In this document: positions 1 to 64,000 of the stretch, piece by piece
How positions within the stretch are numbered: the first letter of the stretch is position 1
Layout: every line of letters begins with the position of its first letter
Origin: Octopus vulgaris
Lineage: Eukaryota
Length of the DNA: 64,000 nt
Direction of reading: 5' to 3'
NCBI GenBank assembly: GCA_951406725.2
Contig: OX597833.1
Span: 17,918,001-17,982,000 of the forward strand
Program-made: the position numbers and the translations under genes
The notes under the pieces: generated by a model
Databases searched by the model: none
Told to the model about the DNA's origin: nothing
The model's input: the letters and a program-made list of their open reading frames with translations, nothing else

Positions 1-401
1 CAACGCTAGCGCTAGCACACACTCACACATATGTATGTGTGTATATATATATACATACATACACACACATATGTACATATGTATATATATATATATATAT
101 ATATAGGCATGTATGTTTGTATGTAAGTGTGTCCTTGTGTTTGTTCCATGCCATCGGAATTGGTTTGTTTACGTCTCCATAGCGTAGCGGTTCAGCAGAA
201 GAACAAGACAGAATAAGCAACCAGTCTTAAAATATTATTATTAGGGTCGATTTGTTCGACTAAACCCTTCAAGGCGGTACCCGTAACATCACCTCAGTCG
301 AATGACCGAAACAAGCAAAAACTTGAAATGCATATAATTCTTCTTTGAGCATCAAAGAATTTGACAATATTAAAAAGTTGGAAGCCATCTTTTATTTTTA
401 A

Positions 402-712
402 TTTGTTTCAGTCATTAGACTGCGGCCATGCTGGGGCACCACCTTGAAGAATCCTTAGTTTATTTCTTTTCAATCCTGGTACTTGTTCTATCGGACTCTT
501 TTTGCTGAACCGCTAAGTTACAGGGACGTAAACACACCAACACCGGTTGTCAAACTGGGGATTGGGGATATACACGCACACATATATACGATGGGTTTCT
601 TTCAATTTCCGTCTACCAAATCCACTCACAAGGCTTTGGTCGGTCCGAGGCTATAGTAGAAGACACTTGGCCAAGGTGCCACGCAGTGAGTCATGTGGTT
701 GGGAAGCAAGCC
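402..712 (-). mobile_element. tRNA-derived SINE family A, degenerate copy
   Basis: Reverse complement matches the body and tail of the intact copy at 4837-5262 (GACTGCGGCCATGCTGGGGCACC, CAAATCCACTCACAAGGCTTTGGTCGG). Confidence 0.85.
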
Positions 713-883
713 TCAATTTTTTTCAAATATCACAGTTTACCACATATTTTTCACTCCTCCCAACCATCACCCCAGGGGGCCTCCCTGCTTGAAAAGTACG
801 GGTATAGTCGACCAGCTGAAATAGTGATTACTCAATGCTGCCTCTGCCTGGTGCTGTAATAAATACTTCATCTACACACACAA

Positions 884-1550
884 AGGCGTAGATATGGCTG
901 TGTGGTTAAAAAGCTTTCTTTGCAACTACATGGCTTAGGTTCAGTCCCGCTGCGCAGCACCTTCTACAGATGTCTTCCACTATAACCCCTGGCCGACTAG
1001 TGCCTTGCCAGTGACTATGGTGGGCAGTATATATATATATACTCTTTTACACGTTTCAGTTATTTGACTGTGACCATGCTGGAGCACCGCCATTTAGTCG
1101 AGCAAATCGACCACAGGACTTATTCTTTGTAAGCCTAGTACTTATTTTATCGGTCTCTTTTAACGAACCGCTAAGTTACGGGGACGTAAATACACAAGCA
1201 TCAGTTGTCAAGCGATGTTGGGGGGACAAACACAGACACACAAACACACACACATATATATATTTGTACCCCTGTATGTATGTATGTATGTATGTATTAT
1301 GTATGTGTGTATGCATGTATGTATGCATGTATGTATGTATTATGTATGTGTGTATGCATGTGTGCGTGCGTGTGTGTGTGTGTTTGCCCACCACGACTTG
1401 ACATCCAGCATCGGTCAGTTGATGCCTCCGTAACTAAGTGGCTCGGCAAAAGAGGGCGATTAGTACTAGACTTAAGAAAACTAAGTGCTTGGGTTGATCG
1501 GTTCGTCTAAAATCATCAGAAGACTCCTTGAAGGGTATAAGATGATAAAA
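884..1550. mobile_element. Cluster of SINE A fragments: head (+) 884-1025, 3' half (-) 1041-1260, degraded 3' half (+) 1385-1550
   Basis: Similarity to the intact SINE A copies; fragments are separated by TA/TGTA microsatellites. Confidence 0.75.
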
Positions 1551-1879
1551 GGAGATAATCTGAATGACCGAACAGACAAGTGGAAGAACTCGGAGAAGCG
1601 GGTAAAGCCGGCTTTCTTAGTAAGAAAGAGAAGGAGAGAAAGAGAAAGAGAAAGAGAGAGAGAGAGAGAGAGGCTGTGGGGGGGTCTTTGAAAGGCCTTT
1701 CTAAAAGTTTCTTTGTTGATATTTTCACCAGAAACCTATCTGTTTGTCCTTTTTAGAATGAAATCCTCAACCTTCCCCTTTTTTTCTGTACTCCATCAAC
1801 TCGTACAATAATTAGATTAAGAAGGAGCGGGGTAGCTGTGGGTTTTCACAGTCGGTGGTGTTGCTCTTCCTACTGCTGC

Positions 1880-2215
1880 TACCACCACCACCACCATCAT
1901 CATCATCACCACCACCACCACTATCATCATCATCACCACCACCACCACCACCACCACCACTATCATCATCATCACCACCACCATCATCACCACCACCACC
2001 GTCATCGTCACCGCCGCCACCACCACCGCCACCACCACCGCCACCACCATCGCCACCACCGCCATCACCACCGCCACCACCAACACCACGACGACGACGA
2101 CCACCACCACCACCATCACCACCACCACCACCGCCGCCACCACCACCATCACCACCACCGCCATCACCACCGCCACCATCATCATCACCCCACCCACCAC
2201 CACCACCACCGCCGC
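1880..2215. repeat. Compound (CAC/CAT/CGC)n trinucleotide microsatellite
   Basis: Directly visible; translates as poly-His, poly-Pro, poly-Gly or poly-Val depending on frame. Confidence 0.95.
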
Positions 2216-2554
2216 TGCTCTTGTTATTGGTGTTGATTCTCTTTTTCTTTTGAAGGGTTGTTGTTGTTGCTACGGATCTTGCTGTGCTCATCTGTTTTCC
2301 AGTTGACGCCATTGTGATTGCGTGTTCAACTTGTTATTAATGTTGTTACGACTGTTTTGTTTTTGCTGTGATTTGTTATGCATAAGGGTTTCTCCTGGTA
2401 CTTTTGTGTTTGTCTGTGTGGCTTTTAGATCTTGTCGCTTAAGCTGTTGTCATTGTTTTGGTGGAGAGCCGTGTCCCCCATCAGTCGTTACCCTATCACA
2501 ACAAATAAAACCCCCTTATTTATTTTAAATAAAAGAAAACAGCAAGCAACAATA

Positions 2555-2690
2555 ATAGTTTCAAATTTTGGCACAAGGCCAGCAGTTTCGGGGGTGGGGT
2601 TAAGTCGATTGCATTAACCCCAGTGCTCAACTTGTACTTATTTTGTTGACCCCCGAAAGGACAAAAGGTAACGTCGACTTTGGGGGAATA
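2555..2690 (-). mobile_element. SINE family B, alternative-tail variant (B2), partial
   Basis: Central GACCCCGAAAGGA core plus the tail TTTCAAATTTTGGCACAAGGCC that recurs at 9195, 38304 and 49633. Confidence 0.75.
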
Positions 2691-2694
2691 TATA

Positions 2695-2929
2695 AAGGCG
2701 GCGAGCTGGCAGACACGTTAGCGCGCCGGGCGGAATGCTTAGCGGTATTTCGTCTGTCGATACGTTCTGAGTTCAAATTCCGCCGAGGTCGACTTTGCCT
2801 TTCATCCTTTCGGGGTCGATAAATAAAAGTACCAGTTTCGCACTGGGGTCGATGTAATCGACTTAATCCCTTTGTCTGTCCTCGTTTGTCCTCTCTATGT
2901 TTAGCCCCTTGTGGGCAATAAAGAAATAT
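2695..2929 (+). mobile_element. tRNA-derived SINE family B, full length
   Basis: Pol III A-box-like TGGCAGACACG and B-box GAGTTCAAATTCC; central GTCGACTTTGCCTTTCATCCTTTCGGGGTCGAT (resembles the Meta-type SINE domain, from memory); tail GTGGGCAATAAAGAAATA. Confidence 0.9.
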
Positions 2930-2947
2930 AAATATATATATATATAT

Positions 2948-3285
2948 GAGACCCCCTTCGGTCACGACACTGGCCATGGGATTGCACCTAGAAAGTTACC
3001 CTCCCAGACACAAGTTCGGGCAAGGTTGTTTATGGAAGACCAGCAGTCACCCATGCATACCGGCCTCCCCTCTCCACGACACCAGTGTTATCCAAGGGAA
3101 AGGCAAAGGGGGCCGGTACAGCTTGGCACCTGTGACGTCGCAACTCATTTCTACAGCTGAGTGAACTGCAGCAACGTGAAATAAAGTGTCTTGCTCAAGA
3201 GCACAACACGCAGCCCGGTCCGGGATTCGAGCTGACTACCTCACGATCGTAAGCTCAACGCTCTAACTACTGATCCATGCACCTT

Positions 3286-3287
<2 letters not shown>
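2948..3287 (-). mobile_element. tRNA-derived SINE: head C + tail E
   Basis: Reverse complement starts TGAAGGTGCATGGATCAGTAGTTAGAGCG...CTTGAGCAAGACACTTTATTTCACG; homologous to 37818-38124 and 33460-34178. Confidence 0.85.
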
Positions 3288-3318
<31 letters not shown>

Positions 3319-3325
3319 GTGTACC

Positions 3326-3359
3326 TTTCTGTAGAAGAGCGTAGGCTCGAAACGTAAAA
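3326..3359 (+). ncRNA. Minimal hammerhead-ribozyme-like motif (variant core CUGUAGA) in a TA-flanked Penelope-like terminal fragment (3320-3451)
   Basis: UUU-CUGUAGA-A-GAGC(GUAG)GCUC-GAA-ACGU-A-AAA: stem I 3 bp, stem II 4 bp, palindromic ACGU stem III, GUA site. Confidence 0.55.
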
Positions 3360-3447
3360 TACTTTTTCTATTCCTGAGCGTTATACTAATACATCTGTTT
3401 GTTTTGTACACCACCAGTCTTCGTCTTTTGTTTTTTTCGTATACTCT

Positions 3448-3531
<84 letters not shown>

Positions 3532-4281
3532 TCAGTGAAATTGTGAATCTGAAGTTAATATACGTGAAAGAAATAAGGAGTGAGAAGGAGAGAGAAAAGG
3601 AAAGATGAAGGAGGGAGACAAATAGTGTGATGAGTTGGGGAGAGGAGATAAACTTTAGAATGTGACAGAACGGTCGGAGTGTCAAGGATGTGGAATTATT
3701 GGACAAAATATTAGACTAACTTGAATAAAACAGTAACGAAATTCTTGCCAACCTTAGAGGATATGATAGAAAGACGGTAAAGCAGAGAAAATGAAAGAAC
3801 TTGACAAATGTTATAGGATATGTGTTGTTTCTCTCCTCCTGACAGTAAATAATTTATACAAGTCATAGCAGTTGTGTCAAAAGAGATTAGCAACAAGTCA
3901 AGTAAACCGAGAACATAAAAGATAAATACCTTCGTCGAAATGACGGTTAGATGGTAGCGTCATGAGCGTGAGATGAAAAAGCGAGTGAACAACGGCTCCT
4001 TAAAGAAGGTACGTTAAGAAAAGAAAGTGTCATTAATACAGTAGAAAGAATATACAGAATGAAAAAGGAAATGAGAAGAATAAACGATGTAACTGAAGAA
4101 CTGGAGTAAAAGAGTAACGGCAAAGGTAGCTAAGGTAAAGAACGCGGTATGAGAAAAGAATGGATCAGTTTCTGCCGAGCAGGTTGTTTGAAAATAGTCT
4201 GGAGAGATTGTTTGAAAAAATTGGCGGGGGAGAAAGAAGCAACGATGGTGTATCAAGTGCTGAGAGAAGAGCAGAAAGTTT

Positions 4282-4694
4282 GGATCTTTTCGGTTTGAAC
4301 GGCAGTTTTTTTCTCGCGGTGTCATATGAAATTGTCACCCATAATTATGACCCTAGTATCGATCTATTGCATTTCAATCTGTTTTAGGTTTAGGGGTGGG
4401 GGGAAGGGTATATTTTTTTTCTTCACAAATGTAAATAAACCCAATCTGTTTCTTAAACGAGGGACATATTCATACGGCAGAAAATGTTATTTACCTCAAT
4501 AAACGTCAGTGATTGGTTGAAATTGCAGAAATTGAAGACAAAAAACAACAAATATCTTACAAACTATAGAATTTTCTCAAGAATCCAAGAGAAAAAGATA
4601 TTTTATAAACGCATTCTACCAGTATACAAAGTTAAAAAATTTTTTAGTTACCTAGAAATTATGTAAAAAACTGCCGTTCAAACCGAAAAGATCC
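4282..4694. mobile_element. Non-autonomous DNA transposon (MITE) with GG termini and 8-bp TSD, possibly Merlin-like
   Basis: TIR GGATCTTTTCGGTTTGAACGGCAGTTTTT / AAAAACTGCCGTTCAAACCGAAAAGATCC; perfect TSD GAAAGTTT at 4274-4281 and 4695-4702; second copy at 39653-40030. Confidence 0.9.
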
Positions 4695-4836
4695 GAAAGT
4701 TTTGGAATGAGCAAGAAGATAACCAGAATAAGGAGACAAGGCAGATAGTTGTAGACAACGAATTAACACGAGTAAAACAATAGGTCAACATAGGAATCAC
4801 TTCAGAGCTCAAAGAAAAATAAGCTTAAAAATTGTC

Positions 4837-5004
4837 CAGGAGTGGCTGTGTGGTAAGTAGCTGGTTTACCAACCACGTGGTTCTGGGTTCAGTCCCACTG
4901 CGTGGCACCTTGGGTAAGTGTCTTCTACTATAGCCTCGGGCCGACCAAAGCCTTGTGAGTGGATTTTGTAGACGGAAACTGAAAGAAGCCCGTCGTATAT
5001 ATGC

Positions 5005-5035
<31 letters not shown>

Positions 5036-5262
5036 CGTGTGTGTGTTTGTGTGTCTGTGTTTGTCCCCCTAGCATTGCTTGACAACCGTTGCTGGTGTGT
5101 TTATGTCCCCGTTACTTAGCGGTTCGGCAAAAGAGACCGATAGAATAAGTACTGGGCTTACAAAAAAATAAGTTCCGGGGTCGAGTTGCTCGACTAAAGG
5201 CGGTGCTCCGGCATGGCCGCAGTCAAATGACTGAAACAAGTAAAAGAGTAAAGAGTAAAGAG
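4837..5262 (+). mobile_element. SINE family A, near-intact reference copy
   Basis: A-box TGGCTGTGTGG, B-box GGTTCAGTCCC, internal (TA)(TG) microsatellite, tail GCATGGCCGCAGTCAAATGACTGAAACAAG followed by (TAAAAGAG)-type repeats. Confidence 0.93.
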
Positions 5263-5714
5263 AGGTGGTTATTCACACTTAGTGGCGGGCCGAAAGTAAC
5301 ATATACCTGTAAGGTCGGCTAGAGGTGGGGAATGCTTACATCATGATCATGATCATCATCATCATCTGTTACCGTGTGACCGTCAGGTGTTGCCCTGATT
5401 CAGGTCTGACTGGACTGAAGGTACCCGGACCGGACGGTCGGTCCGCTAGGTCTCCAGCGAAAGAACATTAAAACGCTCAAACAACAACAACAATTATAAT
5501 TGTTTCTAATTATAGCACAAGACCAGAAATTTTGAGAGGAGGGGCAAGCAAACAAATCGACCCCACTTTTCAGTTAGTAGTTTTTTGCTTTTTTTTTATC
5601 GACCCCGAAAGGATTAAAAGATGAAGTTGAACACGGCGGTATTTGAATACGGAAGTGCTGGAAGAAATGCCATTGAGTATTTAGTCCGATGCGCTCGGCA
5701 CCTTTTTTTTTTTT

Positions 5715-6017
5715 TGCGCCCTTTTCAAGTCTAGCCAGGCTCATGGGCCCGGTTTCCCGGTTTCTATGGCGTATGTGGTCCCCCCAGCTGGACGGGATGC
5801 CAGTCCATCGCAGCATTACTCAAGAAACAGGAAGAAAGAGTGAGAGAAAGTTGGGACGAAAGAGTACAACAGGGGTCGCCACCTCCCCGTGCCGAAGCCT
5901 CGTGGAGCTTTAGGTGTTTTCCCTCAATAAACACACACAACGCCCGGTCTGGGAATCAAAACTGCGATCCTCCGACCAAGAGTCAGCTGCCCTAACCACT
6001 GGGCCATTGAGCCTCCA
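5715..6017 (-). mobile_element. tRNA-derived SINE: head D + V-like tail
   Basis: Reverse complement head TGGAGGCTCAATGGCCCAGTGGTTAGGGCAGC...GATTCCCAGACCGGGCG; contains CTGCGATGGACTGGCATCCCGTCCAG, which resembles the V-SINE domain. Confidence 0.85.
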
Positions 6018-6529
6018 CTCGACGCCTTAACAACACCAATAAATCTTTCTGTTATTGGCACAAAACCTAAAATTTTGTGGAAGAGGGCAAGTCGATTTCA
6101 CCTGTTTTATCGACTCTGAAAGGATGAAAGGTAAAGTCGACCTCGGCGGGATTTGAACTCAGGACGTAAAGTAGGGTTGACAAAAAGATCGAAGATAGTA
6201 CATGACGATACAGTGTGGGGCTACAAAGAAAAGAGTGTGTAAAAAAGAAAATAACAGAAGCAAAAAAAAAAATGCAACAAAGAATAATACCTCAAATGAT
6301 AGGGAGACCCCTGAGAGCTACTGGTGGAAAGCTTAGGAAACTAAGGTCAGCCTGACCACTAAGCCAAGTATTCTATCCCAGTTGTCCTCCAACCTCCCGG
6401 CATATGTTCAGAGTTCAGGGCAGGCCTATTCACCCGGACTATGCTCGCCATTCCAATCCATATTTCAATAAATGTGTTGGGAGGCAGCACTTCCCTCTCC
6501 ACTCTCACTTTCCTTCTTTAAGATGCAGA

Positions 6530-6985
6530 CTCTTCAACCCAGTCAGACCCGAATCAGTGTAACACATGACGGTCACACGGTAACAGATGATGATGATAAT
6601 GATGATGTAAGCGCTCCCTACTTCTAGCCGACCTTACAGAGATATCTTTCTCTCGGTCCACCACTAGGTATGACTAACCACCCTGGACAAGCGTCTCAGT
6701 TTTTCGTTTTTCTCTACTTGAAGATCTGGACAAAACTAGACCCGCCTCACTTTCCTTTTCAAGTCCCTTCTACAAAACGTAAACTCTTCAACCCAATCAA
6801 ACGTGAACTGGGGCAAGACATGATGCTCAGACAGTAACAGATGATAACAATGTCGGTCTTCGCCATCCCGAGCCAACTTCTCAAAGACAGCTTCCTCTCG
6901 ACCAACTTCTAGGTGAGTCTAGCCACCCGGGACATCACTACATCGCAGTTTTTCTCAAATTGGAGATCTGGATAAAAATAGATCC
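6530..6985 (+). repeat. Two diverged ~255-bp tandem units, homologous (inverted) to 5263-5420
   Basis: CTCTTCAACCCA...GTAACAGATGAT...AGATCTGGA recurs at about 6530 and 6785. Confidence 0.65.
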
Positions 6986-7134
6986 GAGCAATTTAAATGG
7001 TTCGTCTATCAATCTGGGATACTTTTCTATTTGTTGTTGTACCTCTTGCTCTGTTTTCCAACTTCTCTATCTTTTACAGTTGTGAATTATGGATTTGTGG
7101 TTGGTTTCTTGTCGAGTGGATTCTGAGATTTTTT

Positions 7135-7368
7135 TTTCTTCTTTACTACCCACAAGGGATTAAACACAGAGGGGACAAACAAGGACAGACAAACGGATTA
7201 AGTCGATTACATCGACTCCAGTGCGTAACTGGTACTTAATTTATCGACCCCGAAAGGATGAAAGGCAAACTCGACCTCGGCGGAATTTGAACTCAGAACG
7301 TAACGACAGACGAAATACGGCTACGCATTTCGCCTGGCGTGCTAACGTTTCTGCCAGCTCGCCGCCTT
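7135..7368 (-). mobile_element. SINE family B, full length
   Basis: Reverse complement of 2695-2929. Confidence 0.9.
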
Positions 7369-8045
7369 TGATTCTGAGATATTTAACGATACATTTCGGC
7401 CAGGCCTCGAGAGGAGATTCTTCGCATTCTTTAATTCCTGGGTGGATAAAAGAAAATGCTTTCTTTTCACCGTTCGGCATTAGCAAAAGACAGTGAGCAC
7501 TTGATTTATTAATCGCAGTGATATGATTTCTTAATCATGATGGTGGTGGTGAAGGCGGTAGAGGTGGTGGCAGCGGCAGCAGTGGTAGTGGTAGAGGTGG
7601 TGGGGACGCGGTGGTATCGGTGATGGTGGCTGCGTGTAATTTGCTGGTGTTCTGAAGCGGCAGTTTAAATTTTCTTTCTGTTTCTCACTTTCGTTGATGT
7701 TTTGGTCGGCATATATGGTAGTAATAGCAGGGGGTTGTGACGCTTTGGTTTAACACAGTGTGTGTGTGAGTGTGTGTGTGTGTGGTGGGGAGCCGTGGTA
7801 ACACTGCTGCTGCTCTTCCAATCATTGTTCGTACTCCCTTGGCTTCCCACCGAAAAATTCGACACCATGCCTTTTAAAATTTTTAAACGAAATATATGCA
7901 AATTTGACAGAAATAATCACAAATTCCAACTCCACCCGAAGAACGAAAATACAACAGAACTGAGAATCTCATCAAAATCTTTTGCAACACAAAGAGCGAA
8001 CATTTTCAACGCGGATCTCTTGAAAAACAGTTAAAATTAAGAATG

Positions 8046-8218
8046 AGGTGTAGGAGCGGCTGTGTGGTAAGTAGCTTGCTTACCAACCACATGGTTCCGG
8101 GTTCAGTCCCACTGCGTGGCACTTTGGGCAAGTGTCTTCTACTATAGCCTCGGGCCGACCAAAGTCTTGTGAGTGGATTTGGTAGACGGAAACTGAATGA
8201 AGCCTGTCGTATATATGT

Positions 8219-8263
<45 letters not shown>

Positions 8264-8373
8264 CATATATATAATAACAATAATAATAATAATAATAATA
8301 TGAGGGAATAATATTTCAAACTTACAGGGAAAAATTCAATTTAGAAATACTAAATTAAATTTCACAAAATATA

Positions 8374-8461
<88 letters not shown>

Positions 8462-8663
8462 CTGTGTTTGTCCCCACCAACATCGCTTGACAACCGATGG
8501 TGGTGTTTACGTCCCCGTAAATTAGCGGTTCGGCAAAAAGAGACCGATAGAATAAGTACTAGGCTTACAAAGAATAAGTCCTGCAGTCGATTTGCTCGAC
8601 TAAAGATGGTGCTCCGGCATGGCCACAGTCAAATGACTGAAACAAGTAAAAGAGTAAAGAGTA
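8046..8663 (+). mobile_element. SINE family A with an extra ~100-bp insert in its internal microsatellite
   Basis: Head at 8046 and tail at 8663; foreign AT-rich insert at about 8270-8380. Confidence 0.9.
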
Positions 8664-8719
8664 ATGAACCTAAGATTGATGGAAAGCGATGAGTTACAGA
8701 CCCCAAAATAACAATAAAT

Positions 8720-9385
8720 AATTTGTTTCTAATTTTGGCACAAAGCCCGAAGAGTTGAGAAGTGCCTTTATTTATCGACCCCACAGGGTTAAATAGTAAT
8801 AATCTGTTCTTATTTTGGCATGAGGGCAGCAATTTTGGGGGTGTGGAAGTTCATTAAATCGACCCAGGTACTTGTTTTATCGACCTCGGAAGGATGAAAG
8901 GAAAAGTCGACCTCAATGAAATTTGTATTCAGAATAAAGAGCTGGAAGAAATACCTATTTCTTTACTACCCACAAGGGGCTAAACACAGAGGACAAACAA
9001 GGACAGACAAACGGATTAAGTCGATTATATCGACCCCAGTGCGTAATCGGTACTTATTTAATCGACCCCGAAAGGATGAAAGGCAAAGTCGACTTCGGCG
9101 GAATTTGAACTCAGAACGTAGCAGCAGACGAAATACCGCTAAGCATTTTCTCCGGCAAGGTAACGATTCTGCCAGCAGGCCACTTTGATAATGGTTTCAA
9201 ATTTTGACACAAGGCCAGCAATTTCGGGGGAGGGGTTAAATCGATTACATCGACTCCACTGTTCAGCCGATACCTAGCGGTTCGGCAAAAATAGATCGAT
9301 TGAATAAGTACTGGGGTCTATCCGTTCGACTAAAAATTCTTCAAGGCGGTGCCCCAGCGTGGGCGCAGTCTAATGACTGAAAGAT
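8720..9385 (-). mobile_element. Cluster of SINE B/B2 copies (includes a GAAATACCTATTTC junction near 8949) ending in a SINE A tail fragment
   Basis: Repeated TCGACCCCGAAAGGATGAAAGGCAAAGTCGAC core and TTTTGGCACAA tails. Confidence 0.8.
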
Positions 9386-9519
9386 TATAAAATGACTCGG
9401 AAAAAAAGTCGAAAACTTCAGTGGAAATTAAAAAAATAGAGAATACCCTCTAGCTACATATGCTATGCTAATATTATACTCACACTTTATGAATTCCTAA
9501 ACTTACCTAAAATTGATGT

Positions 9520-10043
9520 GTATCTATCCTCCTTTATCACTGTTTCATCACTAGTCCGGAAAAACGAGCTACGCTCAATTGTGAATCATGTTATGTTTAT
9601 CAAAGATTGATCTGTGATAACACGGCTCGGTGATCAGTTGAAGATTCTGATTGTACCGCAAAAGCTTTCTCCCACAAAATGCGACCACCCACTATGCTCA
9701 GCTACCCAGAATGCACTGACTAGCGCTTCTGTTTACATGACCGTGATGTGAGGCTGCGTGTTTCTTCTACGAATTTGCACACATGAACCAGTGGACTGTA
9801 AAAGAAAGAAAAATACGAAGGCGCCTGATCCTAACAAATGACTCAGATGAAAGTAGAAATGATCAAGAAAAAACGCCACAGTAGAAACCTCGCTGCTGTG
9901 GGCTGCGAATTTGGTGGCAGTGAATCTACTATTTATTCCATTTACAAAATGCATAGGGACGATATATTTGTCACTGATTCAGTTATCACGTCTTTTTCTT
10001 ACTTTATTTTTTCCAAATGCCCGTGATAAACGAGGATAGATTG
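9520..10043 (+). mobile_element. Tigger/pogo-like internally deleted transposon retaining the N-terminal CENP-B/psq-type HTH
   Basis: Imperfect TIRs GTATCTATCCTCCTTTATCACTG / CCGTGATAAACGAGGATAGATTG (19/23); peptide MKVEMIKK...LAAVGCEFGGSESTIYSIYK (ORF 9838-10026) fits the pogo HTH pattern. Confidence 0.7.
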
Positions 10044-10071
10044 AATTTCTAAAGCGACCTGTGTTGTCTGC

Positions 10072-10116
<45 letters not shown>

Positions 10117-10593
10117 TAATTAAGGGTATCTAAAAGATACTATCATGCTAGAGATAGCAGTCAAAAATTGACTCTAAAACCACATCAAATATTCATACAT
10201 GCCCTTATGCACCTATGATGATAGGTACACATGAGAATTCATAGACAGGGTAGACGTGGTGTAAGCTCCGTATTAATTCGCCACAGATGTTCTCTTTTTC
10301 CTGGACTTTTCATTTTACATGTATGTATGTATGTATGTATGTATGTATGTATGTATGTATGTATGTATGTATGTATGTATGTTTTATACTTCGCCGAATT
10401 TGCCTAGAAAACATTCACGCGTCGAACCACTCGAATGTTCAGAACTTACTACAGCTAGAAATATATCCCTAAAGACACATCACACGTGCAAGGAGCCGTA
10501 TAGTTAATCCGATCTAGCGAGGGAGAAAAAAAACATCAGAGTAGCATGTTTATTTGTGGATGAGGAACTGGAACAACAGAAAGAAGGCTCATT

Positions 10594-10639
10594 ACGATAC
10601 GGTTTCCTAGTCCGAAATGTTCAACTAGTCATCAATCGT
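10594..10639 (-). ncRNA. Type-I hammerhead ribozyme motif (core UUGAUGA)
   Basis: Minus strand: ACGA-UUGAUGA-CUAGUU(gaacauuucg)GACUAG-GAA-AC(c)GU-A-UCGU; stem I 4 bp, stem II 6 bp, GUA site; adjacent to (TA)n. Confidence 0.7.
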
Positions 10640-10645
10640 TGGCCG

Positions 10646-10713
<68 letters not shown>

Positions 10714-10714
10714 C

Positions 10715-10905
10715 CTTTTACTTGTTTCAGTCATTTGACTGCGGCCATGCTGGAGCACCGCCTTTAGTCGAGCAAATCGACCCCGGAACTTATTCTTTGT
10801 AAGCCCAGTACTTATTCTATCGGTCTTCTTTTGCCGAACCGCTAAGTGACGGGGACGTAAACACACCAGCATCGGTTGTCAGGCAATGCTAGGGGAACAA
10901 ACACA

Positions 10906-10969
<64 letters not shown>

Positions 10970-11135
10970 AATATATACGACGGGCTTCTTTCAGTTTCCG
11001 TCTACCAAATCCACTCACAAGGCATTGGTCGGCCCGGGGCTATAGCAGAAGACACTTGCCCAAGATGCCACGCAGTGGGACTGAACCCGGAACCATGTGG
11101 CTGGTAAGCAAGCTACTTACCACACAGTCGCTCCT
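10715..11135 (-). mobile_element. SINE family A, full length
   Basis: Reverse complement of 4837-5262. Confidence 0.93.
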
Positions 11136-11151
11136 ATATATATATATATAG

Positions 11152-11232
<81 letters not shown>

Positions 11233-11249
11233 GAAATTAAATATAAAAT

Positions 11250-11399
11250 ATAAATTACAAAGTGGGACAAGAACGCAAAAACACACAAAGAGACGACACA
11301 AAAAAAAACAGACGGATCACTCGAAGCCTCTAATCTTCAGTCGGAACCGGATCATCTTAGCAATTTCGGCTGTTTAATCTCGATATCGCTCCGATCCCG

Positions 11400-11403
<4 letters not shown>
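11250..11403. mobile_element. TA-flanked interspersed repeat (probable Penelope-like terminal fragment); other copies at 32420-32615 (inverted) and 61645-61750
   Basis: Shared ACAAA.TGGGACAAGAACGCAAAA...GAAGCCTCTAATCTTCAGTC. Confidence 0.6.
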
Positions 11404-11482
<79 letters not shown>

Positions 11483-11756
11483 TTCTTTAATTACAGTTAA
11501 AGACGTTTTGGGATTTTGTTTGTCATTTGTTCTTTCTTACGCTTCTTAATTTGTTATGTTTTTTTAAAAGGTTATAGAAGGCAAGCTGCTCGTTGCCAGC
11601 TTTAGCTTTTCCTTTCAAAATACTGTCACAGATATAGTTTATAAGATGGAGTCATGCTTCAGACACACATTTATCTCGTTCGTTCAAATACGAAAAACTC
11701 GGATGGTTACCATCTGTGAGAAGATTTATTCCGCTAGACTATCAACAAAAACGTAC

Positions 11757-11798
11757 CTACATACGTACATACACACACACACACACATACACACACAC

Positions 11799-11829
<31 letters not shown>

Positions 11830-11941
11830 CATACAGATATATATATATACATACACATATATATATACAGATATATATATATATATATATGCACACACAC
11901 ACACATATATATATACATATATATGTATATTTATATATATG

Positions 11942-11990
<49 letters not shown>

Positions 11991-12169
11991 AAATATATAT
12001 ATATATAAATAAATATAAAGATGTGTATATATATATGATATGTATACATATATATATATATGTATATTTATATATATGTATATACATATATATATGTATA
12101 TATAAAATAAAATAAAACATATATATATAAATATATAGATGTGTATATATATGATATGTAAGTATATGC

Positions 12170-12238
<69 letters not shown>

Positions 12239-12312
12239 GTATGTGTGGGCGTATGTGTGCGTGTGTTGTGTGTGTATCTGTACATATGTACACACACACA
12301 CACATACATATA
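11757..12312. repeat. Compound (TA)n/(CA)n/(TACA)n microsatellite tract
   Basis: Directly visible. Confidence 0.95.
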
Positions 12313-13067
12313 TCCCTTAGTAAATTAAGTAAGGATAGGTTTCACTCTTATTTCACTTAGCAAATTATCAATAGTATTATCTTTCCTTAAAGAACAACAT
12401 TGCGAACATATTAAAAATCAATTAATCTCACATATCTTGAGCATGCGTTAACATGCTGTTGAGAATAGAATCCAACAAACAGACACACAGACAGACGCTG
12501 TCATTAATAGCATTTCCGTCATCAGTATAACCATCATCAAAATAATCGCCATTTCATTTCCCAATCTTAACTATTTAAGTATTATAAGTAGACAGATGTC
12601 TCGCTTCTGGAGAGCGATTTTATGTTGGCAAAGCAACCCAACGAAGCAAGGACTGGGTTTTATAGTGTCCCATACCTACAGAAATGCTGATATATAACCA
12701 CCCTACAAAATACCTACTGACAGCTACACGAATTAGGTTATTCGCAAGCGAAATGTTAGTTTATCTGTTAGCATCTTTTCACACATTCTCTCTGCCTTTT
12801 TCGTCAAGCAAACAGTTTCTTTGTCTCATATTTTAATGTACTTTTAACCTTGTGTGTGTGTGAATGTTTGTGTCCCGTTTCTTACTGTCCGAAACCACAA
12901 TGTCACACTGAAAAGAGCGATGGAGTAATCAGTAGAATTATTGGAATAAAAGTTGACATCTACACATGTAATACAGGAAGACGTGATGGCTCGATTTCTA
13001 TTTATAATAGTGTGTGGGCGGGTGTGCGTGTGCGTGCGCGCCTGCGTGTGTGTGTGTGTGTGAGCGA

Positions 13068-13212
13068 AGGCGTAGTTCTCTGGTAAGAAGTTTGCTTTCC
13101 AGTCGCATGGGTCAGGGTCCAGTCCCATTGCGTGGTACCTTGGGAAAGTGTCTTTTACTATAGCCTTGGGCCGACGAAAGCCTTGGCAGTGGATTTGGTC
13201 TGGCAATCCGTC

Positions 13213-13260
<48 letters not shown>

Positions 13261-13477
13261 GTGCGTGTGTGTGTTTGAGTTTGTCTCCCATCACTGCTTG
13301 ACGATCAGTGTTGGCGTGTTTACTTCTCTGTAACTTAGCAGTTTGGTAAAGGAGACCTATAGAATAAGTACTAGACTTCAAAAGAAGATATTGTACTTGA
13401 GTCAATTCATTCGACTAAAAATTGTTCAAGGCGGCGTTCTAGCATGGCCGCAGTCGAGTGACCGAAGAATGTAAAAG
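13068..13477 (+). mobile_element. SINE family A, older diverged copy
   Basis: Head-microsatellite-tail order preserved; tail GCATGGCCGCAGTC. Confidence 0.85.
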
Positions 13478-13700
13478 GTATATATATATATATAATCATC
13501 TTAATGAAGAATATTATGGACGGTGACTTCGAAGTCACTGTAAATATGTTTAAGAGTTATATATATATGTATATACGCACACACATACACAGTCACGCAC
13601 ACACACACATACGTATATGCATGTATGCGTGTGTGTGCGCGCGCGATGTGAGTATGCACACACACTCATACACACACAACATATATATACAATTCATTGC

Positions 13701-13803
<103 letters not shown>

Positions 13804-13897
13804 CACATACATACATACATACATACATAGTTTACACATCTTGTCTATTTATTTTCATGGGTGGAAATACTATGTTGGCTTAAAAAAATCTATTGAT

Positions 13898-14051
13898 AGG
13901 CGCAGGTATGTCTGTGCGGTTAAGAAGCTCACTGTGCTACCACGTGGTTACAGGTTCGATCCTACTGCGTAGCGCTATGGGTAAGAATGCCTTCTACCAA
14001 ATCCTTGTGAGTGAATTTGGTTGACGAAAACTATGTGGAAGTCCTTCCTCT

Positions 14052-14122
<71 letters not shown>

Positions 14123-14340
14123 TCTCCCACCACAGCTTTACAAACGGTGTTTGCATCTCCGTAACTTAACGGTTCGGCAAAAGAGAGCAATAAAATTAAT
14201 AAACGGTTTTGCTTAATATAAAAAAAAGCACCGGAAATCACTGGGATCGATTTTTTTGTCTAAAACCCCTCGAGGTTGTGTCCCAGCAAGGCCGCTGTCC
14301 AATGACTGAAACTAGTAAAAGGTAAAAGAAAATAAAAGAT
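13898..14340 (+). mobile_element. SINE family A, diverged copy
   Basis: AGGCGCAGGTATGTCTGTGCGGTTAAGAAGC head; CAATGACTGAAAC tail. Confidence 0.8.
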
Positions 14341-14561
14341 AGATATATATTGCAGCGTGGCAATGAAAGAAAACACCAGCGATTTCTGACATGACGTATG
14401 TAAAATTAAATAGTCACGTTTGCTTGTCAGTCACACACATACACCCACATGTATACATATTCGCATTCTCACAGAGAACCATACATACATGCTTGTATAT
14501 ATATATACGCAAACACATATAGATACACGTAAACAACTACTCATAGAAGATGTATTTTTGG

Positions 14562-14771
14562 CTTTTCTTGTTTCAGTCATTAGACTGCGGCCATGCTGGG
14601 GCACCGCCTTGAAGAATCTTTACTCAAATAAATCAACCCCAGTACTAATTTGTTTCTTTTTAAGCCTGGTACTTATTCTATCGGTCGCTTTGGCCGAACC
14701 GCTAGGCGGTGGTGGGGGGATAAACACAGACGCGCGCGCGCGCCACACACACACACACACACACACACATA

Positions 14772-14816
<45 letters not shown>

Positions 14817-14929
14817 GACGGGTTTCTTTCAGTACCAAATCCACCCACTTACCCAAGGTACCACGCAGTGTGACTGAACCCGAAACCATGTGGTTGGGAA
14901 GCAAGTTTCTTACCACACAGCCACATCTA
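14562..14929 (-). mobile_element. SINE family A with internal deletions
   Basis: Reverse complement similarity to intact copies. Confidence 0.85.
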
Positions 14930-15191
14930 TACACACTTATACTCTCTATATAATATACATACATAACTGTTTATATATATATAAACAATGCAGCATGGAA
15001 TTTTGTCAGTGAACAGGTCGCGGTCTCAAAGCTACGAAAATATTTTGACAAATTGAAATTTAAATGTTGAAGTGAATCTAACGGTTTTTGTGTGTTTCTT
15101 AAATGGCTTATAAACACCTTCCACGCTGCAATTGTTTTCGTTCCAGCACAAGATCTCAGATCAAGTCACTCGCTATGCAAGTACATCTCCG

Positions 15192-15245
<54 letters not shown>

Positions 15246-15529
15246 GATTTACAATCAAGGTGCAGAAATGGCGTATTCCGAATGAACAAGGTAATATAAT
15301 CCAATGGTAGAAAGAATTCTGCGAAAGTGTTTTTAAACAAAGCGTTTTATTCAAACTTTCATTTCATGTTTCAAAATGCTATTCACGTAGTGGATATTTC
15401 AAAAGAAAATCAGGCTCGGTTTACCAACTGCTGACCTGAAACGGGTAACTCTGGGAACTGGAAATCGGAGCCTTTCACTTACAGTGTACACCCCCACCCA
15501 CCCACACACACACGAATAGATAGATAGAG

Positions 15530-15791
15530 TTGTTTCTTCATTGGCCGCACAGGGTTGAACACAGAGGAGGGGACAAACTACAAAGTAGAGCTTTTCTTTT
15601 TGAGAAGAGAAAGGAAGTGGGGGTAGAATTTCGATCAAAAGGGATCGTGGAAAAAAGGGAGGAAAAAAGCTGATCAATAGGGATCGTGTATCACAGAAAT
15701 GTCATAATGTAAAAGGAAAAGCAGGTTAGGTTTATCCGTGGAAAGAAAAGCCTACGGAAAAGACCACGGTAACCTCGGACAATAATGTCAT
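15530..15791 (-). mobile_element. Probable LINE 3' UTR fragment whose end matches the SINE B tail
   Basis: Minus-strand end TTTGTCCCCTCCTCTGTGTTCAACCCTGTGCGGCCAATGAAGAAACAA versus SINE B TTTGTCCTCTCTGTGTTTAGCCCCTTGTGGGCAATAAAGAAATA; the rest is unrelated to SINE B. Confidence 0.55.
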
Positions 15792-16176
15792 GCAAAAAAC
15801 ACATTACAGTAAGTGACTCTCTTTTTCCTTTTCTTTTTCTGGTTCACAGGATGCACATTCACACACACACACACACGTACACATATCTTTCAGCTTTTAC
15901 TTGTTTCAGTCATTAGACAGCGGCCATGCTTAGACAACGCTTTGGAAAATTATATTCCGACAAATCGACCCAGGACTTTTTTTTTTAACCTGGAGCTTAT
16001 TCTATCGGTCTATTTCGCCGAACCGCAAGATAACGGGGACTAAACACACTCATACTAATTGTCAAACGTTAGTGGGGGATAAAAACAAATACGAAGGCAA
16101 ACATACACTGATGCTGAACTCTACAGGTTTTAAAAAGATTTTTATCATTCCCTCTCTATTTATCTCCTTTTATTCC

Positions 16177-16210
16177 TTTCTGTCGAGGAGCGAAGGCTCG
16201 AAACATAGAC
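16177..16210 (+). ncRNA. Degenerate hammerhead-like motif, same family as 3326-3359
   Basis: UUU-CUGUCGA-G-GAGC(GAAG)GCUC-GAA-ACAUA; downstream AGCGTCAAACTAATACA similar to the 3320-3451 copy; an inverted degraded copy lies at about 16560-16692. Confidence 0.4.
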
Positions 16211-16318
16211 TAACTTTTTTCCCAAGCGTCAAACTAATACACTTCCTTCTTCCATTACCTATCTTCGTCTTTTCAATATGTGTATGTGTGTGTGTGAGTA
16301 TGTATGTCTGTGTATGAA

Positions 16319-16349
<31 letters not shown>

Positions 16350-16479
16350 TGTATGTATGTATGTATGTATGTATGTACGTATGTATGTACGTATGTATGT
16401 ACGTATGTATGTATGTATGTATGTATGTATGTACGTATGTATGTATGTATGTATGTATGTATGTACGTACGTACGTATG

Positions 16480-16540
<61 letters not shown>

Positions 16541-17032
16541 TGGCAAATCGAAAATAAAAAACAACAAAAACGGAAATGGAAATACACATGGAATGTAATA
16601 GTTTGACGCTTAGTATAAAAAGAAGGAAAAAAAGAGTTGGTATATAACGATTCGAGCATGGTTCTATATGTATACGAGCTAAACGCTCCCCCACGTCCAA
16701 TGGACGGTGCTGAGTTGTCAAACATTTAACCAATATTTCTTAAAACAACTTGTCCGACCGTCCCATAGGCCTCCCCTTTAAGAAACACTGCTTTAAAATC
16801 TAAATTTGAGACACCACCAAAAGAAGAAATAAAGATAAACTTGTTTTCTATTCCAAAGAAAAACGATTTTATTCAAACAACGCGTAGTATCGATTGCAAC
16901 AGCTGATGTACTTGCACGTACAAATGCACGTTCCTATGGCTTTATCGATCGCATTCTCATCTGGAATCGATTTTCGTAATTTTTTCTTCAAGACTTATAC
17001 ACGCCCTGATACCGTCGGTATCTACGTATCAA

Positions 17033-17454
17033 AAGGGCGGCGAGCTGGCAGAATCGTTAGCACGCCGGGTGAAATGATTAGCAGTATTTCGTCTGCCGCT
17101 ACGTTCTGAGTTCAAATTCCGCCGAGGTCGACTCTGCCTTTCATCCTTTCGGGGTCGATTAAATAAGTACCAGTTACGCACTGGGTCGATATTATCGACT
17201 TAATCCGTTTGTCTTTCCTTGTCTGTCCTTTCTGTGTTTAGCCCCTTGTGGGTAGTAAAGACATAAGTATTTCGTCTGCCGCTACGTTCTGAGTTCAAAT
17301 TCCGCCGAGGTCGACTTTGCCTTTCATCCTTTCGGGGTCGATTAAATAAGTACCAGTTACACGCTGGGGTCGATATAATCGACTTAATCCGTTTGTCTGT
17401 CCTTGTTTGTCCTTTCTGTGTTTAGCCCTTTGTAGGCAATAAAGAAATAGGTAT
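17033..17454 (+). mobile_element. SINE B head-to-tail dimer (~183-bp period)
   Basis: Second unit restarts at GTATTTCGTCTGCC directly after the first tail. Confidence 0.92.
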
Positions 17455-18009
17455 CTACATATCGGATGGAGGATGCCCGAGATCCTAGAAGACACACACA
17501 CAGAGACAGACATAACGGATTTTATATAATAGATGTCTGCGTACATACACTCACACACACACACACACACATACACACGCACACACACACACACACACAC
17601 ATACACACGCACACACATAAGTGAAAAATAAATATAATTGCAAAAATAAATGTGATACATTATGATATAGTATAACATGCTATTAAACATTATATCACAC
17701 AATTGGACATAATGCAATACAATGTAACAATGTGACAAAATAATATGTTATACAATGCGACATAACATAATATCGATTACACCATTAGCTGATACAGTAT
17801 ACGGCAATATAGCTCAAGTAACGTTTTATCCAGGCAAGCACCCTGGTGACAAATACACCAGAGTCGCTCGCAGCTCTTTTTCTCTCTCTCCCCAAACACA
17901 GACTGAAACAAAGAGAGCCCGATTGTTTCACATGAAATACATGTGTGAAAGATGTGAGTGTATGTGAGTGTGTATGTGTGTGAGTGTGAATGTGTGTGAG
18001 TGAGTTAGT

Positions 18010-18045
<36 letters not shown>

Positions 18046-18095
18046 ACAAGTACATGTATATACGTCTGCGGACGACGCGGTAGGTATAAATACAT

Positions 18096-18158
<63 letters not shown>

Positions 18159-18179
18159 CATACACACACACACACACAC

Positions 18180-18286
<107 letters not shown>

Positions 18287-18301
18287 CATATACATACACA
18301 T

Positions 18302-18360
<59 letters not shown>

Positions 18361-18414
18361 CATATACATACACATACACACACACACATATATATATATA
18401 TGCATGTATTTATG

Positions 18415-18596
18415 TGGTGTCGCGACAGACTTGGTTGGAGGCCTAGCCTTCCAAGTTCTTTTACAGGGCTTAGAAAAACTGAAATACGACTGCAATAAAT
18501 GTGTGAATCTGAGAGGCGAATATGTAGAATAAAATCATAATTAACCGATCCTTCTGTATTTTCTTTTACCCGATGCGAGAAACTTCTCAGCACCCA

Positions 18597-18600
<4 letters not shown>
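18415..18600 (+). mobile_element. Mariner-derived MITE, 5'-damaged; retains transposase C-terminus
   Basis: Encodes [21 protein letters not shown] (mariner C-terminal motif); ends CAGCACCCACTCG; homologous to 45214-45428 and 63079-63292. Confidence 0.75.
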
Positions 18601-18669
<69 letters not shown>

Positions 18670-18677
18670 TTATATAC

Positions 18678-18915
18678 ATACCTATTTCTTTACTACCCAC
18701 AAGGGGCTAAACACAGATGAGACAAACAAGGACAGACAAACGGATTAAGTCGATTACATCGACCCCAGTGCGTAACAGGTACTTAATTTATCGACCCCGA
18801 AAGGATGAAAGGCAAAGTCGACCTCGGCAGAATTTGAACTCAGAACGTAGCGGCAGACGAAATACGGCTACGCATTTCGCCCGGCGTGCTAACGTTTCTG
18901 CCAGCTCGCCGCCTT
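18678..18915 (-). mobile_element. SINE family B, full length
   Basis: Reverse complement of 2695-2929. Confidence 0.9.
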
Positions 18916-18971
18916 ATATATTTATATATATATGCCACAGAACCTGCACGCATAAGCACGCACACGCACAC

Positions 18972-19027
<56 letters not shown>

Positions 19028-19606
19028 TCATATATTTCATGACTCCGCTTACGCATAGCGATACTGATGATCAGCTGTTAAAACTCAATGCGCATATGCA
19101 AGTTATATTGGATGTACAAATAAATGTTCACTACCAAAAGCTGCTCCCCTCGCTAATAACTAATTTATATTCCGCCGGCCATCTTTCTATGACATAATGG
19201 TTTAATCAGTGTTGAAAGATATCGATTTGATAGTATTTCGATCTACCGTTCGGTGGGCGAGTGTCTGCTCCTTAGGAGACAAAAATTACGCTGAAATCAC
19301 GTGATAGAGCAGTCGCATTCTTCGGTGTTGACAACGTTTCTCCTACCGATATAATTTATGCAATTTTTAATTTCTATTCTAAATGATTTCTATTCTAAAT
19401 GACGCTCACAGCGTTTAAAACAGCGCATCCATATGTATGTATGTGTGTATGTATGTATGTATGTATGTATGTATGTATGTATGTATGTATGTATGTATGT
19501 ATGTATGTATGTGACTTTCTTTTTCTCATTGTTTGACTATAAGCATAGGGTCGATTTGTTCGATTAAACTATCTAAGGTGGTGCCTCAGCATGGCCGCAG
19601 TCCAAC

Positions 19607-19659
<53 letters not shown>

Positions 19660-19706
19660 CATATATTCATACATATATATACATATATATATATATACAT
19701 ATATAC

Positions 19707-19746
<40 letters not shown>

Positions 19747-19774
19747 ACAGATATATATATACATACATATATAT

Positions 19775-19859
<85 letters not shown>

Positions 19860-19860
<1 letters not shown>

Positions 19861-20232
19861 TAGCAGTATCGCCCGGCGTTGCTCAGGTTTGTAAGGGAAA
19901 TAACTATAAAGCATTTTTAGAGAGTTATAGCCAAAAAATAGCAAAAAATGGGAAAAAAATGATGGTAAATTTTTTTTGAGAGTTAAAAAAGGTGGAGTTG
20001 CGCCTGTGGTTTGGGTTTCTGATTCTCGACCCCATGTCGAATTTATCGATTTTTTTCAGAACTGGGGGAACTTTTCAAAATTTTCGCTGCGTTAGTTTTG
20101 AATTATGACATTGGGCTATGTGTGTGTCAAGTTTCATCAGAATCGGTTGAAAGCCGTGGTCAGAGAGTGAGGGTACGAGAAAACAGACACACAGAAAACG
20201 CACAGACAAACTGCCGTTTATATACAGAGAGA
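19860..20232 (-). mobile_element. Non-autonomous Helitron-like element
   Basis: Minus strand starts TC after an A and ends with an imperfect hairpin CCTGAGCAACGCCGGG ~8 nt before CTAG, followed by T; internal TGAAACTT and GTCTGT motifs; no TSD. Confidence 0.7.
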
Positions 20233-20715
20233 TACACATATATATACATATACATATATATATATACACAGATATATATATATATAAATAATTCTTTATT
20301 TGGTATTTTTTATATCTTACCAATACTGCCTATCTTCTACACTAACATCCATCCATCCTACTTCATTTTACCCAATTAAAACACTCCTTACTTCCTTTTC
20401 TTCTTCTTCTCTACTTGTTTTCCTTCTTTTTGCCATTTTTTCTTACTCTTCTTTCGTTTATTTTTTCTTCTTTTCCCTCACACCCATTTTCGTCCCCTTT
20501 ATCGCATTTCCTCTCCGCCATCATACCCTAAGGCAAAGAACCTTATATACAGATGTGTAAATCTCATTAATTCTTCAGTCGTAATTTGCCTGAATCCCCT
20601 TGCCAATCCACAGGTGAAACTCAGAGTACCAAGAGACTGACTCGACCAAAACAAAATATCATTAACCATGACTATGGTATCGAGTATTCTTTTTTCCGAC
20701 AGTCATCACTACACA

Positions 20716-20762
<47 letters not shown>

Positions 20763-20766
<4 letters not shown>

Positions 20767-20967
20767 TTAATAATTAGGGTTCAGCAAAGATTTGCTTTAC
20801 CACATACCGAAGTTTAGAAATAGCAGCCAAAAAACGTTAGCTATTTCTTCTACTTTCAAAAGGGACTCCCAGAAAAGTAGAAGAAATAGCTAACGATTTT
20901 TGGCTGCTATTTCTAAACTTCGGTATGTGGTAAAGCAAATCTTTGCTGAACCCTAATTATTAAGTAT
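20763..20967. repeat. Fold-back: 94-bp inverted arms (1 mismatch), 17-nt spacer
   Basis: 20763-20856 is the reverse complement of 20874-20967; abuts (TA)n; followed by a ~100-bp tail and another (TA)n. Confidence 0.95.
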
Positions 20968-21069
20968 TACTTAAGTTTACCATGAAATGGTCCTTTTTTC
21001 ATGCCGATTTCTACTTGGTGAAATTATTGATTACTTCTTAATTAATTAATATTACCCTTTGTTATTATT

Positions 21070-21103
<34 letters not shown>

Positions 21104-21269
21104 CGTGTATACAATTTAAAAATAGGATATAACATTAATATTCGGAAAAAAAATTAATTGCTGAATATATGTGTTTATTTATTTTGGTAGTTTTGACTTT
21201 AAGAGTCCCCCCTAGCGTGTTGCATTTATGTATAGTAATGCCCGCTATATAATATAATATATATATATA

Positions 21270-21302
<33 letters not shown>

Positions 21303-21314
21303 TTGTATTATTTT

Positions 21315-21505
21315 ATTCTTTTACTTGTTTCAGTCATTTGACTCCGGCCATGCTGGAGCACCGCCTTTTAGTCGAACAAATCAACCCCGGGACTTATTCT
21401 TTGTAAGCCTAGTACTTATTTTATCGGTATGTTTTGCCGAACCGCTAAGTGACGGGGACGTAAACAAACCAGCATCGGTTGTCAAGCGATGTTGAGAGGA
21501 CAAAC
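21315..21505 (-). mobile_element. SINE family A, 3' half
   Basis: Matches SINE A tail and body up to the internal microsatellite. Confidence 0.85.
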
Positions 21506-21560
21506 GTGTATACACACACACACACACACACACATACACATATATATGTATGCATGTATG

Positions 21561-21617
<57 letters not shown>

Positions 21618-22699
21618 CAAAGTTATTCTTGCGCATGCATAGGTAGACCGTTTCTATGTATAGCAGTCGGCAACAAAAGTTGTGTGTGTGTGTGCGTGTT
21701 TGGTCTTTGTGCACGCGCACAAAAATATAGGTAAAGAGTTTCTATAAAAAGCACACTGTTGGATGCTTGATATGTGTGTCAATGATGCTTGGGCGAAGAG
21801 ATGAAAAAAAAATGCGTACTTCGCAATAATAATGACGTCACGCGCTCAGTCCCCCTACGCGGCACCAACCATTTTGCAAGTGTCATGTACCAGATAGACG
21901 AACCCAGCCAATGCACTGTAAAACGAAACCGGACCGACATCTACTAAGGAAGCTGAACAGATAGACCGTGACAACGATTCAAAGGACCAGCCGTGTCACT
22001 ATGTCAATTGGCTCTGCTTGACGAATACGATAAGATTAGAAATCTCTGTAGAATAACGACCCACACTGATAGAAGTAGATTCTTTGATTGAAGAACTGAA
22101 AGGCACGAGACAAGGTTTGAGAGCTAAGGAGTACCGACCTACACCATTTTACAATCTGGTATTGATATTAATGCATACGGCTTTTTTTCTTTCAATGTTT
22201 AGCTGAACATAACTTAAACAGTGCTATCTTATCAGTAGATAAACATATACACGAACAATATTACAGATGAGTTAACGCAAAAACCCCGAGAGAGAAGGAG
22301 GAAGAGAAAGAGATGGGAGAGAGAGAGAGAGAGGGAGAGAGAGAAAGATAGAGAGAAAGAAAGACAGGGTTGTTCAATCTTTTGCGTAGATGCATTGTAT
22401 ATGTTGTGTGTGGGAAATATTCTATGTGTGTACGTGAGTGTGTGTGTGTGTGTGTGTATACAGGGTGTCCCAAAAAATGTGTACTCACTTTAACAGCTGA
22501 TAACTCAATTTTCATGTTTTTGGATTTGATTCACTTGAAATAATGAAAGGAATCAGACTAAGCTTTTGAACAGAGAAAATTTAACCTAATGTGCTGCTGG
22601 AAGTTTGAATACTCAGTCGAAGGATAAATACAGTTAAGGAGGGAGTTTCAGGCAGATCCACCAACACGTCTCACCACCATACGGATTAGTGATACATTT

Positions 22700-23270
22700 A
22701 TTATTTTACTACCCACAAGGGGCTAAACGCAGAGACGACAAACAAGGACAGACAAACGGATTAAGCCGATTATATCGACCCCAGTGCGACCCCGAAAGGA
22801 TGAAAGGCAAAGTCGACCTCGGCGGAATTTGAACTCAGAACATAACGGCAGACGAAATACCTATTTCTTTACTACCCACAAGGGGCTAAACACAGAGAGG
22901 ACAAACAAGGACAGACAAACGGATTAAGTCGATTAAATCGACCCCAGTGCGTAACTGGTACTTATTTAATCGACCACGAAAGGATGAAAGGCAAAGTCGA
23001 CCTCGGCGGAATTTGAACTCAGAACGTAACGGCAGACGAAATACCTATTTCTTTACTACCCACAAGGGGCTAAATATAGAGGGGACAAACAAGGACAGAC
23101 AAACGGATTAAGTCGATTATATCGACTCCGATGCGTAACTGGTACTTATTTAATCGACCCCCGAAAGGATGAAAGACAAAGTCAACCTCGGCGGAATTTG
23201 AACACAGAACATAACGGCAGACGAAATACGGCTGCGCATTTCGCCCGGCGTACTAACGATTCTGCCAGCT
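22700..23270 (-). mobile_element. SINE B trimer (184-bp period) inserted in the transposase gene
   Basis: Junction GAAATACCTATTTC at 22854 and 23038; flanking CATTT duplication (22695-22699, 23271-23275); removing it restores the transposase frame. Confidence 0.92.
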
Positions 23271-23623
23271 CATTTGAAACAGATCGTAATGTTCAGAGTG
23301 TCCACAAGAGATATCGCAGAAGACTGCGGGCATCGACGAACTCCACAAAGCAACAAAACGTACAGAAATGCATTACCAGAGTTCAAGAAATTCTGTGCGG
23401 TAAGCAAATCGCAAGATAGAAATTTCAAAATCAAGCGTCCATCGCATTTCGAAGCGCTGTCATAGGATAACTCAACTTTCATATCTTTTTAGATTTAACT
23501 TGTAAGAAATAATGAAGGGAACCAGACCAAGCTTTGAACAAAAGAAATTTAAACTAAAGTGTTCTCAGAAAATATGATCCGGATGAAAGAGTGCAGTTTT
23601 TATCGAGTGGTACTTGGCTAAGA

Positions 23624-23823
23624 TGGAGGTGCATGGTTTAGTGGTTAGGGTGTTAGACGCATGATCGTAAGATGTGGTTTCGATTCCTGGATCGGACGAC
23701 ACCTTGCGTTCTTGAGCAAAACACTTCATTTCACACAGTCACTCAGCAAGGGAATATATAGCCTTGGAAACCGAAAAACCGGAAAACCAGCACTATGAGT
23801 CTATATGACTCCGGAAGGAACTT
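23624..23823 (+). mobile_element. SINE head C, internally deleted, with 13-bp TSD
   Basis: TGGAGGTGCATGGTTTAGTGGTTAGGG head; TSD TACTTGG(C/T)TAAGA at 23611-23623 and 23824-23836. Confidence 0.85.
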
Positions 23824-23963
23824 TACTTGGTTAAGACATGTAAAAGATGCACATTTTCCAATAAAGATTATTTAAACGGGTAAGGCTGCGTTTGAATTAA
23901 ATGGATCAATTAACTGCCAAAATTGCAAATACTGGTGGCCGAGAATCCACATATTATGGAGAA

Positions 23964-24217
23964 AATAAAAAAATTAATGCGCCCTTTTAAAGCCTAGCCA
24001 GGCCCATGGGCTCGGTTTACCGGTTTCTATGGCGTATGTGCTCCCCAGCTGGACGGGACGTCAGTCCATCGCAGCGTCACTCACAGCTGAGTGGACTGGA
24101 GCAACGTGAAATGAAGTGTTTTGCTCAAGAACACAACGCGTCGCCCGGTCCAGGAATCGAAACCACAATCTTACGATCATGATGCTAACACCCTAACCAC
24201 TAAGCCACGCGCCTCCA
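23964..24217 (-). mobile_element. SINE head C + V-like tail, 14-bp TSD
   Basis: TSD CATATTATGGAGAA at 23950-23963 and 24218-24231; A-box TGGCTTAGTGG and B-box TTCGATTCC on the minus strand. Confidence 0.9.
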
Positions 24218-24324
24218 CATATTATGGAGAACCATCATGGTAATGAACCAGGATCTACAGTTTGGTGCGGCTTATCATTAAAAGGATTAACTCAGTGTTT
24301 CTCAACCAGTAACTTACCACACAG

Positions 24325-24848
24325 AGCACTATGACTATATGACTCGGAAGGAACTTTACTTGGTTAAGACATGTAAAAGATGCACATTTTCCAATAAAGA
24401 TTATTTAAACGGGTAAGGCTGTGTTTGAATTAAATGGATCAATTAACTGCCAAAATTGCAAATACTGGTGGCCGAGAATCCACATATTATGGAGAAAATA
24501 AAAAAAATAATGCGCCCTTTTAAAGCCTAGCCAGGCCCATGGGCTCGGTTTACCGGTTTCTATGGCGTATGTGCTCCCCAGCTGGACGGGACGTCAGTCC
24601 ATCGCAGCGTCACTCATTTGCCAGCTGAGTGGACTGGAGCAACGTGAAATGAAGTGTTTTGCTCAAGAACACAACGCGTCGCCCGGTCCAGGAATCGAAA
24701 CCACAATCTTACGATCATGATGCTAACACCCTAACCACTAAGCCACGCGCCTCCACATATTATGGAGAACCATCATGGTAATGAACCAGGATCTACAGTT
24801 TGGTGCGGCTTATCATTAAAAGGATTAACTCAGTGTTTCTCAACCAGT
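24325..24848 (+). repeat. ~523-bp tandem duplication of 23789-24310, including a second SINE C (24497-24755)
   Basis: Near-identical sequence in both copies; 14-nt linker AACTTACCACACAG. Confidence 0.93.
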
Positions 24849-24957
24849 TTTTACCTAAGGCTCCATTTGATTCTTATTTTACTCGGATGAACCCCGCCAC
24901 CCCCTTATCCATTCGATGTTTATAAAATCCTATGATATTTTTTATAATTAAATAAGC
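24831..24957 (+). mobile_element. hAT/Charlie-like MITE end
   Basis: Starts CAGTGTTTCTCAACC; homologous to the reverse complement of 47955-48084. Confidence 0.65.
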
Positions 24958-24964
24958 TTTTATT

Positions 24965-25362
24965 CTCTTTTCTCTTTCTCTTTTACTTGTTTCAGTCATT
25001 TGACTGCGGCCATGCTGGAGCACCGCCTTTAATCGAGCAAATCGACCCCGGGACTTATTCTTTTGTAAGCCCAGTACTTATTCTATCGGTCTCTTTTTTG
25101 CCGAACCGCTAAGTGACGGGGACGTAAACACACCAGCATCGGTTGTCAAGCAATGCTAGGGGGACAAACACAAACACATAAACACATACACACATATATA
25201 TATATTCTTTTATACGACGGGCTTCATTCAGTTTCCGTCTACCAAATCCACTCACAAGGCTTTGGTCGGCCCGAGGCTATACTAGAAGACACGCAGTGGG
25301 AATGAACCCGGAACAATGTGGTTGGAAAACAAGCTTCTTACCACACAGCCACTCCTGCGCCT
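24965..25362 (-). mobile_element. SINE family A
   Basis: Full length except for a short deletion after GAAGACAC. Confidence 0.92.
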
Positions 25363-26185
25363 AATTTATATATATATTTTATATAATAATGACCATACAA
25401 AAATAGACTGAAGATAAAAATATAACAAAACAAATGATACATAAGCGTTCAGAATGAATAACCAACACAAATACATATATATCTTAACTTAATTGTTTCC
25501 GAGACACGCGACTTCAAAAATAAAAACAAAAAATTGTTTTAACACCAAAAGAAAACATAAAAAACTCCATCCATTACAAAAGTATTAAAAAAAATACATT
25601 AAAAGTTCATTCATTAAAAAACATTAAAAAATATTAAAAGTTCATCCATTAAAAAAAATCATTAAAAGTTCACCTATCAAAAACGACATCCGTCCGCTAT
25701 AAAATAGTATACTTCAAGCATTTAAATAAAAATAAAAATAAAAATGACAACGTCAAGAAATTTTTTTTCTAAAGAACCAACAAAAATAAAAAGAAATAAC
25801 AGAAATACAAGATAAACATTTACTTCTATATATAAAATATAAATTGAATTAACGAATAAAATAAAAAGCAGAGATTGTGAATAATACAATTAATAACTTC
25901 CGCGTTGAGGCCTAAAAATTAAATAAATAAATCAGTCAGGCCTAGTCGACTAGCTAGATACAACCAGCTTAGTGATATCAAATTATGAATGCATTAAAAG
26001 CATTAGGAACATTAAAAGCAAATTAGCGATAATTTCATGGAGATTTGGGTCATAACCCAATAGAGATAACATCAAATCGAGGCATCACGCGAAAAGATAT
26101 TGTCAGGGTTTAGCATGCGCAGGGACCATCAGAAATGGGATTTATGGTGTCAAACAGACATATTATGCGTTTTGTCTTTGGGGGG

Positions 26186-26550
26186 TGTTTCAGTCATGAG
26201 GCTGCGGCCATGCTGTGGCAACGCCTTGAAGAACTTTTAACCGAATGAATCGACCAAGTTCTTATTTTCTTTTTAAAGCCAGCTACGTATTCTGTCGGTC
26301 ACTTTTGTCGAACCGTTAAGTTACGGGGACGGAAACAAACCAACGCCGGTTGTCAAGCGACGGTGTGGGACAAACACACACACACACACGTTAGGCTTCT
26401 TTCAGTTTCTGTATACCAAATCTACTAACAAGGCTTTGGTCGGCCCGTGGTTATACTAGAAGACACTTTCCCAAGGTGTCACGCTGCAGGACTGAACATT
26501 GAACCATGTGGTTGGAAAGCAAGCTTCTTACCACACAGCCACGCATGCGC
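26186..26550 (-). mobile_element. SINE family A, older subfamily
   Basis: Reverse complement similarity over the full length. Confidence 0.85.
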
Positions 26551-26559
26551 ATATACTTT

Positions 26560-26943
26560 CTCTTTTTACTCTTTTACTTGTTTCAGTCATTTGACTGTGG
26601 CCATGCTGGAGCACCGCCTTTAGTCGAGCAAATCGACCCTAGACTTATTCTTTGTACAGTACTTATTCTATCGGTGTCTTTTGCCGAACCGCTAATTTAC
26701 GGGGACGTAAACACACCACGATCGGTTGTCAAACGATGTGGGGGGGGGGACACAAACACAAACACATAAACACATACACACATATATATATATTCTTTTA
26801 TACGACGGGCTTCATTCAGTTTCCGTCTACCAAATCCACTCTGTTTGGTCGGCCCGAGGCTATACTAGAAGACACGCAGTGGGAATGAACCCGGAACAAT
26901 GTGGTTGGAAAACAAGCTTCTTATCACACAGCCACATTTGCGC
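26560..26943 (-). mobile_element. SINE family A
   Basis: Full length; shares a private deletion with 24965-25362. Confidence 0.9.
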
Positions 26944-27159
26944 ATATGTGCATGATAAATAATAGCCCTTTCTATTATAGGCACAAGGCCTGAAATTGTT
27001 GGGTGGAAGGGTACGTTCAAGCGACAAGCTACTTAATCGTGGAAGGACAAAAGGCAAGGTGGATGCGGACAAGCTCAACCAGAATTTTGACACTTATGAT
27101 AATATTCGTTAGTTTGGCTGTGTCAGCAAAATAAGCTACTGAAGTAGAGTTGAGTTACT

Positions 27160-27457
27160 TGTTCCTTCTCGAACCACGCCTGGCTCATAAGGGTTGGTTT
27201 CCCGTTTTCCTTGGCTTATAGGTTCCCCACCTGGAAGGGACGCCGGTCCGTCGCAGGTGAGCTGCAAGACGCAGGAGGAAAGAGTGAGAGAAAGTTGTGG
27301 CGAAAGAGTCAGCAGAAGTTCGCCATTACCTTCTGCCTGAGCCGCGTGGAGCTTAGGTGTTTCGCTCATAAACACACGCATCGCCCGGTCTGAGATTCGA
27401 ATCCGTGATCCCTCGACCGCGAATCCGCTGCTCTAATCACTAGGCCATGTGCCTCCA
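27160..27457 (-). mobile_element. SINE head D + variant V-like tail
   Basis: Minus-strand head TGGAGGCACATGGCCTAGTGATTAGAGCAGCGGATTCG; CTGCGACGGACCGGCGTCCCTTCCAG block. Confidence 0.85.
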
Positions 27458-27467
27458 CAAATAAATA

Positions 27468-27711
27468 CACCCTTTTAAAGCCTAGCCACGCTCATGGGCC
27501 CGGTTTCTCAGTTTCAATGGCGTATGTGTTCCCCAGCTGGATGGGACGCCTATCCATCGCAGCGTCACTCATTTTTGCCTGCTGAGTGGACTGGAGCAAC
27601 GTGAAATGAAGTGTTTTGCTCAAGAACACAACGCGTTACCCGGTCCAGGAATCGAAACCACAATCTTACGATCATGATGCTAACACCCTAACCACTAAGC
27701 CACGCGATCCA
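27468..27711 (-). mobile_element. SINE head C + V-like tail
   Basis: Homologous to 23964-24217. Confidence 0.9.
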
Positions 27712-28303
27712 CAGTAGAGATGAGTGGATATAAAAGACACAATTATAGAAAAACATACCGGAAAAAATAAGACAGGTTAATAATAACAAGAACAGATGAT
27801 GTCTGTAGATAGAGACCAAGGAAAAAAGTATATATATAACGAAGAAATAAAAAGTAAGAAGAGTAATAGAAAAGAAACGTAAAGAATGAATGTCTGGCGA
27901 TTATGGGACAAGAGCAAGACATGTTTGTTCTAAGCAACGCTAATAGGAAAGATGCAGCTCGTTCGAACTTAGGAAAACATAGGAATGATAGAAATATAGT
28001 GAAGACGAAAAGGTAAACAGAAAGTTCATAAATACCAGGGAATAACAAAACACTTGTATATGTATTAGACACATATGTTCCCTCAGGAATCGCATGCTTT
28101 AATGTCAACGCGTTCCTAAGCAGTGTTTACGTGGAGAGTTGAAGAAAGGGTACAGCTGTTAGAGGAATTTGCATCAATTGAATAATGCATCTACAGCTGT
28201 TCCATAGTTTTTATTTTTTTAGCCGTGAAAATAGTGTATATAGATTTATTGTTTACCTTCGTTATGACACAGGGTGTTGGTTAGTAAAGCTTCAGATGTG
28301 CAG

Positions 28304-28348
<45 letters not shown>

Positions 28349-28436
28349 ATTCATATATGTGTGTGTGAGTGTGTGTAGAACACACACACACACACACACA
28401 CACATATATTGTATATGTAAGTATAGATATAAATAT

Positions 28437-28846
28437 AGGCACAGGATGGCTCTGTGGTAAGAAGCTTGCTTCCCAACTACATGGTTCCGGGTTCAGTCCC
28501 ACTGTGTGGCACCTTGGGCAAGTGTCTTCTGCTGTAGCCGCGGACCGACCAAAGCCTTGTGAGTGGATTTGGTAGACGGAAACTGAAAGAAGCCCGTCGA
28601 ACATATATATTATATATATATATCTATATATATATATACATATTTGTGTGTGTGTCTCTGTTCGTCCCACCACCATCGCTTGACAACCGATGTTGATGTG
28701 TTACCGTACTTGTGACTTAGCAGTTCGGCAAAAGACCCCCTATAGAACAGGTACTAGGTTTACAGAGAATAAGTTCTGGGGTCGATTTGTTCGACTAAAG
28801 ATGGTGCTCCAGCAAGGCCGCAGTCAAATGACTGAAACAAATAAAA
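28437..28846 (+). mobile_element. SINE family A, full length
   Basis: Head, microsatellite and tail all present. Confidence 0.9.
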
Positions 28847-28887
28847 TAATTATATATATATATATATATATGCATTTATATTACATA

Positions 28888-29365
28888 TGAGTGTTTCCCA
28901 AAAGACTGTATACACACTTAAGCATTTGGTTACTTAACTTTCATTTCTTTTGTAAGAAATAACGAAAGGAACCAGACCAAACTTTGAACAAAGGAAATTT
29001 GACCTAAAGTTTTACTGGAAGTTTGAAAACTCAATCGAAGTGGAAAGATCGTTTAGGAGGGAATTTCAGAGCGTTCAAGCGTGTCGTGAGATAGGAATTT
29101 TAAAGTCAAGCGGCTATCGCATTTTGAAACACTGCCATTGGTAAAAGTTAGATTACGAAAATAGTCCATGCTTTCTATGAAGATGATCCGGACCAAAGAC
29201 TGGAAATTTGCAAGTGATACTTGGCGAAACACGGAAAATATGCACACTTACCAACAAAGACTTCTTGGAGTGATTAAGTTACATTTAAATTAAATGGCTC
29301 AATTTGCCATCACAACTGCACATACTGGGGACACGAAAATCTGCATATTATGGAGCAACATCAAA
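28888..29365 (+). pseudogene. Second degraded copy of the DUF4817/rosa-like Tc1-mariner transposase
   Basis: KGTRPNFEQRKF..YWKFENS..RREFQ; EDDPDQRLEIC; [29 protein letters not shown]; DNA homology to 22461-24830. Confidence 0.75.
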
Positions 29366-29429
29366 ATAAGCAACAAGGTTATCCCGAGGTAATGCATTAC
29401 CTCGGGATACCTTTGTTGCTTATTTTGAT
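29360..29429. repeat. 70-bp spacerless palindrome
   Basis: 35-bp arms centred on AATG|CATT; inner 30 bp perfect. Confidence 0.93.
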
Positions 29430-29503
29430 TATAATCACCCCATTTTGAATTATATGGATAATACCATACTGGTGCCTTTAACTTAAGTACCATATTCATT
29501 TGA

Positions 29504-29573
<70 letters not shown>

Positions 29574-29594
29574 ATATATATATATATATACATA

Positions 29595-30885
29595 CGAGGG
29601 GCGTTCAATAAGTAATGCTCCTGACCCACTTCCCATAGCAGTAGAGCAACGAAACTTGGCACAGGTATTAGTCTTTTTCAGCATAGGAACAACCCAGAGT
29701 TACTCATTTCTCCCATCGTTTGATACAGCTCTGGAGACCGTTTTCATAGAAGACCCCAGCTTGGTCCTCCAACCACGACGTGACTTCAGAAATCAAGGCT
29801 GCATCATCTGGGAAACGCTTTCCTTTCAAAAACAACTTCATGGCTGGGAAGAGGTGAAAATCAGAGGGTGCAAGGTCAAGAGAGTAGGGGGATGGGGGAA
29901 GTGTTCATAGCCGCACGCCTGTGCTTCTGATCTGGCGACACGCGAGTTGTGGACCGGAGCGTTGTCCTGCAGGAGGAGGATGCCTTTGGTGATCTTGCCC
30001 CGCCTCTTGATTTTGATAGCTTCTCTTAATTTCCTCAAAAGTGAAGCATGATAGGCTCCTGTAATTGTGGTACCCGTTGCCAGGAAATCTGTCATCACTA
30101 CTCCGTCCTGGTCCCAGAAGACTGTGAGCATGACCTTGCCAGCGGAGGGCTGCACCCTTGCCTTCTTTGGAGGAGGTGAGTCATTGGGGCTTCCACTGCA
30201 TTGACTGGGCTTTGGTCTCTGGATCATGGTGAAAGACCCAGGTCTCATCCTGTGTAATCAGTCTTTTGAAAAATTTTGACTCATCTTCTTGGTACATCCC
30301 TAAATTCATCCTCGAGCACTCGACGCGTTCTTGCTTCAGGAAAAGTGTGAGCAACCTGGGAATCCCTCTGGCAGACACTTTGCATATGCAAATGGTCATG
30401 AATGATAGTTTCCACAGACCCGGTACTAATCTTGACCTCATGGGCTATTTGGCGAATAGTTATGCGTCCATCTTCCAAAATAGCAGCCTCAACTTGACGG
30501 ACAGATGCCTCATCAATGGCAGAAGGGGTGCGACCAGATCTGGGAGCTGTTTCCACAGAGTTCCGACCATGTTTGAATTCACGATGCCAGCGTATTACAA
30601 GGTCATATGATGGGGCATCATCACCATAAGTTATTTTCATTTCATCAAAAGTTTCCTGTGGTGTGCGTCATTTCAAATACAAAAACCGGATCACTTCTCG
30701 ACACTCAACAGGCTCCATTTCCCACTTGACTCATTTCAAACACATGTAAATCAGAAACCACTATTAGTTCGGAGCTGTAATTTGCCACTTAATCTATAGA
30801 GATATAAATAATTACACATGCAAAATCTCAGCTAGATCAATCAAAAGCAAGTGGGTCAGAGGCATTACTTATTGAACGCCCCTCG
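29595..30885 (-). mobile_element. Full-length mariner DNA transposon (1291 bp), irritans-like termini
   Basis: 37-bp TIRs CGAGGGGCGTTCAATAAGTAATGC..CTGACCCACTT (2 mismatches) at 29595-29631 and 30849-30885; TA TSD on both sides. Confidence 0.96.
29668..30718 (-). pseudogene. Mariner transposase pseudogene (D,D34D)
   Basis: MEPVECREVIRFLYLK*...PRSGR...VSARGIPRLL...ITQDETWV...KVMLTVFWD...LQDNAPVH...YSLDLAPSDFHLF; about three frameshifts and two in-frame stops. Confidence 0.93.
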
Positions 30886-30962
<77 letters not shown>

Positions 30963-30963
30963 T

Positions 30964-30998
<35 letters not shown>

Positions 30999-31107
30999 AT
31001 GCACACGCACATATATAACATATAGGCATATAAATTTAATACATACATAAGTGTACTAAATGTATGTGTTTAAAATATATGTAATGTATATATGTGTGCT
31101 TGTGTGT

Positions 31108-31142
<35 letters not shown>

Positions 31143-31357
31143 CTTGATATGTATGTGTTTTCGTGTGTGCGTGTGTGTAATATACATATATTATATATAT
31201 TACACATTTTTACATACATACACACATCATCTATGTATATATACTCTCACACATTTTCAGACAGATGTGTGGCTAGACATAAATAAAACATGTATATTTA
31301 CTCCTTATCCCTAATATATCCGTACTTACAACTAGACACATAAATGAATATATAAAC

Positions 31358-31410
<53 letters not shown>

Positions 31411-31852
31411 CATGCACATATGAGCATGTATGTGTGTGTCTGATTTCATACATCTTTCGCAAGCCACCCAAACTTAGCCATAATGTTCTTCATGTTCTTC
31501 CTGTTGTCCCACTCCTTGTTTGCTTAGATTTAACTATTTCATAACATATTTCCTATCACTTATGTCTCGTCTCCGTTGACCTCGCTGACCCAACATGAAT
31601 TTGTTAACATCCGTAATTCGATGCCATATAAGTCGCATGGCGATGTTAGACGCACCCCAAATTCGGCGGTGCATATACAGAGGAAAAAAGGTTTTTTAAG
31701 TGCACAAAGGCATATAATAGTAAAAGCAACTTAGAATTTTGGAGCCCGAGTGATTTTCAGAGAGCAGACAATTTTTTTTTTTTTTGCATTTCGGGACGGT
31801 CATTTTTTTTTTTTTGCCAAAGAAACACACGCACTCTTTTACTTGAAATTAT

Positions 31853-32271
31853 CTTTTACTCTTTTACTTGTTTCAGTCATTTGACTGTGCCCATGCTGGA
31901 GCACCGTATTTAGTCGAGAAAATCGAACCCAGGACTTATTTTTGTAAGCCTAGTACTTATTCCATCGGTCTCTTTTTGCCAAACCGTTAAGTTAAAGTGG
32001 ACGTAAACACACCAGCATTGGTTGTCAAGCGATGTTGGCGGGACTAACACAGACTCACAAACATACACACGCATACACACACACACACACACACACATAC
32101 ACAACATACGGGCTTCATTCAGTTTCCGTCAACCAAATCCACTGACAAGACTTTGGTCAGCTCAAGGCTATAGCAGAAGACACTTTGCTCAAGGTGCCAC
32201 GCAGTGGACTGAACCCGGGAACCATGTGGTTCGTAAGCAAGCTACATACCACACATCTACTCACACGCCTG
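31853..32271 (-). mobile_element. SINE family A
   Basis: Reverse complement similarity over the full length. Confidence 0.88.
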
Positions 32272-32634
32272 TATATTTTTTCCTTACTTATTACTGTTCT
32301 TATTTTATTATTTTAACTCATGTCCATTATCCGGAAATCTTTCGTCACACATCTATGACCTCTTCAGCGACACTTTAAAAAAAAAAATCAGATAGAAACA
32401 CTACATATATACATATTTTTCCTTGGAGTTGGCCAGATTGGAGCAAACTCGAGTATAACCAGCCGAAATTGCAAAGATAATCTGGAACTCGACTGAGGAT
32501 AGAAAATTCTGAATGATCCGTCCTTGTTTTCCTTATATCGTCTGTCTGGATATTTTGTTTTTTTTTTTTTGTTTCACCTAACTGATGTTTTGCGTTCTTG
32601 TCCCATTTTTGTATTTTTACATACATACATTCAT

Positions 32635-32665
<31 letters not shown>

Positions 32666-33459
32666 TACACACACACACACATACACACATACATACATAC
32701 ATACAACCACACACACAGACATACACGCGCGTGTATCAGTGAGTGTTTGTGTGTGCGTATATATATATACATGTGTCTGTGCGCGTGTGTGTGTATATAT
32801 AAACTTGTATATATATAGGTATATAAAAATGCACATATACATACATACACATACACACACATATATACATATGTGTGTGTGTCTGCATATGTATGTATGT
32901 GTGTCTGTATGCAAGTAGATATGTATATATAAGTATATATGCGTATATATATATATATATATGTATATCTCTATCTATATTCAGGCAAAAAAAAGAAGTA
33001 ATTAACTTCGCATATAGAACTCGGGTTGAACTCTCTGCAACATTTTTATGGAGAAAAAAACTGCGTCTGATATGACATCAAATATCGTATAATTCATTGG
33101 TTCCTCTTTGTCTCTTCTTCAACAAATCAATACTTATTGAATTGCATGTTATGTTGATGGTATGATAGTCTAAGTCTAAGCAAGTCTGTCTTCAACATTG
33201 TCACTATGTATTGTTTAGTTTTGTAACTGATAAAAGTCATGAATGCTAAATTTCTTAGTTCCATCTATACTTTTTGTTCTCGACTTTGTCTTTTCCCACA
33301 TGTGCGTGTATATTTGAATGCATGTTTTTATCTATATGTATGTAATACGTGGGAAGGCGCGTGGCTTAGTGGTTAGGGGCATTAGAAATGTTATTCTTAC
33401 CAGCGAGAAATATATGTTGTTGGCATCATAAAAATTTTATAAAATTTCGAGAGGGTAAC

Positions 33460-34178
33460 TGACTATGGGATTGCACCTAGAAAGTTCCCCTTCGGGGCAT
33501 ACCAGCTTTCCCTCTCCACACCATTATATGTACATAGGGTAATGAGTAAAGACCCCCTTCGGTCATGAATGACCGTGGAGTTTCGTCTAGAAGGTTACCT
33601 TCCGAGGTACAAGTCCGGGTAAGATTGTTTGTGGAAGACCAGCAGTCGCCCATGCTTACCAGACTCCCCTATCCACATAATCATATGTACATAGGGTAAA
33701 GACCCCTTTTGGTCATGAATGACCATGTGATTGCATCTGGAAAGTTCCCCTCTGAGGTACAAGTCCGGGCAAGGTTGCTTATGGAAGACCAGCAGTCGCC
33801 CATGCACACCAGCCTCTCCTCTCCACACCATTATATGTGCACAGGGTAATGAGTAAAGACCCCCTTCGGTCATGAATGACTATAGGATTGCACCCAGAAA
33901 GTTCCCCTCCAAGGTACAAGTCCGGTCAAGGCTGTTTATGGAAGACCATCTTACAAGCCTCCCTTCTCCACACCACCGATGTTGTCCGAGGGACAGGCAA
34001 AGGCCGATACAGCTCGGCACCAGTGACGTCACAATTCATTTCTACAGCTGGGTGAACTGGAACAACATGAAATAAAGTGTCTTGCTCAAGAACACAACAC
34101 TTTTCCCGGTCCGGGATTCGAACTCACTCCTGCGTGATTGTGAGCCCGACGCTCTAACCACTGAGCCATGCGCCTTCA
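33460..34178 (-). mobile_element. SINE head C + tail E, with the tail and flank tandemly amplified (four units)
   Basis: GACCCC.T.GGTCATGAATGAC recurs at 33551, 33701 and 33858 (periods 150 and 157); head ends at 34178. Confidence 0.88.
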
Positions 34179-34247
34179 CAAATTTCGAGGGAACGCAAAC
34201 TAATTCTTGCTTAGGGATATCGAAGGAATATCCCAAGATGATGTAAT

Positions 34248-34642
34248 ACTCTTTTATTCTTTTATGTCATTTGACCGCGGCCATGCTGGAGCAACGCCTT
34301 TAGTCGAGCAAATCGACCCCAGGACTTATTCTTTGGAAGCTTAGTACTTATTCTATCGGTCTCTTTTGCTGAATCGCTAAGTTACGTGGACATAAACACA
34401 CCAGCATCGGTTGTCAAACGATGTTGGGGGGACAAACACAGACACACAAACATACACACACACACACATATATATACATATATACGACGGGCTTCATTCA
34501 GTTTCCGTCTACCAAATCCACTCACAAGGCTTTGATCGGCCCGAGGCTATAGTAGAAGACACTTGCCCAAGGTGCCACGCAGTGGGACTGAACCCGGAAC
34601 CATGTGGTTGGTAATCAAGCTACTTACCACACAGCCACTCCT
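34248..34642 (-). mobile_element. SINE family A
   Basis: Reverse complement similarity over the full length. Confidence 0.9.
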
Positions 34643-34789
34643 ATATATATTACATCATTTATACATGCATTATATTATACATATGTGTGTATATGTATAT
34701 ACTAGCTATATTTCACACACACACACACACGCATATATATGCGTGTGTGTATATATATATATATATATACTCACATACATATACACGCT

Positions 34790-34837
<48 letters not shown>

Positions 34838-35367
34838 ATTACAAGCACTGGATTTCAATTATAAATAACCGCATTCTCATAACTGACATAACGCCTGTAG
34901 CTGGTTTGATAGCTTTTCTGCTCTTGCCATCAGATGACTGCCTAAGCCTAATTTTGTTTTAATTGTTTTTGCGAGAAACGGAGCACATGATTTCGCCAAG
35001 AATTACACGAATATTAACTCCGCATTTGTCCAAAATGGTTTTTCAATCCAGTCGTAGATGAGCACTCCTTTGGGGCATAAAGAACAGCAGGGTCCCACTG
35101 GTGCCGTTGTGTCTCGTACTGGTTTGCTGATATGTAACCTGTCGGGAATGATAGCAATGCAACAACAAGTTGTGCAAATGATATATATATATATACAAAG
35201 CCTAAAGTTTACGACGCTATGCGTAACTATTTGATAAACAAATCGATTTTACTGCTTTTCCTAGTAATAGACCGCCATTTTGTTCAGTGTGTAATATTCC
35301 CAATTATCAGTGCTGGTGTTTCTCAGGAGCCGACCCAGAACCTTGGCTGATGTGTGTTAATTTTGGT

Positions 35368-35762
35368 GTAATGGATGGAAGCACTCCGTCGGTTACGACG
35401 ACGAGGGTTCCGGTTGATCCGAATCAACGGAATAGCCTGCTCGTGAAATTAACGTGTAAGTGGCCGAGCACTCCACAGACACGTGCACCTTTAACGTAGT
35501 TCTCGGGGATATTCAGCGTGACACAGAGAGTGACAAGGCCGGCCCCTTGAAATACAGGTACAACAGAAACAGGAAGTAAGAGTGAGAGAAAGTTGTGGTG
35601 AAAGAGTACAGCAGGGATCACCACCATCCCCTGCCGGTGACTCGTGGAGCTTTTTAGGTTTTTTTCGCTCAATAAACACTCACAACGCCCGGTCTGGGAA
35701 TCGAAACCGCGATCCTATGACCGCGAGTCCGCTGCCTTAACCACTGGGCCATTGCGCCTCCA
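35368..35762 (-). mobile_element. SINE head D + a third, longer tail
   Basis: Head TGGAGGCGCAATGGCCCAGTGGTTAAGGCAGCGG as at 5715-6017; diverges after the CTCACTCTT..TTCCTGTTTC block and ends GTCGTAACCGACGGAGTGCTTCCATCCA. Confidence 0.85.
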
Positions 35763-36483
35763 CTTTGGTGCCATGACCAGGTACTTAACGCCGTTTGGTT
35801 CAGCAGAAACCAAACCAGAAAGACAGCCAGATCTTTTTTTAAAGCTGGGTAGAAGCCCGCACGGCCGCTACAGATAACACTGCGCTTACTTTCCACAGCT
35901 ATTGACTGATATCTTGTGGATCTTGTAAAACATCTAAAGTTTCCTGAGCACAATGACACTCCGCCCAGACATATATATTTCACTCCACCCCTTTCTGAAG
36001 TTATTGTTCTCGGTGACAATCTCTTGTAGTTCTCACATTCATCCCATGCTGAGGCTGCCAGTGCAGAAACCGAATCTTTTGTTACATTCTCAGCTCTTCA
36101 CACAAAACTGTTTCATTCCTTCTCACACACCCTAAACCGACACACAGACACCGCATGCGGCACTACTGCACATTAGCAAATAGCTTTAACACTACTTGTA
36201 TACATTTGTAGCTGTTGATTCGATTTCGTTTCCGAAACGGGGAAAGTCTACAGTATTGATGAGCAAAAATAAGAAAAAAAACCCCAAAAAACCGAAATAT
36301 TGATACCTGTCGTTCTCGCTCACTTCCGGGACAGTTTTGTTTCGCTTATCTTTGAATTATACTGTTTCTTCTTTAACTATACATTTTTAAAAGTATTTCT
36401 CCCTGATGCAAAACTGCAGCAGCAGCAGCAGCTACAAGCATGCATTAAGTACGTAGCATTGGTAAGAATTGCTTCAAATATAG

Positions 36484-36516
<33 letters not shown>

Positions 36517-36919
36517 GAGTGGCTGTGTGGTAAGTAGCTTGCTAACCAACCACATGGTTCCGGGTTCAGTCCCACTGCGTGGCATCTTGGGCAAGTGTCT
36601 TCTACTATAGCCCCGGGCCGACCAATGCCTTGTGAGTGGATTTGGTAGACGGAAACTGAAAGAAGCCTGTCGTATATATGTATATATATATATGTGTGTG
36701 TGTGTGTGTTTGTGTTTGTCCCCCTAGCATTGCTTGACAACCGATGCTGGTGTGTTTACGTCCCCGTCACTTAGCGGTTCGGCAAAAGAGACCGATAGAA
36801 TAAGTACTGGGCTTACAAAGAATAAGTCCCGGGGTCGATTTGCTCGACCAAAGGCGGTGCTCCAGCATGGCCGCAGTCAAATGACTGAAACAAGTAAAAG
36901 AGTAAAAGAGTAAAAGAGT
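36517..36919 (+). mobile_element. SINE family A, young copy
   Basis: Near-consensus; (TAAAAGAG)3 tail; sits in (TA)n. Confidence 0.93.
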
Positions 36920-37384
36920 ATATATATATATATATATATATATATGTTCCAAGAAAGTTAGACGTTGGGAATCCAACCAACTAAGGGATAATATCTATCC
37001 AATATACTGCTGGTAGAATACCCAATTATTAATACACAAGTGTTTTTTTTTATTGCATTGCAATTACATTACCGAGTGTACTAAATGGGTGAGGATAAAG
37101 AGATATTTTACCATTAATTTATAGAGCAATAAGAAAATGGAGGGGATCAAGAGGTGGTTCATCAACTTTTAGACATTATATTATGTCAATTTATTTATTT
37201 ATTTACTAAAATGATAGTTACAAGAATATACATACATGTATAACATTATGCTTTACATATAAAATATATAAAGATACCAGTAATTATTAAAATATATAAC
37301 ATACAGGAATAGAAATTGGGAAAATATCTTACAGCTGTTTCAGCCAAGAGAATGGTATTTTGGAAATTATGATAATTTTTTAGA

Positions 37385-37770
37385 AAAGTCCCAAATGGGG
37401 GATCACTGAAAAATGCATATTTATCCTTTTCTATTCAATTGCAATAATAAACAGTTTTTTTTTAAAAACTATAGTATTAAATATGAATCTGTGTGAAATA
37501 TCAATGAATGATATAGATGGGAAAAAAAAAGTTTCAAAAGTTTTCAAAACGGTCGATATTTTTGTAGTTCAAAATTGCGATTTATGACATAAAATGTCTT
37601 CTAGAAGTAACCAGAGCTAATAATGACAAACTTTAACTCCTGAATATTGTTAAACACACCTCTGCAAATTTAGTGTAGATAAGCAATTCACTTTAAATAC
37701 AACGAAGAACCGGCAGTGAGACTGTTTTTAGCAGATCCCCAAATGGGGCTCGTGGCAGGCAATGGGTTAA
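37385..37770. mobile_element. piggyBac-like non-autonomous element end
   Basis: Ends GGCAGGCAATGGG|TTAA; subterminal CCCAAATGGGG motif at both ends of the segment; other terminus not found. Confidence 0.45.
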
Positions 37771-37817
37771 GTACGGGTGCCTGTTTCTGGATAATGCAAT
37801 ATGGGTGGACATTTTAT

Positions 37818-38124
37818 GTGGAGGCGCACGGCTCAGTGGTTAGAGTGTCGAGCTTACGATCGTGAGGTTGTGAGTTCGAATCCTGGACCGGGCTACGTGT
37901 TGTGTTCTTGAGCAAGACACTTTATTTCAAGTTGCTCCAGTTCATTCAGCTGCAGAAATGAGTTGCCTTTCTCTTGGAATAACATCGGTGGCGTGGAGAG
38001 GGGAGGCCGGTATGCATGGGCGGCTGCTGGTCATCCATAAACAACCTTGCCCGGACTTGTGCCTCGGAGGGTAACTTTCTAGGTGCAATCCCATGGTCAG
38101 TCATGACAGAAGGGGAATGTCTCA
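37818..38124 (+). mobile_element. SINE head C + tail E with TSD
   Basis: A-box CGGCTCAGTGG, B-box GTTCGAATCC; TSD GGACATTTTAT at 37807-37817 and 38127-38137. Confidence 0.9.
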
Positions 38125-38299
38125 GCGGACATTTTATTGTACACATACACACACCTCTAACTTCCAGGTCAAAGAAATATCGCCATAACCAACATCACGT
38201 CTATCGTCCCTACAACTGCCACAACCATCACCACCACCACCACCACCACCACCACCACCGTCATCACTAACAACTTATGGTCATGAACACATCATCATA

Positions 38300-38507
38300 T
38301 TGGTTTCAAATTTTGGCACAAGGCCAGAGTGGGGGCAAATCGATTACATCGATCGCCGCTGCTCAACTGGTTCTTATTTCATGGACGCCGAAAGGATGGA
38401 GGGTAAAGTCAACCTCGACGGAATTTGAACTCAGAACACAAAGACAGACGGAATGCTGCTGAGTATTTTTCCCGGCGTGCTAATGATTCTGCCAGCTCGG
38501 CGCCTTT
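38300..38507 (-). mobile_element. SINE B2
   Basis: B head with the TTTCAAATTTTGGCACAAGGCC tail. Confidence 0.8.
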
Positions 38508-38648
38508 TGAATATACCATCATATATTACCGCCATTACCATAACACTCACGTAGTCTACCATCCTTAAATTCTACAACTATTGTCATCATCATCATTGTC
38601 TCTTTCATCATTAACGTCATCATCCTCATAACCATCCTTCATCATTAC

Positions 38649-38679
<31 letters not shown>

Positions 38680-38772
38680 TCATCATCATCATCATCATTT
38701 ACGTCATAAAGACGCTTGTGTATAAACGTGTATCATTGCGTTTTTGTGCACGTGATACTTTTATTTATGGTA

Positions 38773-39530
38773 TTTATTACCTCCGCCGTTTTCAGTCGTG
38801 TTTGTTTCTTTGTCCATGGACAAGATATCTCAAGAACCGCTGGATGAGTTCAGATGAAACTTCCAGGGATGTTTGGTCCCGTGACTGGCACGAAGTGATT
38901 AGATTTTGGGATCGATCCGGTACCGGACAAGGATTCTGGATTATTTTTCCTATTTTCTTTTTTACTTAATTTTTGAGAGTGGTCCGGTTCATTTTTAGTA
39001 TTTTCGTTTGTGAGAGCAATCGAGTTCATTTCAGATATTCTCATTTTAAAAATCATCTCTGACTAATCGTTGGGAGGACGCTGGTGTTGTTGTTGTTAGT
39101 CACCTCAAGCGCCTGAGAAGTGCTAGAGCCGCGGAAGGGAGACGAATCATCTCATCCATTGTTACCCCTAGTTGGCGGATATAGCGTTTCCACCATCAGG
39201 GCCGGACATCTCAGCCAGAGATGTTCTGCAGATTTCCACCTCCTCGTTACAGAGTCTGCATTGATCTGTGTCGCTGCGTCCTGCCATCTTTTGCCACCGC
39301 CTGAGTGCCGGATGATGACCGCTACGGAAGTGTATCCTGTCTGTGAAGTCTGTCTTCGAGAGGGCTTCTTCAGTTCTTTCATCCGGCTTCTTCATGAAGA
39401 CTTCCTGCAGACAGGGCTGTTGAATTGGCGTTATCTGGAACGTTCGACGAATAACCGCATCGATGGCGGCATCCGCCATGGACGCTGGTGTTGCCTTGGC
39501 GGAGGTTTGCGCTCACTGAGGGCTCTTGTT
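38773..39530 (+). mobile_element. Helentron-associated (HINE/DINE-1-like) non-autonomous element, interrupted by a LINE
   Basis: Sub-terminal inverted repeats CCTCCGCC (38780-38787) and GGCGGAGG (39498-39505); 3' hairpin GCGCTC-ACT-GAGGGC; T-rich ends; internal TGAAACTT. Confidence 0.7.
39090..39479 (-). mobile_element. 5'-truncated non-LTR retrotransposon (I-group-like) with C-terminal CCHC knuckle
   Basis: RSGHHPALRRW...DQCRLCNEEVE/SAEHLWLRCPAL (one frameshift); (AAC)n tail; 14-bp TSD GGACGCTGGTGTTG at 39076-39089 and 39480-39493. Confidence 0.85.
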
Positions 39531-39652
39531 AATGTTTATTTTTCCAACTCTATACCCTCTGCTTTCATATCCATCAAGAATCTATGTGATCTTCCACCCC
39601 TTCCAGAATCAATAAAATAGAGTACAAGTCAAATCCCGGGGGTTGATTCTGA

Positions 39653-40030
39653 CGGTTTGACCGGCAGTTTTTTCTAGTGGTGTCATATGAAATTGTCACC
39701 CATAATTATGACCTTGGGTATCGATCTATTGCATTTCAATCTGTTTTAGGGTTAGGGTTAGGGGTAGGAGGAAGGGTATCCTTTTTTCTTCACAAATGTA
39801 AATAAACCCAATCTGTTTCTTAAACGAGGGACATATTCATACGTCAGTGATTGGTTGAAATTGCAGAAATTGAAGAAAAAACAACAAATATCTTACAAGC
39901 TATAGAATTTTCTCAATAAAGCCAAGAGAAAAAGATATTTTATAAATACTTTCTACCAGTATACGAAGTTTAACATTTTTTAGTTACCTAGAAATTATGT
40001 TAAAAACTGCCGTTCAAACCGAAAAGATCC
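39653..40030. mobile_element. Second copy of the 8-bp-TSD MITE (left TIR truncated)
   Basis: Collinear with 4282-4694; contains (TTAGGG)3. Confidence 0.9.
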
Positions 40031-40509
40031 GGTCTTGTTTCTCTCTTAACTAATTCATTTAATTTTTATATTTGTAATTTTGGAATGAAGGCTGGTGGGT
40101 CGGGTCGGGTCAGGGGATATATTTCGAAAAACATGGATTTTTTTTCCTACTATTTTTTTTTTAAATACAAATTACAAGTCTATCCGAAATGTTTCAGAGC
40201 CTGCAATGCTATAAAAATGACGAAGGAAACAAATAAGGAATTAAATAAACAAATAAATAAATGAAAAAAATTTCATTTTAATCGTGAAAAGTGCATTGAA
40301 AGGAAGTGGGAAGGAGGGGGTCGCGAAATTTTCTTTGCTCTAAAAACGTGGATTGCATGGGTTTTAAAAATGTGAAATACTATATAACAAGACGAAAAAG
40401 AACATAAAAAGGAAAAAAATATATGAAAAAGTGGAGGCTGCTTTCGTGGGGGCACGATGAGTTGGTGGGTGGTGGTGGTGGTAAAAATATGAATTATAAA
40501 AAATATGAA

Positions 40510-40528
40510 CTAATAATAACAATAATAC

Positions 40529-40573
<45 letters not shown>

Positions 40574-40611
40574 AAATAATAATAATGAAAATAATAATAA
40601 TAATAATAATG

Positions 40612-40659
<48 letters not shown>

Positions 40660-40675
40660 TTTATTATCATCATCA

Positions 40676-40743
<68 letters not shown>

Positions 40744-40745
40744 TT
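40510..40745. repeat. (ATA)n switching to (TAT)n microsatellite
   Basis: Strand switch near 40660. Confidence 0.95.
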
Positions 40746-41386
40746 GTTTTTTGGAGAAAGGTTTACACCCATTGTTTTGAAATGTGGGATGCAAAGCAAT
40801 TTGTTGGAAAATCCCTGTCAAAGACGCAGAAATTCCAACACATGTAGTTGGACAGTGAATTCCGAAAGTCAATTTCGATTTTCATGGATTGACAACTTCC
40901 CTGAAAATCGTAATATTTAAAATACATTTCCTTGTTTGTTTGTTTTTCTTTTTCGTTGTTGTTGTTGTTTTTTAAAAATTTTTAATTATTTTTTATTAAT
41001 TATTAGAGACACCATCTGCAGAGTGGTGATGGGTCGGTGGTGATAATGTGACACAACAAGTCCTTGACACTGTTTTCTTAGCCTCTTTCTTTCGCCATCC
41101 CACTGATGTCGTCCCTCGTGAAAACTCATTTGTTCGTTCCATCTTTCATCAACTCTAGTGCGTCGTATTCAAAATATGGTTCGAACGTTCGAAACTCTCC
41201 CAGATTATATTTTAAAACAATCCGGTTTCCGCAAGCGTTATGAGACAGTGTAAACATACTTTTATTTGCTTGAATGCTTTGGTTCATTTACAATGGGTGT
41301 CTTACATTTTTCTTATTATTTTCTCTTCAGTTATTTAATCATAATTATTGAATCCTCATTGGTTTTTGCTACCCTTGAACACAGAA

Positions 41387-41730
<344 letters not shown>

Positions 41731-41745
41731 TACACACACACACAT

Positions 41746-41986
41746 TCTTTTATTTGTTTCAGTCATTTGACTGCGGCCGTGCTGGAGCACCGCCTAAAAA
41801 TGATTTAGTCTAAGAAATTGACCCCAGGATTTATTCTTTGTAAGCCTAGTACTTATTCTCTCGGTCTCTTAGGTCTTTGGTCGGCCCGAGGCTATAGTAG
41901 AAGACACTTAGCCAAATGTCACACAGTGAGACTGAACGCGGAATCATGTGGTTGGCAAGCAAGTTTGTTACCACACGGCCAAGCCT
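41746..41986 (-). mobile_element. SINE family A with central deletion
   Basis: Tail joined directly to head at GGTCT. Confidence 0.82.
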
Positions 41987-42163
41987 CGACAAAAAATGTT
42001 TTCAAAGTGGTGCTTCAGCATGGCCGCAGTCTAATGGCTAAACAATTAAAAAAAGTATACGTACGTACGTACGAATGTACATACTCATGAGATTCTTTAA
42101 ATAAATATATGCTCACACTTGGTCGTGTGAGTCTACAGAGACCCATAGGTAAAAATTAATGAT

Positions 42164-42210
<47 letters not shown>

Positions 42211-42374
42211 GACACGCATGCACACACCTAAATAATGAAGAGGCATGCTCTCACACAGAACATAAGTAGAGAAGTATACACTAACATATATACACAACCA
42301 CATATTTACAAATTTCTGGGACTCGCGACCGGCTCCAACTCCATTGAGGACTTAATAAGTCTCAAAGAAAAACG

Positions 42375-43038
42375 TACATACATACATACGTACATACATA
42401 CATACATACATACATACATACATACATACATACACACATATATTCATACATATATACATACATACATACATACATACATACATAAGTATATACATTCATG
42501 CATGCATGCATACATACATACATACATACATATATACATAACATAATTACGTACATACATACATACGTTCATATATACATACAGAATTACGTACGTACAT
42601 ACATACATACATACATGTGTACATAGATATATACATGCGTACATACATACATATATACATACTTACATACATACATACTTACATAAGTATATATATAATA
42701 TAATTACGTACGTACATACATGCAAACTTACACGCACACATACATGCATTCATTCATACATACATAAGTATATACATACATACATACATACATACATACA
42801 AACATACATACATACGTACGTATGGACACACATACAATATGCAGACATAAAATAGTTACATACATACACGCATACATAGCATACATACATACGTATATAC
42901 ATAAAATACATACATACATGCATACATACTTACATACATACTTACATAAATATATACATACATACATACATACATATGCTCACATATATACACTTAGTAG
43001 CGTATATACTTATATATACTCATATACAAGCAACCACT

Positions 43039-43089
<51 letters not shown>

Positions 43090-43641
43090 ACACTTGCTTA
43101 TACGCATTTATATACATATAAAAATGACTACATATTTACCACAATTAGTGCTTTAGTTCAAATAGAGAGACACCAATGCTTATTGTTGTCCGCCGACACT
43201 TAGGATATTGATCTGTCTGCGTCGAGTTGCGTGATTACGGAACGTGAAAAGCATTTTCACTTTTTAAACGTCGAACACGTAAGCAGAGACACAGTCACGA
43301 GTAATAGCGATCATGCTATAATGATACCCACGCGTATACATACATATATACACACATACATACACACACACATACATACAAACATACATACATACATACA
43401 TACATACATACATACATACATACATACATACATACATACATACATACATAAACACACATGCATATACTTAATATGGAAAGAAGTAAGTATGTGTGTGTGT
43501 ACATACATACATATATATATATACATGAATATATACATATATATACATATATATATATATACATTTAATATATATTTAAAGTGGTTTTAAAGTCAAGTTT
43601 TGGCTGCAATTTCCAGCGTGGAGGTATCTCTTAGATACCCT

Positions 43642-43721
<80 letters not shown>

Positions 43722-44554
43722 AAGAGAGAGAGAGACGCACAAACATAGACACATATACATACATACACACATATTTTTATACATACACGAGTATAAACAT
43801 ATGTGTATATTTATATATTTATATAAACATATAAACATATATGCATGTACATACATCCATAATACACACACATATATATATATACACATCAATATATATT
43901 CATACATATATGTATATATATATGTACAGTTATATATATATATATATACATATGTGTATATAATTACTTATATGTATATATATACATATATAATATATGT
44001 ATATATGTATACGTATATATATATATGTTTATGTATATGTAAATGCATATATGCATTTACATACATGTACATACATGTGCATACATACATGCACATATAC
44101 ATATTTGTATACATACATATATATGAACACACACACACCTACACACCCACACACACCTACACACACACAAACACTCATGAACAGGCATAAATATATTGTA
44201 TTTAAGCAATCTTATATTCCATTTTCACTCTTGAAAAGAAAATTAGAAACTAAAACACTTGTCTTCCCCCATCATACTACGCATTTGAGTTCGTTCAACG
44301 AATTCGTTTCCCTGAATTGACAAGACTGTGTGCGTGCGCGCGCGCGTGTGTGTGTGTGAGTGCGTATACAGGTGTATGTATGTAATGTGCATATGTACGC
44401 ACACATACATACGTGTACATATACATATCTGTATACATGTATCTAAATATCTGTGCATAAACAGTGATATGTATATATGCATGTATAGATAGATAGATCG
44501 ACAGATAGATAGATATAATGAGAGAGAAAGATGCATTTTTTTGTGCGCACATAA

Positions 44555-44602
<48 letters not shown>

Positions 44603-44658
44603 GTATGTATGTATGTATATATATATATATGTATATATATATACATATATATATATAC

Positions 44659-44745
<87 letters not shown>
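42375..44745. repeat. Extended degenerate (TACA)n/(TA)n/(CA)n region with short unique islands
   Basis: Directly visible. Confidence 0.9.
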
Positions 44746-44746
<1 letters not shown>

Positions 44747-45213
44747 ATAGCATAGTGTTACCGAATACTTAGGACGTTTGCTTATCAACCACGCGATTTT
44801 AGCTTTGATTACACAGTATGGTTTCTTGGTCATACATCATTTTCTTTTAGCTTCTGGCCGACTCTTATTTTACGAGTGAAATAGGTTAAGCAGAATCTTA
44901 CAGACGACCTTCAGTTTACATATGGACAAATGTCGGATGCATTGTGCCTCTTATTCAAAGCTACAGTTGTATCATACACTGTGTGACGCTGATTCTAACC
45001 GAAAGCTACGTTAAAGGATACACGAATCTTTGGAATGGTCACGCTAATTAAATGAGTAAATGGTTCAATTAATGGAACTCTCTCTCTCTTGTTACTCACA
45101 CGAGACCATCGTCCATCTTTCTTTTCTTCATGTGACCATCTTTCTTTTCCTGCACAGACATTAAAAAGAGCAGATGTTTTCTTTTTCTCTTTTCAAAGAG
45201 GTCCATTCATGCA

Positions 45214-45428
45214 CGAGAAGGTGCAGTAAAGTTCCTGGCTCTAAGAGTGTCGCGAAAGGCCCAGTTGGAGGCCCAAACTTCGGAGTTCTTTAACAGGACT
45301 TAGCAACACTCAACGACCGCTGCAATACGTGTGTGTATCTGCGAGGGGAATAAGTTGAATAAAATCATTATTAACTGCTCCTCCTGTATTTTCTTTTACT
45401 CAAAGCCAGGAACTTTTCAGTATCTGTG
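45214..45428 (+). mobile_element. Mariner-derived MITE
   Basis: Degenerate TIRs AAAGTTCCTGGCT / AGCCAGGAACTTT; homologous to 18415-18600 and 63079-63292. Confidence 0.78.
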
Positions 45429-45872
45429 TGTGTTTGTGTTTACGTGTTCGTGCACGTCTTATATCTAACGTCGAGTGGATGACAGCTTTTTTTTTTTTTG
45501 CTGGTCAATGAACAAATCTGGCACTTTGCTTACTGATAATAAATAGAGATAATGAACCTTACAAAGTAGAGCGCTTACTACAAAGTAAAATCAAGTGTAT
45601 TTCGTTCATATTGTATATCAGAATCTGAATGGGTCCGTTTATTACTCCATTCAAAGTCGTAATCCCAGATAATTCATTGTTTATATGGCTGTGCGAACAA
45701 GAAGATATATGGTGTCAGTGGTAAGAAACTCTCAAGGGAACTGAACAGCAGGTCTTGAGAGAATGAATTCCACACAACCAAGTGTTTCGCGATTTGACAC
45801 CGTATATCATCTTAATCATGTAACCATATAGATTATAAATTATCTGGGATAATTCTTAATTTACATGGCTTT

Positions 45873-45938
<66 letters not shown>

Positions 45939-46545
45939 CGTAGAATGCTCAAAACTTAGAAGATAGACAGCCGACAACTGATGAAGGGTCCTTTACTATT
46001 TATTATTTAATTGAACGCGACACATCCATTTCCAAGTAAGTTTATCTTCACCTTTTTGATGCGACTTTCTTCCCTATATTTTTTGCCGCCATCCTTCCCT
46101 AATTCCCATTTACTCCCTCTTCTCCTTCGCCGTTTTCTATCTGTCTCTTTTCTCTCCCTCTCCCTGTCTCTCTCTCTTTCTCTCTCGTTACTCACACGAG
46201 ACCATCGTCCATCTTTCTTTTCCTGCACGGACATTAAAAAGAGCGGATATTTTCTTTTTCTCTTTCAAAGAAATATTTCTTACGGTGTTCACTATTTTCC
46301 TCTCGTTCTGGTCTAACGACCCTCCTTGTTTGTTTTCATTCGGTTTCCTTGTATATCTCAACTATCATGTTTTTATTCCCAACTTTGACCTTCCATAAAT
46401 CCTAAATTTTATTTTAGAATTTATGGGAGCAACTGTCTTTGAGGACCCGTATTGTCATTGAAATGAGGAGTAAACAACCGACAACAGATGACGGGTGCCC
46501 CAGCATCACGGCAGTCAAATGACTGAAACAAGTAAAATAATAATA

Positions 46546-46610
<65 letters not shown>

Positions 46611-46613
<3 letters not shown>

Positions 46614-47025
46614 TCTTTTATTCTTTAACTTGTTTCAGTCATTTGACTGCGGCCATGCTGGTGTACTGCCTTTAGTCGAAGAAATCAACCCCATGACTTA
46701 TTCTTTGTAAGCCTACTTATTCTATCGATCTCTTTTACCGAACCACTAAGTTACGGGGACGTCAACACACCAACACCGGTTGTTAAGCGGTGATAGGTGA
46801 ACAAAATATACACGAGGGAACACACATAAATACACACACACACACACGCATGTATGTTCCTACGACGGGCTTCTTTCAGTTTCCATCTACCAAATCTACT
46901 CATAATGCTTTAATTGGTCTGAGGTTATAGTAGAAAACACTTATCCAAGATGCCCCGCAATGGGACTGAACTCGAAACCATGTGATTGGGAAGCAAGCTT
47001 CTTACAACACAGCCACGCCAGCACC
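46611..47025 (-). mobile_element. SINE family A
   Basis: Reverse complement similarity; faces a SINE A tail fragment (+) at 46495-46540. Confidence 0.87.
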
Positions 47026-47028
47026 TTT

Positions 47029-47066
<38 letters not shown>

Positions 47067-47514
47067 GATGAAATTTTGAAAAGATTTTGGAAAGAACTAA
47101 AAAAGATTCCCTTTCTGAAATGTCACCCAGCATGCTAGAAACAGCAGCTATATCCCGCCCAAATCGAAGTACTTCGAGGCATTTTCTGCATTGTAAACGC
47201 ACGGACCGTTGACCTTGTGGTCACGCTAGATGCTAGAAATAGCACTACATTATGCGGGGACCACGCCTATGATTTTCTTTACAAACATTTTCGGCTCGAC
47301 TAAAAAGCAAAAAAAAAAATCTTTTGGTAATAAAATATGTGTATTTACAAAATGAAATTGTAGTAAAACTTTTCGTTTTTCTCAGCCGTTGTTATAGCAA
47401 CCCTATCTAATACACTCATAAATCAGTCTTGTTCACAAAATATACTTTCCGTCTTAGCAAACTATTTCGTCAAACTTCGTGAATTGCAAACTCCATCCAA
47501 CATCAATGGATGGT

Positions 47515-47950
47515 AGGTGCAGGCATGGCTGTGTGGTTAAGTAGCTCGATTTGCAACAGCATAGCTTCAGGTTCAGTCCCACTGTGCAACGCCTTTGGGC
47601 AAGTGTTTTGTACCATTCTACCAATGTCGTGAAGTTGAGAGACGGAAACCATGTTAAAGTTTGTCGAATGTATCGGCCACAGTTCTTAATTTATTTTAAA
47701 GCTTGGTTCTCATTCTATCGGTGTCTTAGGCCGAACCGTTAAGTTACGAGGACGTAACCAAACCAACATCGGTTGTCAAGCGGCGGTGGCGGACACACAC
47801 ATACACGAAGACACACACACACACACATATCCACAAGGTTTTGGTCGGCCCGAGGCTATAGTAGAAGACACTTGCCCAAGATGCCACGCAGTGGGAATGA
47901 ACCCGGACCCATGTGGTTGGTAAGCAAGCTACTTACCACACAACCACTAT
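47515..47950. mobile_element. Two SINE A fragments: head (+) 47515-47660 and partial (-) 47690-47950
   Basis: Similarity to the intact copies. Confidence 0.8.
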
Positions 47951-47954
47951 AAGA

Positions 47955-48084
47955 CAAAATAGGATTTTTGAAAGAAGTATCTATAGAACTAGTTATTTTA
48001 AAACATTGAATGGTTACGGGGTTTCACCTGAATAAAATGGTAGTCGAAGGGGTCAATAGGTAAAAAGGGGGTTGAGAACCACTG
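47955..48084 (-). mobile_element. hAT/Charlie-like MITE end
   Basis: Ends GGTTGAGAACCACTG; homologous to 24831-24957. Confidence 0.65.
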
Positions 48085-49629
48085 ATCTAGAATGCAAATT
48101 AAAAGCAATCAGTATTAATTGCTTTAAATTTTGGTTCAAGAGCAGCAATTACTGGAGCAATGGTAAGTCGATAACGAACCCAAAAGGATGAAGGGAAAAG
48201 ACAAACTCGAAAGAACTCGAACACAGCATAAAGGAGTGGAAGCAATTTCGCTAAGAATTTCGCCCGACATGCAAACGATTTTACCAGCCTGCGGCATTAG
48301 CGCTTTGTAGTATTATTTTCGATTTGTGTTTTAGTAAGTTATCTTGTATTTTCATGCGCTGTTCTACCGGAAGTTAAGTTTGGAGACAGATAAGAAAAAC
48401 CAGCGTGGAACAAAAATGAAGCATACGAAGAATTTGGAAGTTATATACTGCTTGTTCTCGCTCATCAGATGTATACTTAGTTCAGATCAAGTGTAAATTT
48501 ATACTCTGTCGTCAATTGAAAATATTCAGTGGCTACATTTTGAATTATACCTAATTTTTGTATCTTTGAAAAAGTTTTAAAATTATATATAGATATACAT
48601 GGACGTGGACACACTCTCACATATGTACATATATATATATAGCGGAGCAATTCTTTCTTTCTTTCTTTCTTCTGTTTTAAGTTTGGTACTTATTGTATCG
48701 GTCCTTCTACCGAAACTCAGATGTTACGGGGACGTAAACAAACCAGGACCGGTTGTCATGCAGTACAGAGGACAAACACAAATATACACACACTCACACG
48801 CTCGCAGACTTGAACAAAGAATTAAAAAATAACAAATTAAACTGGTTGGAACTACCAGAGAAATCATTCTTTTTCTTTTTTTCAAAATGTGTGTATGTGT
48901 GTGAGTGTGCGTATATGTGAGTGTGTGAGTGTGTGTGTGTATGTGTGTGCGTGTGTGAGTGTGTGTATGTGTGTGTGTGAGTGTGTATGTGTGTGTATGT
49001 ATGTGTGTGAGTGAGTGTGTTTTCTAGATACCCAAGACAATGAGGGTTAAACTAAATAGTACAAGTCGATGGTTTTGTATTTCAATATTTCGAGTTTAAG
49101 ACCCCTTCTTCAGGAAATCTTCGGAGACATGCTGTTTTGAGATGGCTCCTTTGTTCTGTAGTATGTGCACATGTAAGGTTGCTTTCACACAGTTTCCGCT
49201 TACTGAATTCACCCACAAAGCGAATAGTAGAAGACACTTTATCCAACGTGTCGCGCACGAACTAGAAAGCACGTGGTTGCAAAGCGGGCTTCTAACGTAC
49301 ACAGCCGTGTCTGCCTTTATGACTATAATTCGATGGAATGTTTACTGCTAATTCTGTAACGTATAGCCTCCCAACTGACACTTGTCACTTAAGTATGTCA
49401 CTATTATGTCAAAGACAAGAAAATGTCACCGGCAAACTTCTTACCTCCCTTTTCCACTTTCAAATTATGTTAGAAAGTTTCGTCTGTAGTAGCGAATTGC
49501 TCTCTTTTCTGGTCATATCAATTTCATTTGGGAATTAGCAAGTAAATGAGATGTATAAATTAAATTTTCTCTCAATAATTCCTAACACTGCAATGTATAC
49601 TAGGCGTTATAATATTCTTTTTAATTAAT

Positions 49630-50965
49630 ATTTGGCACAAGGTCAACAGTTTTGAAGGGTAGGGAGAATCCAGTGATCAACTGGTATTTATTTTATCTGC
49701 CTTGAAAGGGTGAAAACTTAAGTCCACCCCGGCAGCATTTGAACTCAAAACGTAAAGAACCGGAAGAAATGCGGCTGAGCAGTTTGTCCCGCGCGGTAAC
49801 GATTTTGTGAGATTGCTGCCATAAATATTATGATATCCATTTCGAATTTTCGTACAAGGCCAGCCATTCCAAGGAAGGGAATAAATCGATTACATCGACC
49901 CCTGTGATCAACTGGTACTTATTTTATCGACCCCGAAATAATGAAAGGCAAAGTCGACCTCGGCAACATTTGAACTCAGAACGTAAAAAAACGGACAAGA
50001 TGCTTGGCAGTATTTTGCCCCGTGCGGTATCGATTCAGCCAACTGGTCGCCTTATATATTCTTTTCTACTCTAGGTACAAGGCCCAAAAGTTTTGGGGAG
50101 GGGGCCAGTAGATTATATCAACCCCAGTATGCATCTGGTACTTATTTAATCGACCCCGAAAGAATGAAAGGTAAAGTCGACCTCGGCGGAATTTGAACTC
50201 AGAACGCAAAGACAGCCGAAATACCACTAAGAATTTCTCCCAGCGTGCTAACGTTTCTGCCAGCTTGCCGTCATCGTTGCCTTATATATTTATTTCCTTA
50301 TTGCCCACAAGGGGCTAAACATAGAGGGGACAAACAAGGAGAGGCAAAGGGATTAAGTCGATTGCATCAAACCCAGTACATAACTGGTACTTATTTAATC
50401 GATCCAGAGAGGATGAAAGGCAAAGTTGACCTCGGCGGAATTTGAACACAAAACTTAAAGACAGACGAAATACCACCAAGCATTTTTCCCGGCGTGCTAA
50501 CGTTTCTTATTTCTTTATTGCCCACAAGGGGCTAAACATAGAGGAGACAAACAAGGACAGACAAACGGATTAAGTCGATTATATCAACCCCAGTGCGTAA
50601 CTGGTACTTATTTAATCGACCCCGAAAGAATGAAAGGTAAAGTCGACCTCGGCGGAATTTGAACTCAGAACGCAAAGACAGCCGAAATACCACTAAGAAT
50701 TTCTCCCAGCGTGCTAACGTTTCTTATTTCTTTATTGCCCACAAGGGGCTAAACATAGAGGGGACAAACAAGGAGAGGCAAAGGAATTAAGTCGATTGCA
50801 TCAACCCCAGTGCGTAACTGGTACTTATTTAATCGACCCCGAAAGAATGAAAGGTAAAGTCGACCTCGGCGGAATTTGAACTCAGAACGCAAAGACAGCC
50901 GAAATACCACTAAGAATTTCTCCCAGCGTGCTAACGTTTCTGCCAGCTAGCCTCCATCATCGCCT
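49630..50965 (-). mobile_element. Array of six same-orientation SINE B/B2 copies; last three joined with a 217-bp period
   Basis: GTGCTAACGTTTCT at 50245, 50494, 50711 and 50928; junction AACGTTTCTTATTTCTTTATTG. Confidence 0.9.
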
Positions 50966-51612
50966 TATATATTACGATATTTAAAATGCTACACTAAACG
51001 CAAAACAGAAATGGTTGTCAATTCGTGCAAGTGGCATTGTTCTTATTTTATACGGGGTGACCCGTCTACCAAATTCACTCGCTAGGAATTGGTCGGTTCA
51101 AGGCAATAATATAAGATACTTGCACAAGGTGCTGCAAGGTGGGATTGAACCCCGAAGAGCGAATTTTTTAACCACAGAGCCATGCCTACGCACAAATGAA
51201 TAAAGGTCTTTAGGTAGTAATTCACAAAATAAAATCACTGGCAAGTCGCAGAAAAAATCGTTTATTCAGTTTCATTTTCATTTCTTTCTCTTTATTTGCT
51301 TCCACTTATTTAATTACAATTTTTTTTATGTATCCCGGGAGGGTCTTTATGACACTAATAAACACACACACACGTACATACACACAGTCGCGGGTTCTAT
51401 ATCACTTTCGTATTATTTTATTCGTCAACTGGTTAACTATTCAACCAGTTAACTAATCGACTATTTGATTAATCGTTCCGTCAAAAAATCAATCGGTTCG
51501 GTTTGCGATCTGTGAATGTCTTTTCATCGTAATTCACAGCTTTATCAATGACGTCCCTTCTCGAATGTAGGTGAGCTTCAGAACTATTTGTCTCTTGGTT
51601 TTTGTTTCTTTA

Positions 51613-51613
<1 letters not shown>

Positions 51614-51663
<50 letters not shown>

Positions 51664-51675
51664 TACTATTAGTAC

Positions 51676-51723
<48 letters not shown>

Positions 51724-51763
51724 TACTATTATTATTATTATTATCATTATTATTATTATTATC

Positions 51764-51831
<68 letters not shown>

Positions 51832-51876
51832 TGTTATTACTATTACTATTATTATTATTATTACTATTATTATTAG

Positions 51877-51910
<34 letters not shown>

Positions 51911-52102
51911 TATTATTACTATTATTATTATTACTATTATTATTATTATTATTACTATTACTATTATTATTATTACTATTATTAGTATTATTACTGTTAT
52001 TATTATTATTATTACTACTATTATTATTATTATTACTATTATTATTACTATTATTATTATTACTATTATTATTATAACTATTACTATTATTAGTATTATT
52101 AC

Positions 52103-52147
<45 letters not shown>

Positions 52148-52285
52148 TACTGTTATTACTATTACTATTACTATTATTATTATTATTACTATTATTATTA
52201 CTGTTATTATTACTATTATTATTATTACTATTATTATTATTACTATTACTATTATTATTATTATTACTATTATTAGTATTATTAC

Positions 52286-52317
<32 letters not shown>

Positions 52318-52455
52318 CTATTATTATTATTATTACTATTATTATTACTATTATTATTACTATTATTATTATTATTACTATTATTATTATAACTATTACT
52401 ATTATTAGTATTATTACTGTTATTATTATTATTATTATTACTATTACTATTACTA

Positions 52456-52486
<31 letters not shown>

Positions 52487-52516
52487 TATTATTATTATTA
52501 CTATTACAATTATTAC

Positions 52517-52556
<40 letters not shown>

Positions 52557-52577
52557 TGTTGTTGTTGTTGTTGTTGT
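51614..52577. repeat. ~950-bp (ATT/ACT)n trinucleotide array with higher-order variants
   Basis: Directly visible; the 339-aa ORF here is an artefact. Confidence 0.97.
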
Positions 52578-53112
52578 ATATTTATGGAGTTGTATGGACG
52601 TGAGTAAAGATGTATACGAGACGTGGAGGGAAAGAGAGAGAAAAGAATAAAAAGAGCGTGTGTACTTTCATTGAAAAAAAAAATGTTTTTTATTCTCGGA
52701 TATCAAACGACTTCACTGAGAGTAAAATTATTTTATTTTGTATTTCATTTTCCAACGACCCCCTTTCAGCTTTTTATGGTTTACAAATGGATACTTTGAA
52801 TTTTGAACAAAAAAATGATCAGTTTTTTAATTTTGTAAATTGTGCCTTTTACCCAGGTAACTTCGTTTAGTTGGGAGTGTGCACGCATCCATATACGCTC
52901 ATATAAATAAAAATACATACACGTATGCAAACATTTATGTATATACCTGTGCATCAATATTGCATGTACATGTGTGTAAATGTATACATATCGATATATA
53001 TATATATACCGGAGTAAACACATAAATGTGAAACAAGGTGGAAAAAAGAGTTCTCAAATACCAGAGGTAGAGTAATATGCTTTATTTAAAGTAGCAGAAA
53101 ATTCAACAAAAC

Positions 53113-53150
53113 CTGTTACTCTGAGTTTCCCGTTGCCGTTCATCGGACAG
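53113..53150 (-). ncRNA. Type-I hammerhead ribozyme motif (core CCGAUGA) inside a fold-back (53075-53218)
   Basis: Minus strand: CUGU-CCGAUGA-ACG(GCAA)CGG-GAA-ACUC(A)GAGU-A-ACAG; stem I 4 bp, GNRA-capped stem II, quasi-palindromic stem III, GUA site. Confidence 0.7.
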
Positions 53151-53226
53151 TTTTTAACGGGAAACTGAGAGTAACAGGTTTTGTTTTGTTGAATTTTCTT
53201 GCTATAAATAAAGTATATATATATAA

Positions 53227-53273
<47 letters not shown>

Positions 53274-53278
<5 letters not shown>

Positions 53279-53478
53279 AAATTTAGGAAACTGAGCACTA
53301 AAGTGGACACCCTATATACTAAACATAGACGTTAAATCGTTTAGCATATGGGGTGTCCACTTTAGTGCTCAGTCCTATAAATTTTGTATGTATCACAATT
53401 TTTAATCTTCGGATTCTTTAAATATGCTAAGCCACTGGTTTTAATTGATTAACATCAATTTCTACCCTTATTATTTTA
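53274..53478. repeat. Fold-back (~50-bp arms, 53274-53389) plus tail; same family as 63542-63820
   Basis: ACTGAGCACTAAAGTGGACACCC / GGGTGTCCACTTTAGTGCTCAGT; tail ATCTTCGGATTCTTT...CCACTGGTTTTAATTGAT...TTTCTACCCTTA shared. Confidence 0.9.
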
Positions 53479-53482
53479 TATA

Positions 53483-53882
53483 TACTCTTTTACTTGTTTC
53501 AGTCATTTGACTGCGGCCATGCTGGAGCACCGCCTTTTAATCGAGCAACTCGATCACGGGACTTATTCTTTTGTAAGCCCAGTACTTATTCTATCGTTTT
53601 TTTTTGCCGAACCGCTAAGTATCGGGGACATAAACACACCAACATCGGTTGTCAAGCAATGCTAGGGGGACAAACACAGACACATAAACACACACATACA
53701 TATATAAATATATACATATATACGACGGGCTTCTTTCAGTTTCTGTCTACCAAATCCACTCACAAGGCTTTGGTCGGCCCGAGGCTATAGTAGAAGACAC
53801 TTGCCCAAAGTGCCACGCAGTGGGACTGAACCCGGAACCATGTGATTGGTAAACAAGCTACTTACCACACAGCCACTCCTGC

Positions 53883-53886
<4 letters not shown>
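53483..53886 (-). mobile_element. SINE family A, full length
   Basis: Reverse complement of consensus. Confidence 0.92.
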
Positions 53887-53926
<40 letters not shown>

Positions 53927-54054
53927 TTGATAAAATTGGAGACAAAAAGAAGGGTTACGTTCACACACGACAGATGCCCAAACGCAAACCTCGACGAGCT
54001 TTATATTGTACTTATACTGTACTCTACTACGTTCTTAACAGAATATATCATAAC

Positions 54055-54122
<68 letters not shown>

Positions 54123-54231
54123 TATAACTGTGTGTATATGTGTGTGTATGTATGTTTATATATGTATGTATGTGTATATATATGTATGTATGTATATATA
54201 TATGTACGTATGTATGTATATATATGTATGC

Positions 54232-54282
<51 letters not shown>

Positions 54283-54299
54283 CATGCATATATATATTA

Positions 54300-54620
54300 T
54301 CTTTTAGTTATTTCAGTCATTGGACTGCGGCCATACTGGAGCATCGCCTTGAAGGGTTTAGCAGAACAAATTGACGTCAATAATTATTAATTCTTTTTAA
54401 GCCTGGTACTTATTTTATCAGTCTTGTTTATTTGTCGTTGAACCGCTAAGTGGTGAGGGGTACAAACAGACACAAAGGTACACATACACAGGTCTACCAA
54501 ATCCACTCACAAGGCTTTGGTTTGGTCAGCCCGAGGCTATAATATAAGACACTCACCAACGGTGCCACGCAGTGGGACTGAACCTGGAACCATGCGGTTG
54601 AAAAGCAAGCTTTTTCCGCC
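54300..54620 (-). mobile_element. SINE family A, diverged
   Basis: Tail and head recognisable. Confidence 0.8.
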
Positions 54621-54699
54621 GTAGTGAAACTTACACCAGGAGAGATATATTGAGGGTTTACTTCAACAATATTGCCCAAGTGAGGATCACAGAAGACAG

Positions 54700-55250
54700 A
54701 GTAGGGTCTAAACGTAGACAGGAGAAACAAGGACAGACAAAGGGATTAAGTCGATTACATCGACCCTAGTGTGTAACTGGTACTTATTTAATCGACCCCG
54801 AAAGGATGAAAGGCAAAGTCGACCTCGGCGGAATTTGAACTCAGAACGTAACGGCAGACGAAATACCTATTTCTTTACTATCCACAAGGGTCTAAACACA
54901 GAGAGGACAAACAAGGACAGACAAACGGATTAAGTCGTTTACATCGACCCTAGTGTGTAACTGGTACTTAATTTATCGACCGCGAAAGGATGAAAGGCAA
55001 AGTCGACCTCGGCGGAATTTGAACTCAGAACGTAACGGCAGACGAAATACCTATTTCTTTACTGCCCACAAGGGGCTAAACACAGAGAGGATAAACAAGG
55101 ACAGACAGACGGAGTAAGTCGATTGTATAAGACCCCAGTGCGTAACTGGTACTTATTTAATCGACCCCGAAAGGATGAAAGGCAAAGTCGACCTCGGCGG
55201 AATTTGAACTCAGAACGTAGCGGCAAACGAAATACCGCTGAGCATTTCGC
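54700..55250 (-). mobile_element. SINE B trimer (184-bp period)
   Basis: Junction GAAATACCTATTTC at 54860 and 55044. Confidence 0.92.
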
Positions 55251-56043
55251 CTCCTTTTAGCTTTTAGACTAGGTTAGCTTCTGTGGAATGTCCGCTATAT
55301 CAGTATCATTGTGAAGGATGCTGTATATATCGATCACTGAGCCGATGGATAGAAATTAATCCGATGCTTTTTTTTGTTGTTTGTTTGTTCGTTCTTTTTA
55401 CAAATGAATAGAAAACTAGGATATGTTTTTTTGTTTTTTAATCGGTGGCTCTTTAGTTATTAACAAAAGACCTCATGCAGCTCCGCTGTTGTTATTGCTC
55501 TTGAGAGACAATGTTTACTGCTGGGAACATTTCAGCTGATTTATTGTTTTGTTAGTGTTTCCGTTTCTGATGAGTGTTTTTTCTCTCTCTTGGGAGTCTA
55601 CATGATCTTTGTTTGTGGATCCCGATGGGTTGCTGCTAGCACATATGGGAATAACAACGTTTACGAATAGCTGCAAAGGCAGTTTGATATCAGAGGTATT
55701 AAGAGTGAAAGGACCAATTAACAAACAATAAGTCGCTTGTAATTGCACTCCGGTTTCCTTTATGTGGGTCCATGTTGCTAAATGGCGGCGCTGGAGTCAG
55801 TGACTTTTGGCCTTGTTGTTGCACATTGATAGGCGATGCTATAAAATATGATGTGGACTAAAAGAAGAATTTTTTGCTTGTGACATTATGAACAACGCAA
55901 GAGCCAGCGATGGGTTAACCGTTAAGCAAAATAAGCACGTTCTTAGGGCCTCAAGGGGAAAATGTCACCACAGAAATGGTAAATGGTCTACAGTACAAAA
56001 GAAATCACTTTAAACTCGCTAAAATAATATTTGAAGTGGTATT

Positions 56044-56450
56044 AGGCGCAGGAGTGGCTGTGTGGTAAGTAGCTTGTTTACTAACCACATGGTTCCGGGT
56101 TCAGTCCCACTGCGTGGCACCTTGGGCAAGTGTCTTCTACTATAGCCTCGGGCTGACCAAAGCCTTGTGAGTGGATTTGGTAGACGGAAACTGAAAGAAG
56201 CCCGTCGTATATATGTATACATATATGTATGTGTGCGTATGTGTGTCTGTGTTTGTCCCATCCAATAACGCTTGACAACCGATGCTGGTGTGTTTATGTC
56301 CCCGTCACTTAGCGGCTCGGCAAAAGAAAGAATAAGTACTGGGCTTACAAAGAATAAGTCCCGGGGTCGAGTTGGTCGATTAAAAGGCGGTGCTCCAGCA
56401 TGGCCGCAGTCAAATGACTGAAACAAGTAAAAGAGAAAAAAAAAAAGAGA
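56044..56450 (+). mobile_element. SINE family A, full length
   Basis: AGGCGCAGGAGTGGCTGTGTGG head to GAAACAAGTAAAAGAG tail. Confidence 0.93.
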
Positions 56451-56672
56451 ATATGATCGGAAATATAATATAACTTCGAAGTGTTCTTGGTGTCATAGTA
56501 AGGATCTGACCAAAGACTTTGCAATTAAAAAAAAAGTAGAAAACTTTTCAAATATAAATAAAGTGGAAATATACAAAAACAAACATTATTTGCCATCTCG
56601 CTGTTTATTATTTACATTATTTACATTCGACAGATATTATGTCCTCATTTGTCCTCATCTTGTTTGTTGTTA

Positions 56673-56716
56673 ACACAACGTTTCGGCTGATATACCCTCC
56701 AGCCTTCTTTAGGTGT
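56673..56716 (-). ncRNA. Hammerhead motif, left arm (core mutated to CUAAAGA)
   Basis: ACAC-CUAAAGA-A-GGCUG(10 nt)CAGCC-GAA-ACGU-U-GUGU. Confidence 0.55.
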
Positions 56717-56779
56717 GTTGGGGAAATTTCGAATCTGGGTTCTCATTCCTAAGGTATTTTTTCGATGTTATTATTATTA

Positions 56780-56832
<53 letters not shown>

Positions 56833-56969
56833 GTTATTGTTGTTGTTGTTGTTCATGTCACTTCTTGGAATCGAACTCGGAATCTTGGGGTTAGTAGCCC
56901 GCGCTCTTAACCACTACGCCATATGCCCGTGGACACAGGAATGAGAACCCAGGTTCGAAATTTCTCCAA

Positions 56970-57015
56970 GACACTTGAAGAAGGCTGGAGGGTATATCAG
57001 CAGAAACGTAGTGTT
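56970..57015 (+). ncRNA. Hammerhead motif, right arm (core UUGAAGA)
   Basis: GACAC-UUGAAGA-A-GGCUG(10 nt)CAGCA-GAA-ACGU-A-GUGUU; the two arms together reconstruct the canonical CUGAAGA core. Confidence 0.6.
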
Positions 57016-57927
57016 AACAACAAACAAGATGAGGACAAATATTCGTCGAATGTAAATAATGTAAATAATATACATAAATCCTCATCTCTTAAATATAGAA
57101 CTGTGTGGTTTATTATTTTTGAAATTTTTAATTATATATATATATGGAGGCATCAACATCTTTTAAGTGTTTAGAGCCTTTACGGGTTTTAATCCCACCC
57201 TTATGAGAGTGTTTGTTCAATACCTTTGTGAAAACACCTTTGTCGTGTCTCAGTGACATACGCACGGGTTGAAACAGGATGAAAAATAAAATTATTTCTA
57301 CATTTGAAAAGTGTGTCTGCTGCTGTTTTATCCGAAATTGAGATGCAATCATCAAAGAGAAGGTTGAAGTCGCCCATCTGTTACGAAAACTGCGTTGCTG
57401 GATGAAAAGGGTAATCGTTTGGAGTCACTCTTGGAAACAGAGTAGAGATGCTTGACGAGATCTGTAGCGTTCGATTATAGATAGGTCATTGGTTTTATTG
57501 TATCGGAACCTTGATTCGCGACAACCATTGGAAAATATGTCATTTGCATCGGCGATAAGGGAATCGTGGGCGGAAATAGCAAATTATCTCATTCATTGGC
57601 CTGCGCTATCCCCTCAGATGTTGGCAAAATCTCAAAATTTCACCACGGCTTTTCCTTGAAAGCAATTGTTAGAATACGGTTAGAATAATGAAAGGTATTG
57701 GGTTTAGCTCATGGGTAAATCTAGTCTTTGATGTATGTAATTTTTCCATTTTGAGCCTGAAGGCTTCAACATTTGGTAGGATTGCCGTTGCTAAGATAGC
57801 TATTTCATTGTGCCGCCTCAAACGCCGTTAACTGTCCTCGTTTCTGCTTAGTGGCGGTGCGGGGGGTATTTCTTACACTGGAGTTAAGTAGAAGTTGTAA
57901 ACATACACATGCCTACATAACTACACA

Positions 57928-57996
<69 letters not shown>

Positions 57997-58005
57997 GCGC
58001 ATTCC

Positions 58006-58760
58006 TTTATTTTTTTATGTGTTTCAGCCCAGAAGTTGTGGCCATGCTGGGGATACCGCAAGCATTATTACCTTTTCCAATGGCCATTCTTTTGTGATTA
58101 GCATATGATGACGGAGGGTGTTTAATAATGCCGCCATCTTTTGACTGACCATGGACAGCAGGGATGCGAGTCAAGATATTTTTTTGAAAACATTTACCCC
58201 CGCCTCCACTCCACGTAAATCTCAAACTTTTAGGCAAGATATTTAATAGCCGTGGTCCTTTGGATCTCAAGCTATTGCAGTACCTGATCCTCACTCTAGA
58301 CGGAGTGGGTGGGACTTTGGTTCGGGGGCTGGTACATCTCTCGATGCCAAAGTTTGGAGCTGACCCTTCAAGGATCTTCCATATGTATATCACTGCATAT
58401 CTCACCCGTCATCGCTACGGGGTGGGTGGGACTTTGGTTAGGGGGCTGGTACATCTCTCGATGCCAAAGTTTGGAGCTGACCGTTCAAGGATCTTCCATA
58501 TGTATATCACTGCATATCTCACCCGTCATCGTTCTTGGGAGTAGAGTCGTAACGTTTTTTGTCTTTCCCAGTAGCAAGACTATGCCATTGGTGTAATCTT
58601 CCTGGTGTATCACTGTTGAACTGCCTCGAGTTCTGATATTAATTTGACACAGTTGAGAGGCATAGTCCAGACGGCTGAGAGCAAAAGTCCTCCATAAAAC
58701 CAGCATAGCTTCCTGGTCTCTTGTTCTGCCTATAAGTAGGCGGGGCTCTGGTTTAAGGTC
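58006..58760 (-). pseudogene. CR1/L2-group LINE 3' fragment (RT C-terminal region + 3' tail)
   Basis: RTRDQEAMLVLWRTFALSRLDYASQL...ELEAVQ...YTRKI...YWER...LRLYSQER*RVRYAVIYIWKILE; frameshifts; internal 117-bp duplication. Confidence 0.8.
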
Positions 58761-58778
58761 ACCATATAATATCTCATT

Positions 58779-58981
58779 TACTCTTTTACATGTTTCAGTC
58801 ATTTGACTGCGGCCATGCTGGAGCACCGCCTTTAGTCGAGCAAATCGACTCCGGAACTTACTCTTTGTAAGCCCAGTACTTATTGCATCGGTCTCTTTTG
58901 TCGAACTGCTAAGTTACGGTGACGTAAACACACGAGTATTGGTTGTCAAGCGATGTTGGGGAGACAAACACAGACACACAC

Positions 58982-59048
<67 letters not shown>

Positions 59049-59211
59049 CGACGGGCTTCTTTCAGTTTCCGTCTACCAAATCCACTCCCAAGGCTTTGGT
59101 CGGCCCGAGGCTATAGTAGAAGACACTTTCCCAAGGTGCCACGCAGTGGAACTGAACCCGGAACCATGTGGTTGGTAAGCAAGCTACTTACAACAGAGCC
59201 ACTCGTGCGCC
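58779..59211 (-). mobile_element. SINE family A, full length
   Basis: Reverse complement of consensus. Confidence 0.92.
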
Positions 59212-59614
59212 AATCTCATATCATTTTATTTTTAGGAATTTTCAGAAAAAGTTTGAGAATTTGTGTTCTATGCACGCGAATTTATGCCACTATGCAAAAA
59301 ATTTGTTTTTTAATTTTTTAATCCCCACTCCTCATATATCCTAAAATTTCAACTCTTTTTTTTTCTTACACATACATGCACACTCGTTTGGTGCGGGGTG
59401 GGGATGGGTTTAAGAATTCAAATTACACAGAAAAGTTATTTTTCATTTGCTTTAATCCCAACGATGGACCAACCTTGGTGCATCAGCATTCCATTAAATG
59501 TGCATATGGGGAGATAATTTAAGTACCAGTTGAATACTGGGGTCGATCTAATCGACTGTCCCCTTCCCTAAAAATTTCGGCCCTTGTGCTTAGAGTAGAA
59601 AAGAATAATAAAAA

Positions 59615-60060
59615 TGATGGGCTACGGCAAATATTCTGCTCAATACCACAGATTTGCTTGTCTGTTGTTTGACCTTAACCTGTTGAGTATGTCCCTTAGT
59701 AGCTGACGATATGTGCATCTCTGATCACGAGCAGAAGTAGAGGATCTTCATAGCCACGTGTTGAGAGGGATTCTTTGGGGTTTGAATAATTCACCTTTGG
59801 AAACATGGGTGTTTCGTTCAACATCCATAAACAACCCTTATTCAGGGATCTTTTTGAGCGGGGTGGGCTACTCGACCAGAAGAAAATTCTAACTGGGCCC
59901 CACCTACAAGGTCATGCACTGTTAATCTAGATTTGAGATCACCATGTCGCGCACATATGGTTGTGATGCATATGCTTGGTGTACCCTTATCAGACGGGTG
60001 GCAGTGATGGATATATTTTACCCCAGTGTCACTTTGACGGCATGCATTACTCTCTCACTC
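59615..60060. other. Complex non-coding segment bounded by AAT repeats; probable retroposon-derived repeat
   Basis: GC-richer than flanks, sharp boundaries at AATAATAA and (AAT)n, no ORF; only one copy in the window. Confidence 0.35.
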
Positions 60061-60096
<36 letters not shown>

Positions 60097-60097
<1 letters not shown>

Positions 60098-60295
60098 TGG
60101 GCACAAGGCAGGAAATTTGGGGAAGGGGTTAGTCTATTACATCGACCCCAGTACTGAACTGATACTTAATTTATCGATCCCGAAAGGATGAAAGGCAAAG
60201 TCGACCTCGGCGGAATTTGAACTCAGAAAGTAGCGGCAGACGAAATGCCGCTAAGCATTTCGCCTGCTCGCTAACGATTCTGCCAACTCGCCGCC

Positions 60296-60297
<2 letters not shown>
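60097..60297 (-). mobile_element. SINE B2 embedded in (AAT)n
   Basis: B head and core with GGCACAAGGC tail. Confidence 0.87.
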
Positions 60298-60371
<74 letters not shown>

Positions 60372-60651
60372 CAACAACAATAATAATAAAAGGTTTGTAT
60401 AAGTGATGATGGATGCTGTGAGTACGTCTATCGTGTTTTTTTGTCTTCCTTTGTTGTCATTATCTTTGTTAACAAAGAAACACGGAAAGCAGGAAAAAAA
60501 CACAACAAACGTACACACACCATCCATCATCACTTATCGATCAAAAGCAATCGCAGTTTCGACACCATCAGATAATATTGTTCAGTTTTGTGGCGTCACA
60601 GACATAGGCAGCGAGATATAAACGATCGAACACATGTAAGACGAGCACGAA

Positions 60652-60708
<57 letters not shown>

Positions 60709-60854
60709 CATACATACATACATACATACATACATACATACATACATACATACATACGTATTTATATATATACAGAAATATGAATATGTTTCAATATTTA
60801 TAAGTGAGTATATACATATATAATATATATATGTGCATATGCATAATATGCACT

Positions 60855-61034
60855 TGTTTTAGTCATTGCAACAAATCGACCGCAATACGTCTTTCAAATG
60901 TTGTATGCTTATTTTATCGGTCTCTTTTGCCAAACCGTTAAGTTCCAGGGACGTAAATAAGCAGGTGTTAAGTAGATGTTGGAGACAAACATAAAAACAA
61001 AGACATACACAAACTGATATATACATACATACAT

Positions 61035-61082
<48 letters not shown>

Positions 61083-61200
61083 GACAGGCTTCGACACAGT
61101 TTCTGTCAACCAAGTTCACTCACAAGGTCCGGCATAGTAGTAGACACTTATTCAAGGTGTCGCGCAGTGGGACTAAACCCGAAACCACGTGACTATAAAG
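60855..61200 (-). mobile_element. SINE family A, highly diverged
   Basis: TATCGGTCTCTTTTGCCAAACCGTTAAG and CGCAGTGGGACTAAACCC blocks. Confidence 0.75.
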
Positions 61201-61283
61201 TATTCCTTTTTTTACCAATACACACACACACATACACACAAACGCACACATATGTATGCATGGCATGTATGTATGTATGTATG

Positions 61284-61357
<74 letters not shown>

Positions 61358-61596
61358 TATATCTATCAGTGTGTGTGTGGATATATATGCATATATATGA
61401 AGAAATATATACTCATATACTGTATGTGTGTGTGTTTGTATCTATATATAAATGTCTATATATATGTGTGCGTATATAAATATATATATATATGCATGTG
61501 TATATATATATATATTTCACCAAGTAGAATTCGGTAGAATTACTTCTTAATTAAATTTATTGATTACTTCTTAATTAATTAATTTTACCCTATATG

Positions 61597-61647
<51 letters not shown>

Positions 61648-61851
61648 CAAAATGGGACAAGAACGCAAAACATTCAAATAGACGATGCAAAAAACACGGA
61701 CGGGTCATTCGAAGCCTCTAATCTTCAGTCAAGAACTGTATCATCCTCGCAAACCTGTTACTCTGATTAATACATATATATATGTGTGTGTTTGTGTATG
61801 TATATATACATATATATATAAATCCTTTTTTACAAGTAGAGGTGCGAAATG

Positions 61852-61886
<35 letters not shown>

Positions 61887-62560
61887 GTGTGTAAGTATGT
61901 AATATATACTTTTACAAAGTTGGTGATACTATCACTCCGCTTTTCCTAAAAGTATATTCAACATGCACACCACCAAAAAAGAATGATTCCGCGATTTAAC
62001 ATTAGGTCGAAATAAAAACAAACACCAATACACACACATCATATATATGTAAAAATCTATGAGTGCGCGCGCGTGCGTGCGTGTGTGTCTGTGTGCGCGC
62101 GTGTGCGTGTTTGCATGTGTCAGAGAGGGAATGGGAGACAAAGAAGAAGAAGAAGAAAGGAGGTAGAAACAGTTAAAACTCATGACATGTGTTCTGATAT
62201 GTGTTGTTGCTTATCTTTGCATTTCTAATTGCCGACGAACAACACAACCACATTCTCTGATGTTTTGTCACACACACTCACACAAACAGACAGGATAGCA
62301 TTAAAACCAACTGACGCCCTAAGCAAAGCCCCGCTTACTGTGAAAAACCCACCTCGCACACAACCATCGAATAAACAGATTTGAAGTCCAGTTGTTTTTC
62401 AGTCATTCCAACGAGCCAAAACTCAAACAAGTCCACGTTGTGTATTTTATACTAAAAGTGCCGTAAGCAAAATTGTTTACGGATGATGAATAAATCAGAA
62501 ACCAAAATACTAATTTATAATACATTTTCATTGCTTTTTTCATTTTTTCTAAACTCTAGG

Positions 62561-62694
62561 TTGCTAACCAACCACATGGTTCCGGGTTCAGTCCCACTGC
62601 GTGGCATCTTGGGCAAGTGTCTTCTGCTATAGCCCCGGGCCGACCAATGCCTTGTGAGTGGATTTGGTAGACGGAAACTGAAAGAAGCCTGTCG

Positions 62695-62762
<68 letters not shown>

Positions 62763-63043
62763 ATTGTATAGAGGGCATTATTACACATAAATACCTCACA
62801 CTAAGAGGGACATAAGTCATTACTACCAAAATTTCACTAATCGTACCTAATGCAGTTTTCAAAGCAGGACATTTAAAAAATGAATTTATATATATATATG
62901 TGTGTGTGTTTGACACACCAATGCTGGTGTTTTTACGTCCCCGTCACTTAGCGGTTCGGCAAAAGAGACCGATAGAATAAGTACTGGGCTTACAAAGACA
63001 TGGCCGCAGTCAAATGACTGAAACAAGTAAAAGAGTAAAAGAG
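62561..63043 (+). mobile_element. SINE family A, 5'-clipped, with a ~130-bp insert in the internal (TA)n
   Basis: Head 62561-62700, insert about 62757-62887, tail to 63043. Confidence 0.88.
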
Positions 63044-63078
63044 TTGTTATAACATACTTATATATGTGTGTGTATATA

Positions 63079-63292
63079 CGAGGGGTAACCGAAAAAGTTC
63101 CTAGCTTTGGGTAAAAAAAAATACAGGAGGATCAGTTAATTATGATTTTATTTTACTTTTTCCTCTCTCAGGTTCACACATTGCAACAGTCCGTCAGAAT
63201 TTTTAAGCCCTGTAGTAAGAACTCGGAAGGTTGTGCCTCCAGTCAGGCCTTTCATGACACCCTTGTCTTCAGGAACCTTTCAGCACCCCTCG
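63079..63292 (-). mobile_element. Mariner-derived MITE (214 bp)
   Basis: TIRs CGAGGGGTAACCGAAAAAGTTCCT / AGGAACCTTTCAGCACCCCTCG; TA on the left, TG on the right. Confidence 0.82.
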
Positions 63293-63372
63293 TGTGTGTA
63301 TAATATATATATTATATATATATATATGTGTGTGTGTGTGCGTGTGTATGTATGTATGTGTATATATCTATC

Positions 63373-63469
<97 letters not shown>

Positions 63470-63481
63470 GTTCAGTCCTTA

Positions 63482-63541
<60 letters not shown>

Positions 63542-63551
<10 letters not shown>

Positions 63552-63811
63552 AATTAAGGACTGAACACGAAAAGTGGACAGTCAACATGCTAGATATAGA
63601 CGCCAAATCGCCATTCTCCACAAAGATTATGTTCTCAAATCAAACTTAATCTTTGTGGAGAATGGCGATTTGGCGTCTATATCTAGCATGTTGACTGTCC
63701 ACTTTTCGTGTTCAGTACTTAATTGGTATATATAAATATTTTGATCTTCGGATTCTTTTTAATATGCTAGACCACTGGTTTTAATTGATAAATATCAATT
63801 TCTACCCTTAA

Positions 63812-63820
<9 letters not shown>
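63542..63820. repeat. Fold-back: 88-bp arms (1 mismatch), 17-nt spacer, plus ~85-bp tail between (TA)n tracts
   Basis: 63542-63629 is the reverse complement of 63647-63734. Confidence 0.95.
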
Positions 63821-63881
<61 letters not shown>

Positions 63882-64000
63882 CGGCCAATTATCCGTAACT
63901 CTCTCAAAACTGACCGAGACTGTATTTTTACCTCCATTAGTACTGTGGTTATGTGACTCCGGCCACCGTCCACTAAGTCTATACTCAATCGCCTATATTG

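Follow-up and report, generated by a model that had tools for sequence, protein, structure and literature searches.

A decayed end-piece of an abundant protein-coding PLE lies at positions 56606 to 57103 of the window, by which we mean the whole stretch of 64,000 nucleotides of Octopus vulgaris DNA that was analysed. We favour reading it as a solo pseudo-LTR (pLTR) of an autonomous PLE with a SINE-like head, likely copied from an RNA that started at this head and was probably made by Pol III. The architecture itself, a pLTR of an autonomous PLE with the head built in, is close to certain. The original prediction had seen here a composite unit, with a tRNA-like Pol III head between two outward-facing hammerhead arms. 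The parts of the insertion are as follows, the boxes and ribozymes being placed from the sequence itself.

56606 to 57103, no single strand: whole insertion, made up of the solo pseudo-LTR from a Penelope/Poseidon-type PLE and a 5'-truncated copy in inverted orientation
56852 to 56935, minus strand: tRNA-SINE-like head, spanning -7 to about +77 of the family, with +1 at 56928
56911 to 56921, minus strand: A box
56867 to 56876, minus strand: B box, 45 nt from A box start to B box start
56768 to 56851, minus strand: (AAC)n(AAT)n spacer
56606 to 56765, minus strand: direct (left) arm, the 5' start of the PLE ORF, with ATG at 56746 and without the tail
56672 to 56717, minus strand: minimal type I hammerhead of the left arm (motif type as in PMC4209133)
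56937 to 57103, plus strand: inverted (right) arm, with ATG at 56941 and 54 open codons matching the PLE N-terminus
56970 to 57015, plus strand: minimal type I hammerhead of the right arm
57072 to 57103, plus strand: 32-nt PLE tail, on the right arm only, ending at the second 3'-end site (tail type as in PMC8557442 and PMC11167929)

The window head opens with a short imperfect palindrome, its homology to the family begins at 56935, and the spacing of its two boxes is that of a tRNA gene. The spacer that follows differs in length among copies and is often the target of other insertions. Every part described earlier on the minus strand was found, namely the A/B-box head, the (AAC)/(AAT)n and the left arm, and a ribozyme motif is present on each arm, the right one on the plus strand, both with core mutations. 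The predicted extent of 56606 to 57070 is correct at its start; the insertion reaches 57103, because the right arm has the extra 32-nt tail. The left arm stops at the first 3'-end site, and the right arm is joined to the head via one extra base, 56936. Inverted to each other, the arms match over 104 nt at 93% in one self-comparison and over 149 nt at 86% in another. As had been expected, the head lacks a TSD of its own: for the insertion or its head, only a 4-nt chance match was seen. The two outward arms are the usual structure of PLEs, for which inverted 5' copies and a one-sided tail of 30-40 nt are standard traits in the sections consulted of PMC8557442. Since Rfam (gathering and E-value modes) gave no usable hammerhead or tRNA match for the window copy and ARAGORN, also when relaxed, no usable tRNA call, the head and hammerhead assignments rest on motif anatomy and comparison.

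The parent element and the origin of its head

The head, (AAT)n and arm recur as a genomic unit, as had been proposed: the arm lies 3' of the head in 25 of the 29 loci from the head search and in 23 of 30 position-sampled heads. The genome searched comprises 2.8 Gb in 227 contigs, in which a 21-mer from the head has 3681 exact matches and a 21-mer from the ribozyme 5231, with none for either reversed control, numbers well beyond those of chance. An exact word match is found in only 3-5 of 30 loci in samples not chosen by those words, and the true copy number is therefore roughly 2-4 x 10^4, which is a rough estimate. An inverted arm is present upstream of the head in 19 of 30 position-sampled loci; the units are mostly single or inverted, with occasional partial direct duplicates (60 position-sampled loci). 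With copies in the order of 10^4 by this rough estimate, the family is prone to be mis-annotated as a SINE or a MITE in the octopus genome.

A coding sequence for RT and a GIY-YIG-like domain stands directly upstream of several head copies. Among the ORF-search loci, the head comes right after the stop of the RT/GIY-YIG ORF in 29 of 30, the exception (L065) being interrupted; with a 44%-identical foreign protein as the query, it follows the stop in 25 of the 26 loci with an ORF end, which partly overlap the 30. The order is thus RT/GIY-YIG ORF, stop, an 18-nt linker, head, (AAT)n, and then the ATG, hammerhead and tail. In full-length copies the arm reads from the ATG through the ribozyme and tail, in frame, into the ORF. 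At 20 of 30 loci it adjoins the 5' region of the ORF in the sense orientation, and in two loci (L151, L152) the same sequence is found at both ORF ends, as a (partial) tandem pLTR. Because the arm sits 5' of the ORF, in frame, and the head follows the stop, the head, (AAT)n and arm together make up the pLTR. A homolog (P0003, 55%) has the same PDxG...PKR N-terminus overlapping the ribozyme. Mobilisation by a PLE is borne out; the notion of a SINE that had borrowed a PLE terminus is abandoned, since the autonomous PLE itself has the head as a constant component. All 32 of the 32 checked loci belong to this same family, with no sister PLE family lacking the head among them.

The parent ORF matches RVT_1 (E 2.4e-10), and its protein has 2923 homologs. 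Its C-terminal GIY-YIG domain is a putative one, based on motifs and on PF01541 in 3 of 120 listed homologs, with no direct Pfam match to GIY-YIG in the ORF itself. The features expected of an EN+ PLE are found, namely an ORF with RT and C-terminal GIY-YIG, a tandem pLTR and a minimal type I hammerhead, as well as the optional 30-40-nt tail and the inverted 5' copy. Domain order and similarity, rather than a tree, would place the element in the Penelope/Poseidon clade. Family copies are ~77-90% alike, and the longest natural frame noted has 569 open codons (L086). The PLE family looks extinct or nearly so, because no intact full-length ORF was seen among the best-scored matches.

The similarity of the head to host SINEs is best explained by capture of a SINE head along with its (AAT)n tail. 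The PLE head aligns to the SINE head at window 56045-56125 with a score of 60, which none of 2000 shuffles reach; other related SINE heads in the window score 60-67, and a less clear comparison with another gives 53, reached by 2 of 2000 shuffles. In both the A and B boxes, the commonest letters across copies agree with the consensus. A host-type SINE head would have inserted once between the stop codon and the ATG, and would then have been kept. No SINE body or LINE-type tail follows the PLE head. A free parent SINE was not seen among 30 position-sampled heads, of which the 10 read out have an interrupted (AAT)n and no common other body. For control PLEs, taken from 80 metagenome loci, the head was present in 0 of the 23 pLTRs with a recognisable ribozyme, by a pattern that could miss diverged heads, and the single head-pattern match among the control loci lay inside an ORF. 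A tRNA-like segment was also noted upstream of a PLE ORF match on an unrelated metagenome contig (L206:2465-2539), far from any ribozyme found; it is likely an independent SINE.

The window and the family hold several other repeats. An abundant tRNA-derived SINE whose head is related to that of the PLE occupies window 56045-56420, 59026-59211, 54492-54611 and 34530-34660; we take it to be of the OK type, and the octopus SINEs compared with the PLE head presumably go by the names OK and OR. Further SINE heads that are tRNA-like and have A/B boxes lie at window ~24130-24260, ~24650-24780, ~34100-34220 and ~37820-37920. The first two are near-identical and share their upstream flank, which suggests a local duplication of ~520 nt behind them, near 24.1-24.8 kb. 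An abundant repeat of ~570 nt, whose 5' end varies and whose 3' end is (AAT)n, is found at window 59609-60079 and repeatedly inserted in the (AAT)n of the family (L002, L028, L033, L043, L046, L053, L059, L168); it probably represents the 3' terminus of a LINE that targets AAT, or else the SINE of such a LINE. A ~570-nt segment between the (AAT)n and the arm was rejected as a part of the unit, for its 5' end varies and it occurs without the head. Coding fragments also lie inside the (AAT)n (L068:301-1353 on the minus strand, L083, L144 and L148), one of them with a zf-RVT match, and we take these to be LINEs of the R4/Dong type. The window further contains three tandem copies of a 184-nt unit (54703-55255), a compound (ATT/ACT/GTT)n microsatellite array of ~1.1 kb (51550-52700) and, on the minus strand, transposase fragments (29482-30257) which are presumably mariner-like, judging by WVPH/D,D34D-type wording in their translations.

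The start of the RNA

A Pol III promoter had been predicted in the head, and a start there is the likeliest reading, given A and B boxes at tRNA spacing and a 5' step in the genomic copies; we consider it reasonably likely. Set against the 3681 exact matches of the head 21-mer, words at the ORF end (~60 nt upstream), at -169 and at -873 have 953, 820 and 171. The step at the head is ~4-fold raw and ~10-fold after a match-rate correction that is approximate, the ORF words having been chosen from the same copies. The 5' boundary seen most often is -7/-6. It precedes the A box by 13-14 nt, the distance expected for the start at a type 2 Pol III promoter. Because of the raw step, and because the linker is reached by only 3 of 30 position-sampled heads (3 of 38 in a second sample), the copies suggest that transcription begins at the head, probably by Pol III, with a start that would lie near position -6. 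Some full-length copies start in the head (L281, L286, L295). At least 2-3 others extend upstream into a preceding ORF (L305, L308, L291), so some RNAs or tandems were not started at the head.

It is also conceivable, although rather unlikely, that the architecture is the same and the head a passive passenger. Transcription would then be by Pol II, from a pLTR initiator or by read-through, and the pile of 5' ends would come from RT stalling or fold-back. The partial tandems that reach upstream agree with this, and an imperfect palindrome at head -7..+5 coincides with the 5' step. Fold-back junctions are seen in 5 of 38 position-sampled heads and in 19 of 56 heads from the head/arm search, and 16 of 26 starts have AT instead of the linker's TT at -8/-7, as an inverted head would give. 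Fold-back at the palindrome could therefore make the step without a promoter, but copies without an inverted part start at the head too (e.g. L099, L111, L124, L143). The step, moreover, precedes a textbook A box by 7-14 nt, both boxes fit the consensus in their commonest letters, and an extra 5' G, as the copy of a cap, is not common at the starts, which argues weakly against a capped RNA. The literature leans to Pol II: the D. virilis Penelope has a TATA-less, LINE-like internal promoter inside its pLTR (PMC2377424, in the part consulted), and Kojima argues in the consulted part of PMC10886601 that autonomous elements must use Pol II.

RNA from three raw runs and one contig set, aligned to a natural copy, is non-directional and dominated by embedded copies. 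Its depth climbs from the ORF to the head to the arm, equally on both strands, and 77-79% of the reads continue into unrelated sequence. The loose ends of the reads accumulate where the head begins and at the two 3' sites, which repeats the genomic boundaries rather than revealing a promoter, and no RNA start pile was called at the head in the three non-directional runs.

A start by Pol III at the head could be extended further, in that the captured tRNA-type promoter would drive an uncapped RNA of ~2.8 kb across the whole RT/GIY-YIG ORF, purged of TTTT; this we regard as unlikely. If true, it would make the ~10-fold excess of short copies a first-pLTR by-product of a Pol III-driven element, and it would contradict the rule, as stated, that an autonomous retrotransposon is transcribed by Pol II. 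No TTTT is shared among copies of the 2.5-kb ORF, which is a weak hint (P ~0.01-0.07). The 64 natural segments counted (87,176 nt) contain 37 T4 runs, none of them fixed, as against ~187 expected from base composition, and 0 T5 runs as against 43. Counted by columns, T4 is found 0 times with 4.5 expected in 2521 columns and T3 is normal (13 versus 16), which gives P ~0.01 under independence and, by a hand calculation, ~0.07 given the T3 count. In the control PLE ORFs (76 of 80, four short matches having been dropped), T4 stands at 479 versus 326 expected, ~1.5 times expectation. The argument is weakened by synonymous shuffles within copies, which expect only 0.2-3 T4 per frame, and by G4, which is likewise ~2-fold low, with Y-Y-C codons being preferred in general. 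Five of the 76 control ORFs are without any T4 across 0.9-1.7 kb, and the N-terminal copies hold 8 runs of T4 or longer (4 of them T5 or longer) in 16,365 nt, with no site common to more than 3 of 30. The T4 shortage is thus only a weak hint that Pol III could read through the ORF. Three control PLE ORFs (L210, L201, L226) are without sense-strand TTTT over 1.1-1.7 kb, with no head detected.

Ribozymes, 3' ends and short copies

Both window hammerheads are of the minimal type I with a palindromic helix III, ACGU, which is the PLE type in the consulted sections of PMC4209133. The left ribozyme, with its cleavage position after 56677, carries G5>A at 56710 and is predicted to be dead. The right one is predicted to be impaired, as it has C3>U (56975) and C11.1>A (57002), the latter breaking the G10.1-C11.1 pair, together with a GUA triplet. 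Elsewhere in the family, stems I and II fold in one copy (L004), and the core, stem II and GUH are all kept in 18 of 62 copies, which are thereby predicted ribozymes.

The proposal that the ribozyme defines the 3' end is not supported by the copies. Among 73 arm ends at position-sampled loci, 40 fall at arm 136-158 and another 25 at 176-182, while the remaining 8 are scattered and 0 of the 73 fall at the cleavage position, 89; the two sites that take 65 of the 73 ends lie ~50-95 nt beyond the ribozyme. In Anolis Poseidon, according to the parts consulted of PMC11167929, RT begins at two internal sites, one on each side of the tail; mutating the ribozyme leaves insertion unaffected, and RNA ends at the ribozyme were not seen. 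With two PLE-type 3' sites as in Anolis Poseidon, and none at the ribozyme, we therefore reject an end defined by the ribozyme. The latter would not set the inserted end, and its activity likely depends on a dimer or on protein.

By the mechanism we propose, the PLE protein would nick AT-rich DNA and prime internally at either site, as shown for Anolis Poseidon. A cDNA primed in the first pLTR would run off at the 5' end of the RNA and give a unit of ~300 nt, priming in the downstream pLTR would yield 5'-truncated ORF copies, and a template switch, aided by the palindrome at the 5' end of the head, would add the inverted copy. The sharp 5' step and the two 3' sites together support, at the genomic level, that RT primes internally on an RNA begun in the pLTR, and such priming accounts for the origin of solo pLTRs.

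The original prediction had also seen the unit as a SINE-like element. The short unit might indeed be an independent SINE-like family, with solo copies that are transcribed by Pol III and moved in trans by the PLE, which we hold to be improbable. Short copies do exceed ORF-linked ones ~4-10 fold; the unit has a predicted promoter, and flanking T-runs could end its transcript. There is a precedent in the Sm-alpha of Schistosoma (PMC6765202 and PMC2770079, each consulted in part). But the head is integral to the autonomous element, and the short copies have no private variants and do not end at the ribozyme. No difference in frequency between the ORF-linked copies (47) and the short ones (78) is seen at any of the 11 common variants (p 0.16-0.84, in a small test of modest power), and none of the 11 common positions has a variant private to the short copies. 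As both kinds of copies share all 11, there is no sign of a separate SINE lineage, rare active solo copies being compatible with so small a test. Head divergence is 6.5% in the short and 8.5% in the ORF-linked copies, the short ones having been partly chosen by exact words. The RNA of Anolis Poseidon must reach ORF +172, beyond the second priming site (PMC11167929, in the part consulted), and a solo copy that ends at the tail would, by analogy only, lack this sequence. The unit does have the 5' head of a tRNA-derived SINE, with A and B boxes at tRNA spacing; a SINE would be a non-autonomous lineage with a head absent from its partner, and here the head is in the autonomous element.

The possibility that a SINE head landed by chance between the TIR-like arms of a MITE is negligible and was rejected, for although the arms of the single window copy resemble terminal inverted repeats, the unit recurs genome-wide with its head after the ORF stop, the inverted parts differ in length between copies, the arm is coding PLE sequence, and a TSD is absent.

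Comparison with known systems

The octopus element resembles the Penelope/Poseidon PLEs, such as D. virilis Penelope and Anolis Poseidon PAc, in most respects given in the consulted sections of PMC8557442 and PMC11167929: an ORF of ~840 aa with RT and C-terminal GIY-YIG, a pLTR with a minimal type I hammerhead overlapping the ORF start, a 30-40-nt tail at one end and two 3'-end sites, and an inverted 5' copy with heavy 5' truncation. It differs from them in that its pLTR has a tRNA-SINE-like A/B-box head and (AAT)n. A PLE with a tRNA or Pol III head was not found in the literature, as far as the sources were covered, and no such element is mentioned in the consulted parts of two octopus repeat papers (PMC13282606, PMC8967140); Repbase, Dfam and supplements, including the repeat libraries of PMC13282606, may hold the family. 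In the papers found so far, and in the portions of them consulted, a tRNA-like promoter head is described only for non-coding elements, and its presence within the terminal repeat of a protein-coding PLE is unusual.

Among these non-coding elements are the TRIMp3 (Cassandra, Helenus, Ajax), which likewise have a terminal repeat with a small-RNA-derived Pol III promoter. As described in the consulted part of PMC10886601, this promoter has a proposed origin in SINE insertion; the elements are non-autonomous LTR elements of <1.3 kb with PBS/PPT and TSDs, and their autonomous partners are stated to have to use Pol II. The octopus carrier is, in contrast, an autonomous protein-coding PLE: an ORF is present and no TSD was found, where TRIMp3 have LTRs with PBS/PPT, a 4-5-bp TSD and no ORF.

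The repeats Sm-alpha and Sj-alpha of Schistosoma also combine a tRNA-related repeat with a type I hammerhead, and are transcribed by Pol III (PMC6765202, PMC2770079, in the parts consulted). Sm-alpha forms tandems that are cut into monomers by a canonical ribozyme, whereas the octopus copies are dispersed, their ends are not marked by the ribozyme, which is of the minimal PLE type, and their parent ORF is identified. The animal non-LTR retrozymes are likewise short units with type I hammerheads, related to PLE pLTRs, and in the consulted parts of two papers (PMC7229834; bioRxiv 10.64898/2026.07.22.740005) they are defined by head-to-tail tandems of at least two ribozyme units and by circular RNA, with no mention of a tRNA head. 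The octopus units, mostly single or inverted, form no regular head-to-tail tandems, and with none of the 73 genomic arm ends at the cleavage site, the earlier idea of a SINE/retrozyme hybrid does not hold. The element nevertheless links PLE pseudo-LTRs, tRNA-SINE heads and hammerhead repeats, which are usually kept apart, and offers a natural path from an autonomous PLE to short elements of the Sm-alpha or retrozyme kind, with the parent ORF still identifiable.
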